This document shows positions 1 through 64,000 of a stretch of 64,000 nucleotides of DNA, piece by piece. The notes below the pieces were generated by a model. It ran no database searches. It saw nothing but the letters and a program-made list of their open reading frames with translations, and was not told where the DNA came from. The stretch is from assembly GCA_000388065.2 (NCBI GenBank), contig KB932205.1. One strand, 5' to 3'. The DNA is from Fonticula alba ATCC 38817 (Eukaryota > Protista > Nucleariida). How positions within the stretch are numbered: the first letter of the stretch is position 1; each line of letters starts with the position of its first letter. The position numbers were made by a program, and so were the translations under genes.

Positions 1-1
1 C

Positions 2-121
2 GTCCACCACTTCCCCGGCAACAACATCGAGCTCGGTACCGCTTGCGGTAAGTTCTTCCGCGTCTCCGTCATGTCCATCACCGACGCCGGCGACTCCGAC
101 ATCATCCCCAGCTCCAACTAA
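2..121 (+). CDS. RPL30: 60S ribosomal protein L30 (eL30), 3' end only
   Basis: Frame from position 2 reads [39 protein letters not shown], matching the conserved eL30 C-terminus ([18 protein letters not shown]....I.D.GDSDII). Strong codon bias. Truncated by the window start. Confidence 0.95.
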
Positions 122-1355
122 GCGCGTGCTCCTCTCTGTGTCACGCCTTGTGCTGTGCCATGGTGACGCTGCTTCCTTGAGTGTGTGAGCCGGCGCCCCC
201 CCCCCCTTCCTCCCTCCCCGCTTCTCCCTCTCCTTCCTTCCTTCCGGCAACGGTCGGTGTCGGGGAGAGAGTCGCGCCTGTGGGAGGAGTGGAGTCCCCT
301 CTCTCTCTCTCTCCCCCTTCTCTCGGGGTAGGGTGTGAATGGGGCGTCTGTGTTCCCCTTGGTGTGCATGCATCTCCCTCGCGCATGTGGCGCTTCTTTT
401 TCCCCCCTGCCTGTGTGTCCACGCATGCAGAAAAATAAAAAAAACGCCGCGCGCGATGCCTCACCCCCCTTCCGCATATTATTCTATCCCACTCTTTTTG
501 CTCTCTCCTCTCCTCCGGTCGTGACTTTTGGGGGAGACACTGTAACGTGTGGCATCACATGTTGCAAGTCAGATTCAGGAGTATGTGTAGGCTTCATCCC
601 TGCAATGTATTCCCATATCTTGCGCCTCAGTCTGCGGATTCGCTCCTTATGATATACCAAATCCGCCTCTCTCTCCTCGGTCATACACGGTCTCTGGGAT
701 CACCCCCTCATCTTTGACCTCGGCCCACAGCCAGTTCAGACACACTCCCTCGTGTGCGCATGCTGCGCGCGCGGTCCTTCCCGCATTTTTTCTGCCGCGC
801 ACGCGCCGGGCCCGCCACTCTCTCCCGGGAGGGGCGGTCTGTGTGGGGGGGGGGGCACGCATATTGGTGCGAACGTCGCCGGTCGCATGGGGGGGGGGGG
901 GGGGGCGGGGGCCGGGAGCGACGTCGGGGGGGCGCGCCCTCGGGGTCCGGAGGAGAGCGGGGCATGGCTCAGGTTCTGTTTCTTCAGCGTATATCGCGTG
1001 ATTCGGATATAACGACTTTATGAACCATTCCTCTTGGTCTCACAGTGCCGCACGGTGCGCGCGGAGGGGCCTTCGCACCCACCAAATCGTGCGAGATCTG
1101 CCCGAACGTGCCTGGGATGTCTCTCCCCCGCCGCTTTTGCCGCGGAAGGCGTGCTTTTTTTTTCTGCCCCCATGCCCTTCGCGGAGACATGGCCAGCAAG
1201 GAAAATGCCTCCCCTTTCCCCTCTTCCTCCTCCTTCTCCTCTTCCTCCTCCATCCTGGCCCGGGTCGGCTCCCGACGCACCTCCGCGGGCACACGGCCAT
1301 ACACCCACGCCCACACCCACACCCACACCCACATCCCCTTGTCCGCACATCCAGC

Positions 1356-2689
1356 ATGCCCCCCGATGACGCCTCAATGTCACGGCGAACGCTCGAGTGT
1401 GACCGCCCCACCCTGGACCGCTTTTTCGAGGCCCTCCACCAGGCGGCCCTGGGGCATTTGGATGACTTTCTGAAGGCCTCGGCGGATCCGGCACGCCCCG
1501 GGGGCGCTGGTGCCCCTGCCACGGGCACCGGGCTCCCGCCGGGAGCCGGGCGTCGCGGCGCAGCCACCACCGCCTCAGCCGCCCGGCGCCAGCGCCTCCT
1601 GGAATCGGCCACCAGCCGGCACTTGGCACGCGCCGTCCGTGCCGGGACCCTGCCGATGCTCCGGCTGGAGGGATCGGCCACGGATCCGGACGGCTCGGCC
1701 GTGGCCGGGGCCTACCAATTGCCGGAGTGCTTTGCTCCGGTGGTCGGGCCGCGTGCGACGGGCGCCGCCCTGGCCGAGGGCGAGGCCGCGGCCACCGCCG
1801 GTGCCCTTGCTGCCGGTGCGACGAATGTGTCGACCGGAGCGGCGGCCGCCGACGCGCCGGGCTCCGGTCCCGCGGCCTTGCTGCCGGAGGAGCCGTTCGA
1901 CACGTCGGCTCTGGCCCGGCTGACCATGGCCCAGAACACCTGGCGCGCGCTGGTGGCTGATATTGCCCCGCGGCGGTCGGCGCGCCTGAGCGACATCGAC
2001 TCGCGCTTGAAGCTGGCTTTGGGTCGAGCGCGGAACTTCGGCCTGCCATTGCCGCTGGCCGCGGCCTCGGGGCCTGGTGGGGCGAGTCCACTGCTGCTGG
2101 GGCAGTGGCTGGCCGCCAGTCACAGCCGACTGGGCCACGCCGAGAGGCGCCTGGCCAGGGCGCGGGCTCGCGTATGTGCGGCCAAGCGTGCGGCGTTCAT
2201 CCGCCGCCTGGGTGCCGAGCGTGCTGCCTTTTCGACGCTGAGTGCGTTGCCTTGCTCTTGCACTCCTCTTGCCTTGATGTCCACCCGCCGCGCTACTCGC
2301 TCCTGAGGGGCCTTTTTTGCCCTCCTCGGTGTCCCTCGGCCCCCGAGCAGAGTGGGATCCGCCATTGGCATGGGTTACTGACATTTGTGCGCCCCTTAGA
2401 CGAGGGTGAGCTCCTGAAATTGGCCGAGTCCTCGGCGACCACACTGCATGAACTCAAAACGGTGCGTGCAATGGCCTCGGCCTGATCTGTAGCCACAGGA
2501 TGAGGGAGGAGCAGCGGGGGGCGAGGAGCAGTAAACACCCGACGCCAGGCGCACAAGGGCGCAGGCGTGTGTGTGTGTGTGTATCGCTGGCTAACTGTCC
2601 AGGGGTGCTTCCTCCTTTTTCGTGCGCAGTCCCTGCCGGAAATCAATCAACATCTACAGGACACCATCCAGGTGCTGAGCAGCGGCAGC

Positions 2690-2720
<31 letters not shown>

Positions 2721-2782
2721 GGGGCGATCGGCCTGCGGCGCCGACTGGCGCGGCGTCCCATGATCACGGGGGGATATTGTAA
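1356..2782 (+). CDS. Hypothetical protein, possibly kinetochore Nsl1/Mis14-like (about 3 exons)
   Basis: Coding-like exon MPPDDASMSRRTLECDRPTLDRFFEALHQAALGHLDDFL...EEPFDTSALARLTMAQNTWRALVADIAPRR, followed by exons SGIRHWHGLLTFVRPLDEGELLKLAESSATTLHELKT (GTGCGT donor) and SLPEINQHLQDTIQ...GIL*. The EPFD + helix pattern recalls Mis14/Nsl1. Exon 1 end is uncertain. Confidence 0.45.
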
Positions 2783-5532
2783 TGCGGGAGGAAACGCAAA
2801 TCACATGTGGTCCCAATGGATTGATCTGTCTGGTTCCGCCTCGGGCAGACGGTGGAGGGGCGGGAGGGGGGGGGGGGGGGCGGGGGTGGTCATCAGCACG
2901 CACTGCTATTTGCTCCTGCTGGTCTTGGTTCTTCCCCTTTTCGCCCACCTCACCTTGGTGATGCGCGCACGGGCGAAAGAAAAAAGAAAAAAGAAAGGCA
3001 CCCTGGGCCACCTGGCGCTGTGAGGCGGGGGGGGGGGGGGGGCTCTGGGGGCCATTTTTCGCATGGGAAGGCCGTGTCCGCGCGTGTGCCCCGTGGCGCG
3101 GGTGGTCGGTGGCATCTGGCCCCCTGGGCAGGCGGCCTATCGACTTCTGGAATATTCCTCGACTTGAGGCGAGAGTGATGCATTCGTCCTTTCTCCGGGG
3201 GGGGGAGGGGAGGGGCCCGGCCCACCGTCCAGCGGCGGCCAGGCACGCGGGCAATAGGCGCCGGTCGGGGCCGCGGTTGGCAGGGCCAGGGCGCGCGGGC
3301 GCCGCCTCTTGGTTTCATCAAAAAATGGCATCATTGGAGGGGGGGGGGGGGGGGGGGGGGAGGCGGGACGAGAGAGGGGACAGGACAATCCTCCGGCCGG
3401 ATCGGGGAATTTGGTCAGGACTGATAGCCGAAGATTCGAAGGTGCCAGAAGTCCTTCGATTGGTGGGGTTAGGTCAGGGTACTCCTCGTGGGTGTGGCCC
3501 GACGGCAGCCGCTGGTAAACCCTAGCTTGGTCGCCGGCGGCGGAGGAACGGACGGCGGAGGCGGGGAGTACGACCGCAAGCGGCCCTGAGTATGGCCCTC
3601 TACCTTCCTCCCCTCCGCCCGGACCTGCAGGGGGGACGGGGGGAACCAATGTTTGTGCGGCGTTGGGCGGCTGTTTGGCTGGGCGGTGTGCCCTCATGAA
3701 AGTCCGTCGACCTTCACTTGTAGGGGCGTGCGCGCCTGTGAAGACCCGAGGCATGCGGCGCCTCGTGCGTGCCCGGCCCATTGCCCCCCTCCCCGGAGAG
3801 GCGCGCGACCGACCCTCTCGGCTGGTGTGTGCATTTGGATGCCGAGGTGTCAATGTTGCCATGATGGGCGTCTCCCGCGGCCCGGGCGCGGCAGCAGGGG
3901 GGGGGAGGGGGGGGGGCGACGGGGCCGGGGCACCCTCGGTGCCGGCGCACACCGCCGAGCGGCGGGAAAACCACCCCCCCCCCCCCCCCCGCGAAGAAGA
4001 GACGCTCGAGCGCCGTTCGTACTGTCCACCTCCGCGGGCACTCCGTCCGGGGCGACTGCCGCCTGTCCGCGCACGGACGCCGACGTGCGCGCACATGCGT
4101 GCACCCCCCCTCCGCCTGCTGGAGAGAGGACGTAGAGAGAAGGCCATGCTGTCGTGAGAAAGTGCCGCCTTCGGCGCGCTGGCAGTGCGCGCTTTAGAGC
4201 GGGAGCCGGCAGCATGGCCGGCGGTAGCCGGTTCCCGGGAGAAGGGGGGTCTTGGGTGGGGCGAACCCGCCCGGCCCACGCCGCCGGACGCGGGGCCCTT
4301 CTCCGCATGATGCGACTGGCTCCGCCCCCTCTGTGCGCGCGGAGAAGACGGCATGCTCGCGGTGGGACCAGCATGCATGGGGGTGCGTCCGGCGGCGCGC
4401 GGGCGGGGGGAGGTACCGACGCCACGAGGTGGGGCAGCGACGCGCGTGTGTCCCCGGCCCCCCCCCCCCCGCTCCGGGCCCCATAGCGACTAGAGAGGCG
4501 GGACAGGCGAGGCGGGACAGGAGAGATGGACATACTGGCCGTGTTGGCGCGGCAAGATGCCGCCGGCTCCGGGCGCCGGAGGGAGGGGGGCCGTAGGTGC
4601 AGACAATCATATAATGTCCCTTTTGCCGGGCTTTTCGCGAGCCGTCTAGTACGGACGGGTGCCTTCTCCAAGGCCCTCGCGCGCCCCCCGCTCCCCCCCC
4701 CCCCCCCCCCCCCCCGGAGCCCCCGCCAGGGGGGTGCGGAGAAGTCGCGCTCCCCCCTGCAGGCACTCGTGGCGACTCGAGGCTGCTAGAGACTTCCGTG
4801 GCACAGGGGCCGGTCGGGGGCTCGCAGGCTCTCGCGAATTCTAGCATGTGCACCAGGGCCCCAGGGCATATGTGTGTGCTTCTCTCTCTCTCTCTCTCTC
4901 CCTCCCTCTCCCCGCCGAACGAGCGCCGGGGCGCACGGCCCTGGCTGCGCAACACTTGCGCCTGCGGGCCTCCGCCCCCTGCTGCCGGCCTGTGTCATGT
5001 CCGCCGACGGCGCCCCTCCACTGTCGGGGGCAGAAGCCTCGGGGCGCGCGTGGGGGCCGCGGAGAGCAGGGCGCGGGGGAGGGGGGGCGCGGGCTCTCCG
5101 GGGTGCGCATGTGGTCGGGCGAAAGGCTCACGCGGCTGCATCTAACCCTCCGCGCTTTTAGAATGACCCAGAGCTTTCCTGCCCGCCCCTCCGGGAGGGA
5201 GCCAGGCCCGCGCGGCCCGGCCCGGCCTGGCGGCTGGGGCGGGGCCGGGGGGGCGCGGGGGGCCTGCGGGACAGCGGCAGCCACAGAGCGCAGGCCAACC
5301 TGCCTGCCCCTTACCAACCTGCGGTCCCTCTTCCCGGGCCCGGGCCTGGGGCGTCTCGTGTGTGTGTGCGCGTACATGCTGTGCCCTGCCAGTCATTGTG
5401 CCGGGACGCGCGCGCACGGGCGCCGATGCGTCTGTTGGGCAGCGTGGCCTCCCCACCCCGGCCGGACCATGGTGCTGCGGTCCCCGGGGCGGTGCCGTCG
5501 TGTTGGGCGCGCCCTCCCTCTCTTCCGCTCGT

Positions 5533-5564
<32 letters not shown>

Positions 5565-5733
5565 GGGCCTGGGTGCCTTCGGGTCGGCGTCAGCCTGTGC
5601 GCGAGCCCCCGCCCAGAGGGTGGGGCGGTACAGTGCGCCGGGACGGCTGTGCCCCCCCCCCCCGCCCCCCCGGGTCGGCAGTGCCGGCTTCTGGCCGTGG
5701 GGGGTAGCTGGGGTGTGTGCCGGGGCGGCGGCG

Positions 5734-5782
<49 letters not shown>

Positions 5783-5865
5783 CGTGTGCCGGGGTGTGCC
5801 GGGGCGGGGCGGCGGGCGGCCAGGCGGGCCCGGCGCAGGCGCGGTTCGCAGCAATGAATCGCGCA

Positions 5866-5876
5866 TATATATAAGA
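5866..5876 (+). promoter_or_regulatory. TATA box of Hsp70
   Basis: TATATATAAGA about 105 nt upstream of the Hsp70 ATG, in otherwise very GC-rich DNA. Confidence 0.7.
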
Positions 5877-5980
5877 CGGCCACCGGCTGGTGGCCGGTCC
5901 GAGGCCGCCCCAACCCAGCCTTGCTTAGTTTTGTTTCCCTTGACACTCCTAGCCTGTCTGCTCCCTCCCCCCCCTCCACC

Positions 5981-6398
5981 ATGACTTCCTCCGCTGTCGG
6001 TATCGATCTTGGCACCACCTACTCCTGCGTTGGTGTCTGGCAGAACGATCGTGTTGAGATCATTGCCAACGACCAGGGTAACCGCACCACCGCCTCGTAC
6101 GTCGCCTTCACCGACTCCGAGCGTCTCATCGGTGATGCCGCCCGCAACCAGGTCGCCATGAACCCGGAGAACACCGTCTTCGACGCCAAGCGCCTCATCG
6201 GTCGCAAGTTCTCCGACAAGGAGGTCCAGTCCGACATGAAGCACTGGCCCTTCAAGGTCATCGACAAGGACACCAAGCCCATCATCCAGGTCGAGTTCCG
6301 CGGTGAGGTCACCACCTTCACCCCGGAGGAGATCTCCTCCATGATTCTGGTCAAGATGAAGGAGACCGCCGAGTCCTACCTCGGTCGCGCCGTCACCG

Positions 6399-6433
<35 letters not shown>

Positions 6434-7918
6434 GCCCAGCGCCAGGCCACCAAGGATGCCGGTGCCATCGCTGGCCTGAACGTCCTGCGTATCATCAACG
6501 AGCCCACCGCCGCCGCCATTGCCTACGGTCTCGACAAGAAGGGCGAGGGCGAGATGAACGTCCTGATCTTCGATCTCGGTGGTGGTACCTTCGATGTGTC
6601 CCTCCTGACCATCGACGACGGTATCTTCGAGGTCAAGGCCACCGCTGGTGACACTCACCTCGGTGGTGAGGACTTCGACAACCGCCTGGTTGCCCACTTC
6701 CTGGATGAGTTCCGCCGCAAGCACAAGAAGGACCTGTCCGGCAACGCCCGTGCCCTGCGCCGTCTGCGCACCGCCTGCGAGCGTGCCAAGCGCGCCCTCT
6801 CTGCCTCTGCCCAGGCCTCCATCGAGATTGACTCTCTCTTCGAGGGTGTCGACTTCTACACCAACATCACCCGTGCCCGCTTCGAGGAGCTCTGCTCGGA
6901 CCTCTTCCGTGGCACCCTGTCCCCGGTTGAGCGCGTCCTGTCCGACTCCAAGATGGACAAGTCCAAGGTCGATGAGATCGTCCTGGTCGGTGGTTCCACT
7001 CGTATTCCCCGTGTCCAGAAGCTCGTGTCCGACTTCTTCGGCGGCAAGGAGCCCTGCAAGTCCATCAACCCCGATGAGGCCGTCGCCTATGGTGCCGCCG
7101 TCCAGGCCGCCATTCTGACCGGTGTCACCTCCGAGAAGACCAAGGACCTGCTCCTGCTCGATGTTGTCCCCCTGTCTCTGGGTCTGGAGACCGCCGGTGG
7201 CCTGATGACCACCCTGATCAAGCGCAACACCACCATCCCCACCAAGAAGACCGAGGTCTTCTCCACCTACTCCGACAACCAGACCGGTGTCCTGATCCAG
7301 GTGTACGAGGGTGAGCGCTCTCACACCGTCCACAACAACCTCCTCGGCAAGTTCGAGCTCGGCAACATCCCCCCCGCCCCCCGTGGTGTTCCCCAGATTG
7401 AGGTTTCCTTCGACATCGACTCCAACGGTATCCTGAACGTCTCCGCCGTCGACAAGTCCACCGGCCACTCCAACAAGATCACCATCACCAACGACAAGGG
7501 CCGCCTGTCCAAGGAGGAGATCGAGCGCATGATTGCCGACGCCGAGAAGTACGCCAAGGAGGACGAGATCGCCCGCGAGCGCGTCCAGGCCAAGAACGAC
7601 CTCGAGACCTTCGCCTACAACTTCCGCACCACCCTGTCCGACGACAACATCAAGGGCAAGCTCTCTGCCGAGGATGTTGCCTCCATCGAGAAGGCCGTCG
7701 ACGAGACCATCGCCTGGCTCGACAACAACCAGGAGGCCGACAAGGAGGAGTACATCCACAAGCAGAAGGAGCTTGAGGCCATCACCAACCCCATCATGAC
7801 CCGCCTGTACCAGTCCGCTGGTGGCGCTCCCGGTGGTGCTGGCTTCCCTGGTGGCTTCCCCGGCGCCGGTGCCGCTGGCGGCGACGCCTCCGGCCCCTCC
7901 GTCGAGGAGGTCGACTAA
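5981..7918 (+). CDS. HSP70: Cytosolic Hsp70 (Hsc70/SSA type), intronless
   Basis: [25 protein letters not shown] and [10 protein letters not shown] motifs, GGFP-type tail and terminal EEVD. The ATG at 5981 (ccaccATG) is preferred over the TTG start of the ORF track. Extreme codon bias. Confidence 0.98.
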
Positions 7919-8870
7919 GTAGTCGATCCACGACGCCGCGTGTGATGCCGTGTGCTCCCCCTCCCCCTCTTCCTCCCCCTCTCCCGCGCGCGCGCGCGCG
8001 CACCCCATGTGCATGGGGGCTGATCCCTCGGATTTCCCCCCTTCTCTCTACCCCCCGAGGCCCAGCGGCGGGGGGGGGGCGGTGGTGGTGGGAGCGGCGC
8101 GGAGCGCAGGGTGGTCCGGCCGGGCCCTGGCAAGTGGCCCCCTTCCCCTTCCTCCGATGCCGCCGCCGCGCCATGTGCTCACATTCGGTGTCCTCTCTCT
8201 CCCCCTCTCCCTGCACGCATCTTTCCTGTGTGTGGGGAGGGGCGGCCCCCCCCTCCACTTGTCAACCCCCCTCCTATCCTTGTAATAAATCTTTACAAAA
8301 TTTCCTCCTTGTGTCTTTCTCCGGTTTCCTGTGTGTGTGTGTGCGCGAGGGAAGCCGATGGGGCTGCTGTCGTGCTTGCGCTGGCAGGGTGTTATGGGCG
8401 GGGGGAGGAGGGGCGCCCGTGTGTGCTCGTGTCACTCCCGCCTGGGTCGCGTGTTTTTCCGATCCCCTTCGTCTGTGCGCGGCAGAGAGAGGGGCAAAAG
8501 CCGGCGAGACATGCCGAGTGCATTTGTTGCATGTGTGTGACGCTCATTTGTCGATACTTCTCTCTCTCGCTCGCTGGGGTGGGGGGGGGGATGCATGCGG
8601 GTGCTGGGCTCGGCCCTCTTTACTGTCATTTCTCTCCCCAGACACCGGGGGAGTTGTTCCCACTTCCGCCATGGGGACGGGGCGGGGGGACGCACATGTG
8701 GGGCCTGATGGGAAAGACGCAGGAGACTGGCCCAGAGCCCGGCGACCCCCCCCCCAGCCCACTTTTCTCCTCACAAGAAAGATCGGCAGGGGCGCATGGT
8801 CGGCGTGGTGGGACAATGCCCGCAGCACCCCTGTCTGGGACTTACGTGTGCATGGTTCTTCGTGTGTGTG

Positions 8871-8902
<32 letters not shown>

Positions 8903-9867
8903 GGTGGATGGGTGGACGGGTGGATGGGTGCGAGTGTGGCCTTCCTGTGTCCTCGGGATCGAGCCATGCATCCCTGAAGGCGCATTCCCCCAGCGGCTTG
9001 CTGAGTGCTCATTGCCGGCCCGCTGGCTAGATCACCGGTGGGATATGCCGGCCCTCGTGGCGCATCTCCCCCTTGGCAATGTCGAGAGGAATACAGCCGC
9101 ACATCGGATCACAAGGGACCGGGGGGAAGTATATGTATATGTATTTATAGATTAGGAGTGGGGGCATGGTGGCCACGCACGAGGAAGAGGAGGAGGGGGG
9201 AAGGGGCAGGGGGAGAGGGGAAGAGGGGGAGGGGGAGAGAGGAAGGAAGGGGCGGCATGGGAGGCCGGGGCCCGACGGAAGGACTGAAGGGGGATGTGTG
9301 GGGATGTGTGGTTTGTGTGGCCGATCGGGCGGGACGACAGCAGGGAGGGGGTGGGGGAGTTACGAAGTCGGGGGACTGAGGGGGGGAGGAATGTCGACAA
9401 GGAGAAATGGGGGAAGGGGGAAACGGGGCACACGACGTGTGGGCACGTGAATACCAACACAGAGGAGGGAGAGAGAGAGAGAGAGAGGGAGATAGAGAGC
9501 ATGCACGCATGCGTGTGTATGTGTGTGTGTTCTTCTCAGGGCCGAGGGTGTGCCCTGTTGCTGCACCAGAGCCGCCGCGCTTCTCCCCCCCCCCCATGAT
9601 AGAGGCAATACGAGCCGAAGGGGGCAGCAGAGGGGAGAATGCGGCCGCCTCAGCAGAGGAGAACACACAGGGGGGAAGGTGTTGGCATGTAGAGACGGAG
9701 TTTGGAGAGGGGCCGAGGGGGAGGGGGGCGGGTATGTCGCCCACCCGCGCGCTGCAGCCCCCCCAGTGGTCGCGTTGGCGCGCCCCTCGCCCTCTGTGCA
9801 GAGAGAGAGAGAGAGAGCGGGCGGACAGCAAAAAGGAAAAGAAAAAGGGCAGGCCCCTCCCGCCCGC

Positions 9868-11689
9868 TCACCGGAGGAAGCAGCTGAAGGGGTTCATCCA
9901 GCGACTGGAGCTGTTCTGATTGGAGCCCGGGCGGCGGCTTTCTCCGGTGGGCGAGGAGCTGTTGCCCTGGGGGCTGGAGGAGGGCGAGCCGGACTTGTTC
10001 CCGGCCCCGGGGTAGACATTGGACCCGGCCTGCGAGGCGGCCCGCGGGTCGGCCGACCCCTGGCGCGACTGGTACGCGGCATTGTTGGACCCGCTGCTGG
10101 GGTCCTCGCCGAGGTGCGCGCGACTGCCGGGCAGCACCGCCGTCGAGGAGGAGGTCTGGTGCGGCGGGACCCCGGGATGGGGGGAGTTGCGGTCCGGCCG
10201 CGGCGCGCCGCGCGCCGTCGTCTGCCAATCGTACACCTGGTCGTCGACCAGATGCTCCTTCTTGAGAACCTGGTTGAAGAGCTTCAGCAGGTAGTCGTAG
10301 TCGGGGGTTTCGTCGAACTTGAGATTGCGCGCGTAGCCCAAATACTTGGCGAACTCCTCCGGGTACCCGGCGCACAGGTCGTTCACGCGGATCTCGCGCT
10401 TCTTCTCGCCGATCTTATCATACTTCTGCTTGTTGGTCTGCGCCTTGAGCCCCTGCCAGGGAAGGGCACCGCGGAGGAAGTACATAAAAACGTGTCCCAA
10501 TGCCTCGAGGTCGTCGCGGCGGGATTGTTCTGCAGCGGGTGGTGTGCGTGTGATGTGTCAGTCCAGATGTATGCATGCATGCATATATGTATATGTATAT
10601 ATGTGCGTGTCCCTGTGTAAGAGCCGATGCGCCTCTCCGTTCTGATTGCCCCCATTGCCCCTCCCCCGTGCATGGGAGAGAGAAAGAGAAAGGAAGGAGA
10701 GAGAGGGCGAGCGAGCGAGAAAGGGCATGTACGTACCGCGGCCAATATGCGTGTTGATACACATGTAGCGCGCGGTGCCGGAGAGGGACTTCTTTTCCCG
10801 GTAGGGGATGTGCTGCCCGGTGTGCGGGTCGCGGTAGTACTTGGCCATGCCAAAGTCGATCAGGTACACGGTGGTCCCCTCCTGGGAGGAGTTCCGGCCA
10901 ATCAGGAAGTTGTCCGGCTTGATGTCCCGGTAGATGAGGCCGCGCTCGTGACAGGCACGGACACGGGTGAGCTATGAGCGGGGGAGAGGGGGGGGGGGGC
11001 AAAAGCCGGTTAGCTGGCCGGCCAGGCTACGCCATGGGGGGATGGGAGAGCGGCCTGTGGATGGGCGCGCGCGCGTACCATCTGCTTGGCCAGCATGCAG
11101 ACAGTCTTGACGGAGAAGGTCCGGCTGCACACTTCGAAGAGGTCCTCCAGGCTGGGACCGAGCAGCTCGATGACAAGGACATTGAAGCTTGACTCGACAC
11201 CGAAGTAGAAAACACGAGGAATGCCAGCTACAGGTTGCGAGAGGCAAGGGCCGGGGGCAGTGTGTGTATGTGTGAGCGCGCGCGTGTGGAAAAGTCAGCG
11301 TCGATGCATGTGTGTGGGCGGGGAGAGGGCGAGGAAAGGGACGGGAGATTCAGGAAGGGAACAAAGCCGCAGACGCACGGGAGCCCTGGAGAATCTGGTA
11401 AGCGCGGTACTCATCGCGCAGCTGCGGGGCCTCGCTCTTGCGCGACTCCTGCAGGATGGGGAGGCGAGGGTGAGCACCATTCGTCAGTCCCGGTGGTGGC
11501 CGAAAGGGAAAGGGGGAAAGACAGAGCCAGGAGAGAGAGAGAGAGAGAGGGTCACACGGAACGCACAAACTTCACGGCGACCTTGGTCTCCGGGTTCGAC
11601 AGCGAGGTACCCTCATGGATGATGCCGAAGCTGCCCTCGCCGATCTTCTTGCCAACGCGGAACTTTTCCCCGACAGTGGTGACCATCAT
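9868..11689 (-). CDS. CK1: Casein kinase I (CK1gamma/Yck/Cki-like), multi-exon
   Basis: Spliced exons give [107 protein letters not shown] and DETPDYDYL. The APQLRDEY motif is typical of the CK1gamma/Yck clade. Confidence 0.95.
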
Positions 11690-14472
11690 GGTGCGGCTGG
11701 TTTCCTGTCCGGAGCTGTGCGTGTGTGTGCGCGCGTGGGAAAGAGAGAGAGAGAGAGAGAAAGGGAGGAGGGAGGGGGGAGACGAGGGACGGCAGGAAGG
11801 GTGAGTGGCAGGCGCAGGAGCGAGTGGGGGAGACCCCCCGGGGGGGGGGGGGGCAGGGGGAGGAATACACGCGGGCAGGGGAGGGCGCACCGACGGGACT
11901 GGCCGGCGGCGGGGGCGCGATGGGCGGGAGCAGCGGCGTAGTGAGCCCCGCCAGGGTTACCGGCGGCGACAGCGGGGTTGACAGCGGGAGCAGGCGCTCC
12001 GGAGGCTGTCACCGGCGGCGAGCGCGGGTCGTGAATGTGGGCCATAGTCGGCGCACGGAGGGGGATAGGGTGCGCGAAGGGGGTGGCGGAGAAAAGCGAG
12101 ACGGGGGGGCTGGCTCAGGGAACCGGCGAGTCGACTAACCGAGGGGAAGTATTCAGAGGCATCCCACGCGCCGGGAGAGGGGAGAGGAAAGAGAGAGAGA
12201 GAGAAAGGGGGGGGGACGAGCAGGCGAGGGAGCGGAGAAAAGGGGGGGGAGAAGTGTCAGCCAGGGCGCGCGCCAAGTTAAATGCGGGGCAAAGGCCGTG
12301 GCCGACCGTGGACAGGGGGCCGGCGGGGCAGCGGACCTTTGACTGAGGGCGGCCTTTTCGCGTGCATATACAAGGCAGATCAATGACAAGTGAGCCTGGC
12401 TATTTTTGGCGGAGATTCGGGCGCACGGGTCCACTCTGTGATGGGAGATGGGGATGAGAGTCAGCGTGATGGAGGGGGGGGGGGTGAGGGGGAGTTTCGC
12501 GACGGCGTCCAAGATCCACGGCTCGGAAGGCGCGTACCACAGGGCGTGCCGGGAACTGGCAACATGTGTGCCCGCGCACAGCGAGTCGTGAAGACAGGAG
12601 TGGCCGCCAGGGTGTGCACATGTGCGTGAGCATGGAGAGAGCAACAAAGGGGGCGAAAGGGCGGAGCAGGGCAAGGAGGAGGAGGAGAGGCGCACGTGTA
12701 GGACGGCTCACGCAGGGGGAGGGGGAGGCGACACGGCGGAGGCCAGCAGGCGGCAAGGCCCAGGGAGAGGGGGGNNNNNNNNNNNNNNNNNNNNNNNNNN
12801 NNNNNNNNNNNNNNNNNNNNNNNNNNNNNNNNNNNNNNNNNNNNNNNNNNNNNNNNNNNNNNNNNNNNNNNNNNNNNNNNNNNNNNNGGGGGAGGCGAGT
12901 GCGCGCGCGCGCGCGCGTCCCCGACGGGACTAAGAGAAAACCGTCCGCCGCCCCTGAGCCTCGGTCCCGCGCTGCCCCTCTCTCTCTCTCTTTCTCTCAA
13001 CCGGAGGGGAGGCGCGCGCGGCGGTCTGCCTTCCTGTGTGCTGGCTGCCACCCGCGCCGCCCGTGCCGCCCCCGGAGGGGTTCCGAGGTCTGGTAGAAGC
13101 CCCGCTGCGCGGTCCCTCCCCCCCCGGGAGACTGCCAGGTGAAGAAGGGGTCACGCCGTCCGGGTGTTCTTGGTGGGGGCGGGGGCGGGGGGGCGGGGGC
13201 GGGGGGGGGCGGCACCCCCTGCCCGACCCCGCCCTTCTGGTTGGCCCCTGTAGGTGGGTGGGGGGGTGCGTACGTGCGTGTGTACTTTTGCGCGTGCATG
13301 CTTACGCGCGTGCGGATGCACCAGCCCCCCGGCGGGACGGCGCTTGCGAGAGAAATGCGCGTCCGCGCCCCCCCCCCCCGGGGGGGGGCCATTTTATTTA
13401 TTAACGGTTTCCCCCGCGGAGGGGGGAACAGCGGGCAGCCGGAGTCCTCGCCCCCTCGCCCCCTCTCGTTCCCGAAGCGGGGGGGGGGGGGGAGGGCGGT
13501 CACACATGCGTCTCGCCTTTCGTCTTTTGGCGGCACCCCCGCGGCAGGATGGCTCACTTCCGGGGGCGTCGTGCGTGCGTGCATGCATGCATGCGCACGC
13601 GTACCCCCCCCCCCATATGCCTGGCCACCGAGCAGAGACAAGAGCGCGGCGGCTCGGCGGGGCGCCGTCGCTGCTGGGTCCCGCATGACGGGATCCGCCG
13701 TACGAACCACCCCCGGGCGTGCACGGGCCCCAGGCCGGTCCGGCGGGCGCGCCCGCCCCCTGCCGGCCCGCCGCCCCCCAGCCGAAAAAGCGCCAGCTGC
13801 CCCCTGCCTCCCTCCCCCCCGGCGGCCGCACGGTCAAATGAGCGCTCCCTCCGAAGCGGGCGCACGCGCGTATTCCCGGACCGGGGAGGGCCTGCCCGCC
13901 GCGAGGCGGGGAGCCAGACCGTGCTGGCCCTGCTCTTTCTCGCCGTGCCGCGTTTCGCCCTGTCTCCCCGCCCCTTTTGGGCATCCGGCCGAGGATCGGA
14001 CGTACGCCCGGGCCGGGCCGGGCCGAGACGCACGCCCTGGCGCGCGTGCGCGCGCGGGGGGGGGGGGCGACCGGTCGCAGAGTACCCCGGGCCGGGGCCG
14101 CGGCACGCGCTCCCTGCGCCGGCCTGTCTCCCTCGGCCGTTCCCCCTTCCGGTGGTCACTCTCCTCTTTGGGTGGTGGAGAGAGGCTAATGGGCGGGGCG
14201 CCTCCTCTGCGGTCGTGGCCGGCCGATCTCTCCTCGGATAGTCCCCCCCCCCCCCTATTCGGCCACCGTGCGACCCGCTCCTCTGCCGGCGCCTCGGCCG
14301 AATGCGAAGGGCCCTTGTGCGAAGGGCATGCACGCGCACGGAACGGAGGCCCTGTGGCCTCCCCCGCCCCGCCCGGCAGCGAGCCACGCATACACCCACG
14401 CACACGGACACACAGCGGTAGGCCAAGGGGGGGGGGGGCTATGCGGGCCTGACTCATTTTCGGCGAACCTTT

Positions 14473-14507
14473 GGGGCTTCGGCCCACCGTGGCCGGGCCG
14501 AAGCCCC
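14473..14507. repeat. Perfect 13-bp inverted repeat with 9-nt loop
   Basis: GGGGCTTCGGCCC-ACCGTGGCC-GGGCCGAAGCCCC; the arms are exact reverse complements. Confidence 0.9.
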
Positions 14508-15015
14508 CCCGCGACTTCGATCTCCATCCCCTCCGCCTGCGCCGATTGCTGGGCGGGGGGAGCCGGCCCCCGCCCCCCCCGCCCCGCCCCCCCCAGGGTG
14601 CCAGTCCCGGTTACATGCCCGCCAGCGCTCCCCGGCCTTCGCCCCCCGGCGACGAGCCGCTCCGCCCCTGGCCGGGTGTCATGGCGCCCCCCACCGCCGC
14701 CCCAGAGGGGGCAGGAGGGAGGGAGGGCGGAGCGTTTGCTCCCGCGCCCCCCGCCTCAAGGGGGCCCTAAGGTGACAGTGGTGGTGGTGGTGGTGGTGGT
14801 AGTGGGCCCCTCGGCTACCCCCCCCCCCCCGAGGAGCCGGGGCGAAAGAGGGGGGACGGGACGTGAGCGGAAGGGGCGGCGGGGTGTGCTATGCACAGCA
14901 GCTATGCAGCTATGCGGCGCCGCGGCCACGCGTGTCCCCCTCCCCCCGCCTGCCGGGCCGTGTGTCGGCTTGGAGCGCGCGCATGTGAGCGCAGAGGGCG
15001 CGCCCGAGCCCCTCG

Positions 15016-15074
<59 letters not shown>

Positions 15075-16686
15075 ACGGAGTCGTCCAGCTTCTGCAGGAA
15101 CTCCCGCNNNNNNNNNNNNNNNNNNNNNNNNNNNNNNNNNNNNNNCTTCTTGAAGAGGACCAGCTCGATCAGGCCCACCCCCCCCGGCCAGACCTCGCCC
15201 CCAGGCAGGGGTTTTCCCCTTCGGCTCGCCTGTTCGGGACCCGAAGGTCTCCGACGGGAGGGGGGGGGGGGCGGGGAGTGGCCGACCCGTCGCCCAGAGC
15301 TCGCGCACCGCCGGCAGGGTCCGAGCGGCTTCTCCATCTGCCAGGGCACACACGCACTTGCGTGTACTTTCAAATCGCCCCTCTCACGCCCCCCCCCCCC
15401 TGCCCCGCCCCCGCCCCCAACAAAAGACACCCGGTGGACCACGCGCACCATCAAATTACGGGTCGCCCACGGTCCGCTTGCCCGTATCCGCCCCCTCCCC
15501 CCCCCCGGGGGGGGGGGGCGGGAGAGCGCCGAGGGACGGGAGCCGACGTGTCGCGCAGCCGGGCGCGTCCGACCTGGGTTTCGCCAAGGTCGCTTGCCGT
15601 CGCGCCGCCAGGCGCCCTGCTTCCGGAGCGGCAGCCATTGGCGCCGGCGCGTTTGGCTTCGTGGTGCCCTCCTTTCCTCATCGTCGCCCCCCCCCCCCCC
15701 CCCCCCTCCGGAGCATGTGGCCGTGCATCGGGAGGGAGTACTGGGGCCCCCTGCCCAGCGCGCCGGGCCGCGGTGGCAGGCCTCCTCTGCCCGGCCCCGG
15801 CCAGAGCACAGACGCGTTGCCGGCGGCCGGTCCCCCGGAAGGTAAACATCAAAAAGAGGGCATCGGCCCTGCACCTGGAGGGAGTGCGAAATCCCCCCCC
15901 CCCCCGCACATGCCGCGCACGGACACGCGCACGCACGGGCAGACGCGGCAGGCGGGCTTTCCCCCTGCCGCGGGGGCCCCTCCCTCGCGGCCACCAGCTG
16001 GGGACGCTGCATATATTTCCGACAGGACCGGCCGAGCGGCGGAGGCGCCAGGCGCACACACGCGCCTGGTCGCCCGCCGGCACAGGCCCCGCCTTTCGAG
16101 CACACCGACCAAGGTTGCCGCGGTGCCGTCGCCGTGTCACCGCCAGTGCCCGCGCTCGGATCCCCACCTCACGGCACCTGACCGGTCGCTTTTGGGTCAA
16201 TCCCGGCTCTTGGCCGGCGGCCCCCCGCCCGCCCGCGGCGTAGGGAGGGCGGAGGAAGGGCTCCGGGCGGGGCGGCGACGGCGGGGCCTGTAAAGGAGAG
16301 GGGGAAAAATGGCCCGGAAGGGCGTGTGCGGCCCTCGCGTGGGCTGGGCCAGCGCCCGGGGGCAGCGGAGCCGCTGGGCTGAGGCCCGGGGGGGGGGGGA
16401 CCGGGGACAGGAGCAGACAAAGACAGGCAAAGACAGGCGCTGCGACGGACGAAGAAAGACAAAGACGCACAGAGACGGGCGGAGACAGTGGGAGAGAGGC
16501 AGCACCACAGCCGGCCGGCGCCCGGCGCTGGGGCTAAGCATGCCGGGCGCAAGGGGCCAGGAGGGGCGACCACACCCAGGCAGGGGGAAGAATGCATCGA
16601 TCAATACCCGGCGACTGGCGGGCCAGCGCACGCTGGCCCCTCCTTTCGGTAGCCGCGGAATGTCCATCCCACTGTCACGGGGCGGG

Positions 16687-17338
16687 NNNNNNNNNNNNNN
16701 NNNNNNNNNNNNNNNNNNNNNNNNNNNNNNNNNNNNNNNNNNNNNNNNNNNNNNNNNNNNNNNNNNNNNNNNNNNNNNNNNNNNNNNNNNNNNNNNNNNN
16801 NNNNNNNNNNNNNNNNNNNNNNNNNNNNNNNNNNNNNNNNNNNNNNNNNNNNNNNNNNNNNNNNNNNNNNNNNNNNNNNNNNNNNNNNNNNNNNNNNNNN
16901 NNNNNNNNNNNNNNNNNNNNNNNNNNNNNNNNNNNNNNNNNNNNNNNNNNNNNNNNNNNNNNNNNNNNNNNNNNNNNNNNNNNNNNNNNNNNNNNNNNNN
17001 NNNNNNNNNNNNNNNNNNNNNNNNNNNNNNNNNNNNNNNNNNNNNNNNNNNNNNNNNNNNNNNNNNNNNNNNNNNNNNNNNNNNNNNNNNNNNNNNNNNN
17101 NNNNNNNNNNNNNNNNNNNNNNNNNNNNNNNNNNNNNNNNNNNNNNNNNNNNNNNNNNNNNNNNNNNNNNNNNNNNNNNNNNNNNNNNNNNNNNNNNNNN
17201 NNNNNNNNNNNNNNNNNNNNNNNNNNNNNNNNNNNNNNNNNNNNNNNNNNNNNNNNNNNNNNNNNNNNNNNNNNNNNNNNNNNNNNNNNNNNNNNNNNNN
17301 NNNNNNNNNNNNNNNNNNNNNNNNNNNNNNNNNNNNNN
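16687..17338. other. Assembly gap (652 N), largest of nine gaps
   Basis: N-run. Other gaps: 12775-12887, 15108-15145, 23390-23490, 32148-32157, 42806-42860, 48102-48139, 49174-49208, 51904-51989. Most abut G/C homopolymers or low-complexity tracts. Confidence 0.99.
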
Positions 17339-20300
17339 GGGCGCGAGGGGGGGGGGGGAGGCGGGGGGACAGGCACACCGCCGGGCAGCCCTGTTAATGT
17401 CGCGAGGTCCCGCGGCCGCCGGCCCGCCGGGCACAGGCGTGTGTCGGAATCGCGCGTGCAGGCGACACACATGCGCCCGGGCAAGGGCCGATCGCACCTG
17501 GCGGGCCAGCTGGCGCTTGGGGGCGGCCGCGGCGCCCCCCCCCCCCCCCCCCCCCTCCTTACACGTGAAAGGACCCGCCAGGCCGCCGTGGATTTCCATG
17601 CAAAAGAACCGGCGAGCCCTGGAACGATGCGGCGGGAGGGGCGGCGGGAGCCGAGGAGCCGCACCGGGGGGACGGCACGGCCCCACCTCATGCTCGGGCT
17701 CCTGAAGGAATGCCATGTAGAGGGCGTGACACACCCACACACACGCACGCACGCACACACGCACACATGGAGCCCCCCGACCCCGAGCGAGCCTGGTGCC
17801 CGTCACGCCCAGGGTGTCGGGGCACCTGGCGCCCTCCCCTCGGCCTTCGCCGGCCCCCACCCCTCTCGTCGCGGGCGGGGCTGTGTGGCAGGTGGGGAAG
17901 GAGGGCGGGGGCTGGGGGCAGCCGCATCCGGCGCCTGCCCCTTTCCGAGAAAGCACTGGCCCCCCCCCAGACTCGGGGGCCGATGGCCGTGCGCTTCTCC
18001 GTACCCCCCTCCCCCCCCCCGGCTCGGCGGTGCCCTCCTGCACGCTTCTCCGTACCCCCCCCCCTCGCTCCCTCCGCGTTACAGGCCTGCGCGATCGCCC
18101 CGAGTGTTCGCTCGGAATATTCTCCTCGTGCGCTGGCCCCCCCCCCTCCCCCCCCCCGGCCGGCGCGGCCGGGTGTGCGATGGGGCGCGCGGCCGGGCGG
18201 TATGCCCATGAACACACTCGCTTCCCCCGCAGCAGGGCAAGATGGTGGTCCCCCCCCCCCCCCCCCCCCCCCACGGGCCTCCATGCCTCCCCCCGGGTGC
18301 GCCGCGGGCTCCACAAAATACGTCCACGCCTTGGTTCGATGGTGACGCGCTCTGGGCCATTGGCCGCGGCTTCGGGGCGCCGCGGCCCTCGTCGCCGGAA
18401 ATGCCGGTACCGATCGACCGGCGGGGGAAGATGCCCCGGGTCCATGTATCTCGCACTGTGCTTGGGTCTTTCGCCGGGTCGCCGGGGGAGGACGGGGCAC
18501 CGCAAGCAAATACCCGCCATCCCTCTGTTTGGGCGGGCGAGCGGTGGGCCGGTCGCGCGCACTCGGCAGTATCCGGGGATTTTTAAAAAGCCCCAAACAA
18601 ACCCCCGGAGCTCTCCCTCGGCCGCCCTCTCTCGGGACCCCTCAGAGCCCGGAAAGCGCGAGGGCCGCCGGCGTCGGGCCCCCCCCCCCCCCATCCCCCG
18701 CTTGCACCAGGGGCGAGCATATCCACCGGCGCCGGGCCCAGGCGCGCGCCTTCGCCTCCTCCTCCCCCGCCTCCGCCACCCGGCCCGGTGCCAGCGCGCC
18801 AGGCAACACAATCCCGCATATTTATTTGCGTACTCTGGGGTGTCGACGCGCCCACGCGCGTTCACACACACACACACACATATGCATGCATGGGCAAATA
18901 TGCGCGCGGCCTGCTGGCATTCAGGCGCACTAGGTCCACAGTCCACAGCCGGCGCGCGTGGCCCGGTGGCCACCGATGCCAGCTCACTTTGTCTGTCGTA
19001 CCCTGGACTCGGCCCGTGGTCCTGCGGGCCACAACCGCGGCGGCGGCGGCGGCGCTGGCGGCAGTTGACCCCTCCATTGAAAGGGACAAATTCTTGCGCC
19101 CCCCCCCCCCCCCTCCCGGGGAGCCTCTGACCGAGCCCCGTATTCCGCAGGCAGTGTGTGTGCGCGCTGCGCTGCACCGCGCCGCCACAGCGCTCCCCGC
19201 GGGGGCCGAGGGCGGAATACGCGGAGCGCCGCTTCTTTTTCTTCGACCACCCCCGGCCACTGCCCGACCACCTCAGACGCTCCCCTCCCGCGGGCCTTTT
19301 CCCGAACCACCCCCCACCCCCATCGGCCGAAGACAACCCATGAGCCAGTGCTCCTGACCTGCGATCACTCCCCGGAGGGTGCTCGCTACGGCGCGGCCAC
19401 CTGGGGGCGGGGGGGGGGGACGCGCGCTGATGAGCAATGACCAAAGGCATCCCCCCCTGTGGACCCATGCGCACGCCTGTGTTTTGGTGGTTGTGGCTCG
19501 CGAGGGAGGCGGGGGCGGGGGGATGCGGGCGCGCTCGAGCGACCGCTGGCCATTGGTCGGAGGGCCGACAGGGCGCCGATGCTGCGCCGCCATGCTGAGC
19601 AGGACGCCGCACTGAGAGGCGGCCAGCGAGACGGACAGGGGCTCACCTCCTCGGCCCTTCTGCCTCCCTCCCGGGGGGGGGGGGGCTCCCGCCGCCCGGC
19701 CTGCGTCCCCCTGCCGCCGCCCCACAAGCGGCCACACCATCCCGGGGTCTTGTGCATGCGTGCATGCTTGCGTGCTTGCGTGCATGCGTGCATGCGTGTG
19801 TGTGTGTGTGTGTGTATGTAGGTGCTTGGGTGCGTGGGTGCGTGCGCTGGTCGCGCGAGTGTGCGAAACAAAGGGAGGCCCCGGCGGTTGTCGCCGGCTC
19901 TCGCCCGGGGGGCTTTGCGACCGGAAGCATAAGAGTTGGCATCATGGGCAGGGTGCCGCGGGCCCATGGGGCGGGGCCCTGTCCCCCGGCCGCGCAAGAC
20001 AACACACTGGTAAGTCGGCAGCGCTGGCAGGGGAGGGCCTCGGCGAGGCATTAACCCGCTGCCCGCTCGCGCTTACAGGCACCATTAACTCACTTGCTCC
20101 GGAAGTGGGGCCGGCACGCACCGTTGCTCATACCCCGCAATGGTCGGGGATCGCCCGGGCCCTGTGACCCGATCGCCCCGGGCAGCAGGCCCGCCCCGGC
20201 CGGAGGGGGAGCAAGCCCTGTGTCTCCCCCCATTGGGACGGATCTCCCCCCCGCCCCATGCGGCATGATCCCGACTCCGAGCGGTCTTCCCCATCCACCA

Positions 20301-20778
20301 CCCTCCCCTGCCATGTTCCTGTGCCTGTTTCTCTCCTTCCGCCCGGCGCCCCGGTCACTGCCTTCGGCCGGGCTGTCCGGTGCCCCGAAGAGAAGGCCCC
20401 CCGGGGGCGTGTGCGGCCAGCCTTTGGCCATTCCTCTCGCACTCTCCTCCCGAACAACCCATCTTGAGCGAGAATTCGGTCGCCGCCTCGCCCGCGCCAT
20501 TGACAGAGGCGCACCCCCGGGCGCCGGAAAGCCTGCCCAGCGGATCCCGCTCTCTCTCTCTCTCTCTCTCTCTCTCCGACGACGACGACGGCCCGGATTG
20601 GGCCCCGCTGCCGCTGTCAACCACACGGCCACGACACTGATACCAAGGCCCCCCCCGGCCGCCGTGCCCTCGCCGCCCGAAAGGCCAGCGCACACACACG
20701 CACGCGCAAGCGCCGGCCGGGACACCCTTCCCTCCATCCCGCGCACCCTGGGCTTCTGAGCCTCCCTCCGCTGGCAAG

Positions 20779-23339
20779 ATGTCTGCCATCGGGGAGATCG
20801 ATGACCGAATATGCCTACGACTCCGCAGTATGACACCCATCGCCCTCGACAGCCCGGTTGTTGGGGAGGTCCCCCCTCCTCCCCCCTCCCCAGGCCAGCC
20901 TCCCACTGACAATGACCCACTCTCTTCCCCCCCTTAGTCTTCCGTGCACGCGACCTTCCCCCGGGATTCAACGGTACGGGCTGTCATCGCGCCTCGACCC
21001 TGCCTCCCGAGTGGCCTGCCGCACGTGAGGGCGCTTTCCCCATCCATCTCCTACCCCCTCTTTCTCTCTGACACACACTGTCTCTTCCTCCCTGCCCTCC
21101 CCCGCCATTGGAATGCAACTTCTTGCCCCATGCCTGCCATTCGCTTGGGCCGCCGCGCAACCGCCCTGATCAGCCTGCGTGCAGGTCGGCTACCGCAAGG
21201 AGCAGTTCGCCACCAACTACGCCGAGGTTGATGACCATGGCAATGTCCAATGGATGGAGGAGATGGACTTGTGCGTGTCCTTGCCCAAGACCCCCTGTCC
21301 ACCCCCCCCCCCCCCCCCAACACTGACCACCAGCCTTTCAGCGGCCAGCGCCAGGGCGAAAAGGAGCTGGTCTTCCGTGTGCACCTGGCCCGCATCGAGG
21401 ACGGAGCCCCGCCCCAGGTAAGCTACCACAAGCGCTTCGGCTTCCGAAACCGCTGGCGGGCCAATCGCTCTCACGAGTGCGGCAAGCTGCGCCTCACCCC
21501 GTCGGACATCAAGCAGATCGTCAATGAGACCGACCCGGACTCCGGCGACCCGCACTCGGCGCGCACCGGTCAGCAGCTCCGCCAAATGCAAGTGGAAGAC
21601 ATGGCCGGCGCCTGGCGCGCGCTCACCTGGCTCGATGAGGTCCCCCTCGGCGCCGGCAAGCTGCCCTCCCTGTGCATCGGCATCTCCTTCGTGGATATTT
21701 CCGTCCTGACGGACGCCGGCTACTCGGTGGCCACCACGTCGCGATGGAAACTGCGCGGTGCGTGTGACCGGCTCTGGGCCCGCGCGCCTGCGCCCGCCCG
21801 CTGCCCTGCGACTGACATGATGCAACCCGACCGGCCGAGCCAGAACGCGTGCGGCGCAAGCGCGGCCCCGCCATGTCCTGGGCCGGGCCGCGCTTTGACG
21901 ATTCCCAAGTGTGCCCCCTCTGCCACATGCTCATGAGCCAGTGTGCCTGCGATGACCGGGTGAGCGCGTACTCCGCCACGCCGACCGGCCGCCCGGGGCC
22001 CGGCGCGCCGCGGCCCATATCGCCCGATCGCCGGAGCGTTCGGTCCACCAATCCCTTCGACACCCCCCCGGAGGAGGACCCGCAAGACATGTGGTACACC
22101 CCGACCGCCTATCGGGCCAGCCTGTCGAGCGGCGGCGTCGGCAAGGGAGCCGTGGCCGTGGTCCCGCGAGCCGGGGTCTCCTTTGCCGGGGTGCCCGCCC
22201 CGATGATGGCCCCCGGCCACACCCAGCCCCTGGCGCGCGGGGTGACCTACACGCCGCCCGACTCGCCGCAGGGGCGCCGATATAGCTCGACTTTCCAAAT
22301 GTCCCAGGCCCACCCGCTGAAGCCGGGGCCCGTCTTGCCGGGGGTGGTCGCCCGGTCGCCACAGCCACGCAGCGACACCATCCGCGTGGATCCCTACCAG
22401 GGGGACCTCTTCGCCGGGCGCATGTCTGTGGTCCCGGCGGCGGGGGATGGCGGTGAGCCCGGGTTTGCGCGACACCGGCCCCCGGCGGTTGTGCTCCCCG
22501 GCGGCGGGAGTGTTCCCTACGACACCCGGAGCATCAACAGCATGGGCAATCCCTTTGCCGGCGAGCCGGATGGCGGGGTGCCGGGTCGTGGGGCGGCGGC
22601 CGATCCCGACTGGAATCGCATCAACCGCGACTACCGCCATGGGGCCGGCGGAGGCCAGGGCGACGGCCCCGGGGGACACCACCTTCCCCGGTCGCATGGG
22701 GACTACTTCGATGAGGACCGCAGCCATGGCCGCGTGGGGTCCATGGGCGGGGCTGGCGGTGGGCCGGGCGCCGGGGCGCCCCCCAGCCATTGGTACGCGG
22801 CGGATGACCTCCACGCGGCGGGGGGCCGGTCTCGACGCGGCTCGTTCCAGGGCATTCCCCAGGCCGCGGGCCCGGCGGCCGGCTACTCGGGGCCCCCGCG
22901 CCCTGCATCGTACCACCTGTCCGATGACCACAGCCAGGAGGACCACCGCGAGTTGGTCCGGTATGCGGCCACCGCGCCGCACTATCGTGAGCCGGGCTCC
23001 GGCCGGAGGAATTCCATCCAGCACTCGTTGTACCGGCCACCCGGCGACCATGCCCACGGCACGACGATGGTCCTGGATCCGGGGGCCGCTTCGGCAGGCC
23101 TGATGCCCATGTTCCTGGTCAATGGCCACGAGGTGGACCCGCGAATCATTGAGCAGGCCCTGGCCAACTATACCGGGGATCCCTTCACCGAGGAGGACCT
23201 GCTGGCCTTGCGTTTGCAGCTGGCCCGCGCCGAGCATGACCTCGAGCGCTACCGGGCCTACGTCGGCCGGCTCCTCAGCCGGGTGATGATTGTCTGCCCC
23301 GAGCTGTTGGAGAAGATCGGCGCCAGCATCCCGCCCTGA
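20779..23339 (+). CDS. C2-domain protein with C-terminal Rab11-FIP RBD-like motif (class I Rab11-FIP-like), 5 exons
   Basis: Phase-consistent exons 20779-20827, 20938-20973, 21174-21270 and 21342 onward give MSAIGEIDDRICLRLRIFRARDLPPGFNACVQVGYRKEQFATNYAEVDDHGNVQWMEEMDFGQRQGEKELVFRVHL (C2-like). A long disordered last exon ends LERYRAYVGRLLSRVMIVCPELLEKIGASIPP* (FIP-RBD-like). Confidence 0.65.
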
Positions 23340-23680
23340 TGGGGGCTGGCTGGAGTGGGGGGGGGGGGGGGGGCCGGGGGGGGGGTTGGNNNNNNNNNNN
23401 NNNNNNNNNNNNNNNNNNNNNNNNNNNNNNNNNNNNNNNNNNNNNNNNNNNNNNNNNNNNNNNNNNNNNNNNNNNNNNNNNNNNNNNNNNGGGGGGGGGG
23501 ACGTGCGCCGGCGCAAGAGGTCTTTTGAGGCGCACCTCTGCCCCGCCCCGTGGCGGCGGCCCGGTCGCCGCCCATTCCCTAAGATACTGCCCTTCCGCCA
23601 CGACTGTCCTCCTCTCCTCTCATCCTTTCGCAGGGCCCCCCCCCCACCCCGGCCGACGTACACGCACACGCACGCGCACA

Positions 23681-24485
23681 ATGGCTGAGCTTAGGCAGCT
23701 GCTCGATCAGATCGCACGCGCCAGCACCCTGTATGAGGTCCTGGGCCTCGAGGCGGCCTCCTTCGAGGAGGCGCAAAAATACATCACCGCAGGGGCCATC
23801 CGCGGGGCGTATCTTCGCCGGGCTCTTATTCTTCACCCTGACAAGCAGTCGCTGGTGTCCGGGGCGGATGCCTCGGGCAGTGCGGGTGCCCACGCGGCCG
23901 ACCCTGCGGCCGATCCCCGGCTGGCAGCCAGCTATCTGCGCCTGCGTGAGGCCTACGACACCCTGAGCACCGCGGCATCTCGGGCGCAATACGATCACAA
24001 CCTGTGGCCTCCATGTGCGTGGCTCCCTGTTCCTGCCCCTCCTCCCGGGCCCCTGCCGGCCCGCTGCCCACGTCTCGGACGCCTTCCCGACGAAGGCCGG
24101 GTCACCGGCGCTACTCGACCCCAGGCTGACCCTCCTTTCCCTCCACGCCCTCTGTCTTGGCACAGCATCGCTCTTGGTGGATGACGAGTTCAGCCTCGAG
24201 GATATGCTTTTTGATGAGGGTACGCTCGCACACCGGCAATTCCGACACCCATCCTCCCTCCCCATCCGCTGACCATTCCTCCTCCCATTGCTCCGGGCAG
24301 ACGACAATATGTACACCCTGCCGTGCCGTTGCAGCGGCGTGTACCGCCTGCATGTGGACGAGATTGACAGCCTCTACGCCGAGAGCCAGGGGGCCGGCTT
24401 CTCCAATGTTCTCTTTTGTCAGCAATGCTCGCTGAAGATCCGCATCCAATGTAGCGGGATAGGCACCGACAGTGAGGAGGCCTAA
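23681..24485 (+). CDS. DPH4: Diphthamide biosynthesis protein 4 (J-domain + CSL zinc finger), 3 exons
   Basis: J-domain (TLYEVLGL...YLRRALILHPDK...LREAYDTLS...RAQYD) followed by DEFSLEDMLFDE-DDNMYTLPCRCSG...LFCQQCSLKIRI. Splice phases are consistent. Confidence 0.9.
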
Positions 24486-24982
24486 GCAGCGTGTGCTAAT
24501 GGCTGGTCGGCCTTCGGCCTTTCTGCTCAACCTCCTGACCATATCCCCTCCACCGGGCCTCGCGCTCGGGGTTCTGCCCCCGGTCCCGGGGCCGCGAGGC
24601 CAAGGAAAAAGCACCGAAAAAAGCAAAAAAAAAACAACAACAAGAAACAACAACATCATCAACAGCAGCAGCTCAACAGCGACAGAGAAGCAACCATGCA
24701 GCAGGGTCCCCCTCTTTTTTCCTTCTTTTTTTTTCTCGCGGCCGCCAAGAGGGCCCCCGGGCCCGGGCGCGGGTGCCACCGGAGGGGGCCGGAATGTGAT
24801 TTACTTTCGTTGGCAGGATTGTCGGGTGCTTTCCGCTGGGCTTGGGCGTTTCTCGGGGTCCTGCCGAGGGTTCGGGCTGACAAGCCCCCGGCCGCGGCCG
24901 CCCCTCCTGTTGGCAGGTGTCTGGCCCGCCCAGCGCCCCGAGGGGTGCGCATTCCAGGCGGGGGCCAGATCCTGCGTCCATT

Positions 24983-25043
<61 letters not shown>

Positions 25044-25337
25044 CGTCCTTCTCGGCCCTGCCTCGTCCAAGGGTGACCGAATTAGGGCGCCACAGGGACG
25101 GTGGGGGGGGGGGGGGGGGGGGGGGGGCAGGGCCGACGACCAGCACCGGGTTTCAGATGGCGTCCCGTCGGCTACTGGCCCGCTCAGCCACTCCACCCCC
25201 CTCCACCCCATTCTCTGCAGATTTTCCTCCCCGCTTTCATCCATCCCTTCTCTCTCTCTCTCCCCTTCTCTCTCTCTCCCCCCTTCTCTCTCTCTCCCCC
25301 TCAATACACCCCCCGCTTTCCCCAACACGGCACCCGC

Positions 25338-27845
25338 ATGATGGCCACGCCAAACGGGCCAAGCCCGGTGCCGGCCTTCTTCCGCGACGCGCCGCAGCGG
25401 ACTCCCCTCGACGCGGTGGGCGCCGCCGCCCCGGCAGTGGGGGAGTTTCTGGCCCCAGCAGCCGGGTCCCCGGCGGCGGCCTTCGACTCCGCCTCCTTGG
25501 CGGTGGTGGTCTTCCCTTCGGATTCCCGAGTGGCCGGGCATCTGTTCGAGGCGCGCACCCTCTGTGGCAGTCTCTCGGCCCTGTGGACGCAACGCCCCAG
25601 GGCCGGGGACAGGACATCTGCCGTACCGGGCTCCGACCTGGTTTGCGACACCTGCTCGCAGGCGTGCGTCACCCTGCCCGGGGTGGACGCCGGTGGCGGG
25701 GCCGACGCTCCACCGGCCCCGGGACGCTTCCTCTCGGAACCGGGGCTCGGGGTGACAGCGGTGCCAGAGGCGCCGGCCCGGGCGATCTCCGACCCGACGC
25801 CGGACACCGGGTCTCCCGGCGCCGGGCTCGCTCTGTCGCCGCTGCTGGATGACATCTTCTCCACGGCCAATCGCCTGGCTTTGTCCTTCGAGCCGGATGA
25901 AATTGCCGCCCTCAGCCATGTGTTCCTGCAGCTTGGTCGCGAGCTGGATGGCTCGGGTGCGCTTGCGAGTGTCCACACTCGCCCGGTCACGCTCCTGTGC
26001 CTTTTTTTGTCCCCCCCCCCCCGGCCGGCCACTGGCTTGAGCTGGAGCCCATTTTCCTCGCGCTGACACATGTCCAAAGACACCGTTTCCACCACCCTCT
26101 GCCCGACGGACCTGAGCAACTCCTCGGTCGCCGAGCGGCCAATTGTCCTGAAGCCACAGCGGTCATATGTGCACCATCGCCATGCGGCGGCCGCCGTGGT
26201 GGCCCTGGGGACTCGACGTGCAACCGGCTACGGTCCGGGGCCCCTGTCCGGGGCGTCCTCCTCGCCGGCCCTGCAGTCGCTGCCGACCATCTCCCTGCAT
26301 CTTGGCGGGGCCGGGCCATCGGCCTCGGCAGCCTCGGCCTCGGCCTCGGCCTCGGCGGCTTCCTCCACCCCGGCAGGCTCTCTGCCCTCTTCTTCCTTCC
26401 CGGCAATCACCGTGGACCCCCAGTCGCCGGGTCTCGGTAGTGCCAGCAGCTCGCCGGCTCTCGGGCCGATCGCCCAGGCGACTGGCGGCCAGTCGCCGAC
26501 CGCCTCCATCCCCGGGGCCCTGTCCACATCAGGCTCCTCCTCGTCGCTGGTGGTGCCAGGCCTGTCGTCCGGCTCGTCGCCGCTTTCCACCACGGCGCCG
26601 GTGGGGGCCCCAGCCGCCGGGGCCACCAGTGGAGGCCCCGGGCGCGCTGCCTACCCAAGCCTCGGCCTGGCGCCGCTGTCGATCTCCTCCCTGCCGGGCT
26701 TCAGCGGGTCGCACCCGTCCATCTCGAATCTCAGCACGCCTCGGTCATCGGCTCTCTCCGGCGGGTCGTCCCCACTCCTGGCGTCTTTTTCATCGGTGGA
26801 GTTGCTTCCGCCCCTGTCCGGGGTATGGTCACTTCCTGCGCATGGGTGTAGGAGGGCTTTCTTGCCTTGCGTGTTGCTGCAATTCTGACCTCCCTCATGC
26901 ATTCGCCGATGCTCCCCGCGTGTCCTGCCTCTCCTACGCGCAGCCCATGTCTCTGGTCGTGGCCAAGTGCGGCCCGGTGGCTGTGGCCGTGGTTGCCTGT
27001 CACAGCGCACTCCCGACGCCGGTGGGCGCGGACGCCGTTCCCGGCCCCGGTGGGCGTCCTGGCGCTGGCGGCGTGTCCCTGGCCAAGTCCTGCGCCTCCT
27101 CGCCGGATCATCTGCACGACGCCTTCCGGCGCCTCCTCCTGCACCGGCTGGCCATCCCCGCGGCGCAGGTGTTCGCTGCCCAGTGGCATGCGGATGTTTT
27201 GCGTGCCGTGTCGGCCGGCCTGCCGGATGAAGTACGTCGCCTGTCCAGCTCCATTCCTGCCACTCCTCTGCCCTTGGCTTCCATGCGCCGGGACTGACGG
27301 CCCGTGCCTTTCTCCTCTCGCCGCCGGGCTCGGTGTCTCTTGCTCTTGTCCCCTTTTTTTTTCCCCGGCTTCCGGTCCCTTCTCGATGTCGGGCATAGCG
27401 CCTGGCCGATGACACTCCGCTGCATTTCCGGGACTTCCACGCGGACATCTCCCTCCTTCTTGGCCGAGCGGCCGGGCTGAATGCCTTCCGGTTCCCGCTG
27501 ATCCGGCCCATTCCCTTGTTGCTGCCCTCGGGCTTCCGCCGGGTCTCGTGGTTCCCGGTGGATGATGTGCTTGACAGCCTTTCGGCTCTGTCGCTGGAGG
27601 CGGACTATTTTGACCGGCAGGTGACCGGCGTCGGTGGGGCCCCTGCGGCTGGGAGCGCCCCCCGGCTGCGTTTCTCCCATCGGTGCCAGTGCGCCGCGCT
27701 GACGGAGGCCATCGACGCCGGGTTGGCCTCGGCGCCGCGGCCCCCGCCGCCGGAGGCCGCCACCGATGAGGACGCCCACTTGCTGGCCCTCAGCGGGGGA
27801 TCCCATCGATCCATGTCGACTTGTTCCTTCACAACAGCCATCTGA
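25338..27845 (+). CDS. Hypothetical Ser/Ala/Pro-rich protein, about 4 exons
   Basis: Coding-like exons bounded by GT..AG: LLDDIFSTANRLALSFEPDEIAALSHVFLQLGRELDG; a long S-rich exon; PMSLVVAKCGPVAVAVVACH...HDAFRRLLLHRLAIPAAQVFAAQWHADVLRAV; RLADDTPLHFRDFHADISLLLG...FTTAI*. No family recognised. The start codon is uncertain (alternative ATG near 25157). Confidence 0.6.
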
Positions 27846-27971
27846 TTTGCCTCGGCCCCGGGCGGGCACGCAATGCACCGGTCCAAATGCCCACCCTCGG
27901 CCTGCCTGTCGCTTCTTGTCTTCTCCATCATCCCGGACTTGCCGGCAATTGGGTCACAGGGGGAGAGGTAT

Positions 27972-29649
27972 CTATTGGAAGTGGAGGTCTCGAGTCGGGC
28001 CCGGACACTGTGATCGGCTGGATCCCCCGGGAGAGTCCGCCGGCTCGAAGTGATCCATGCACCAGATGCAAAATGTGTGACGCCTGCGAAGATGTTCATT
28101 CACCTCGCTCAGGCGATCCGCCACCTGGGAAGCGGCATGGACAGCGATTAGTAGGGGGAGGGGGGGGGGGCAAAGGGGAGGCCACCGGAATCCGGCATGA
28201 TGTAGGGGAGAAGGAAAAGGGAAGAAAAAGAGGAAGCGGCGTGTACCTCAAGCGCCTCGAAGACCGAGCATCCGGATACTCCGATGCGGCATGGCGGCCC
28301 GGTGGCAGTGGGCGGGTCTCCAGGCAAAGGCTCCGACGGGGCGGCCCCCATGCTGGCTTCGGGCATATCACTGGCAGTTCCACCCTGGGCAGTGGCCACA
28401 GTGGCAACTTCCGGGGCGGTGGCAAGCATGTCGGCCTTCGAGAGCGCGGCCGGCTCGCCAATCTCCGACGGGGCATCGGCCTCGCCTTCGGAGTCCCGGG
28501 GGGAAGCCCGACCATTGGCTTCGGTGGGGGGAGCCACCTCCCCGGGGGCTGGGCTTCCTGGGCCGGAGGCGACATCGCAGTGGAGGCAGGTGTCCGGAGG
28601 CGTTGGGATCTCCTGCACTGAGGTGAATCTTTTCGCCCAGAGGATCGGCCAGAGACACGATGGTGGGATGTTCTGCGGCGAGGGGGGCAGGTGAGGAAGG
28701 GGCAACTGATTACGGGGGATCGGGGAAGCAGGGAGGAGCGAGGCAAAGGGCCGGGGAAAAGGGCCACCGGCACGGGGACATACCTGCTTCAGGTCCAGAC
28801 GGAAGCACAGCTTACGGGCGGCGCGCTCATCGTTGGCGTCCTGCCGGGAGCTTCGAGCCTGGAAAACCCGCTCGGCATAGTGTGCCGGTTCGGCGGGCAT
28901 GGAGGAATCGGCCGCCGCGTCGGCCACAAACGGCGCGGCCAGTTCGTCCATGCCAAAGCCCAGCCCCAGACGATGGCCCACTGCCGGGATGCCAGGAGCG
29001 GGGATGTGAGTCGGACGAGGGGACAAACGGCGCAAGGGGGGGGGGGGGGGCCGAGGGTGGCTCGTACGCACGTTCAAACCGATCGAGGTCTACCTGGATG
29101 GGCGCAGGGGGGATGGCACTTGAGGAGGCGCCGCCAGGCGGGGCTCCCACCACTCCGGAAAAGATGGAATCGCCTCCGGGCTTCGGGGCCGTTTCTCCAT
29201 ACAGCAGTCTGAAGCCCTTGTTGTCGCTCTGCAGGGGCTTCTGCATGCCATCGCGGAGGGCGTCCATGGCTCGCTCGGCCAGGGGCAGCGTGCGCGCTGG
29301 GCCGCTACGGCATGCCCGAAGAGAGGAAGGACCGGTCAGCGCCATGGCAAGGGGGAAAGGGGAGGAGCAGGAAGGCTGGGCTCCAGTCGGCATACCGCTT
29401 TTTGGTGACCATTTTGGCGGGGCGTCGCCCGGTCAGCGACCGGGACTTCTGCAAGGCATCTTCAGCGGCCTGGAGCACCGCGTCCGACATGTAATCCAAC
29501 TCCTCCTCGCTCGAGGAATCCCGCTCGGCCGAGGGGTCCATGGCTGTGGCGCCTCCGAGGGCGGATGGCGGAAGAGCGGGGTACTCCGCCGGGGGAGGCG
29601 GCCAGGTGTTCTCCTGGCCCGGACTCGAGGGCGGCGACGAGTCAAACAT
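27972..29649 (-). CDS. GPATCH11: G-patch domain protein 11 (CCDC75)-like with DUF4187
   Basis: N-terminal EEELDYMSDAVL, central DGMQKPLQSDNKGFRLL, and last exon VADRLSEVNEHLRRRHTFCIWCMDHF...SQCPGPTRDLHFQ*, matching the DUF4187 pattern YLR..H.YC.WC...CPG.T...H. Confidence 0.8.
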
Positions 29650-30717
29650 CCGCGAGTATGTATGAGTCAAGGCGGCAGAGCGAGCAACGAAGGAGGCAGA
29701 GGACTGGAGACAAGGGGAGAGGCGCGGTACTGGCAACCAAAATGCGCTTGTGGCAGCAGGGTCGCCACTCTTGCCATGTGCGGGAGTGGGAGCAGGTGGA
29801 GGGCAGATGGTGGCTCTCCGGGTGAGAGGGAGGGGGCCGTGCCGGCGGGGCGGCATCCGGGCTTGTTTTATTTTTTTTTCCCAACTCCCCTCTGACCGGA
29901 TTGCATTCCTGGCGAGGGGTGATCGGCGAGCAGGCCCGCATGTGACGCATCACGAGGCGGCATGATCCCGGAGCACATAAATGCCATTCCAATCGTTACT
30001 ATTTGAAAATCCACCCACATCGCCAGGGCCGACCAGGGGCACCGCCCCGGGAGCCGGGGGGATCGGGACAGGAAATCCGTGGCGCCTGACAATCTGCATG
30101 GTGGCATGCTAGTAGTGTCTACCTGCCTGGGATCCTACGCTGGCTGGGGTATTGCACGCATAGGTGGGCGAGGGGGGGGGGGGGGGGGGGGGGCCGGACC
30201 GGGGCGGGGTGGCACGCCGCCGGGGGATCGGCCAGACCCCTGCCAATTCCCCGGTACTCGCGGGGCTGGCTCCCGCGGCGCCCCCCCTCCTCGTTCCCGG
30301 GGCCGGGGCCCGAGAGGAAGAGCCCGGTGGGGCCCGTTGCCCGTTGCCGAGCAGGCGGAAGCCGGGCCAGGGCGCTGGGGAGCTGCCACCTGAGCGCCCG
30401 GCAGCCAGATCGCCGCTCTGGGGAGGGGGGGGGGGGGGGGGGGGCCGGGCGGCTCCAGGCGAAAACCCCGGGGGGGGGGCACTTATCAGGAAGGACGCGG
30501 CGGGCTCTCGGAGCCTCCAACGGCCAGATCCTGCCTCCCCCACCCTCTGCGCCGCTCCCGCCTCCGCTTATTTGGCTGACCGCCAAAGAAAAACATTTGC
30601 CCCGGCGCGCCCCGCATTCGCACAGACACACACACACACACACCCAGTCCATATATATCTCCCTCTCGCTCTCCCCTTCTTCGTTCCTCCCCCCTCCCCC
30701 CCGCGCCCCGGCCCGAC

Positions 30718-33700
30718 ATGACCGCCTTGGCCACCATGCGCGCCGAGCTGGCTGCGCAGCTCCCCGAGACCGGGACTGCCAGCCTCGGAGACCACTTCTG
30801 CCTTGTGGAGCAGGAGTCTCCGGCCGAGGCGGACTTCATCCTGGAGGAGCATTTCCCGGTCCTGTCCGGCGCCGAGATCGGGGCTGCCCACTTGACCGAG
30901 GGGTTCTTCGATCCGCGCAGCCCGGCGCTTGTGCGGCTCCGCACGCCGGTCCGCCCGGGCGCGGCCCCGATGGCCGATCGCCACCCGCTGGCCGCGCACC
31001 TTGCGCTGGCCCATCTCGAGGAGGGGTTCTTCGACCCGCGCAGCCCGTCGGCCGTGGTGCACCGGACCCCGGTCAAGCCTGGTACCATGGCCGAGGCCCC
31101 GGCCACTCCGAGCCCCCCGGTCCCCGAGCCGTCGGGGGTCGCTGCGGCCACCGCGCGCATGGCCTCGGCCGATCTGGATGAGGGCTTTTTCGACCCGCGC
31201 AGCCCGGCCATCCTCCTTCACCGGACTCCGGTTCGGCCGCTGGACAAGCCGACGGTCCACGCGGCGCGCATGGCCTCGGCCCAGCTGGAAGATGGTTTCT
31301 TTGATCCCCGTAGCCCGGCGGCCGTGTTGCACCGGACCCCGGTCCGTCCGGGCGGTGCTGCTGCCCCTGCACCGGGGGCCTCTGTCCACCCGGGGCATGT
31401 GGCCCGGATGGCGTCGGCCGATTTGGCCGAGGGGTTCTTCGATCCGCGCAGCCCGGCGGCCGTGCTGCACCGGACCCCGGTGCGGCCGGCCACCACTGCC
31501 CCCGCCGTGGCCCCGGCCGATGGGTCTGTCCATGGTGCTGCGCGTTTGGCATCGGCCGAGCTGGAGGAGGGGTTCTTCGACCCGCGGAGCCCGGCGGCCG
31601 TGCTGCGTCGGACGCCGGTCCGGCCAGGCGCCACGGCCCCTGGGTCATCCATCCGCATGCACATTGCGCGCTTGGCGTCGGCCGACTTGGATGCCGGGTG
31701 CTTCGACCCGCGGAGCCCGTCGGCGGTGCTGAGCCGGACGCCGGTCCGCCCGGGCACGAGCCAGGCCGCATCCTCTCGGCGCCCGGCCACCGTCCACATC
31801 GCGCGCCTGGCTGCTGCCCACCTGGAGGAGGGGTTCTTCGACCCGCGGAGCCCGTCGGCGGTCCTGCACCGGACGCCGGTCCGGCCGGGCGAGCCCTCGG
31901 CCGCCTCCCTGGCCAGGGATCCGACCACGCCCCGCGCGCCCGCCACGGCCGTGGTGCGCCTGGCTGCGGCCCATCTGGAGGAGGGTTTCTTCGATCCCCG
32001 GAGCCCGACGGCTCTGGTTCACCGGACCCCGGTCCGGCCGGCCGAAGACCCGGTGCCCACCTTCATGGCAGACCCGACGGCCCTTGTCGCGCGCCTGGCC
32101 GCTGCTCGGCTGGAGGAGGGGTTCTTCGACCCGCGGAGCCCGTCGGCNNNNNNNNNNGTGCCCACCTTCATGGCAGACCCGACGGCCCTTGTCGCGCGCC
32201 TGGCCGCTGCTCGGCTGGAGGAGGGGTTCTTCGACCCGCGGAGCCCGTCGGCTGTCTTCCGTCGGACGCCGGTCCGGCCGGAGGGCCCTGCCCTCGCCGA
32301 GGCGCCGGTCACGACCAACCCCCGGGTGTACGAGGCCCGTCTGGCGTCGGGCGACCTGGATGAGGGCTTTTTCGACCCGCGGAGCCCGGCGGCCGTGCTG
32401 CACCGGACGCCAGTCCGGCCGGGCACGGCGGCCACTCTGCCGGGCCCCCACGTGGCGCACATGGCCTCGGCCCAGCTTGCTGATGGGTTCTTCGACCCGC
32501 GCAGTCCGGCGGCCGTGTTGCACCGGACGCCGGTCCGGCCAGGCACTGCCGCCCCGGCTGCCGCGGCCCCCCTGGCGCGTCTGGCCTCTGCCGACCTGGA
32601 GGCCGGGTTCTTCGATCCCCGGAGCCCATCGGCCGTGCTTCACCGGACGCCGGTCCGGCCGGGAGTGGCCCCGGTTGAGGCCAACCCCCGCGTGCATGCT
32701 GCGCGCCTGGCATCGGCCGACTTGGAGGCGGGGTTCTTCGACCCGCGTAGCCCGTCGGTGGTCATGCACCGGACTCCGGTTCGGCCGGCCGACCCGCCGG
32801 CCGCCATGCCGCCATCCACCGTGTGCCTGGCGTCGGCCGACCTGGAGGAGGGGTTCTTCGATCCGCGCAGTCCGACGGCCGTGCTGTGCCGGACGCCGGT
32901 CCGGCCGGCCGAGGCGGCCGCCGGTCCGGGCACGCCCTCCCCCCCGGCGGCCGCGCGCTTGGCATCGGCCGATCTGGCGGCCGGGTTCTTCGACCCGCGG
33001 AGCCCGACGGCCGTGCTGCACCGGACGCCGGTCCAGCCATCGTCGGCCGCCGCCCCGGGCTCGGATGCGGCCTTCGACCCGCGGAGCCCGTTGCTGGTCG
33101 TGCGCCGGACGCCGGTCAAGGTCTTCCGCTTTGGCACCGCCACCATGGTCGCCGAGGGGCCGGCCCCGGACGCGGTCAGCCCCGCGGCCACGGTTTGCTG
33201 GTCGCTGGAGCCCGTGGTGCCGGGTGTGCCTGATGCCGGGTCCGAGCCCCTCGAGCCCGGGATGGCGGACGCCGCCAAGCCCGAGCCGGAGGCCGTTTCG
33301 CTGCTGGTGCGCATGGCCTCGGCCGACCTGGATGAGGGGGCCTTCGATCCGCGCAGCCCGGCGGTCGTCCGCCGCCGGACGCCCGTCCGCCCGGCCGACA
33401 CACACACCGCCCCTGGGCCCGCCCCGGCCGAGGCGCCCACCACGCCGGCCCAACCAGCCGACCGGTCTCTCTACATCAGCATTGGGAGCTTGTCCCTCAT
33501 GCCGAGCCCAGGCCGCCTGTCGACCATGGACAGCGCGGCCGAGGAGGAGCTGCAGCTCCTGTCCCCGGCCGACGTTGCTGCCGTTGCGTTGCTGGCGACC
33601 AAGCCGACCGATGCCGCGGTCGCAGCTCCCTCCGACGAGACTGTCTCCGCCGAGGCTCCCGCCACAACGCCTGCCTCTGCCGAGTCCCCCACCGCAGAGT

Positions 33701-34795
33701 CCCCCACCGCGGAGTCCCCCACCGCGGAGTCCCCCACCGCGGAGGCCGCCAGCGCGGAGGCCCCTGCCGCGGAGGCCCCCGCCGTTTCCACTCCTAATGT
33801 CCCTGTCCGGCCCCTGGGGTCGCAGGTTCTTTTCAAACCAACTCTGGGCCTTTCCTCCCCGGCTGCGCCCCGGAAGAATGGTGCGTTCGTTGTGCTGCTC
33901 GCTGTCGAGCCCCTGCCGCGCCACAGACCGGCCCCCCCCCTGTGACTGTGATATTGACCCCTTGTGGATGTCCCTCCTTGTTTTTTTTCTTTCCTTTTTT
34001 TGCTATCCCCTCCTCCTCCCCCCCCCACTGCACGTAGCCACCTCGCATGGTACACCGACGACCGCTGGCGGCCGGTCGGGCTTCGTGCTGCCCGGGGTGA
34101 CCTCCAGTACGCCCAACCGGCGCCGCGCGCTGGGCCTGGACTCGAGTGCGGCTGGCGGCTCGCCGCTGGGCGCCAGTCCCTCGCGTCTGGCCACCGGCAC
34201 AGTGCTGCCCTTCAGTTCGCCGGCCGGTGGGGGGCCGGCGCCGGCCCTGGCCGCGCGTGCCCGGTCCCGGTCGACCCTTGGCCCGATGGTTCTGCCGTCG
34301 GCGGTTGCCGCGGACTCGCCGGCGGCCGGGGCCACATCGGCGGCGGGCACTTCGCGCCCGGGCATGCGGTCCTCCGGCCCCGGCGCCCTGGTGCCTGGGC
34401 GCCTGCAAATCGACACGACGCTGGCCGCTCGGGCCGCGGCCGCCACCGGCTCGCCGCGTGTCGACTCGACCACCACCCCCCGCGAGCCGCTGTCTGCCAC
34501 CGGCCCCCTCAGCGCCAACACCCTCTTCCCGGCGGCCCATGTGCAGCTTGGCGGCGTGGGCCAGGAGAATGCCGGGCCTGGGGGCTCCTTTGCCAGTGGT
34601 GCCGGCGCCGGCGCTGCCGCTGGCACCCCGGGCAAGAAGCTGGCCTCCGGTGCATCTGGTGGCACCCCGGGCATGAAGTTGGCCCCTGGCGGCGCCGGTC
34701 CGCTGGTGCCGGACCTGGTGGGGCGCGGTGTCGGTCGCACTCCCCTCACACCGCTCACCCTCACAGGCCCCGACTCGCCGCTCATCATCCGCTAG
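30718..34795 (+). CDS. About 1300-aa disordered protein with 18-19 DPRSP-x5-RTPV repeats (CDCA3/Tome-1-like motif), 2 exons
   Basis: Exon 1 30718-33880; GTGCGT..TAG intron 33881-34037 (phase 1 joins G+CC = Ala); exon 2 34038-34795. The repeats are conserved at protein level with synonymous variation, which supports real coding. Confidence 0.85.
30880..33390 (+). repeat. Intragenic protein repeat array, core (ARLAxAxL)EEGFFDPRSPxAVLHRTPVRP with variable A/P-rich spacers
   Basis: 19 DPRSP occurrences counted in the translation, one of them duplicated across the N-gap at 32148-32157. Units are roughly 38-52 aa. Confidence 0.95.
33676..33783 (+). repeat. 15-nt tandem repeat encoding (AESPT)n then AEAP/S variants
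   Basis: Four near-identical GAGTCCCCCACCGC(A/G)-type units followed by degenerate copies. Confidence 0.85.
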
Positions 34796-35640
34796 AGGGG
34801 CCATGGGACCCGTGGCGTCTCGCGCGCACATGTGCACGCGCCTCCCTCCCCTCCCCCCCCCCCCCTGCGCGAGATCTGCCCTCACCTCGTCCTGACCGCC
34901 CCCCCTCCGGTTTATCCTGCGCGCACGCCCTGGCGTGGCTGCGCCCCACATGTTTCCCGTCTTTCATTTCGCGTGCACATTCTTGCCCCCTCCCCCTCCC
35001 TCCCCCCGTGTATATACAGAGGTTCTGCCATCCTTTTTTTTTGTCTTGTGTCCCCGGCCGGTTACACGTCCCCGTCTCATGCGTCTCGGCCCAGCCGGTC
35101 CGATCGCGGCGCTTCCTGGGTCTACCCGTATCTGCCAACGAAAGAGGATCATGTGGCGGGCATCGCCGTTATCTTTTCAAATTTCCCTCGCGACCTTGGC
35201 CGTGGCTTCCTCCTGACTCGATCTCACGCCCGGGGAGGAGCGGAGGAAGCACCGAGGCGGGGGGAGAGGGGCGAGACAGGGGCAGACATTGTGGGCAGAT
35301 CGGAACACCGAGCCACAGTCGGCTTTCTCTCTGTCTCTCCTCCTCGCCTCTCGCCGTCCCCCCTCTCTCTCGGGCAGACAGGGATCCGGGATCGGATGGC
35401 TCGATGTCAAAATAAAAAAGCCCCAGCGGCGGAGGCGGCCCCCCCGGTCGGCACTCCTCTTCCCCCCCCCCCCCCCCCCACCCTTTCCGCAGTTGTCCTT
35501 GCCTGGCCTCCCCCCTCGCCTCACCCTCGCTCGCCTCCCCTTCTCTCCCCCTCTTTGTTTTTCTCTCTCCTCCTCTCTTCCCCTCCCCCCCCCCCCCATC
35601 TCATCAGCCACCACCCCACCGGGTCCCCCTAGACAGCATC

Positions 35641-38600
35641 ATGCGCCTGGATGTCCGCTCGGTGCCCGAGTCCGACGGTCTATCATTCGGCCAGCGCGTT
35701 CTGGTTTCCTTCACCGAGGACGGAAGGTGGGTGACCATGCGCCATGTTGGGTGTCGATGGAGCTTGCTTCCCTTTTCCTGACATCTTATCATGCCCTTAG
35801 CTCGCTGCTGGTCGCCAGCCCGGGAGGACACTTGTCCCGCACGCCGGTCGACTATGCGCCCGGGAAGGACCTTGCCCCCGCCACGCTCGGGGCCACCTCG
35901 GAGCCCGTCTCTCTGTTCAATGTCCCAGGACTGGAAAATGAGATTGACTTTGCTGCCTATGCCCTGGCCACCAAGGTGCGCATGGGGGCATGGACCGCCT
36001 GTTGTCGATGTGCACATGTGCTCCACCTTGGGCCGGTTTTCCCGCACTCACCTTCGCGGTCGGCGTCTTCCCGACACCTGTTTCCCCTCCCCCGGGTCAT
36101 GTACAGTCTCATCTGCTGCTGGCTGGCACGGACCATGCTCGAGTGATGCTGTACCGGCTGCTGCAGCCAACGGGCGCCTCGCCGAACATGGTTTTCCTGA
36201 CGACCCTCGACCGGTTCTCCCTGCCCGTCAGTGCGCTGTCTGTGTCGGCCTGCGCGCGCTTGCTGGCCAGCTCCAGTGAGTGCGTGTTCCTCTGGACGCC
36301 CCACCCCCCGCATGGTCGGGTGCCCTGTCGCCCCTTCGTATCTCTAACACCACTGCCGTCGCTGCCTCTTCAGGGGCGGTGAGCTTCGTCTGGTGGCCAC
36401 CGAGACCGGCTTGGACAGCGGCGCTGCCAGTGTTAGCCTGGCCCTGACGCACCACAAGCGCGTGGTGCGGGGGCTGGCCTTCGGCCCGACGGTCGCCGGG
36501 ACCTCGCGCATGCTGGTGTCCTCGTCGCCGGAGGACGGCGACCTCGCCGTGTGGGCCCTGCCGGTGACCGGCTCGACCGCGAGCACCCTCGCTCCGGAGG
36601 CCAGCATTCGCATCTTCCAGCCGGTCGGCCAGTGCGTGCAAGATCGGCCCCGCCTTCGCTCTCCGGGCCTGGCATGTGCCTGTTGGACTGACGTGCATTG
36701 CTTTCCGCTCTCGCCCCGTTGGTAGCTTCAACTTCTCCGGACAGGTGGCCTGGCATGTGTCGGGTAGTTGGTTTGCCGTTCCTGGCCGTAAGAATGGTAC
36801 GCCCTGGCCGGCGGGCCGCCCTGCTCCGTTGCCTTGCTGCTGTTTGGACCCCATGCTGACCGCCCGCTCAAAGGGATCACCATCGTGTGCCGTGCTCCGG
36901 CTGATGCTGGCCGGGCCTGGGCCGCTGCGGTGCACGTCGAGGACATGTATCTCGCCGGCGAGGTACGCTATGGAGTGGCTCCGGCTCGCCTGTTCTTCTC
37001 CTCGCCCGGTCCTCGCTTCTCCTTTGATGCTGATTGTTTGCCCTGGCCCCCTTGTCCGCTCCCCGGCGCCCCCCCCCCTCCTTCTGCCGATTGCGTGCAC
37101 GTGGGCTGGTGCTGGGCAGTCCTATGCGGTTGCCATGTCACCGGACGGCCGATTCCTGGCAGCCACCTCGCAGGATGGCCGGGTGGTCATCTTTGCGGTG
37201 GGTGGACAGGGCTCTGGCGCCTCGGGCCCCCGCGCCGGTGATGATGATATGGCCTTCATCACTGGTACCCTGTCGCCAGATGTCACCTCGACCGTGAATG
37301 GCGAGGCCCTTTTCACCCCGGTGGCTCGGTTCACCCTTTTCGGCCGGGAGCGTAGCACCATGGCCGCGTCTGGCAGTCTCACTGCTTTCCATATGGAGTC
37401 TCTCACCTGGCACCCGGCCGGGGCCAACCTCCTGGTCGCTGTGCGTGCCTCCTCTTGTCCCTGCTCGCCTGCATCTTCGTTGTTTCCCTCCCCCCCCCCT
37501 CTCCCCAATATCCCCTCGCTTCTCATCTCCCCTCCTCCCTTTGTCTCTCTCTCTCTCTCTCTCTTCGTCTTTCCTTCACGCTCCTCGCCTACTCATACGC
37601 TCGCCATCTCGCCTGCTTCTCGTAGTCTGCCAACTCCGGGCACTTCTGCATGGTCCAGGACCCGGTCCCGACCGACCAATGGGCCCGCGCTGCCACGGCC
37701 AATGTTGATGCCAGCCACCTTTTGACCCTCCGTGGTGCGGCTGACCTGGTCAGGGTACTCGGGCAGACGTGCGTGCTAATGCTCGCCAAAGGTGTCCCTG
37801 GTCGTGGGTTTGCTCGACTCACGCTCCTTGCTCTCCCCCTGCGCTGGTTCCCCCTCTGCCTGTTTTCTCTTTCCGCCGCCCTGCCCCGTCGGTGACCCAG
37901 CACCCAAGACCCTTTGGCCCGTCTGCAGCTTGGGGCCAACTCCACGGCGTCTGCCGCGGCCGCCGCCGGCGCTGACGCTGGCTATGAGGACTTTGACTTC
38001 GATGGTGTCGACGACCTGGACATCCCGGCGCCCAACTTCGACAATCTTCATACCTCCTTCCTGGAGTCGGGCACGGTAGCCACGCCACCCACCGTGGCGA
38101 CGGTCAAGCGCCCTGCCGCCGAGGTGGCTTCCGCATCGCTGCCAGCTGTGCCAGGGCCGCTGGCCAAGCGGCCCCGCCCGGCCGGCTCCTCGCTGGTTGA
38201 CGATGCGGCAACAGAGCGCGAGCGCCCCGGCTCGGGGACCGCGGCCGGCCCTCGGCCCCGGCTGGTGGACCCGGACTTCCCGGAGGAGGAGGGTCTCAAT
38301 GTCTTCGACAAGCACTGGCGTCCTTCCGGCTTGGACTTCGAAGACGAGGACGAAGAGGAAGAGGATGACGACCTCGAGTCGGAGTCGGCATCCGGCCCTG
38401 GGGCCGGTATCCTGGACATCGACGATGGGGTTCCTGGCGAGGACATTACACTGGCCGGGCGCCGTCGGGCCGCCGGACGTGGCTTCGACTTCCACAGTGC
38501 CGGCCGGCCGGTGGCCGATTCGCCTGGCAGCCTGGACACCGGGCTGAGCCCCACATGTGCCGGCTCCACGCCGTGGATTCTCAACCGACGCATCCTCGGT

Positions 38601-38646
38601 GCGTTCGACTTCCCCATTGCCTTTCTTCTGTTCTGTTTCTCCCCCC

Positions 38647-38685
<39 letters not shown>

Positions 38686-41357
38686 TCCTCCCATACAACA
38701 GTCATCTTGTGCCCTCCTCAAATTATCTCCCCACCTAATTCCCGCCTCGGTCCTCTCTCCCGCCCCCTTCTGTCGCCCAGCCTGGAACCATGTCGGAATG
38801 GTTCTGGTGCATATGGTCCCGCCATCGCGCGATGCCGCTCCGGGGGAGCCGCAGCAGCATTTCTACGAGACCCGAATGCATGATGCCGGCAGTCGCAGCC
38901 GCCGGGTACAGATCCAGACAGCCACCGATTACACGATGGCCGCCATCAGTACGTGCTGGCACAATCCCGGCCTCACGAGTATGCGCCACCTCCTCGCCAC
39001 GCCTGCTGACCTTTCCCCATGTCCATTGCCCTGTTCCTGCTCTTCGCCCTTGTGTCTCCCCTTTCCCCCTCGCCCGGCGTCGCCTACTTGGCCGTGCAAA
39101 TGGCTCTGCCCACCCATCCAGACGAGCATGGCGTCGTGCTAGCCGGGCCTGGAGGCGGCTCCGCCAGCGGACGCTCGACGCTGCAGTTCTCCTCGCTCGA
39201 TGCCCGGTCGGAGAGCGTCAGCTGGACCTTGTCGCTCGATGCCGGCGAGCACATCGAGGGTACGCGCTCCATGTGGCGACCCAGGTCGCACCGCCCTCCT
39301 TCGATCTGTCTGCCGCTCTCCGCCCCTCTCTGGCTCCTCCCCGCTCATGCCCCATGCCTCTTGGGCCATTTTGCGTCCATGCTAACCTCCTGCTTCGGCC
39401 CGCAGCCGTGGCCCTGGGCGATGGCTGGGTGGCGGCCATCACGTCGCTCGGCTTCATTCGGCTGTACACGACCGGGCGCCTGCCGATGCCGGTGGCCTCG
39501 CTCCCTGTGCCCGGGTCCTTCCGGCCGAGTGTTTACTCCAAGCCCGGACGCCAGCTGGACTCGGTGCCGGCCATCAGCCACACCCCGGTGGCCGCGGCGG
39601 CTGGCATGGGTGATCGGCTGGTGGTCACCTGGCGTGCGGCCGGCCAGGTGCAGCCCTGCTGGGCTCAATTCGTCGTCACTCCGGGGTCGGGTTTGGCGGC
39701 CGACGGGACCCCTGGCCAGGCGCTGCCTCTCACTCCGGGCAGCTCCCTCCGTTGGGTGGGTCTCACGCCGGAGAAGGTGCGCCCCCAAGCATGTGGGCCT
39801 TTTGAATGTCGCCCTCCCTGCACGGGCCTCATCATTGGCGTCACCCCCCCCCCCCCCCATCTCTCCTGAGCATGATATGCAAGCCTAACCCCTCGGTCCC
39901 GCCGGCCGCTCCTCTCCTCCGCTGTGCACATATGCTTCACTGCTATCGGTCTTGCTTGTGGCTCGTCCTTGCTCCGCCCCGTTCCCCCTGGGCCCGCTCA
40001 GCGCATGGCAACCTTCGACTCCCAGGGCATCCTTCGCATTTTGATTGGCGAGCCGGGCGCCGCCATCTGGACCCCCGTGCTGGACATGGTTGCCGCTGGG
40101 CGCGCGGCGGCCGGCGCGGCCAGCGTCTGGCCCGTGGCCGTGGAGGATGGCCAGCTGGTGTTCCTGCCGCTGGACGGCGGAAACAGTGGCTTCTGCGCCG
40201 TCCGCGGGCTCCGGTACCCCCTGGCCGAGCCGAGCATGAGGCCCTTGCCACAGTCGAGCAAGTTCGCCTGCCCCATTCGCAGCAGCCAGGCCAGCGGGCC
40301 CGACGCCCCTGGCCCCACGTCCATCGCCACCATCGAGCAGGAATGGGCGACCGTGGTGCTGCGACTGCTCGCTGCGCCGGATGTCCGGTCGGCCGAGCGT
40401 TCCGAGCTCCTGGTCCAGCATGACCTGCTCCTGGTCCGGCTGTTGTCGGTGCGTCCCCCCTGCACAGGGGCACCCCCCCCCCCCCCGCCTCTGCCTCTGC
40501 CTCTGCCTCTTCTCTTCCCGTCGTCGCCCCTCTGCCTCTCTTCGTCCCTCACCCTCGATCGCGTATCTCACAACTCCGACGGGGGCTGCTCTTGCTGCGG
40601 CCCGTCATTCCGCCACCTTCCGGATATGTAGGATGCCATCCGCCAAGAGCATGACTTCCGCGCCATTGAGCTTGCGCGTTTGATGAAGGCCTCTTCCTCG
40701 CTGGACTTCTGCATTGCGGCCGCCAAGAAGTCCGGCCGCCGGGAGCTTCTCAACACCCTGGTTGCCATTCAGGAGGTGTGTTCCGGGCCCTTGGCCGTTC
40801 GCCCTTGCGCCCGCTGGCGGGCTCTGTCCACCGCCAGCCATGCTAACCCACATGTCGCATGCCGGCCTTTACCGCAGGAAATTCGCACGCGCGCCCTCTC
40901 GGCTGTGGCTACCTCGCAGTCGGGCAGCAGCAGCAGCAGCAACAGCAGTGGTGGTGGTGACAATGCCACCGGCCTGGTCACTTCCACAACTGCCCGGGGC
41001 GCTGCCATCACCACCCCCAGCGCCCCCGGCCCTGCTTCGCCTTTGCCCCCGGTGGTGGGCAGACCTCACATCCTCCCGGAAGCGACCGGCGCCACTGGTC
41101 TGGTCGCCGATTGCGCCTTGGCCACAGCCTCGAGCGCGGCCCCGATGCCAGGGGCGCCGCAGTCGCCGGTGCCCCTCCCGACCCCGGTGCATCGGGCCTT
41201 CTCGACCGGCGCCGCCCCGGTCAGCTCCTCCTCGTCGGCAGCCAGCTTCCTGGCCGGCGCCGGACAGTCTCCCGGTCCTGGGAGTCCGCGCACGGCGGCC
41301 TCCTCCAGCGCCAGTGCTCTCCGGTCGAGCCTCTTCGACCGCTTTGCCCGCAAGTGA
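35641..41357 (+). CDS. WDHD1: WDHD1/AND-1/Ctf4/Mcl1 replisome hub protein, many exons
   Basis: N-terminal WD40-like exons, then SepB-domain motifs (FYETRMHD...DYTMAAIS; SWTLSLDAGEHIE/AVALGDGWVAAITSLGFIRLYT; LRWVGLTPE; TFDSQGILRIL...WTPVLD) and a helical bundle (QHDLLLVRLLS/DAIRQEHDFRAIELARLM). An alternative upstream ATG lies at 35396. Confidence 0.85.
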
Positions 41358-41890
41358 TACACCCACCGGCAGACCTTTGTCCATACCTGAGAGCATCCAC
41401 CGAAACATGCATATATTTAGTACATATTTATGAGTCCACATTTGTGTGTACATGTATGTATGTGTGTGTTTTGGTATGCTCTCGCCCCCCGCACGCGCCG
41501 GCCTCCTGCCCCCCCCCCCCCCCCCTTGCCCGAATACACTGCACGGCCATCCCCGCGGCCACTCCCCTGGCGTTGGCACCACACTTTCACACACAAAGCA
41601 TGAGCTGACAACGGTCAGAGCGGCGGCCCCCCCCTGTGGGCCTGGCGCCGGCGTATGTGTGCGTGCGTTTGCGCACGCATCGCGCGCGCGCGCGCGCGCG
41701 CGCGTGCCAGGGCAATCGGCACGCAGGATCGCGGCCAAGAGACGCCCCGCCGCGAGGGCAGACGGCGCGCGGCTCCTGGCCCATCTGCCCCGTCCCGCTG
41801 CCTCCCTCCCTCTTTCTCTCTCTCTCTCCGCCCCTTACCTTGCGCAGTTTCGTACTCGCCCATCCCCCCTCGCCTTCTCTCGTCCCCGTC

Positions 41891-41933
41891 GCCTGCCTGC
41901 CTGCCTGCCTGCTTGCCTGCCTGCCTGCCTGCC
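41891..41933. repeat. (GCCT)n microsatellite directly before the TFIIS ATG
   Basis: About 11 GCCT units with one GCTT interruption. Confidence 0.9.
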
Positions 41934-41936
41934 ACC

Positions 41937-43573
41937 ATGTCGATTGAGAAGCTCCAGAAGGAGCTCGGCCGCCATCGCGATACTGCCATGAAGTCCGACT
42001 CGGTGCGTGCCGCATTCCAGCCTGCTGTCTCGCGCTGACAAGCCGCCGGTCTGGACGGCAGCCTGGCCCTCCTTCTTCCGGCCTCGGCCAAGTTCCGCCG
42101 GCCTTCCGTGGTTCGCCGCGTGGTGCTAACTTCCGCCTTTGTCGGTTGGCTGGCCGGGTGGCTGGCTGTTTGCCTGTTTCCCTCAGAACAAGGACGTCGT
42201 GATGGAGCTCCTTGAGGCTGTCAGCAAGTACACCTATGATTCCAGTTACGCCTCGGTGCGTTTCTCCCTCCTGCTCGCCCTCGCCTCGTGTGATGCGCGG
42301 CTCTCGTTGCCTGCCGGGACCTCATCCGACCCGTGTATTCATCTCCGTCCCCCCTCCCGCCCCCCCTCCCCCTGGCCGCGCCCAGATGCCCATCCTCAAG
42401 CACCTCCGGTCACTGCGGTCCGCACATGACGATGAGATTTCGGCCCTGGCCAAGTCCATCTATTCCAACTGGAAGAGCGCCAACAAGCTGATCAGCACTC
42501 GCAAGGAGTCGAGCCCGGCGCCAGGTGACTCCGGCAGCTCAACCCCGACGTCGGCCTCGGCGGCGTCGCCTGCGGCGCATGCCCCAGCGCACAACCGGCG
42601 TGCTGCCCCGGCCGCCAGTGACACCAAGGCCCCGCGTCCGGCTGGCGCGGCGTACTTCGACTCGGATCAGATTAGCGCCGATCGTAACCGCATCGCCCGG
42701 GCCATTTACACCTCGCTCAGCCGGCACCATGACTGGGCCCAAAGTGCGTGGCCGCTCCTTGCCTCCGCCGCGCGCCGCCTTCTCCGGCCACTTCCCCCCC
42801 CCCCCNNNNNNNNNNNNNNNNNNNNNNNNNNNNNNNNNNNNNNNNNNNNNNNNNNNNNNNCCCCCCCCCCCCCCCGCTCGCCCGTGCCGGGCCCTCGAGT
42901 GCTGACACATGCCTTGCCTTCTTTTGCGTGCCCCTGCTCGTGGCAGTTTCCAATGACCGCCTGGTGAAGTTCTCACACGATCTGGAGGGCGCCCTGGCCA
43001 ACGAGTTCCAGCCTCTGTCCGATGCCTACAAGTCCCGGATGCGGGCTCTGGCCCTGGATCTTGGCGATGCCAACAACGAGCAGCTCCGTAACCGGATTTG
43101 GAATGACCCTTATTGCACCCCGGCCTACCTCGTTACGGCCAAGGCTCAGGCATGTCATTTCTCTCTCTCTCTCTCTCTCTCTCTTCCTCTGTCCATCTTT
43201 TTCTTTCCTTTTTTTCTGCCTCTCTGCCTCTCTCGCCCTCCCCTCCTCCGCTCCTGTCCAGTTTGCAGGCCTGGCTGACAGTTACAAATGCATCTCCCTC
43301 CCCCTTCCTCCCCGTCTCATTGTGTTTGGCCTCGCCTCCTTCCGGTCGCAGGACCTCGCCAGCGACTCGATGAAGGAGCAGCGCAAGCTCCGCCTCGAGA
43401 AGACCCGCAACGAACTCCACGAGGCCAAGGGCATTGACATGGAGTCGGACGACTTCCTGTGCCCCCGGTGCGGTAAGAAGCGCGTGCGCTACTCGCAGCA
43501 GCAGACCCGCTCGGCCGATGAGCCGATGACCACCTTCATTACCTGTCTCGAGTGCGGTCACAAGTGGAAGGAG
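41937..43573 (+). CDS. TFIIS: Transcription elongation factor TFIIS, multi-exon; final exon unresolved
   Basis: N-domain ...DEISALAKSIYSNWK, domain II YKSRMRALALDLGDANNEQLRNRI, and zinc ribbon FLCPRCGKKRVRYSQQQTRSADEPMTTFITCLECGHKWK with an intact acidic DE hairpin. Confidence 0.92.
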
Positions 43574-43585
43574 GTACATTTCTCT

Positions 43586-43617
<32 letters not shown>

Positions 43618-44058
43618 TTGTACCTCCCCCTCCCCCCAGGATTCGGACTCTTGTTTTCCTTCTCTAATCACCCTGCTGCACCTGCCGCTCCGCCCTCTGG
43701 CCACCAGTGATGCGCCGATACGTTGGTTCCCCTGCAATTTGCCGCTGCTTTTGCTTATGGTCTCCTCCCCCGGGCATGGCGTCCCCCCGCCCGCCCCTTC
43801 TGTCCCCCCGCCTCCATGCTTCGGTTCACAATATACCCCTCTCCCTTCCCCTCCTTGGCATGGAAAAGGTCCCCCGCATTGTTTGGCCAGAGTGAGGGGA
43901 GATGTCTCTCGGCGGTTCCGCGTCAGCCCTGTTGCGAGAGGCGCACATGTGGGCACGCACACATGTCGACCGATGTCTGTGCGCGTGCGCGAGGATAGCT
44001 GTATGTGCACCTGCATGTGTATTGGTGTGGGTGACCGCCGGCACCGGAGGAGGGTGCT

Positions 44059-46947
44059 CTATTCGCCAGATGGCTGATTGGGGTCCGGCATTCCCGGGCT
44101 GGCAAACCGAATGGGCACGTCGCGACGGCGCTTCCCGGCCCCCAGGGCGCCTTCCTGCGAGCCAGGCCCTGGGCGCTTGCGCGAGTGTGTCCCCCACCCA
44201 TGGCCGCCGGGCTCGGCCGCACCGAGTGGCGCGCCGTCGGCGTCCGCCGCCTCGCCGCCGCCCTCGCTCTCCTGCTCTTGCCCCAGGTTGCCGGGGATTT
44301 CGGACCCGGCCAGTGGCTGGTCAGCCGGCTCGCCATCTTCGGCCAGGGCGCGTCCGTGCTCATCGCGCGGGACCCATGTCCCATGCGATGCGCAAAACAT
44401 GCGCACCATGCGGGTGCACAAGCGGGGAGGCTTCGTGGCATCGAGTCGGCCTCCGCGCAGCGGCGCCCCACACCGGCGCAATGGGACATCCTCACGCGAG
44501 TCGGTGACCAGCGATCGGCGGAACTCCAGCAGGGCCGGCGTGACATGGATTTCGGCCTTCTCGCGGACCCAAAATGTCTCAATGGCCGTGTCTTTACCAG
44601 GGACAGGGGAACACAGTCGAGAGGCCCCGGGTCAGTGGCCGCCCGAGAGCACCTGGCAGGGGAGGGGCCGGGGCACATGGTCCGGGTGAAAGTGCACGCA
44701 CCAAAGGTTTGCAACAGGTCGGCGACGTCGCGCTCGTTGATTTTGGCCTCAGCAGACTGGACCCCATCGGCCAGCCCTTCCGTGGGGGCTTTGTTGTGCA
44801 TGTGCCGAGCGGTGGGCCTCTCGCCGGTCGAGCGGCCGGGCACCCGCGGCGGGAGAACCTGCCGGCAGGCGTGCAGGCCCCGGAGCAAGGCTCGGGCAAA
44901 ACCCCGGAGCAGGGCCAGCAAGCCGCCTCCACTCGATCTCCCCGGCTCGGGGATGCTCAGCGTCGCCAGGGAAAAGGGGTACTCCGGGTCCGGCCGCCAG
45001 GTGAATCCCCCAGGCACCGGGGGCAGGTGCGTCAATTGGTCGCGAGTGTCCGCCGGCAGGGGGAGAGACCCCAGGCGCAAGTGGCACAGGCATTCCGAGC
45101 CGTCCAGCGGGGGCGGCAGCGAATGGGGTGAAAAGGTGGCCGGGCTCAAGGGCCCAGCGGCCTGGGCCAAGAGCGCAGCCGTGTGGCCGCCATCCGCCGG
45201 GCAGGCACACAAGTCGCCCAGCCACACCAGCACCGTGGTCAGGCCCGCGGCCAGGGACACAATTTCCGATCCCAAGGCCACGGTCGATGGAGTGGGGATG
45301 TCCGGGAAGAGGGCCCCCGGCGTGGGGGCCGCGCTGGCCCCCGGCGAGGAGTCCGGGTTTTCCGGCAAGGGCGCCGGCACATCGGGACACGGCTCGGCGC
45401 CCGGGCTGGAGGTTGGTCCGTCGTCGGGCTCCAGGAAAGGCAACTCCGCGTCGGCCAGGAAGTCCGGGAATTCAAAGGGAAGCTCCGTGGACCCGGGCTC
45501 GGCCGTCGGCGATGGAGCATCCACATCGTCAAAGTCGTCTTCCTCCTCTGGGTCTTCCGGGCGGGGCTGCTGCTCGGGCTGCGCGGCGGCAGGCAAGAGG
45601 CCCCGCGCGGCGGCATACGCCCGGAGCTGGTCCCGCCCGGAGGGAGCACGAAGTTGCTCCCGCGTCACGCGCAGCAGCAGCCGCTCGGCGTACCGCAGCG
45701 AAGTGTCGGCCTTCGGCAAGCGGGACGCCGCATTCTCCACGACCGCGCAGTAGGTGGCCAGCTGGCAGTCGGGGGACCGGGCACATGGGGCACGGCCGGC
45801 GCATGTCAGCGGATGAGCAAGCACAAAGGGGAGAGCACGGGCAGAAGACCCACCCGGGAGGCATCCGGCCCCGGCAGAGGGCGAGTCGTACCAGAGTCGT
45901 GTCGGTCCCGGCGGCCGGGGCCCCGACAAGCAGGTCCCGCCACAGGGCAATGGCCGGATGAGCGAGGGTATGCTCGCGGGCCAGGTTGAATCGCAGGGCG
46001 TGGACGCCCTGCGGAAGGACCGCCGTGCCGGCAGTCCCGGGCTGGATGTCGCCCCGGACCGTGCCCCACGGGCTGGAGCACCAGCCAGCCATGATGGCCA
46101 GCAGGTCCCCGGCAATGGGCTCCACCAGGGTAGCCACCGAGTCCGCGGCAAGGGGGGCCTGGCGTCGAGCGCGCCGGGCTCCGGGGCCGCGGGTCCGGCG
46201 GAGATGCGCGCGCAGTCGCCGCAGCGATCCGGCCAGCAGATCGTCCACCAGCTGGTGCAGCTGTCCGGCCAGGTGGTCCCGAGCCGAGGCACTGCGCAGG
46301 ATTAGGTAGTCCAGCGCCCGGAGGGCCCGGCGCCGGTCCGGCACCCAGAACTCGGTTGTGTCCTCGGCGGCCTCCAGGGCTTCGGTCAGGAAGTCCTGCA
46401 AATGCCCCGGCAGGGAGAATGTGCCACTCGTCGGGGGAGCACGGGCCTGGCGGCCTGGCGGGGAGGCGGGGCCCGAGCCGGAGACGTGCCGCCGGGCGGC
46501 CGGCCGGCCCGGTCGCCCGGGTGGTGGCTGCTGCCCGGCCCCGGGAAGGGCGCTCCCTCGGAGGAAGCGAAGGAGCTCCTGGCAGAAGACCCCCCCGAAG
46601 GACTCGTCCATGCGACACTGGCGCCGAACCGCGGCCAGTGTCTCGTTCAGGTCCGGGTCCGTCTGCGGCGAGAGGAAGTCCGTGAGCTGGCCGCTGGGCC
46701 CCGGCACGCCGGGAGCGGGAGCCACCAGCAGTGGGGAATCCCCGGGCAGGCGATCCGGCGAGTAGGGCGAGTACTCCGGCTGGAAGGCCACTATGTCAGC
46801 GGCTCGGGGCCCGGGAGTGCCGCGCGGCAGACGCACCAGGCGCCCGGTCAGTCGTGCGCATAGATCTGCGGCCAGCAGGGCCCGAGGGTCCGGGCCATCG
46901 GCCGGCTCGGGTCCGCTCGTCAGCGGCAGGTGGTCGGCCGGGTTCAT
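44059..46947 (-). CDS. UVSSA: UV-stimulated scaffold protein A (TC-NER factor), about 3 exons
   Basis: VHS-like N-terminus (RRALRALDYLILRSASARDHLAGQLHQLVDDLL) and, after a GTGCGT intron, the DUF2043-type zinc finger RCGAPLRGGRLDATKPPRLCTRMVRMFCASHGTWVPRDEHGRAL (human: [35 protein letters not shown]). Confidence 0.8.
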
Positions 46948-48191
46948 GAATGCGCCGCCGAGGGACGGCCGGCCAGGCAGGGGACCAAGTGGGCGCGGCC
47001 CGGTGGGAGCCGGTCCGGCACCGGGGCAAAGGAAGGACAGCGGAGGGCCGAGAGGGGAGGGGGAGGCAGGGGCAAAGGAGAGAGAGGGAGGGAGGGAAAC
47101 TGGATCGAGCATGCTGTGGAGTCCTTCTCCTCCCCCACCCCCCCCGGGGGAGGGGGATCGGACGGAGGGGCCCCTTGGCGATCTACCTTTTTCAGGCCGG
47201 GTATGTGTCCCCCCCCCCCCTGGGGGGCACCGGCGGGTCCGGGAGCCGGGGCGGCCCCGCCACCGCGCTGGTCGGCGATCGTGTTCCCACACACCCAGCA
47301 GCAGGTGGCGTCACCCGGCGGGATGCCCCCCGGTCGCGGCCAGCCATGTGATCCATATGGCCACCAACGCTTGGGTGAATGTCCTAGTTCGCGGTTCTCC
47401 AGGCTACGGTCCTCCCAGCCACATGCCCGATGCTCCGGCATCGTCGTCGAGGGCAGATTCTCCCTCTTGAAGACAAAGCCACACGCACACGTTACTGCCT
47501 ACTCACGCGCTGCCGAATCCTGTCCGGGATCACGTCAATGTGGGTCACGCGACCACCGCCGCGGCCAAGTACCACTCCTTGCCCCCATGTGTGTGGGTGA
47601 CTGCGTTGGCGGCTGCGGCGGCTGCGGCGGCGGCGGCGGCGTGCATGGCCAACAATCTGCCCCGGCCGCGGGGTAGGATGGGAACACGCGTTTTCCTGCC
47701 TGCCTGCCTTCCCTCGGTGTGGGACTGGGCGGGGCCGGCGGTGGCTGGCCGTGTCCGCGCCCGCGCCCGGTTGACCTGGGGCTGAATGACCCCCCCTCTC
47801 TTCCCGGAGCCCGGGCAGCCGTGTTCGTGTTCGTGCCTGTGACGCAGGCGGGACAGGCGGGGCCAGCCGACCGGGGGCCCTTACCACACGGCATCCCGAT
47901 TCCGGAGGAGAGATCGTGGCATGTGGACCAGGAAAAAAAACAAAGAAAAAACACTGTGTGCGCTTGGGCGGGCCGCCGCGCCCGGGCATCAGCATCCCCC
48001 TGTCCTGCCCTGTCCTGTTCTGATTGTCGCCATCCGCCTGTGGCTCGTTCCATTCACGCCTCTGCGCATCTCCTTCCCAAACACCCCCTCTCCTCCTCCC
48101 CNNNNNNNNNNNNNNNNNNNNNNNNNNNNNNNNNNNNNNCCCCCCCACCGCTCCTCGCTCCCCTTCACTGGCGCTTCCTCTTCATAGCACG

Positions 48192-49128
48192 ATGCTCCGG
48201 CTGTCGCTGGTGGCGCTCCGACAGGCATCTCGGCCGGCCTTCCGGCCGACAGCCCTGGCCCGTGTGGCGCCAGTGCCCGCGGCCGCGGTGATGCCCCCGA
48301 CGACGCGAATTCGCCTGTGTCGGCACTTTTCCTCGCTGCATGTGGATCGTGCACCCGACGCCGAGCACCATGCCGGTCCCGAGCCTGTCCCCAGCATGGG
48401 GCCCACTCCTTACGATGGCAGCCTGCACGTCGACCCGGCAGACATCCAGTTTGCCCTGGACAACTTGCCCACCGATCCGACCGAGCAGCAGCAGCTCGCC
48501 GAGCGCCTGCTCCGCTCGGTCCGCGGGAACCTGACCCTGCTTCCGGAGGTGGAGCTATTGTCCTTCCTGGCCATTGCCCCACCCCGGCTGCTCAATAGTC
48601 CGTGCCTCTGCCGCCCCCCTCCTCCTCCTCCTCCCCCTCTGTGCTCCACAGCCCGCCTTTGGGCCCCTGCCACTCTGTAACTGACCGCCGCCCGGGCACC
48701 TTCCTTCGAGGCAGCCATCGCCAAAAATGTCGGCATCTCCACGCGCATGGAGAGGCCTGCCGTGCAGCGCGCGGTGGCCGCCCACTTCCTCAACTCGGCC
48801 ACCCCCTTCGTTGAAAGTCGCTCCGCCTCCTCGGATCCCGCCACCGGGCTGAGCTACGCGGATCCCGCCTGGTGGGATGGGGGCATGTCGCCCGGGTCCG
48901 ACATCCTCAATCATCTGAACAAGCAGCGGCAGCATCGGCTCTCCGTCCCCCCGGGGGCACGTCAGCTCCCGCCGCCGCCGGCCGACTTGCTGGCTGGCAC
49001 GGAGTTTACATTCTTCCTTCAGAATCGCGCCTCCTTCGCCTATGACCGTGCGCCAGCGCCACGAGCTGCTCCGCCTCTTCCTCTCCCTCCTCTTGCCCTT
49101 TCCCTTTTCGTGATCCTGCTGCACCCCT

Positions 49129-49173
<45 letters not shown>

Positions 49174-50185
49174 NNNNNNNNNNNNNNNNNNNNNNNNNNN
49201 NNNNNNNNCCCCGCCCCGCCCCGCCCCGCACTGCCGTTGCCAATCGCTGACATCCTCCTTCCGATCATCACCAGTCACAATTCCGCCACTGGATCTGGAC
49301 GACTTGACTTCCCCCATGACCAAGCACCTGTCCTGGGTGGCCAGGCACACGTCCAACATGCCAAGTGTTCGCAGCCTGAGTGCGTCATTGATCACTCCCC
49401 GCTCGGCCCTTTCTCTCTCTCCCTCTCTCCCTCTACCCACAGCACGGGTCTTGCGCAGTCGCTCCTCCTCTTTCCTCCGCGCCTTTCTTCCCCCTGCTCA
49501 CTCTAATCGCTCCCTCTCGCTCCCTCTCGCTCCCTCCCTCTCCCTCTCTCTCCGCCCCCCTGCGGACGCCAGATCGCCTGCGGAAAATGTGGAATGATAT
49601 GCGCCGGTCACGGCACTTCAACAACTTCTTCATCCGGAACTTCATCCCATCCACCATCCACAAGGAGTTGGCCATCATGTTTGAGTCCCTGCTGTTCGAT
49701 CACCCCGATAAGCATGGGCTTTTCCTGGGGATGGCGCTGGAGCTGGAGCGCCTGCAGGATCAGGAGTACATCCAGGGGCTGAAGCTGACGCCGAAGGAGG
49801 CAGTCATCATGTCCAGCCGGCTGTTCAACTCCATTTCCAATGCCTACATGGAGGCTCTCGGTGAGTTGGCGGCCAACTACTTCCACCCCTCGATTTCGGC
49901 CTACCGAAACCTGTGCCAGTTCTCGGACATGCGCATGCCACATGCTTTCTACCCGCAGGCGCGATCGATGAAGGTGCGTCCATGGGCCGACTGCCCTCGT
50001 GCAGACGCCCCTCCTCGGCCTCGACCTCCGCCATGGCCGTAACCGCGCCATGTTGGTGTGCTTGTGCGCATGTGCCCGCCGGAGCCAAAAGCACTGACCT
50101 TCTATGGATCCATGGGACGCTGTCATCTTCGGTTGTCGGCCGCCCCCTCCGCCCCATCCCTGCTCCTGCCCCTCTGCGCTCCTTC

Positions 50186-50220
<35 letters not shown>

Positions 50221-53200
50221 ACCCCCCCCCATTGCCCCCCCCCCCCAGACCCTGGTCATCACCGCCACCGAGGAGTCCGTCACCACCCCCCCCAAGACCA
50301 CCATGGCTGACAACACCCCCCCCATTCCCATTGGTGCCGAGCCCGTCACCCTGGACGACCTGAGCGGCAACCCCGCCAAGTACACCGCTCGCTACGAGGG
50401 TGCCACCTGGATCGTTGGCTCCTCCAGTCCGAGGTCCCCTTGCGGCCGGCGGTCCTGATGGACATCGTCATCCAGTGGGGTGCGTGATGATCATGATGAA
50501 GAAGAGGCCTCTTTGCTCCGGCACATGTCGCCCGACTGACCAGGGCCCCTGGTGCCCTCTTTCCCCCCCCCCCCCCCCCCCCGTCCGCCCCCCGTACACA
50601 CAGCGCAAGATCATCTACCATGCTGGGCCAACCAACAGTGGGAAAACCTTCCGCGCGATTCAGGCCTTGCGGAAGTCCGAAAGCGGCATCTTCTGCGGGC
50701 CGCTGCGCCTGCTGGCGCTGGAGGTATTCGACAAGCTCAACCAGGCCGGGGTGCCGACCAGCCTGCTGACCGGCCAGGAGCAAAAGCAAACCCCCGGCGC
50801 GCAGCACGCCTCCTGCACCGTGGAAAAGGCTTGCAGCCTCTTCCCCGTCATTTCCCCGGTGGAGGTGGCCGTCATCGATGAGATCCAGCTGCTGGCCGAT
50901 GCCCAGCGCGGCTGGGCCTGGACACAAGCCGTGCTGTCGGCCCCGGCCAAGGAGATCCACGTGTGTGGCGATGCCACGGCCATCGACATCCTGCAGCGCA
51001 TCACCGCCCTGACCGGCGACGAATTCGAGGTCCACGAGTACCACCGCAGGTCCCAGCTGGCGGTCGAGAAGAGTGCCTTCGGAACGGACTTCACCAAGCT
51101 CGAGCGTGGTGACTGTGTGATCGCCTTCTCTCGACGCGAGCTCCACAGCCTCAAGACCCGCATCGAGTCGGAGACCAGCCACAAGTGCTGCATTATCTAC
51201 GGGCGCCTGCCACCGGAGACGCGTGCCATGCAGGCGCGCCTCTTCAATGACCCCAACAGCCCGTACACCATTCTCCTGGCCTCCGATGCCGTGGGCATGG
51301 GTCTCAACCTGTACGTGGCCATGGGTCTTCCCTGCTTTCCGGGGCCTTGCTTTTTCTGTTGGCCCTCCGTGCGCTGCCTCCTTCGAAGCCGGGCTGCTGG
51401 CGTTCAGGCTCCTCTCCCTTTCCCTCCCTCTCCCTCCCTCTGCCATCTTGCCTCCTCCTTTCGGCCCTGCTCCCCTTGCTGCTTCCCCGCTTCTAACTCG
51501 CATTTTCCGCCTGGCCTCGCCACCACGACCACCACCACCACCACCACCACCAACGTCTTGTGCAGCAACATCCGCCGAATCATCTTTTCGACGTTGTTGA
51601 AGTTCGACGGCACCACCAATGTGCCCCTGTCGACGTCGCACATCAAGCAAATTGCCGGTCGCGCTGGCCGCAGCAGCTCCGACTGGGACATTGGCTATGT
51701 GACCAGCTTCTCTCCGGAGGACTTGCCCGTCATCAAAAAGGCTCTAAAGACCGAGCTGGAGTCTGCCCAGCGAGCGGGACTCACCCCGGTTGACGAGCAG
51801 ATCATCAACGTGGCGTCTATCTATCCGGAGCTCCCGCTGTCAAGCCTGGTGGTGCGAGACCCTTCAGCCGTGCCCCTCGGCCCGCCCCGGCCCGCCCCGG
51901 CCCNNNNNNNNNNNNNNNNNNNNNNNNNNNNNNNNNNNNNNNNNNNNNNNNNNNNNNNNNNNNNNNNNNNNNNNNNNNNNNNNNNNNNNCCCCGCCCCGC
52001 CCCGCCCCGCCCCGTCCCTTGCGCTATCCAGCAGATGCCCCCTTACTGACCAGCTGGTCGCTTGACTTGTATGCCATGCGGCCCGGTGCGCCAATGCCAT
52101 GCAGTCCCTCCTGCTGTCGACCGTGCAGACGGACAGCAACTACTTCGTATGCGACACCAAGGAGTTGCTCCAGCTGGCGGACGTCATCCAGCCGGTTCCG
52201 CTGACCCTCGAGGAGCGCCTGCTTTTCGTCCGGGCCCCGATCAGTGCCAGTTCCGATTCGGTGGTCTTCGCTCTGAAGCGGGTACGCGATTTTGCCCCTC
52301 CCCGACCCGGTCCCCCGCCTGCCCGCCTTCCTTCTTTGTCCCTGCTCCTCACTGACCCGCGCATCTGCCTGCCGATAGTTTGCCGAGCAGTATGCCGAGG
52401 CAAAGATTGTTGCTTTCGAGTTCCGCATGCCCTTCCCCAGCAACAGCCGCAAGACGCTGGCCAGTCTGGAGGAGTTTTACTCAATCGCCGATCTGTACCT
52501 GTGGCTGAAGTGCGTGCTCTTTGGTTCGGTTTCTTCCTGGCATTGGCATGGCGTTTGTTGCTTTGTTGCTCCTCCCCTTCAGCTGGGAGACCTTCTCACT
52601 GACCCGTGCTCGTAGCCAACGTCTGGATGGCTTTGTGGACGCGCTGCCGGCCGAGCTCCTGCGTATCCAGGCGTCCCTGTCGCTGAATAGCATGATCGCA
52701 AAGGCCGATTCCAAGAAGCCGGCCATCACCAGTCGGGAGGCCGTCGACCCCCTGCGGCTGAATATCGAAGACCTGCTGGCCATTCCCCTCCTGAGTGCCC
52801 TGCCGGCGGAGGTGGCCGGCAAGCTCATTTCCATCGACATGCCGCTGTTGACGGTGGCCGATGCATGGCAGCGCATCGCCGACCTGGGCCTGGTGCTGTC
52901 GGACTATGGGCAGCTTGTGCTTCCATCGGACGAGCCTCCGGAGGAGCAAGCCTGGGAAAGTGCCGCGCAGCCCGAGCACCAGAGCAAGCCCACGCCCAAC
53001 AGCCCGGAGATCACCGGGTATGCCGTTGACCGGGATGATTATCAATTCCGTAAGCCGGTGGTCCGCATGCAGCGCTTCGGCAAGCAGGTGCTGGCCTCGC
53101 GCTCCGGGGACCCGATCTTCGGGCTGGCATTCAACCCGGACGATGTGCCGGCCGAGGAGGCCGAGGGAGATTCCCAGGCGCGCGACTCGTCGCCGCCGTC

Positions 53201-53903
53201 CGAGCGCAGTGTCACCCTGGAGGAGCTGGCCCGGCACTTCCCGCACCAGGACTTCTCCACGCTCTCGCCCTCGCAGCTGCGTGTGCTCAGCACCTTCTAC
53301 CTGGACTCGATGGACACGGAGGGGAAGGATGCTGCGTCCGGCGGCTGGGGCGAGGCCCACATGCCCTCGGAGCCTCAGCCACTCGATCCTTGGCAGCAGC
53401 AGCAACAGCAGCAGCAGTATCAGCATCAGCAGCATCAGCAACAGTATCAGCAGCATCAGCAGCATCAGCAGCATCAGCAACAGTATCAGCAGCATCAGCA
53501 GCATCAGCAGGATCAGCAGGATCAGCAGCAGTGGCACACGGATCCCCAGGAGCCGGTGATGTCCGACTTGCAGGGTGAGCTGCTCGATGAGGTGGCCCCT
53601 GTAGCATCAGCTGCCTCGTCCGAGCCCACGTCCGGGTCCTCCCATGCTTTCACCATGGCTGCTGGCTCCTCAGTGGGCAACAGGTTCTCCTGGACCCGGA
53701 GCGGCCTGTCCAGCCCTCTGCAGGGGGTCAGCAGGAATGGCGAAGCCACCTCGGCCAGCTCATCTGGCAACCCGCCTGCGGCCAGCCGGGGCGGCCGGTT
53801 CCTCTTCTCGACCGGCGGGGCGTCCGGCGGCCGGGGCGGCGGCCCGCCCGCGGGCCAATCTTCCCCGAAGCCGCCCTCTTCCTTGGGCGGCTGGGGGATC
53901 TGA
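48192..53903 (+). CDS. SUV3: Mitochondrial RNA helicase SUV3 with long N- and C-terminal extensions, many exons
   Basis: Arg/Ala-rich transit peptide; SDMRMPHAFYPQARSMK|RKIIYHAGPTNSGKT; GPLRLLA; CTVE; AVIDEIQ; RGWAWT; IYGRLPPETR; ASDAVGMGLNL; QIAGRAGR. All are SUV3 hallmarks. Confidence 0.93.
53395..53530 (+). repeat. CAG/CAT-rich coding repeat (Q/H/Y/D)
   Basis: Encodes QQQQQQQQYQHQQHQQQYQQHQQHQQHQQQYQQHQQHQQDQQDQQQ in the SUV3 C-terminal extension. Confidence 0.95.
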
Positions 53904-55096
53904 GCGCAGCCTGGGCTCGCGAGTGTGATGCCGCACACGCGGAGCGTGTGGCCTATGTCCCTCCCCGTGGGCGTCTCTGTCCATTTGCCTTTGGGCCGGA
54001 AATGGAGCACGTACATCGGCTTTGCTCCGTTGTTGCTGCTGACACGCGGCCGACTGTCCCCCCTCTGCCTTTTTCTCCTCCTGGGACAGACCAGACCCTG
54101 TGGCTTCTGTGCGTTCGTCCACCCTCTCCTCTGCCCTGGCGATGGGTCCCCCTCCTGGCGTCTGCGCGTGCATACACACGCACAGGCAGCAGGGCGGGCA
54201 GGGGCCCGGGAGCCGGGCACGCCCGTGGATGTGCGTCTCCCCCCAAGCGCATCTTGCCCCCTTCTCGGCTTTCGTCGCTCCTCCCCCCCCCCCCCCAGAG
54301 ACCAGTGTGCAGTCAGATGCTCGAGCGGCACACGGCTGTCCACAGCTCGCCCCCTCCCCCGCTTTTCCTTGTCTTCCGTGCCCGGGAAAAGCCCCCCCTT
54401 CCCCCCCCCTCCCCCCCTTTCTGCACTTCACTGCCACAATAGACCACGCGCAAAAGCGCGCCCCTCTCCCTTCTGCCCTCCTCTCCCAGGGGCCTTCTTC
54501 GCCCCCGGCCCCCTCTCATCCCCGGCCTTTTTCTGCCCCTCGCACAGAGCTCTGCCTTTGCGCGCCTCCTCTTCTCTCGCCAGCCAGGTCCTCATTTTTT
54601 GCGCATCTCCATGGGCTTGGCTCCGGGGTCACCTGCCGGCCGTGCGCGCACGCGCGGTGCGCGGACCTGGCGTGCGCTCTCCCCTGCAGTGAAACACCTG
54701 ACCCCGGCGGAGGGGCGAGGAATGGGGCGCGCGAGGCACGGAGGGGGATATGCGTGTATGTATATTCGGGTCCTGCCGGACACATACGGGGGGCAGCGCA
54801 AGCGCACGCAGGGGGGGGGGGGGTGCGCGTGGGGATAGTGTACATCGCGGCGGGGGCGCAGCGGGGGGCGGGGGATGCCCATGGGGCGGGTGTGTTTCCC
54901 TCTGCCACCAAAGGACAGGGCAGCTGGTGCTTGCGTGGTTTCTCTCTCCTCCTCGCTCGGCCCGACTCTCGGCTGTGCCTAGTGGCCGGGCGCGGGAGAG
55001 GGGGGGGGGAGGGGAGGCGGCGGAAGGAGGGCAGCTTCATCCTGCCGGGCGCGGGAGGGGGGGGGGCGGTCACGGGTGACGCGCGCTCCGGCCCGC

Positions 55097-57170
55097 TCAG
55101 AAGCGCTGCTCCTGGTGCTCAGAGGCCTGGCGCTGGGGGCGGATGCGGCTGAGGCTGTCGGTGACGGCATTGCGCAGGCCGGTGTAGGACAGGACCGCCG
55201 GGGCCTGCTCGGGGGTCCGCTGCTCGGGCTCGCCGGCGGCCGCCACCCCGGGGACACCCTCCGGGCGGAGGAACTGGTTGACATAGAACCGGTCATAGGT
55301 GCGCCCGGTGCGCGGGTCGCGAATGAACATGGCGCTGTCGTCCTGCTCGAAGGCATTGCGCACGCCGACGCCCGGCACGCGGCCGGCATTGACCGGGCCG
55401 CGCTTGTTGACGTACTTGTCGATGGAGGCGCCGCGCTGGAAGCCGGCCCCCTGGAAGCGGTTGTGCTGGAAGGAGGTGCCAAAGAGGCCATCGATCACCT
55501 CGTACTCGGCGTCGCTGCCCTGGAAGACGAAGTTGGCCTTGGCGGTGGCGGCATCGGTGCCTGGATGTTTTCCCCCCCGTCCATGCAAGTGTGTCAGTAA
55601 GTGTGCGTGATCGGGCGAGCCGGGTGCAAGGGCCTATGCGCGGCGTGCCGGCGGGCTGGCCGAGAAGCATGTCCCCCCCCCCCCTCGCCCCCCCCTCGCC
55701 CGTCCGCTCGCTGCAGAGCGGCAGGAGCGCCCTTCCACAGGCCGCTGGCGGGCGAATGCGTGCGTGTGCGCCTGCGCGTGCGGCGCGCGCACGGCCTCGC
55801 GGCGTACCATCGATGATGAAGCGAGCCGTCTGGCCCAGGACACCGTGGGGGTTGGTCGGCCGGCCGATGACACTGACCTGCAGGTTGACATAGGCCTCGG
55901 ACATGTGGCCGGTCTCGATGACCGTGCGGGCGGTCATGTCCCAGGTCGGGGTGCGGACGTGCAGGCGCCAGCGGCCGTCCAGATGGTCGACCACCACATC
56001 GGCGCCCTGGAGCTCGAGCGACGTCCCGTCGGCCAGCTGGCGCCCATCGAGGAAGGCGCCGAAGTTCGGGTCGTAGCCGATGGCGTGGACCCCGCCGGCG
56101 CCGTCGCTGACCAGCATGCCGATCTTGCTCATGTAGGTGCCCTGGAGGCCGGCCAGGCGGACCAGGTGGGCATTCAGCTGGAAGTCCGTGTCGGAGACGA
56201 TGTTGTAATCATGGCCGGCCATGCCCTCGAAGTAGTAGCTGGCGCCATGGAAGCCCACCATGTGGGGGTCCTGCTTGCCGGTGCCGGTTTCGATGATGTC
56301 GCAGGTGGTGGCCGACCGGCAGACATTCGGCGTGTCGGAGCAGGTGAACACCTGGCGCTGGTTGTTGAGGCACTCGGCCGGGTTCGGCCGGACCAGGGGG
56401 TTGTTGTTGCGGGTGCACTGGCTGACGCTGCTGTAGCAGGTGGCCGTGGTGCCGGCCGGGCAGGTGCAGCGCACCGGCGCGGCGGTGGGCTCGGGCTTGG
56501 ACGGCTCCTTGGTCGGGGTGGGGGTGGGCTTGGGGGTGGGCTTGGGGGTGGGCTTGGGGGTGGGCTTGGGGGTGGGCTTCGGGGTGGGCTTGGGGGTGGG
56601 CTTCTCCGTCGGCTTGGGCGTCGGCTTGGGAGTGGGCTTGGGAGTGGGCTTGGGGGTGGGCTTCTCCGTCGGCTTGGGCGTCGGCTTGGGCGTCGGCTTG
56701 GGGGTGGGCTTGGGGGTGGGCTTCTCGGTGGGCTTCGGGGTGGGCTCGGGCTTGGACGGCTCCTTGGTCGGGGTCGGGGTGGGCTTCTGGGTGGGCTTCG
56801 GGGTGGGCGCCGAGGTGGGCTGATGGTGGTGATCGTCGTGGATGTGGACAATCTCAAACTCATAGGAGGAGGTCTTGTTGACGCTCTTGTTCTTGGTCTT
56901 GGTCATGGTCTGCTCGTAGTAGATGTCGGTCATGACGTCGTGCACGTCCTTGGAGTAGCCGCTGATCTTGTCGTCGTCGTCGTCGTCGTCCTCCTCGCGC
57001 TGGCGATCGTCCTTGTCATCGCGAGCCATGATGCCGGCCTCGTCGCGGGCCTGGCGCTGGGCGTCCTCCAGCTGCTCGCGACTCAGGGGGATGCTGGCGC
57101 CGGAGGCGGCCGTGATCACCATGGCGCTCAGGGCCAGGCCCAGGAGGGAGGTGCCGGTGAGCTTGGTCAT
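55097..57170 (-). CDS. Secreted protein (608 aa): signal peptide, acidic region, (PTPK)n extensin-like stalk, Cys-rich module, root-cap/VWD-like domain; 2 exons
   Basis: [24 protein letters not shown] is a signal-peptide-like start. Exon 1 57170-55808; GTACGC..CAG phase-1 intron; exon 2 55560-55097. The domain [38 protein letters not shown] resembles plant root-cap proteins (DPRFIGGDG..FYFHG....FCLVSD..LHINAHF). High-expression codon bias. Confidence 0.8.
56480..56820 (-). repeat. 12-nt coding tandem repeat (CCCACCCCCAAG-like) encoding PTPK/PTEK
   Basis: About 25 PTxK units, bracketed by two identical [14 protein letters not shown] blocks. Confidence 0.95.
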
Positions 57171-57553
57171 CTGTGGTGCCGGAGGGGGGGGGGGGGTCAG
57201 TCTTCGAGGGGTGATGGTGAACATGATGTTGTGCGCCCGCACGTGCACACACACACACACGCCCGCCGGACGCGAGCCGTGCCAAATCTCTCGGTACGTG
57301 CGTGCGTGCGTGCGTGCATGCGTGCGCGCGTGCGAGTCGGCTGTGCGCATGAGAGGACGGACCGTGAGGGGGAGGGGACCGAAAGGGCGGCTTTTTCTTT
57401 TGCAAATCACTCGATCGCAAGTGGGGAAGGTGTGTGGGCTGGGTGCGGCGGAGGGACGCGGCAGAGGGGCTGGCGAGGAAGGAAGAGAGGGAGGAGGAGA
57501 GGGGGGCTCACTGCTGGTGAAGAGAATCCCAAGGAATGGCCAGCAATGGCGCA

Positions 57554-57562
57554 TCTTATATA
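57554..57562 (-). promoter_or_regulatory. Probable TATA box of the secreted protein gene
   Basis: TATATAAGA on the minus strand, identical to the Hsp70 TATA core, about 390 nt upstream of the ATG. The ATG directly follows a CAG acceptor, implying a 5' UTR intron. Confidence 0.5.
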
Positions 57563-59995
57563 CCCCCGGGGCGGGGGTCCCGGAGGGCAAGCCTCTCCGA
57601 GGGCCGAGTGGGGAGGGGGCGGGGGGGGCGTGGACATACCTGGCCGGCCTGCATGCTGTCCGGCGGTGGGCATGCACCACGACCCCCTCCCCTCCCCCCC
57701 GTCTGGGAGAGGACGGGTTCTGGCGGCGGCCCCCCCTCGCGCCCGGCGCCCCCGCCCGGGGTAAAGGCAGGGGGCAGCCGGGGCGGGGGGCCGCCGGCTG
57801 CCGGGCCGGACGGCGCGCTGGGCGAGGGCCAACGGCCGAGGTCGGTTCGTTTGCATGGCCGCCCGCCCTCGTCGTGGGGAAATGTAAACACTGGCGGCGG
57901 GGAGTGGGCACGCCCGGTGGCGCGGCGGCCCCCTGGGGCGGCGTGGCGCCTCGGAGCGGCCGCCGCCCGGAGGCACAGGGGGCGAGGAGGGCTGCCGCCG
58001 GAGGTGGTGGCGGCCCCCTCGCCCGCCCCCCGCGCCTACCAAGGAAGCCGCCAGGCCCCGGGGTGTGAATGTGTCCCCGGGGCTTCGGCTCGCCTCGCTG
58101 GGGCTGGCGTTGCTGGCGGGATCGGCTCCCACCTCCGACAGGCAGGTCAAGCGCCTCCCCTCCGCGCGCGCGCGCCCCCCCCCCTCTCCCGTCCCAAAAG
58201 AGAGGTCAGGCCCGGGAGGGGGGCGCGCGGGCGCACGGTGCCCCGAAGGGCCGGCCGGGCGAAGGCCCGAGGAATATCGATCCTATCTAATCGCCCTTCA
58301 CCTGCCGCGGGTAGGCGGGAAGACGCCGGGGGGCGGGGCCGGAGGCGGGCAAGGGCGACGCGGGGGCCGCATGGACCCCCCCCCCCTCCCCGCATACAAA
58401 CGCACTGGCCTCGGGGGCCTCCGATCGAGCGAGGCGCAGCGGGCACGGGGGGGGGGGGGAGGAAAAAAAAAAAAAACAAAAGGCCCAGGCGCGGGGGCGG
58501 GGGGGGGGGGGGGGGGGGGGGGGGCGCCCCCCGGCCCCAGGCCAGATCCGGGGCAGCACCCCCTTGCGCGAAGCCCACAATGGCGGGGCCAGTCCCGGCT
58601 TAACCGACTCGCACGGGGGGCGCGTCCGTCGGGCCGGGAAGCGCGCGGGCGTCCGACCGGCGGACAGCGGCCAGGATGCTGCTACCTAATCAGATATGCC
58701 ATTCGGCAGATCTAGTTAATGCCGGCGATTGAGCGGATAGCCCAGGGCAGGCGGCGACGGAGGGCGCCCTTGCCGGGTGCTTCGGCCCGGGGCGCGGCCC
58801 GGCCGAGCGGCGATTGTCCGCGGCCATACGCCACCCCGGCGCGCGGGTCAGTATGATAGCCCTGTGCGAGGGCGCGCGTGCGCGAGGGGACGGCGGGGAA
58901 GGGGAGGGGGAGCGGGGGCGCCCCGCCCCGGGCCCCGTCCGGGAGCGCCCACCGCCGGCAGCTCCATCACGAAATTGTGGCGTCCGCACGCCGGGCGGCG
59001 GCCGGGCGATTTGATACCCCGCGGCCGGGCGTGACACAGAGCCGGATCACGCTGCGCGCCGTGATCCGTCCCCTATCGCGGCACGCGCGCCGCGGACCCA
59101 GATCACGCGACAGGGCGTATGATGTAACTCGCCCGAATTCAGCACGACGCTCACCCCGCGCGCGCCACACGGGCACGGGCGATTGGGGCCGCTACCTGGC
59201 GCTTCCTAGCCGCCCGGGCCCCGCGGGCCGGGGGGGAGGGGGGGGGGGAGGTCGCCAGGTTGATGGACCGGCCTGCGGTGTGCGTGTGTGTCTGCCTGGC
59301 CAGCTGCCCAGCCCACAATCCCCAAATCCAGCTGGGTGCGTGTGCGCCCTGGCAGACCCCCCCCGCGCCTCAGGCAACTGGCCCCCGGGGGCTCCTGGGC
59401 ATGCGCATGCTGCCCCCCCGCCCCGCGCCCCGGGCCCGGATACGGGGGCGTGTATGAGGGGAAAGGCGTGGGCGCATGGGGGCGGGGGGGCCGGCATCGC
59501 GCCCCCCGCCATTCCAAATTGTGGGGGAGGCTGGGGCGCACTCGTGTGCGTGAATGTGCATGCGGCCACGCATGTAAGGGCGGCGGGGGGGAGGGGGGGA
59601 CCTCCGGCGAAGGCCTGGCCCCCTCCTCCGGTGCGGGGATGCTGGCGTTTTGGGGGTGATTTTTTCGGCCCCCCTGGCGAGTCAGCCTCGCTCTGGCGGT
59701 TGCGGCAACTCTCGCCCACTCCCCCCCTCCTTCGCTCTTTCCCTTGCTCAGTGCCTGTCCCACATCTGCACACGCGCCCATTCGCCAGCATATTCGCCCC
59801 CGCCTCCCCCCCCCCCCGCCGCCGCCCCCCGCTTCCTCCCTGCGCCTGCATTCCCCTCTCGCCCTGTCGCCTGTGCATCCCGGCATCGTGTCCCGAGGGC
59901 CGCGGGTGCGCGAGAGAGCGTGAGAGAGCGTGAGAGAGGCGGGGCAGCAGTAGGAGCCCCGAGCGGCCGTCGGGGACAAGCACGCGCGCGTGCGC

Positions 59996-60480
59996 ATGAC
60001 CGACCCAAGCGAGGGACATGACCCGGCGTCCCGGCGCCATGTTGGCGGTGCGCGATCCTGGGTGGACGAACCACCGCCGGTGGAGTGCCTGGACCACTCG
60101 GTCGAGCGGATGTTCCGCATCGAGCCCGGCCGGCTGCTGAGCGCGTCGACGGATCGGGCAGGCCCGGGGCTGCCACCGGCCCCGGCCGGGCCCGGGGCAC
60201 ATGGCCGGCCCCCGGTCATGGTCCCGGCCTTGCCGGAACCCCTGGTGGACTATCAGCCCGCCGTGGCGGCATCCGTGAGCGACATCTTCCGTGCTGGCCG
60301 GTGCCTGAAGGCCGGGGCCCTGATGCCGACGCCGCTGGACAGCCACCTGGCCGCCGACTCTGTGACGGTGCCGGTCCGCCGAGCGGCCGACGTGGCGCGG
60401 CCCGCGCCTCGGGCCATGTCCCCGAGCGCGGGCGCCTTCGAGGGGACTGGCATGCCAGCAGCAGCAGCAGCAGCAGCAGC

Positions 60481-60513
<33 letters not shown>

Positions 60514-60527
60514 TCCCCCACCAGCGT

Positions 60528-60558
<31 letters not shown>

Positions 60559-60954
60559 ACCGCCATCGCTGCATAAGGTGACACAACTGGATGGGGCTGC
60601 CGGCAACGGGCGGCCCGGCCCCCGTCGGGATGCCGGTGCGCTGTCCGCCGAACCCCACGCCCGCACCGCACAAGACCCCCTTGCCCATCTGCTGCCTGAC
60701 CCTCCCTCCGCGACGGGGCCCGCGGCGGCGCCAGACCTGAAGTCGCGTCTGCTGCTGTGGATAGGTCTCAAGCGGCGGCAGCCCTTCCGCGAGCTGTTTT
60801 CGCTGCCGGAAAATGAGCAGACCCTGGACTGCGGGACCTTCTTGAAGTTCAAGAACCGTGACTTGGAGAACTCCTTCCGCGAGTTCTTCCTGGTGCATGT
60901 GCGTACGCGGGGCCGGCCCGCGGTGGGGTCCATCTCCAGGGGCCGACAGGGAGG

Positions 60955-61028
<74 letters not shown>

Positions 61029-64000
61029 ACATTGGTGTCGGGGTCCCGGGCGAGGGCCTCGGCCGACTGTGACTGACCGGCTGCCCGACCGGCGTGGCAT
61101 GGTGTGCGGCGCCGCGCCGACCGCAGGACAAGTCGTCGCTCAAAACGCTGGCTCTGTGTGGGCTCATGGCGTCCGTCCTGCAGACCATCGTGTATTTTGT
61201 CTTTTCCGACTGCGAGCGATACGCCGTCGGGGCCCAGTGCTTTCCCACCCTGGCGGGCATCCTCTTCTCCGTCATGACTTTGATCTATGTGTTCATTGTC
61301 TCGGTGATCATCTTGAGGTGCGTGCGGGCCGGCGCCCGGGAGCGGGGCCCTCGCCTGGGCCGGGGCCTGCGACATGTGCCTGGCGCCATGGCTCCGGACT
61401 TACCTCGCCACCTGTGCCCCGATGTCGGCCCTCGGGGCCCCCTCGGCCACGGCCATCATCCCCCTCGAGGCAGACCGGACATCGGCCAGACCCCGGTCTT
61501 CCTGCTGCATACGCTGCTCCTGTCAACCCTGGCCATGCTATCGGTCCTGTTCAGCTGCGAGGTGTTCATCAGCAATGTGCGTGCTGGGCGCCGCTGCGCG
61601 GCCCCTGGGGCCACAGGGGGGCGGGGGGCGCACGCGCGGGGGACAGCCGGCAACTGTGCCGTCGCGCTGCGGCACCGGCGCGCCACCCGGACCCCACTGC
61701 CGGGCACTAACCTTCTCCCCTGGTACTGCCTGCCTTGGCCGCATCGCCGGGCCTGTGTGTATGTGTGACGGTGTGACGGTGTGTCGGCGCGCGCCGGCGC
61801 AGGACTCGATCCTCACCTTCGTCATCATCAACCAACGAGTGATGATGATCATGCTGCTGGTGGTGCCGCTGTCCTGGATGCGCCTCGGGTCCAGCACCAT
61901 CCTCATCCTGGCCGTGGCCACCATCGACCATATCATCCGCATTGTGGTGTATGCCATCAATTATCGCGGCGTGCGCGACCGCTTCGAGTGGCGCTTCATC
62001 CTGGCCACCACGCTCTTTTACCTGGGGACCTTCATCGCCTCCATCACCATCACCTTCGAGCGGGAGTTCGAGTCGCGGGCCTTCTTCCTGAAGACCGGCG
62101 TCCTGTACCAGAGCCACCTGGTGATGCGCAATGCCCACCGGGCTTCCAATGTGCTGCTTCGGTCGATCATGCCGCAAAGGTGCGCCCTTTGCTGGCGCTC
62201 ACCCCCCAGGCGCAGGGCCGGCGAGGGGGGGGGGGGCAGCACGGCATGTGGGTGGGCCTTCCCCCGGGGGCCCGGCTCTCTGCTTGCTTCGCCGGGAGCC
62301 CTGCTGTCGGCTGGTGTCGCCCGGGGGGGGGGGGGGGGCCTTGCCATGCCGGCCACAGGACAGGTGCCCGGTCGGGCGGGGGGCGTCCCTGCCCAGGCGG
62401 CGGCCGGCTGGCCGTGACTAACCCCATGACACATTGCCCGCGCGGCCGGGCTTCGCGCAAACCACCTCAGCGCCATCCGGCTGCTCCGGGACCGGCGCAC
62501 GCAGAATGACCAATTCGCCAGGGCCGTGCAGCCGGCGCAAATCCACACCAATGTGACCATCCTCCTGGCCGATGTGGCCGGCTTCACGCGCTTCAGCTCG
62601 TCCATCAGCGCCGAGGAGCTGGTCCTGACGCTGAATGCCCTGTTCCTGTGCTTCGACAGCTTGGCCCACGCGTACGATGTGGAAAAGATCAAGACCATGG
62701 GCGACAGCTATGTGGCCTGCAGCGGGGCCCCGCGCCAGGAGAAGCTCCACGCCCTGCGCATTTGCCTGCTGAGCCTGGCCATGTGCGATGCCATGAGCGA
62801 ATTCACCGTCGGCGCGGTGGTGGAGACGGATCCGGACTGCGCGGCGGCCATGGCCGCCGCCATGGCCGCCACCGCCGCCAACGGCACCGGCAACTGCACC
62901 AAGTGCGGTGGCATGGGCCGCGTCCCCGGGGGCGGGCCCTGGCCCGCGGCCGACCCGCTGGCCGACTGCGACCGCTTTCACTATGCCTGGCGGCCGCTGC
63001 GTCTGCGCGTCGGCGTCCACACCGGCACCGTGGCCGGGGGCCTGCTCGGCCTGAAGAACATGCGCTACGGTATGTCCCGCAGTGAGGCCGGCCGGCAAGT
63101 GGGCAGAGGGGGGGGGGGGGGGGGGGGGGGGCTTTTTTTGTCCGGCCACCTGCCTCTCGGTCGGCCCCGCATGCGCGCCTACCACCGGCCCCGGGCATGC
63201 TGCCTGCGCTGCTCGGCTGCTCGGCTGCTCGGCTGCTCGGCTGCTCGGCCGTTCGACCGGCGGCCATGGGTCACCGGCAGCGCGTGTCCTGGTGGGGCTT
63301 CTCGGCTGGGCGTGTCCTGCCGGCGGCCGAGCCCGCCGCTGCCCCGGCCATCCGGCCCCCTTTGGTCCCCTTCCGGCATCTTCGCTTCCCCGGCCCGGGC
63401 CTGGCTGATTGACCCGCCTGCGCTGCCGCCCCTGCACCCGGTCGCCCATTCGCTCGGCCTGGCCGGCCGGTGCGCTCGCCCGGGGAAAAAAAAAAAAAAC
63501 AATGACCAGACCTCTACTCCACCGACATGCAGGTGGCCTCCATGATCGAGTCTTCCGGGCCGAAGAACAAGCCACACGTGTCCTTCCAAACGCTGCTGGC
63601 CCTGGGCCCGCAGCTGGACGACTTCGAGCTGGAGTCCTCGCCCTCCGGGGGGATTTACATCGACAGCGTGGGGCATGTCATCCACACGGCCCTGCTGCGG
63701 GGGCTGATCCGCGAGTGCCGGCGGCGGGATGGCTCGCTGCGCAAGCTGTCGGCCGTCACCTGCCGGCTGATCCTCGAGGCGGAGGTGCGCGTCCGCACCG
63801 GCGACCTGTCGGAGCTGGCCTACCTGGTGCATTCGGCCCCGACCCCGGGCACGCCCGGCACCCCGGGGGCCGGCCCCTCGCGCGGCCACTCGGCCCTCTG
63901 GCGGCGGTATCGCCTGATGGACTCCGGCCACCCGGACCGGCATTCGATTGAAAGCTCGCGCCAGCTGTGCGTGCCTCCTCCGGGGGGGGGGGGGGGGGGG
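59996..64000 (+). CDS. Transmembrane class III adenylyl/guanylyl cyclase, M1-C1 half; runs off the window end
   Basis: KFKNRDLENSFREFF pre-TM motif, six hydrophobic segments, FEREFESRAFF, NVLLRSIMPQ, then VTILLADVAGFT, VEKIKTMGDSYV, LRVGVHTGTVAGGLLG and RY|DLYSTDMQVASMIESSG across a phase-1 intron. Confidence 0.9.
60956..61026 (+). repeat. 71-nt poly-G tract in a cyclase intron
   Basis: Uninterrupted G-run. Similar runs occur at 5737-5782 (G, 46 nt) and 15016-15074 (C, 59 nt). Confidence 0.95.
63209..63248. repeat. Five tandem copies of CTGCTCGG in a cyclase intron
   Basis: Exact 8-mer repeated five times. Confidence 0.95.

What the first reader, a model, noticed from the sequence alone, without database searches (positions are those of the whole stretch)
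30718..34795. Massively expanded CDCA3/Tome-1-like motif protein: 18-19 DPRSP-x5-RTPV cassettes
Seen: a low-complexity protein with 19 DPRSP motifs. 18 are followed exactly 5 residues later by RTPV, and 17 form T-P-V-[R/K]. Spacers vary freely while cores are conserved with synonymous changes, implying selection on the motif. The tail adds (ESPT)4 and many more S/T-P sites. Established: human CDCA3 carries two copies of this spacing (DPRSPSAGILRTPI, DPRSPTLGIARTPM), and T-P-x-R/K is the full CDK consensus. Inference: a multivalent CDK-responsive scaffold, ultrasensitive phospho-switch or decoy. I do not recall a protein with this copy number.
Basis: partly seen in the sequence, partly recalled or inferred. 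Interest (0 to 1): 0.85.

Follow-up and report, generated by a model that had tools for sequence, protein, structure and literature searches.

The report
Eighteen-copy CDCA3-type motif protein
This microbe, reportedly the slime-mould-like fungal relative Fonticula alba, makes a long floppy protein that repeats 18 times a short phosphorylation/docking signal found only 2-7 times in the cell-division protein CDCA3 and its uncharacterised relatives across eukaryotes; what reads the signal is unknown.

Summary
A transcribed, spliced two-exon gene (30718-33880 and 34038-34795) encodes a disordered protein of 1306 aa as assembled. It has 19 DPRSP motifs, and 18 of them are followed by x5-RTPV. The 19th abuts the 10-N gap. 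That gap is flanked by a perfect 95-nt duplicate in the same codon phase, which is almost certainly an unmerged contig overlap. The real protein is therefore probably 1271 aa with 18 copies, and the frame is kept either way.

The conserved unit is about 30 aa (ARLASADLEEGFF-DPRSP-xAVLH-RTPVRP). It is under purifying selection (dN/dS 0.21, with synonymous variation at invariant residues).

A profile of the repeats found 156 proteins among 1.84 billion. These include named vertebrate CDCA3 and uncharacterised proteins of a tunicate, an annelid, a beetle, Amoebozoa and a diplomonad. Each carries 2-7 copies, so 18 is the record in that library.

The Fonticula protein lacks the family's other hallmarks: the myristoylation-type MG start, the C-terminal KEN box and the small size.

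Function is inferred, not shown. I read it as a multivalent array of paired proline-directed phosphosites. T-P-V-R/K is a full CDK consensus in 17 of 18 copies. The most likely reader or eraser is an SCP-type CTD phosphatase, a reported CDCA3 partner.

The scan noted this stretch twice before.

The parts
30718..33880 (+). Exon 1 of the coding sequence (ATG at 30718; ends one base into a split codon)
   Evidence: Longest ORF in this frame. No ATG lies in the 300 nt upstream. RNA contigs cover about 30989-33879.
33881..34037 (+). Intron, 157 nt, GT..AG
   Evidence: Joint 33879/34037 (cut +1) appears in RNA contigs of runs X4 and X6 and not in DNA contigs. The orientation shows + strand transcription.
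34038..34795 (+). Exon 2, S/T/P/G/A-rich tail, stop at 34793-34795
   Evidence: The spliced CDS is 3921 nt = 1306 codons with a single terminal stop. RNA contigs cover 34037-34837.
30868..33399 (+). Array of 18 repeat units (spacing 28-90 aa, mostly 40-53). Each has a 32-aa core with consensus xARLASADLEEGFFDPRSPxAVLHRTPVRPGx.
   Evidence: Alignment A1 has 10 invariant columns. TRF periods are 105-153 nt at 70-79% identity.
30868..30963 (+). Repeat core 1
30991..31086 (+). Repeat core 2
31150..31245 (+). Repeat core 3
31261..31356 (+). Repeat core 4
31399..31494 (+). Repeat core 5
31537..31632 (+). Repeat core 6
31663..31758 (+). Repeat core 7
31798..31893 (+). Repeat core 8
31951..32046 (+). 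Repeat core 9
32053..32147 (+). Left copy of the 95-nt flank duplicate, carrying the truncated 19th DPRSP. Probably the same DNA as 32158-32252.
32148..32157 (.). Assembly gap (10 N)
32191..32286 (+). Repeat core 10 (its first part lies in the right copy of the flank duplicate, 32158-32252)
32332..32427 (+). Repeat core 11
32452..32547 (+). Repeat core 12
32572..32667 (+). Repeat core 13
32698..32793 (+). Repeat core 14
32818..32913 (+). Repeat core 15
32950..33045 (+). Repeat core 16 (RTPVQ: the one copy without R/K after TPV)
33034..33129 (+). Repeat core 17. It is degenerate: only the F-DPRSP-x5-RTPV half is kept.
33304..33399 (+). Repeat core 18, separated from core 17 by 90 aa
33682..33784 (+). 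15-nt micro-repeat encoding (ESPTA)4 followed by (EA[AP][SA]A) units
   Evidence: TRF reports period 15, 6.9 copies.
34562..34570 (+). QEN, the only xEN triplet. There is no true KEN box anywhere.
34736..34780 (+). C-terminal RTPL-x8-DSP, superficially like the RSPL..NSP box of animal CDCA3
   Evidence: The regex hit is rare in shuffles (0.4%). An HMM of the animal box does not score it above shuffles (180 of 2000 shuffles score at least as well). Unproven.

Best explanation
Shown. This is a real, expressed two-exon gene. It encodes an intrinsically disordered protein of about 1271 aa, or 1306 aa as assembled. Two thirds of the protein is a tandem array of 18 units. Each unit keeps a core of about 30 aa under purifying selection, and the linkers drift freely. 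The C-terminal half of the core, F-DPRSP-x-x-[VL]-[LV]-x-RTP-V, is the same short linear motif that defines vertebrate CDCA3/Tome-1 (2 copies). The motif also defines a largely unnamed family with 2-7 copies, found in animals, Amoebozoa and a diplomonad.

Inferred. Each unit is a pair of proline-directed phosphorylation sites: P-x-S-P, and R-T-P-V-R/K, the latter a full CDK consensus in 17 of 18 units. The protein would then work as a multivalent, phosphorylation-controlled docking platform or high-capacity competing substrate for whatever conserved factor reads the CDCA3 motif.

My most likely assignment is CDK (or another proline-directed kinase) as writer and an FCP/SCP-type small CTD phosphatase as reader or eraser. 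Human CDCA3 was reported as an SCP1/CTDSP1 partner and substrate. Scp1 grips x-P-x-pS with the proline in a hydrophobic pocket. F-D-P-R-S-P-S also resembles the RNA polymerase II CTD heptad Y-S-P-T-S-P-S. Eighteen sites on one chain would give avidity, sequestration or a graded/ultrasensitive response.

Rough odds: multivalent phospho-SLiM array about 0.6; CDK as writer about 0.5; SCP-type phosphatase as the conserved reader about 0.25.
For: Gene reality: RNA contigs cover the gene, and the 157-nt GT..AG intron is removed in two RNA runs. The same runs have zero coverage on the flanking intergenic stretches 29880-30033 and 30342-30803.

Selection: over the family motif pS is 0.375 against pN 0.10, giving dN/dS 0.21. 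Invariant D, R, S, P and T use several codons.

Disorder: AF2 gives pLDDT 31 and no secondary structure. There is no Pfam domain. Composition is A 19%, P 14%.

Family: 156 hits at E<=0.001 in 1.84 billion proteins, matching profile positions of about 14-29, with 2-7 copies. Sources name CDCA3 and hypothetical proteins of Ciona, Phallusia, Owenia, Brassicogethes, Dictyostelium, Tieghemostelium, Cavenderia, Squamamoeba, Stygamoeba and Spironucleus. The reciprocal HMM scores the whole protein at 337 bits.

CDK consensus: 21 [ST]P.[KR] sites, 17 of them in the repeats.

Phosphorylation precedent: human CDCA3 S29 is a recorded phosphosite (PMC13731270). Residue 29 is the DPRSP serine in the collinear turtle orthologue.

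SCP link: CDCA3 is listed as a CTDSP1 partner/substrate (Kim & Bahk 2014, as cited in PMC7281111 and PMC6594944). CTDSP1 is among STRING's top 20 CDCA3 partners (PMC10489371). Scp1 binds Ser2-Pro3-Thr4-pSer5 with Pro3 in a hydrophobic pocket, and a phage-selected binder needs F-V-F-x-P (PMC11011526).
Against: No phosphorylation, binding or phenotype data exist for this protein or for any non-vertebrate family member. The function of the motif in CDCA3 itself is not described in the papers I could read.

The basic residue after T-P-x is not conserved in the family, so CDK need not be the ancestral writer. The Cks1 docking consensus (hydrophobic residue at -2 of pT) is not met.

The SCP1-CDCA3 report could not be read directly, and it does not map the interaction to the DPRSP motif. 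The CTD resemblance is my own reading of 5 of 7 positions.

The Fonticula-specific N-terminal half of the core (ARLASADLEEGFF) is unexplained by this model. Position 5 after DPRSP is Ala in 8 of 18 units, unlike Ser7 of the CTD.
Confidence: 0.55

Rival explanations
1. True CDCA3/Tome-1 orthologue doing the published Tome-1 job. It would be an F-box-like adaptor that joins Skp1/SCF to Wee1 to trigger mitotic entry and is itself destroyed by APC/C-Cdh1. The repeat expansion would be a lineage quirk.
For: It shares the family's defining motif. A C-terminal RTPL-x8-DSP lies where animal CDCA3 has RSPL..NSP, and the regex hit is rare in shuffles. Cdca3 is needed for timely Cdk1 activation in Xenopus oocytes (PMC13662394).
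Against: There is no KEN box (only QEN), no MG start, and the protein is 4-5 times the family size. An HMM of the animal C-terminal box does not score above shuffles. No similarity outside the motif was found. The motif-bearing family reaches lineages where the vertebrate C-terminal region is absent.
Confidence: 0.12
2. Degron array or SCF pseudosubstrate. Each unit starts with [DE][DE]G-F-F-D, a phosphorylation-independent DDG-type beta-TrCP degron like those of CDC25A/B and CReP. The protein would then be an extremely unstable substrate, or a competitive inhibitor, of a beta-TrCP-like F-box protein. DPRSP phosphorylation next door would modulate binding.
For: 10 of 18 units match [DE][DE]G..D, and 13 of 18 match x[DE]G..D. 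The beta-TrCP consensus DpSGX(1-4)pS tolerates acidic substitutions, and DDG degrons are validated in CDC25A/B and CReP (PMC4474599). An earlier scan note, s1-066632, raised the same idea.
Against: Five units have Ala before the Gly, so the acidic pair is not under strict selection. The acidic-G-F-F part is not a general family feature, although GFF occurs sporadically, for example in Spironucleus P0027. The presence of a beta-TrCP orthologue in Fonticula was not tested.
Confidence: 0.1
3. Runaway tandem expansion with little added function. One or a few motif copies do the family's normal job, and the rest are tolerated passengers kept similar by their recent common origin.
For: Disordered repeat proteins expand easily. 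Copy number already varies from 2 to 7 in the family. Units 16-18 are degenerate or irregularly spaced.
Against: The repeats are old (synonymous divergence about 0.5 per site; longest shared exact run 38 nt), yet the core has dN/dS 0.21 while linkers differ in length and sequence. Ten columns are invariant in all 18 units. That pattern requires selection on each copy.
Confidence: 0.1
4. FFAT-like VAP-binding array. An acidic tract plus F-F-D would tether the protein to ER VAP proteins.
For: D-L-E-E-G-F-F-D-P-R-S superficially resembles an acidic tract followed by E-F-F-D-A-x-E (FFAT consensus from general knowledge).
Against: Position 1 is Gly and position 5 is Pro instead of Ala. The rest of the family usually has a single hydrophobic residue before DPRSP. 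The invariant part (DPRSP...RTPV) is unexplained by this model.
Confidence: 0.03
5. Not a protein. The ORF would be a by-product of a GC-rich DNA satellite or an assembly artefact.
For: GC is 68%, so long ORFs appear in several frames and on both strands. One unit is an assembly duplicate.
Against: The locus is transcribed and spliced in the + orientation. Conservation is frame-specific with synonymous changes. The motif matches real proteins of many eukaryotes. Independent DNA runs of another isolate hold near-identical sequence (X8).
Confidence: 0.02

Closest known systems
Vertebrate CDCA3 / Tome-1 (e.g. turtle P0129, fishes P0095 and P0140)
   Same: It has the same motif with the same spacing: [hydrophobic]-DPRSP-[ST]-x-x-[IVL]-x-RTP-[IVLM]. 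It is disordered and has no Pfam domain. The proline-directed Ser of the motif is a recorded phosphosite in human (S29).
   Different: CDCA3 has 2 copies, is about 230-430 aa, has an MG (myristoylation-type) start, an RSPL..NSP box and a C-terminal KEN box. The Fonticula protein has 18 copies and about 1271 aa, starts MTALA, and has no KEN. It adds an extra conserved ARLASADLEEGFF half-unit and a basic residue after T-P-V.
Uncharacterised multi-copy family members: Tieghemostelium DLAC_10438 (7 copies), Cavenderia DFA_03889, Dictyostelium purpureum DICPUDRAFT_85169 (6), Ciona LOC100176363 (4), Spironucleus SS50377_24322 (2)
   Same: They are tandem arrays of the same motif in otherwise low-complexity proteins. 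Spironucleus even shares G-F-F-DPRSP-T-A-V-x-x-RTP.
   Different: They have at most 7 copies. Most start with MGxxxS/T. Dictyostelid copies often have K-R-S-P instead of R-T-P.
[quoted passage not shown]
   Same: It is a tandem, disordered array of proline-directed phosphosites. F-D-P-R-S-P-S matches the heptad at P3, S5, P6 and S7, with aromatic F for Y1. Scp1 reads x-P-x-pS. CDCA3 is a reported Scp1 partner.
   Different: The Fonticula units are about 45 aa apart rather than contiguous heptads. They carry a second invariant R-T-P-V element. No evidence links the protein to transcription. The resemblance is inferred.
Multisite CDK substrates (Sic1, Cdc25, Wee1 type)
   Same: It has many S/T-P sites in a disordered chain, 21 of them with the full S/T-P-x-K/R consensus.
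   Different: Those proteins have irregular, non-homologous sites. Here the sites sit in 18 near-identical selected modules, which argues for a specific reader of the whole motif rather than bulk charge.
Multivalent disordered scaffolds with repeated binding peptides (CsoS2 was the top, weak, language-model neighbour)
   Same: The architecture is the same: repeated short conserved peptide, variable linkers, no fold.
   Different: There is no sequence relationship (score 0.67, below the tool's lead threshold). CsoS2 is bacterial and binds Rubisco.

Membership tests
CDCA3/Tome-1-type motif family | Two or more copies of [hydrophobic]-DPRSP-x5-RTP-[ILVM] | tested here: met
   There are 18 copies. 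The Fonticula profile finds the family, including named CDCA3. The family HMM scores each copy at 15.9-27 bits against a shuffle maximum of 8.
CDCA3/Tome-1-type motif family | N-terminal MGxxx[S/T] (N-myristoylation-type start) | tested here: not met
   94 of 147 M-initiated hits have it. The Fonticula model starts MTALATM, there is no upstream ATG within 300 nt, and no upstream exon is seen in RNA contigs. 5' coverage is thin, so a missed exon is not excluded.
CDCA3/Tome-1-type motif family | C-terminal KEN box (animal members) | tested here: not met
   There is no KEN in the protein, only one QEN. Many animal members end in KEN.
CDCA3/Tome-1-type motif family | RSPL..NSP box (F-box-like region of Tome-1) | tested here: inconclusive
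   Regex match at 34736-34780, found in 0.4% of shuffles. An HMM of 14 animal boxes gives -0.6 bits, matched or beaten by 180 of 2000 shuffles.
CDCA3/Tome-1-type motif family | Similarity outside the motif / comparable size (about 100-650 aa) | tested here: not met
   There are no full-length relatives. The protein is 1271-1306 aa against 75-830 aa for the hits.
Multisite CDK substrate | Clustered S/T-P sites with the full S/T-P-x-K/R consensus | tested here: met
   35 SP, 31 TP and 21 [ST]P.[KR] sites.
Multisite CDK substrate | Actual cell-cycle-dependent phosphorylation | not testable with these tools
   No Fonticula phosphoproteome is available here.
FCP/SCP (small CTD phosphatase) substrate | x-P-x-pS-P element fitting the Scp1 groove (Ser2-Pro3-Thr4-pSer5) | tested here: met
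   D-P-R-S-P is invariant in 18 of 18 units. The Scp1 recognition rule is from PMC11011526. This is a sequence match only.
FCP/SCP (small CTD phosphatase) substrate | Physical binding or dephosphorylation by an SCP-type enzyme | not testable with these tools
   There is only second-hand literature for human CDCA3.
beta-TrCP DDG-type degron | [DE][DE]G-x-x-[DE/pS] | tested here: inconclusive
   10 of 18 units match fully, and 5 have Ala at the second acidic position. The presence of the F-box protein in the genome was not tested.
FFAT motif | Acidic tract followed by E-F-F-D-A-x-E | tested here: not met
   The units read G-F-F-D-P-R-S: Gly at position 1 and Pro at position 5.

The most novel reading that the evidence does not exclude
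DPRSP-x5-RTP is an ancient, pan-eukaryotic docking signal that mimics the CTD heptad and is read by FCP/SCP-type phosphatases or another CTD reader. It is normally carried by small N-myristoylated proteins, of which CDCA3 is the vertebrate survivor. Fonticula has turned it into an 18-unit cytoplasmic 'pseudo-CTD' that soaks up or times the phosphatase against CDK and so sets a threshold for a cell-cycle or developmental transition.
Probability: 0.15. Interest if true: 0.85.

Novelty: new variant of a known kind. Interest (0 to 1): 0.58.

Why it matters
CDCA3/Tome-1 is a much-cited mitotic-entry and cancer marker protein. The papers I could read treat only its C-terminal degrons and F-box-like region. 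The twin N-terminal DPRSP...RTP motifs have no assigned reader.

This work shows that those motifs are the most conserved feature of the protein. They define a family that reaches Amoebozoa and a diplomonad, usually with a myristoylation-type start. One organism has amplified the unit to 18 selected copies.

Such an array is a natural high-avidity bait. It could be used to fish out the conserved reader, and so to test whether CDCA3 acts through an SCP-type phosphatase rather than, or besides, SCF-Wee1.

The array is also a clean natural example of selection on every copy of a short linear motif in a disordered chain.

Tried and rejected
- Pfam on three pieces of the protein and on ten family members found no family.
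- The word-indexed homologue search with the whole ORF found nothing. It was swamped by low-complexity candidates.
- A profile search of PDB sequences found no solved chain with the motif; the best E was 0.5, a chance hit.
- The ESM Atlas feature search gave only weak neighbours (0.67; CsoS2, coagulase repeats). They serve as an analogy of architecture only.
- AF2 on four to five repeats gave no structure (pLDDT 31), so no fold search was run.
- The C-terminal RSPL..NSP homology was rejected as proven after the HMM/shuffle test.
- Gap closure from reads failed. All runs are kept as Logan contigs, which break at the repeated 31-mers (ends at 32138 and 32223), and the tool masks the duplicate.
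- A search for an upstream MG-encoding exon found none in RNA contigs.
- Cks1, 14-3-3, Polo-box, FHA, PP1 RVxF, B56 LxxIxE, calcineurin PxIxIT and p107-type B55 motifs were compared by eye with the family consensus. None fits. These consensus patterns are from general knowledge.
- A full-text search for 'DPRSP' gave 13 papers, none about this motif.
- The primary SCP1-CDCA3 paper (PubMed 24769477) and the Scp1-CTD structure paper are not held.


Full report
WHAT IS THERE

The window is GC-rich (67.6%). According to earlier notes of this scan it belongs to Fonticula alba. I did not verify the organism independently.

An ORF starts at the first ATG, 30718, and runs to 33945. RNA contigs of two runs remove a 157-nt GT..AG intron (33881-34037). 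This joins the ORF in frame to a second exon that ends at the stop at 34793-34795. It is 3921 nt, or 1306 codons, as assembled.

The same RNA libraries give zero coverage on the neighbouring intergenic stretches 29880-30033 and 30342-30803. They give clean spliced contigs for the upstream minus-strand gene. The signal is therefore RNA and not contaminating DNA. The intron orientation fixes the + strand. The long ORFs in other frames and on the minus strand are by-products of GC content.

THE GAP

As assembled there are 19 DPRSP motifs. Eighteen are followed after exactly five residues by RTPV, and the odd one abuts the 10-N gap.

- The 95 nt before the gap (32053-32147) are identical to the 95 nt after it (32158-32252). 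The identity begins and ends exactly at the gap edges.
- Elsewhere in the array, no two units share more than 38 identical nucleotides in a row.
- Of nine gaps in the window, this is the only one of the minimal length of 10 N. It is also the only one with a long flank duplicate; one other shows a 12-nt match.

This is the signature of two contig ends that overlap but were not merged.

Both copies start at codon position 1, and the period is 105 nt, or 35 codons. The reading frame is therefore continuous as assembled, and it stays continuous after merging. Merging gives 1271 aa with 18 of 18 DPRSP-x5-RTPV and 17 of 18 T-P-V-R/K.

Read-level proof was not possible. All runs are held as Logan contigs, and these stop inside the repeated 31-mers. 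I put about 0.85 on 18 units. A larger hidden number is not excluded.

THE REPEAT UNIT

Aligning the 18 units shows a conserved core of about 30 aa. Its consensus is xARLASADLEEGFFDPRSPxAVLHRTPVRPGx. Ten columns are invariant (F, DPRSP, RTPV) and five more are conserved in at least 90% of units.

Units are 28-90 aa apart, mostly 40-53 aa. Their linkers differ in both length and sequence.

Across all pairs of units, the family-motif part has pS 0.375 against pN 0.10, giving dN/dS 0.21. Invariant residues use several codons each. The copies are therefore old, and each one is held by selection at the protein level rather than by DNA homogenisation.

AlphaFold2 on four to five units gives pLDDT 31 and no secondary structure. 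Pfam finds nothing. The protein is 19% Ala and 14% Pro. This is a disordered chain carrying a short-linear-motif array.

RELATIVES

A word-indexed search with the whole ORF failed. An exhaustive HMMER search with the 32-column profile against 1.84 billion representative proteins found 156 proteins at E<=0.001. The best was 7e-20, and none was below 1e-30.

The matches fall on profile positions of about 14-29, with 2-7 stretches per protein. From 437 unique instances the family consensus is:
- [F/L/I] at position -1;
- DPRSP;
- S/T (81%);
- x;
- G/E/N/D;
- I/V/F (79%);
- x;
- R-T-P (83-87%);
- I/L/V.

The five-residue spacing holds in 380 of 437 instances. Copy numbers among the best 150 hits are 2 (58 proteins), 3 (53), 4 (25), 5 (7), 6 (2) and 7 (4). 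Three hits (P0034, P0053, P0081) look unrelated, because their FDPRSP lies in other repeat contexts.

Names given by the sources:
- uncharacterised proteins of Ciona, Phallusia, Owenia and the beetle Brassicogethes;
- uncharacterised proteins of the dictyostelids Tieghemostelium, Dictyostelium purpureum and Cavenderia;
- uncharacterised proteins of the amoebozoans Squamamoeba and Stygamoeba;
- an uncharacterised protein of the diplomonad Spironucleus salmonicida.

The reciprocal test is clean. An HMM built only from 382 foreign motif instances scores all 18 Fonticula units at 15.9-27.0 bits, and the whole protein at 337 bits. The best single hit in 1000 composition-preserving shuffles is 8.0 bits.

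MEMBERSHIP

The family has other hallmarks that this protein lacks.
- 94 of 147 complete hits begin with a myristoylation-type MGxxxS/T. The Fonticula model begins MTALATM, and neither an upstream ATG nor an upstream exon is visible.
- Many animal members end in a KEN box. Fonticula has none, only one QEN.
- Animal CDCA3 has an RSPL..NSP box. Fonticula ends with RTPL-x8-DSP, which matches a permissive regex that is rare in shuffles (0.4%). I wrote that regex after seeing the sequence. An HMM of the animal box does not beat shuffles.

I therefore treat the protein as a new, highly expanded variant that carries the family's motif. I do not treat it as a demonstrated orthologue of Tome-1.

HOW IT MAY WORK

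What is shown is the architecture: 18 selected copies of a bipartite motif with an invariant P-R-S-P and an invariant R-T-P-V on a floppy chain. The rest is inference.

Both elements are proline-directed kinase sites. P-x-S-P is the classic MAPK/CDK form. T-P-V-R/K is the full CDK consensus, but the basic residue is specific to Fonticula. In human CDCA3, S29 is a recorded phosphosite (PMC13731270). Residue 29 is the DPRSP serine in the collinear turtle sequence.

The only motif-compatible partner I found in the literature is the small CTD phosphatase SCP1/CTDSP1.
- CDCA3 came out of a proteomic screen of SCP1 binding partners (Kim & Bahk 2014, cited in PMC7281111 and PMC6594944).
- CTDSP1 is the one non-mitotic-machinery protein among STRING's top 20 CDCA3 partners (PMC10489371).
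- Scp1 holds its substrate through Ser2-Pro3-Thr4-pSer5, with Pro3 in a hydrophobic pocket. A selected high-affinity binder needs F-V-F-x-P (PMC11011526).

D-P-R-S-P preceded by F-F fits that description. F-D-P-R-S-P-S also reads like the CTD heptad Y-S-P-T-S-P-S. FCP/SCP phosphatases are universal in eukaryotes (general knowledge), which matches the reach of the family.

I therefore favour an array written by CDK (or MAPK) and read or erased by an SCP-type phosphatase. It could act as scaffold, sponge or multistep timer.

Two things remain unexplained. One is the second element, R-T-P-V. The other is the Fonticula-specific acidic-aromatic half, ARLASADLEEGFF. The latter could be an added DDG-type beta-TrCP degron, because [DE][DE]G..D occurs in 10 of 18 units and acidic substitutions are tolerated in validated DDG degrons (PMC4474599). 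Five units have Ala there, however.

KNOWN OR NEW

No paper in the searchable library mentions the DPRSP motif in this sense. [quoted passage not shown] One paper states that no CdcA3 homologue was identified in the genome of one fungus, Magnaporthe oryzae (PMC6594944). The Fonticula array is a new variant of a known motif-bearing kind. The wide distribution of the family and its MG start seem not to have been described, as far as these searches reach.

The scan had already noted this same stretch twice (s1-065470 and s1-066632).

LIMITS

- The organism's identity rests on earlier notes.
- The gap is not closed by reads.
- The 5' end has thin RNA coverage.
- There are no functional data.
- The SCP1 evidence is second-hand and is not mapped to the motif.
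- Human CDCA3 sequence details other than what the turtle orthologue shows are from memory.

Noticed in passing
window 30034-30341: In all four RNA runs the contig word depth is about 600 at 30034-30187 and about 165 at 30188-30341. The neighbouring gene has about 27 and the flanks have 0. The stretch lies between two genes and holds a long poly-G (30166-30194). There is no Rfam family at gathering score, only a chance-level ar7 hit (E 0.16). It may be an abundant small RNA, or an artefact of G-run contigs laid here.
   Followed up: partly
window 27959-29820 (minus strand): A well-expressed five-exon gene on the minus strand, with introns at about 28123-28244, 28673-28783, 28981-29071 and 29305-29395 (CT..AC on the + strand). 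It is seen as one spliced RNA contig in all four runs. Its product was not analysed.
   Followed up: no
window 26822-27893 (plus strand): A spliced + strand transcript with GT..AG introns at about 26822-26942 and 27232-27398. It was not analysed.
   Followed up: no
proteins P0001-P0150; e.g. P0027 Spironucleus, P0001 Tieghemostelium, P0121 Squamamoeba: The DPRSP-x5-RTP motif defines a family far wider than vertebrate CDCA3, reaching Amoebozoa and a diplomonad. 94 of 147 complete members start with a myristoylation-type MGxxxS/T. Insect members share a distinct C-terminus (C-E-N-T-P-P ... W-D ... T-L-[VI]-I).
   Followed up: partly
window 30630-30645 and 30420-30480: A (CA)n microsatellite and long poly-G/poly-C runs lie in the putative promoter/5' UTR just upstream of the start codon. 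RNA and DNA contigs break there.
   Followed up: no
window 31822-34842, run X8 (organism B, 2025) and soil metagenomes X3, X14: DNA of a second, differently labelled source holds this gene at near identity. There are a few single-base differences, for example 33042 G>C (synonymous) and 33667 A>G (Thr to Ala in the tail). The array is therefore stable between isolates, and the organism occurs in soil metagenomes.
   Followed up: partly
window 12030 (minus strand): One further DPRSP in a six-frame scan, without the RTP partner. It is probably a chance match.
   Followed up: no
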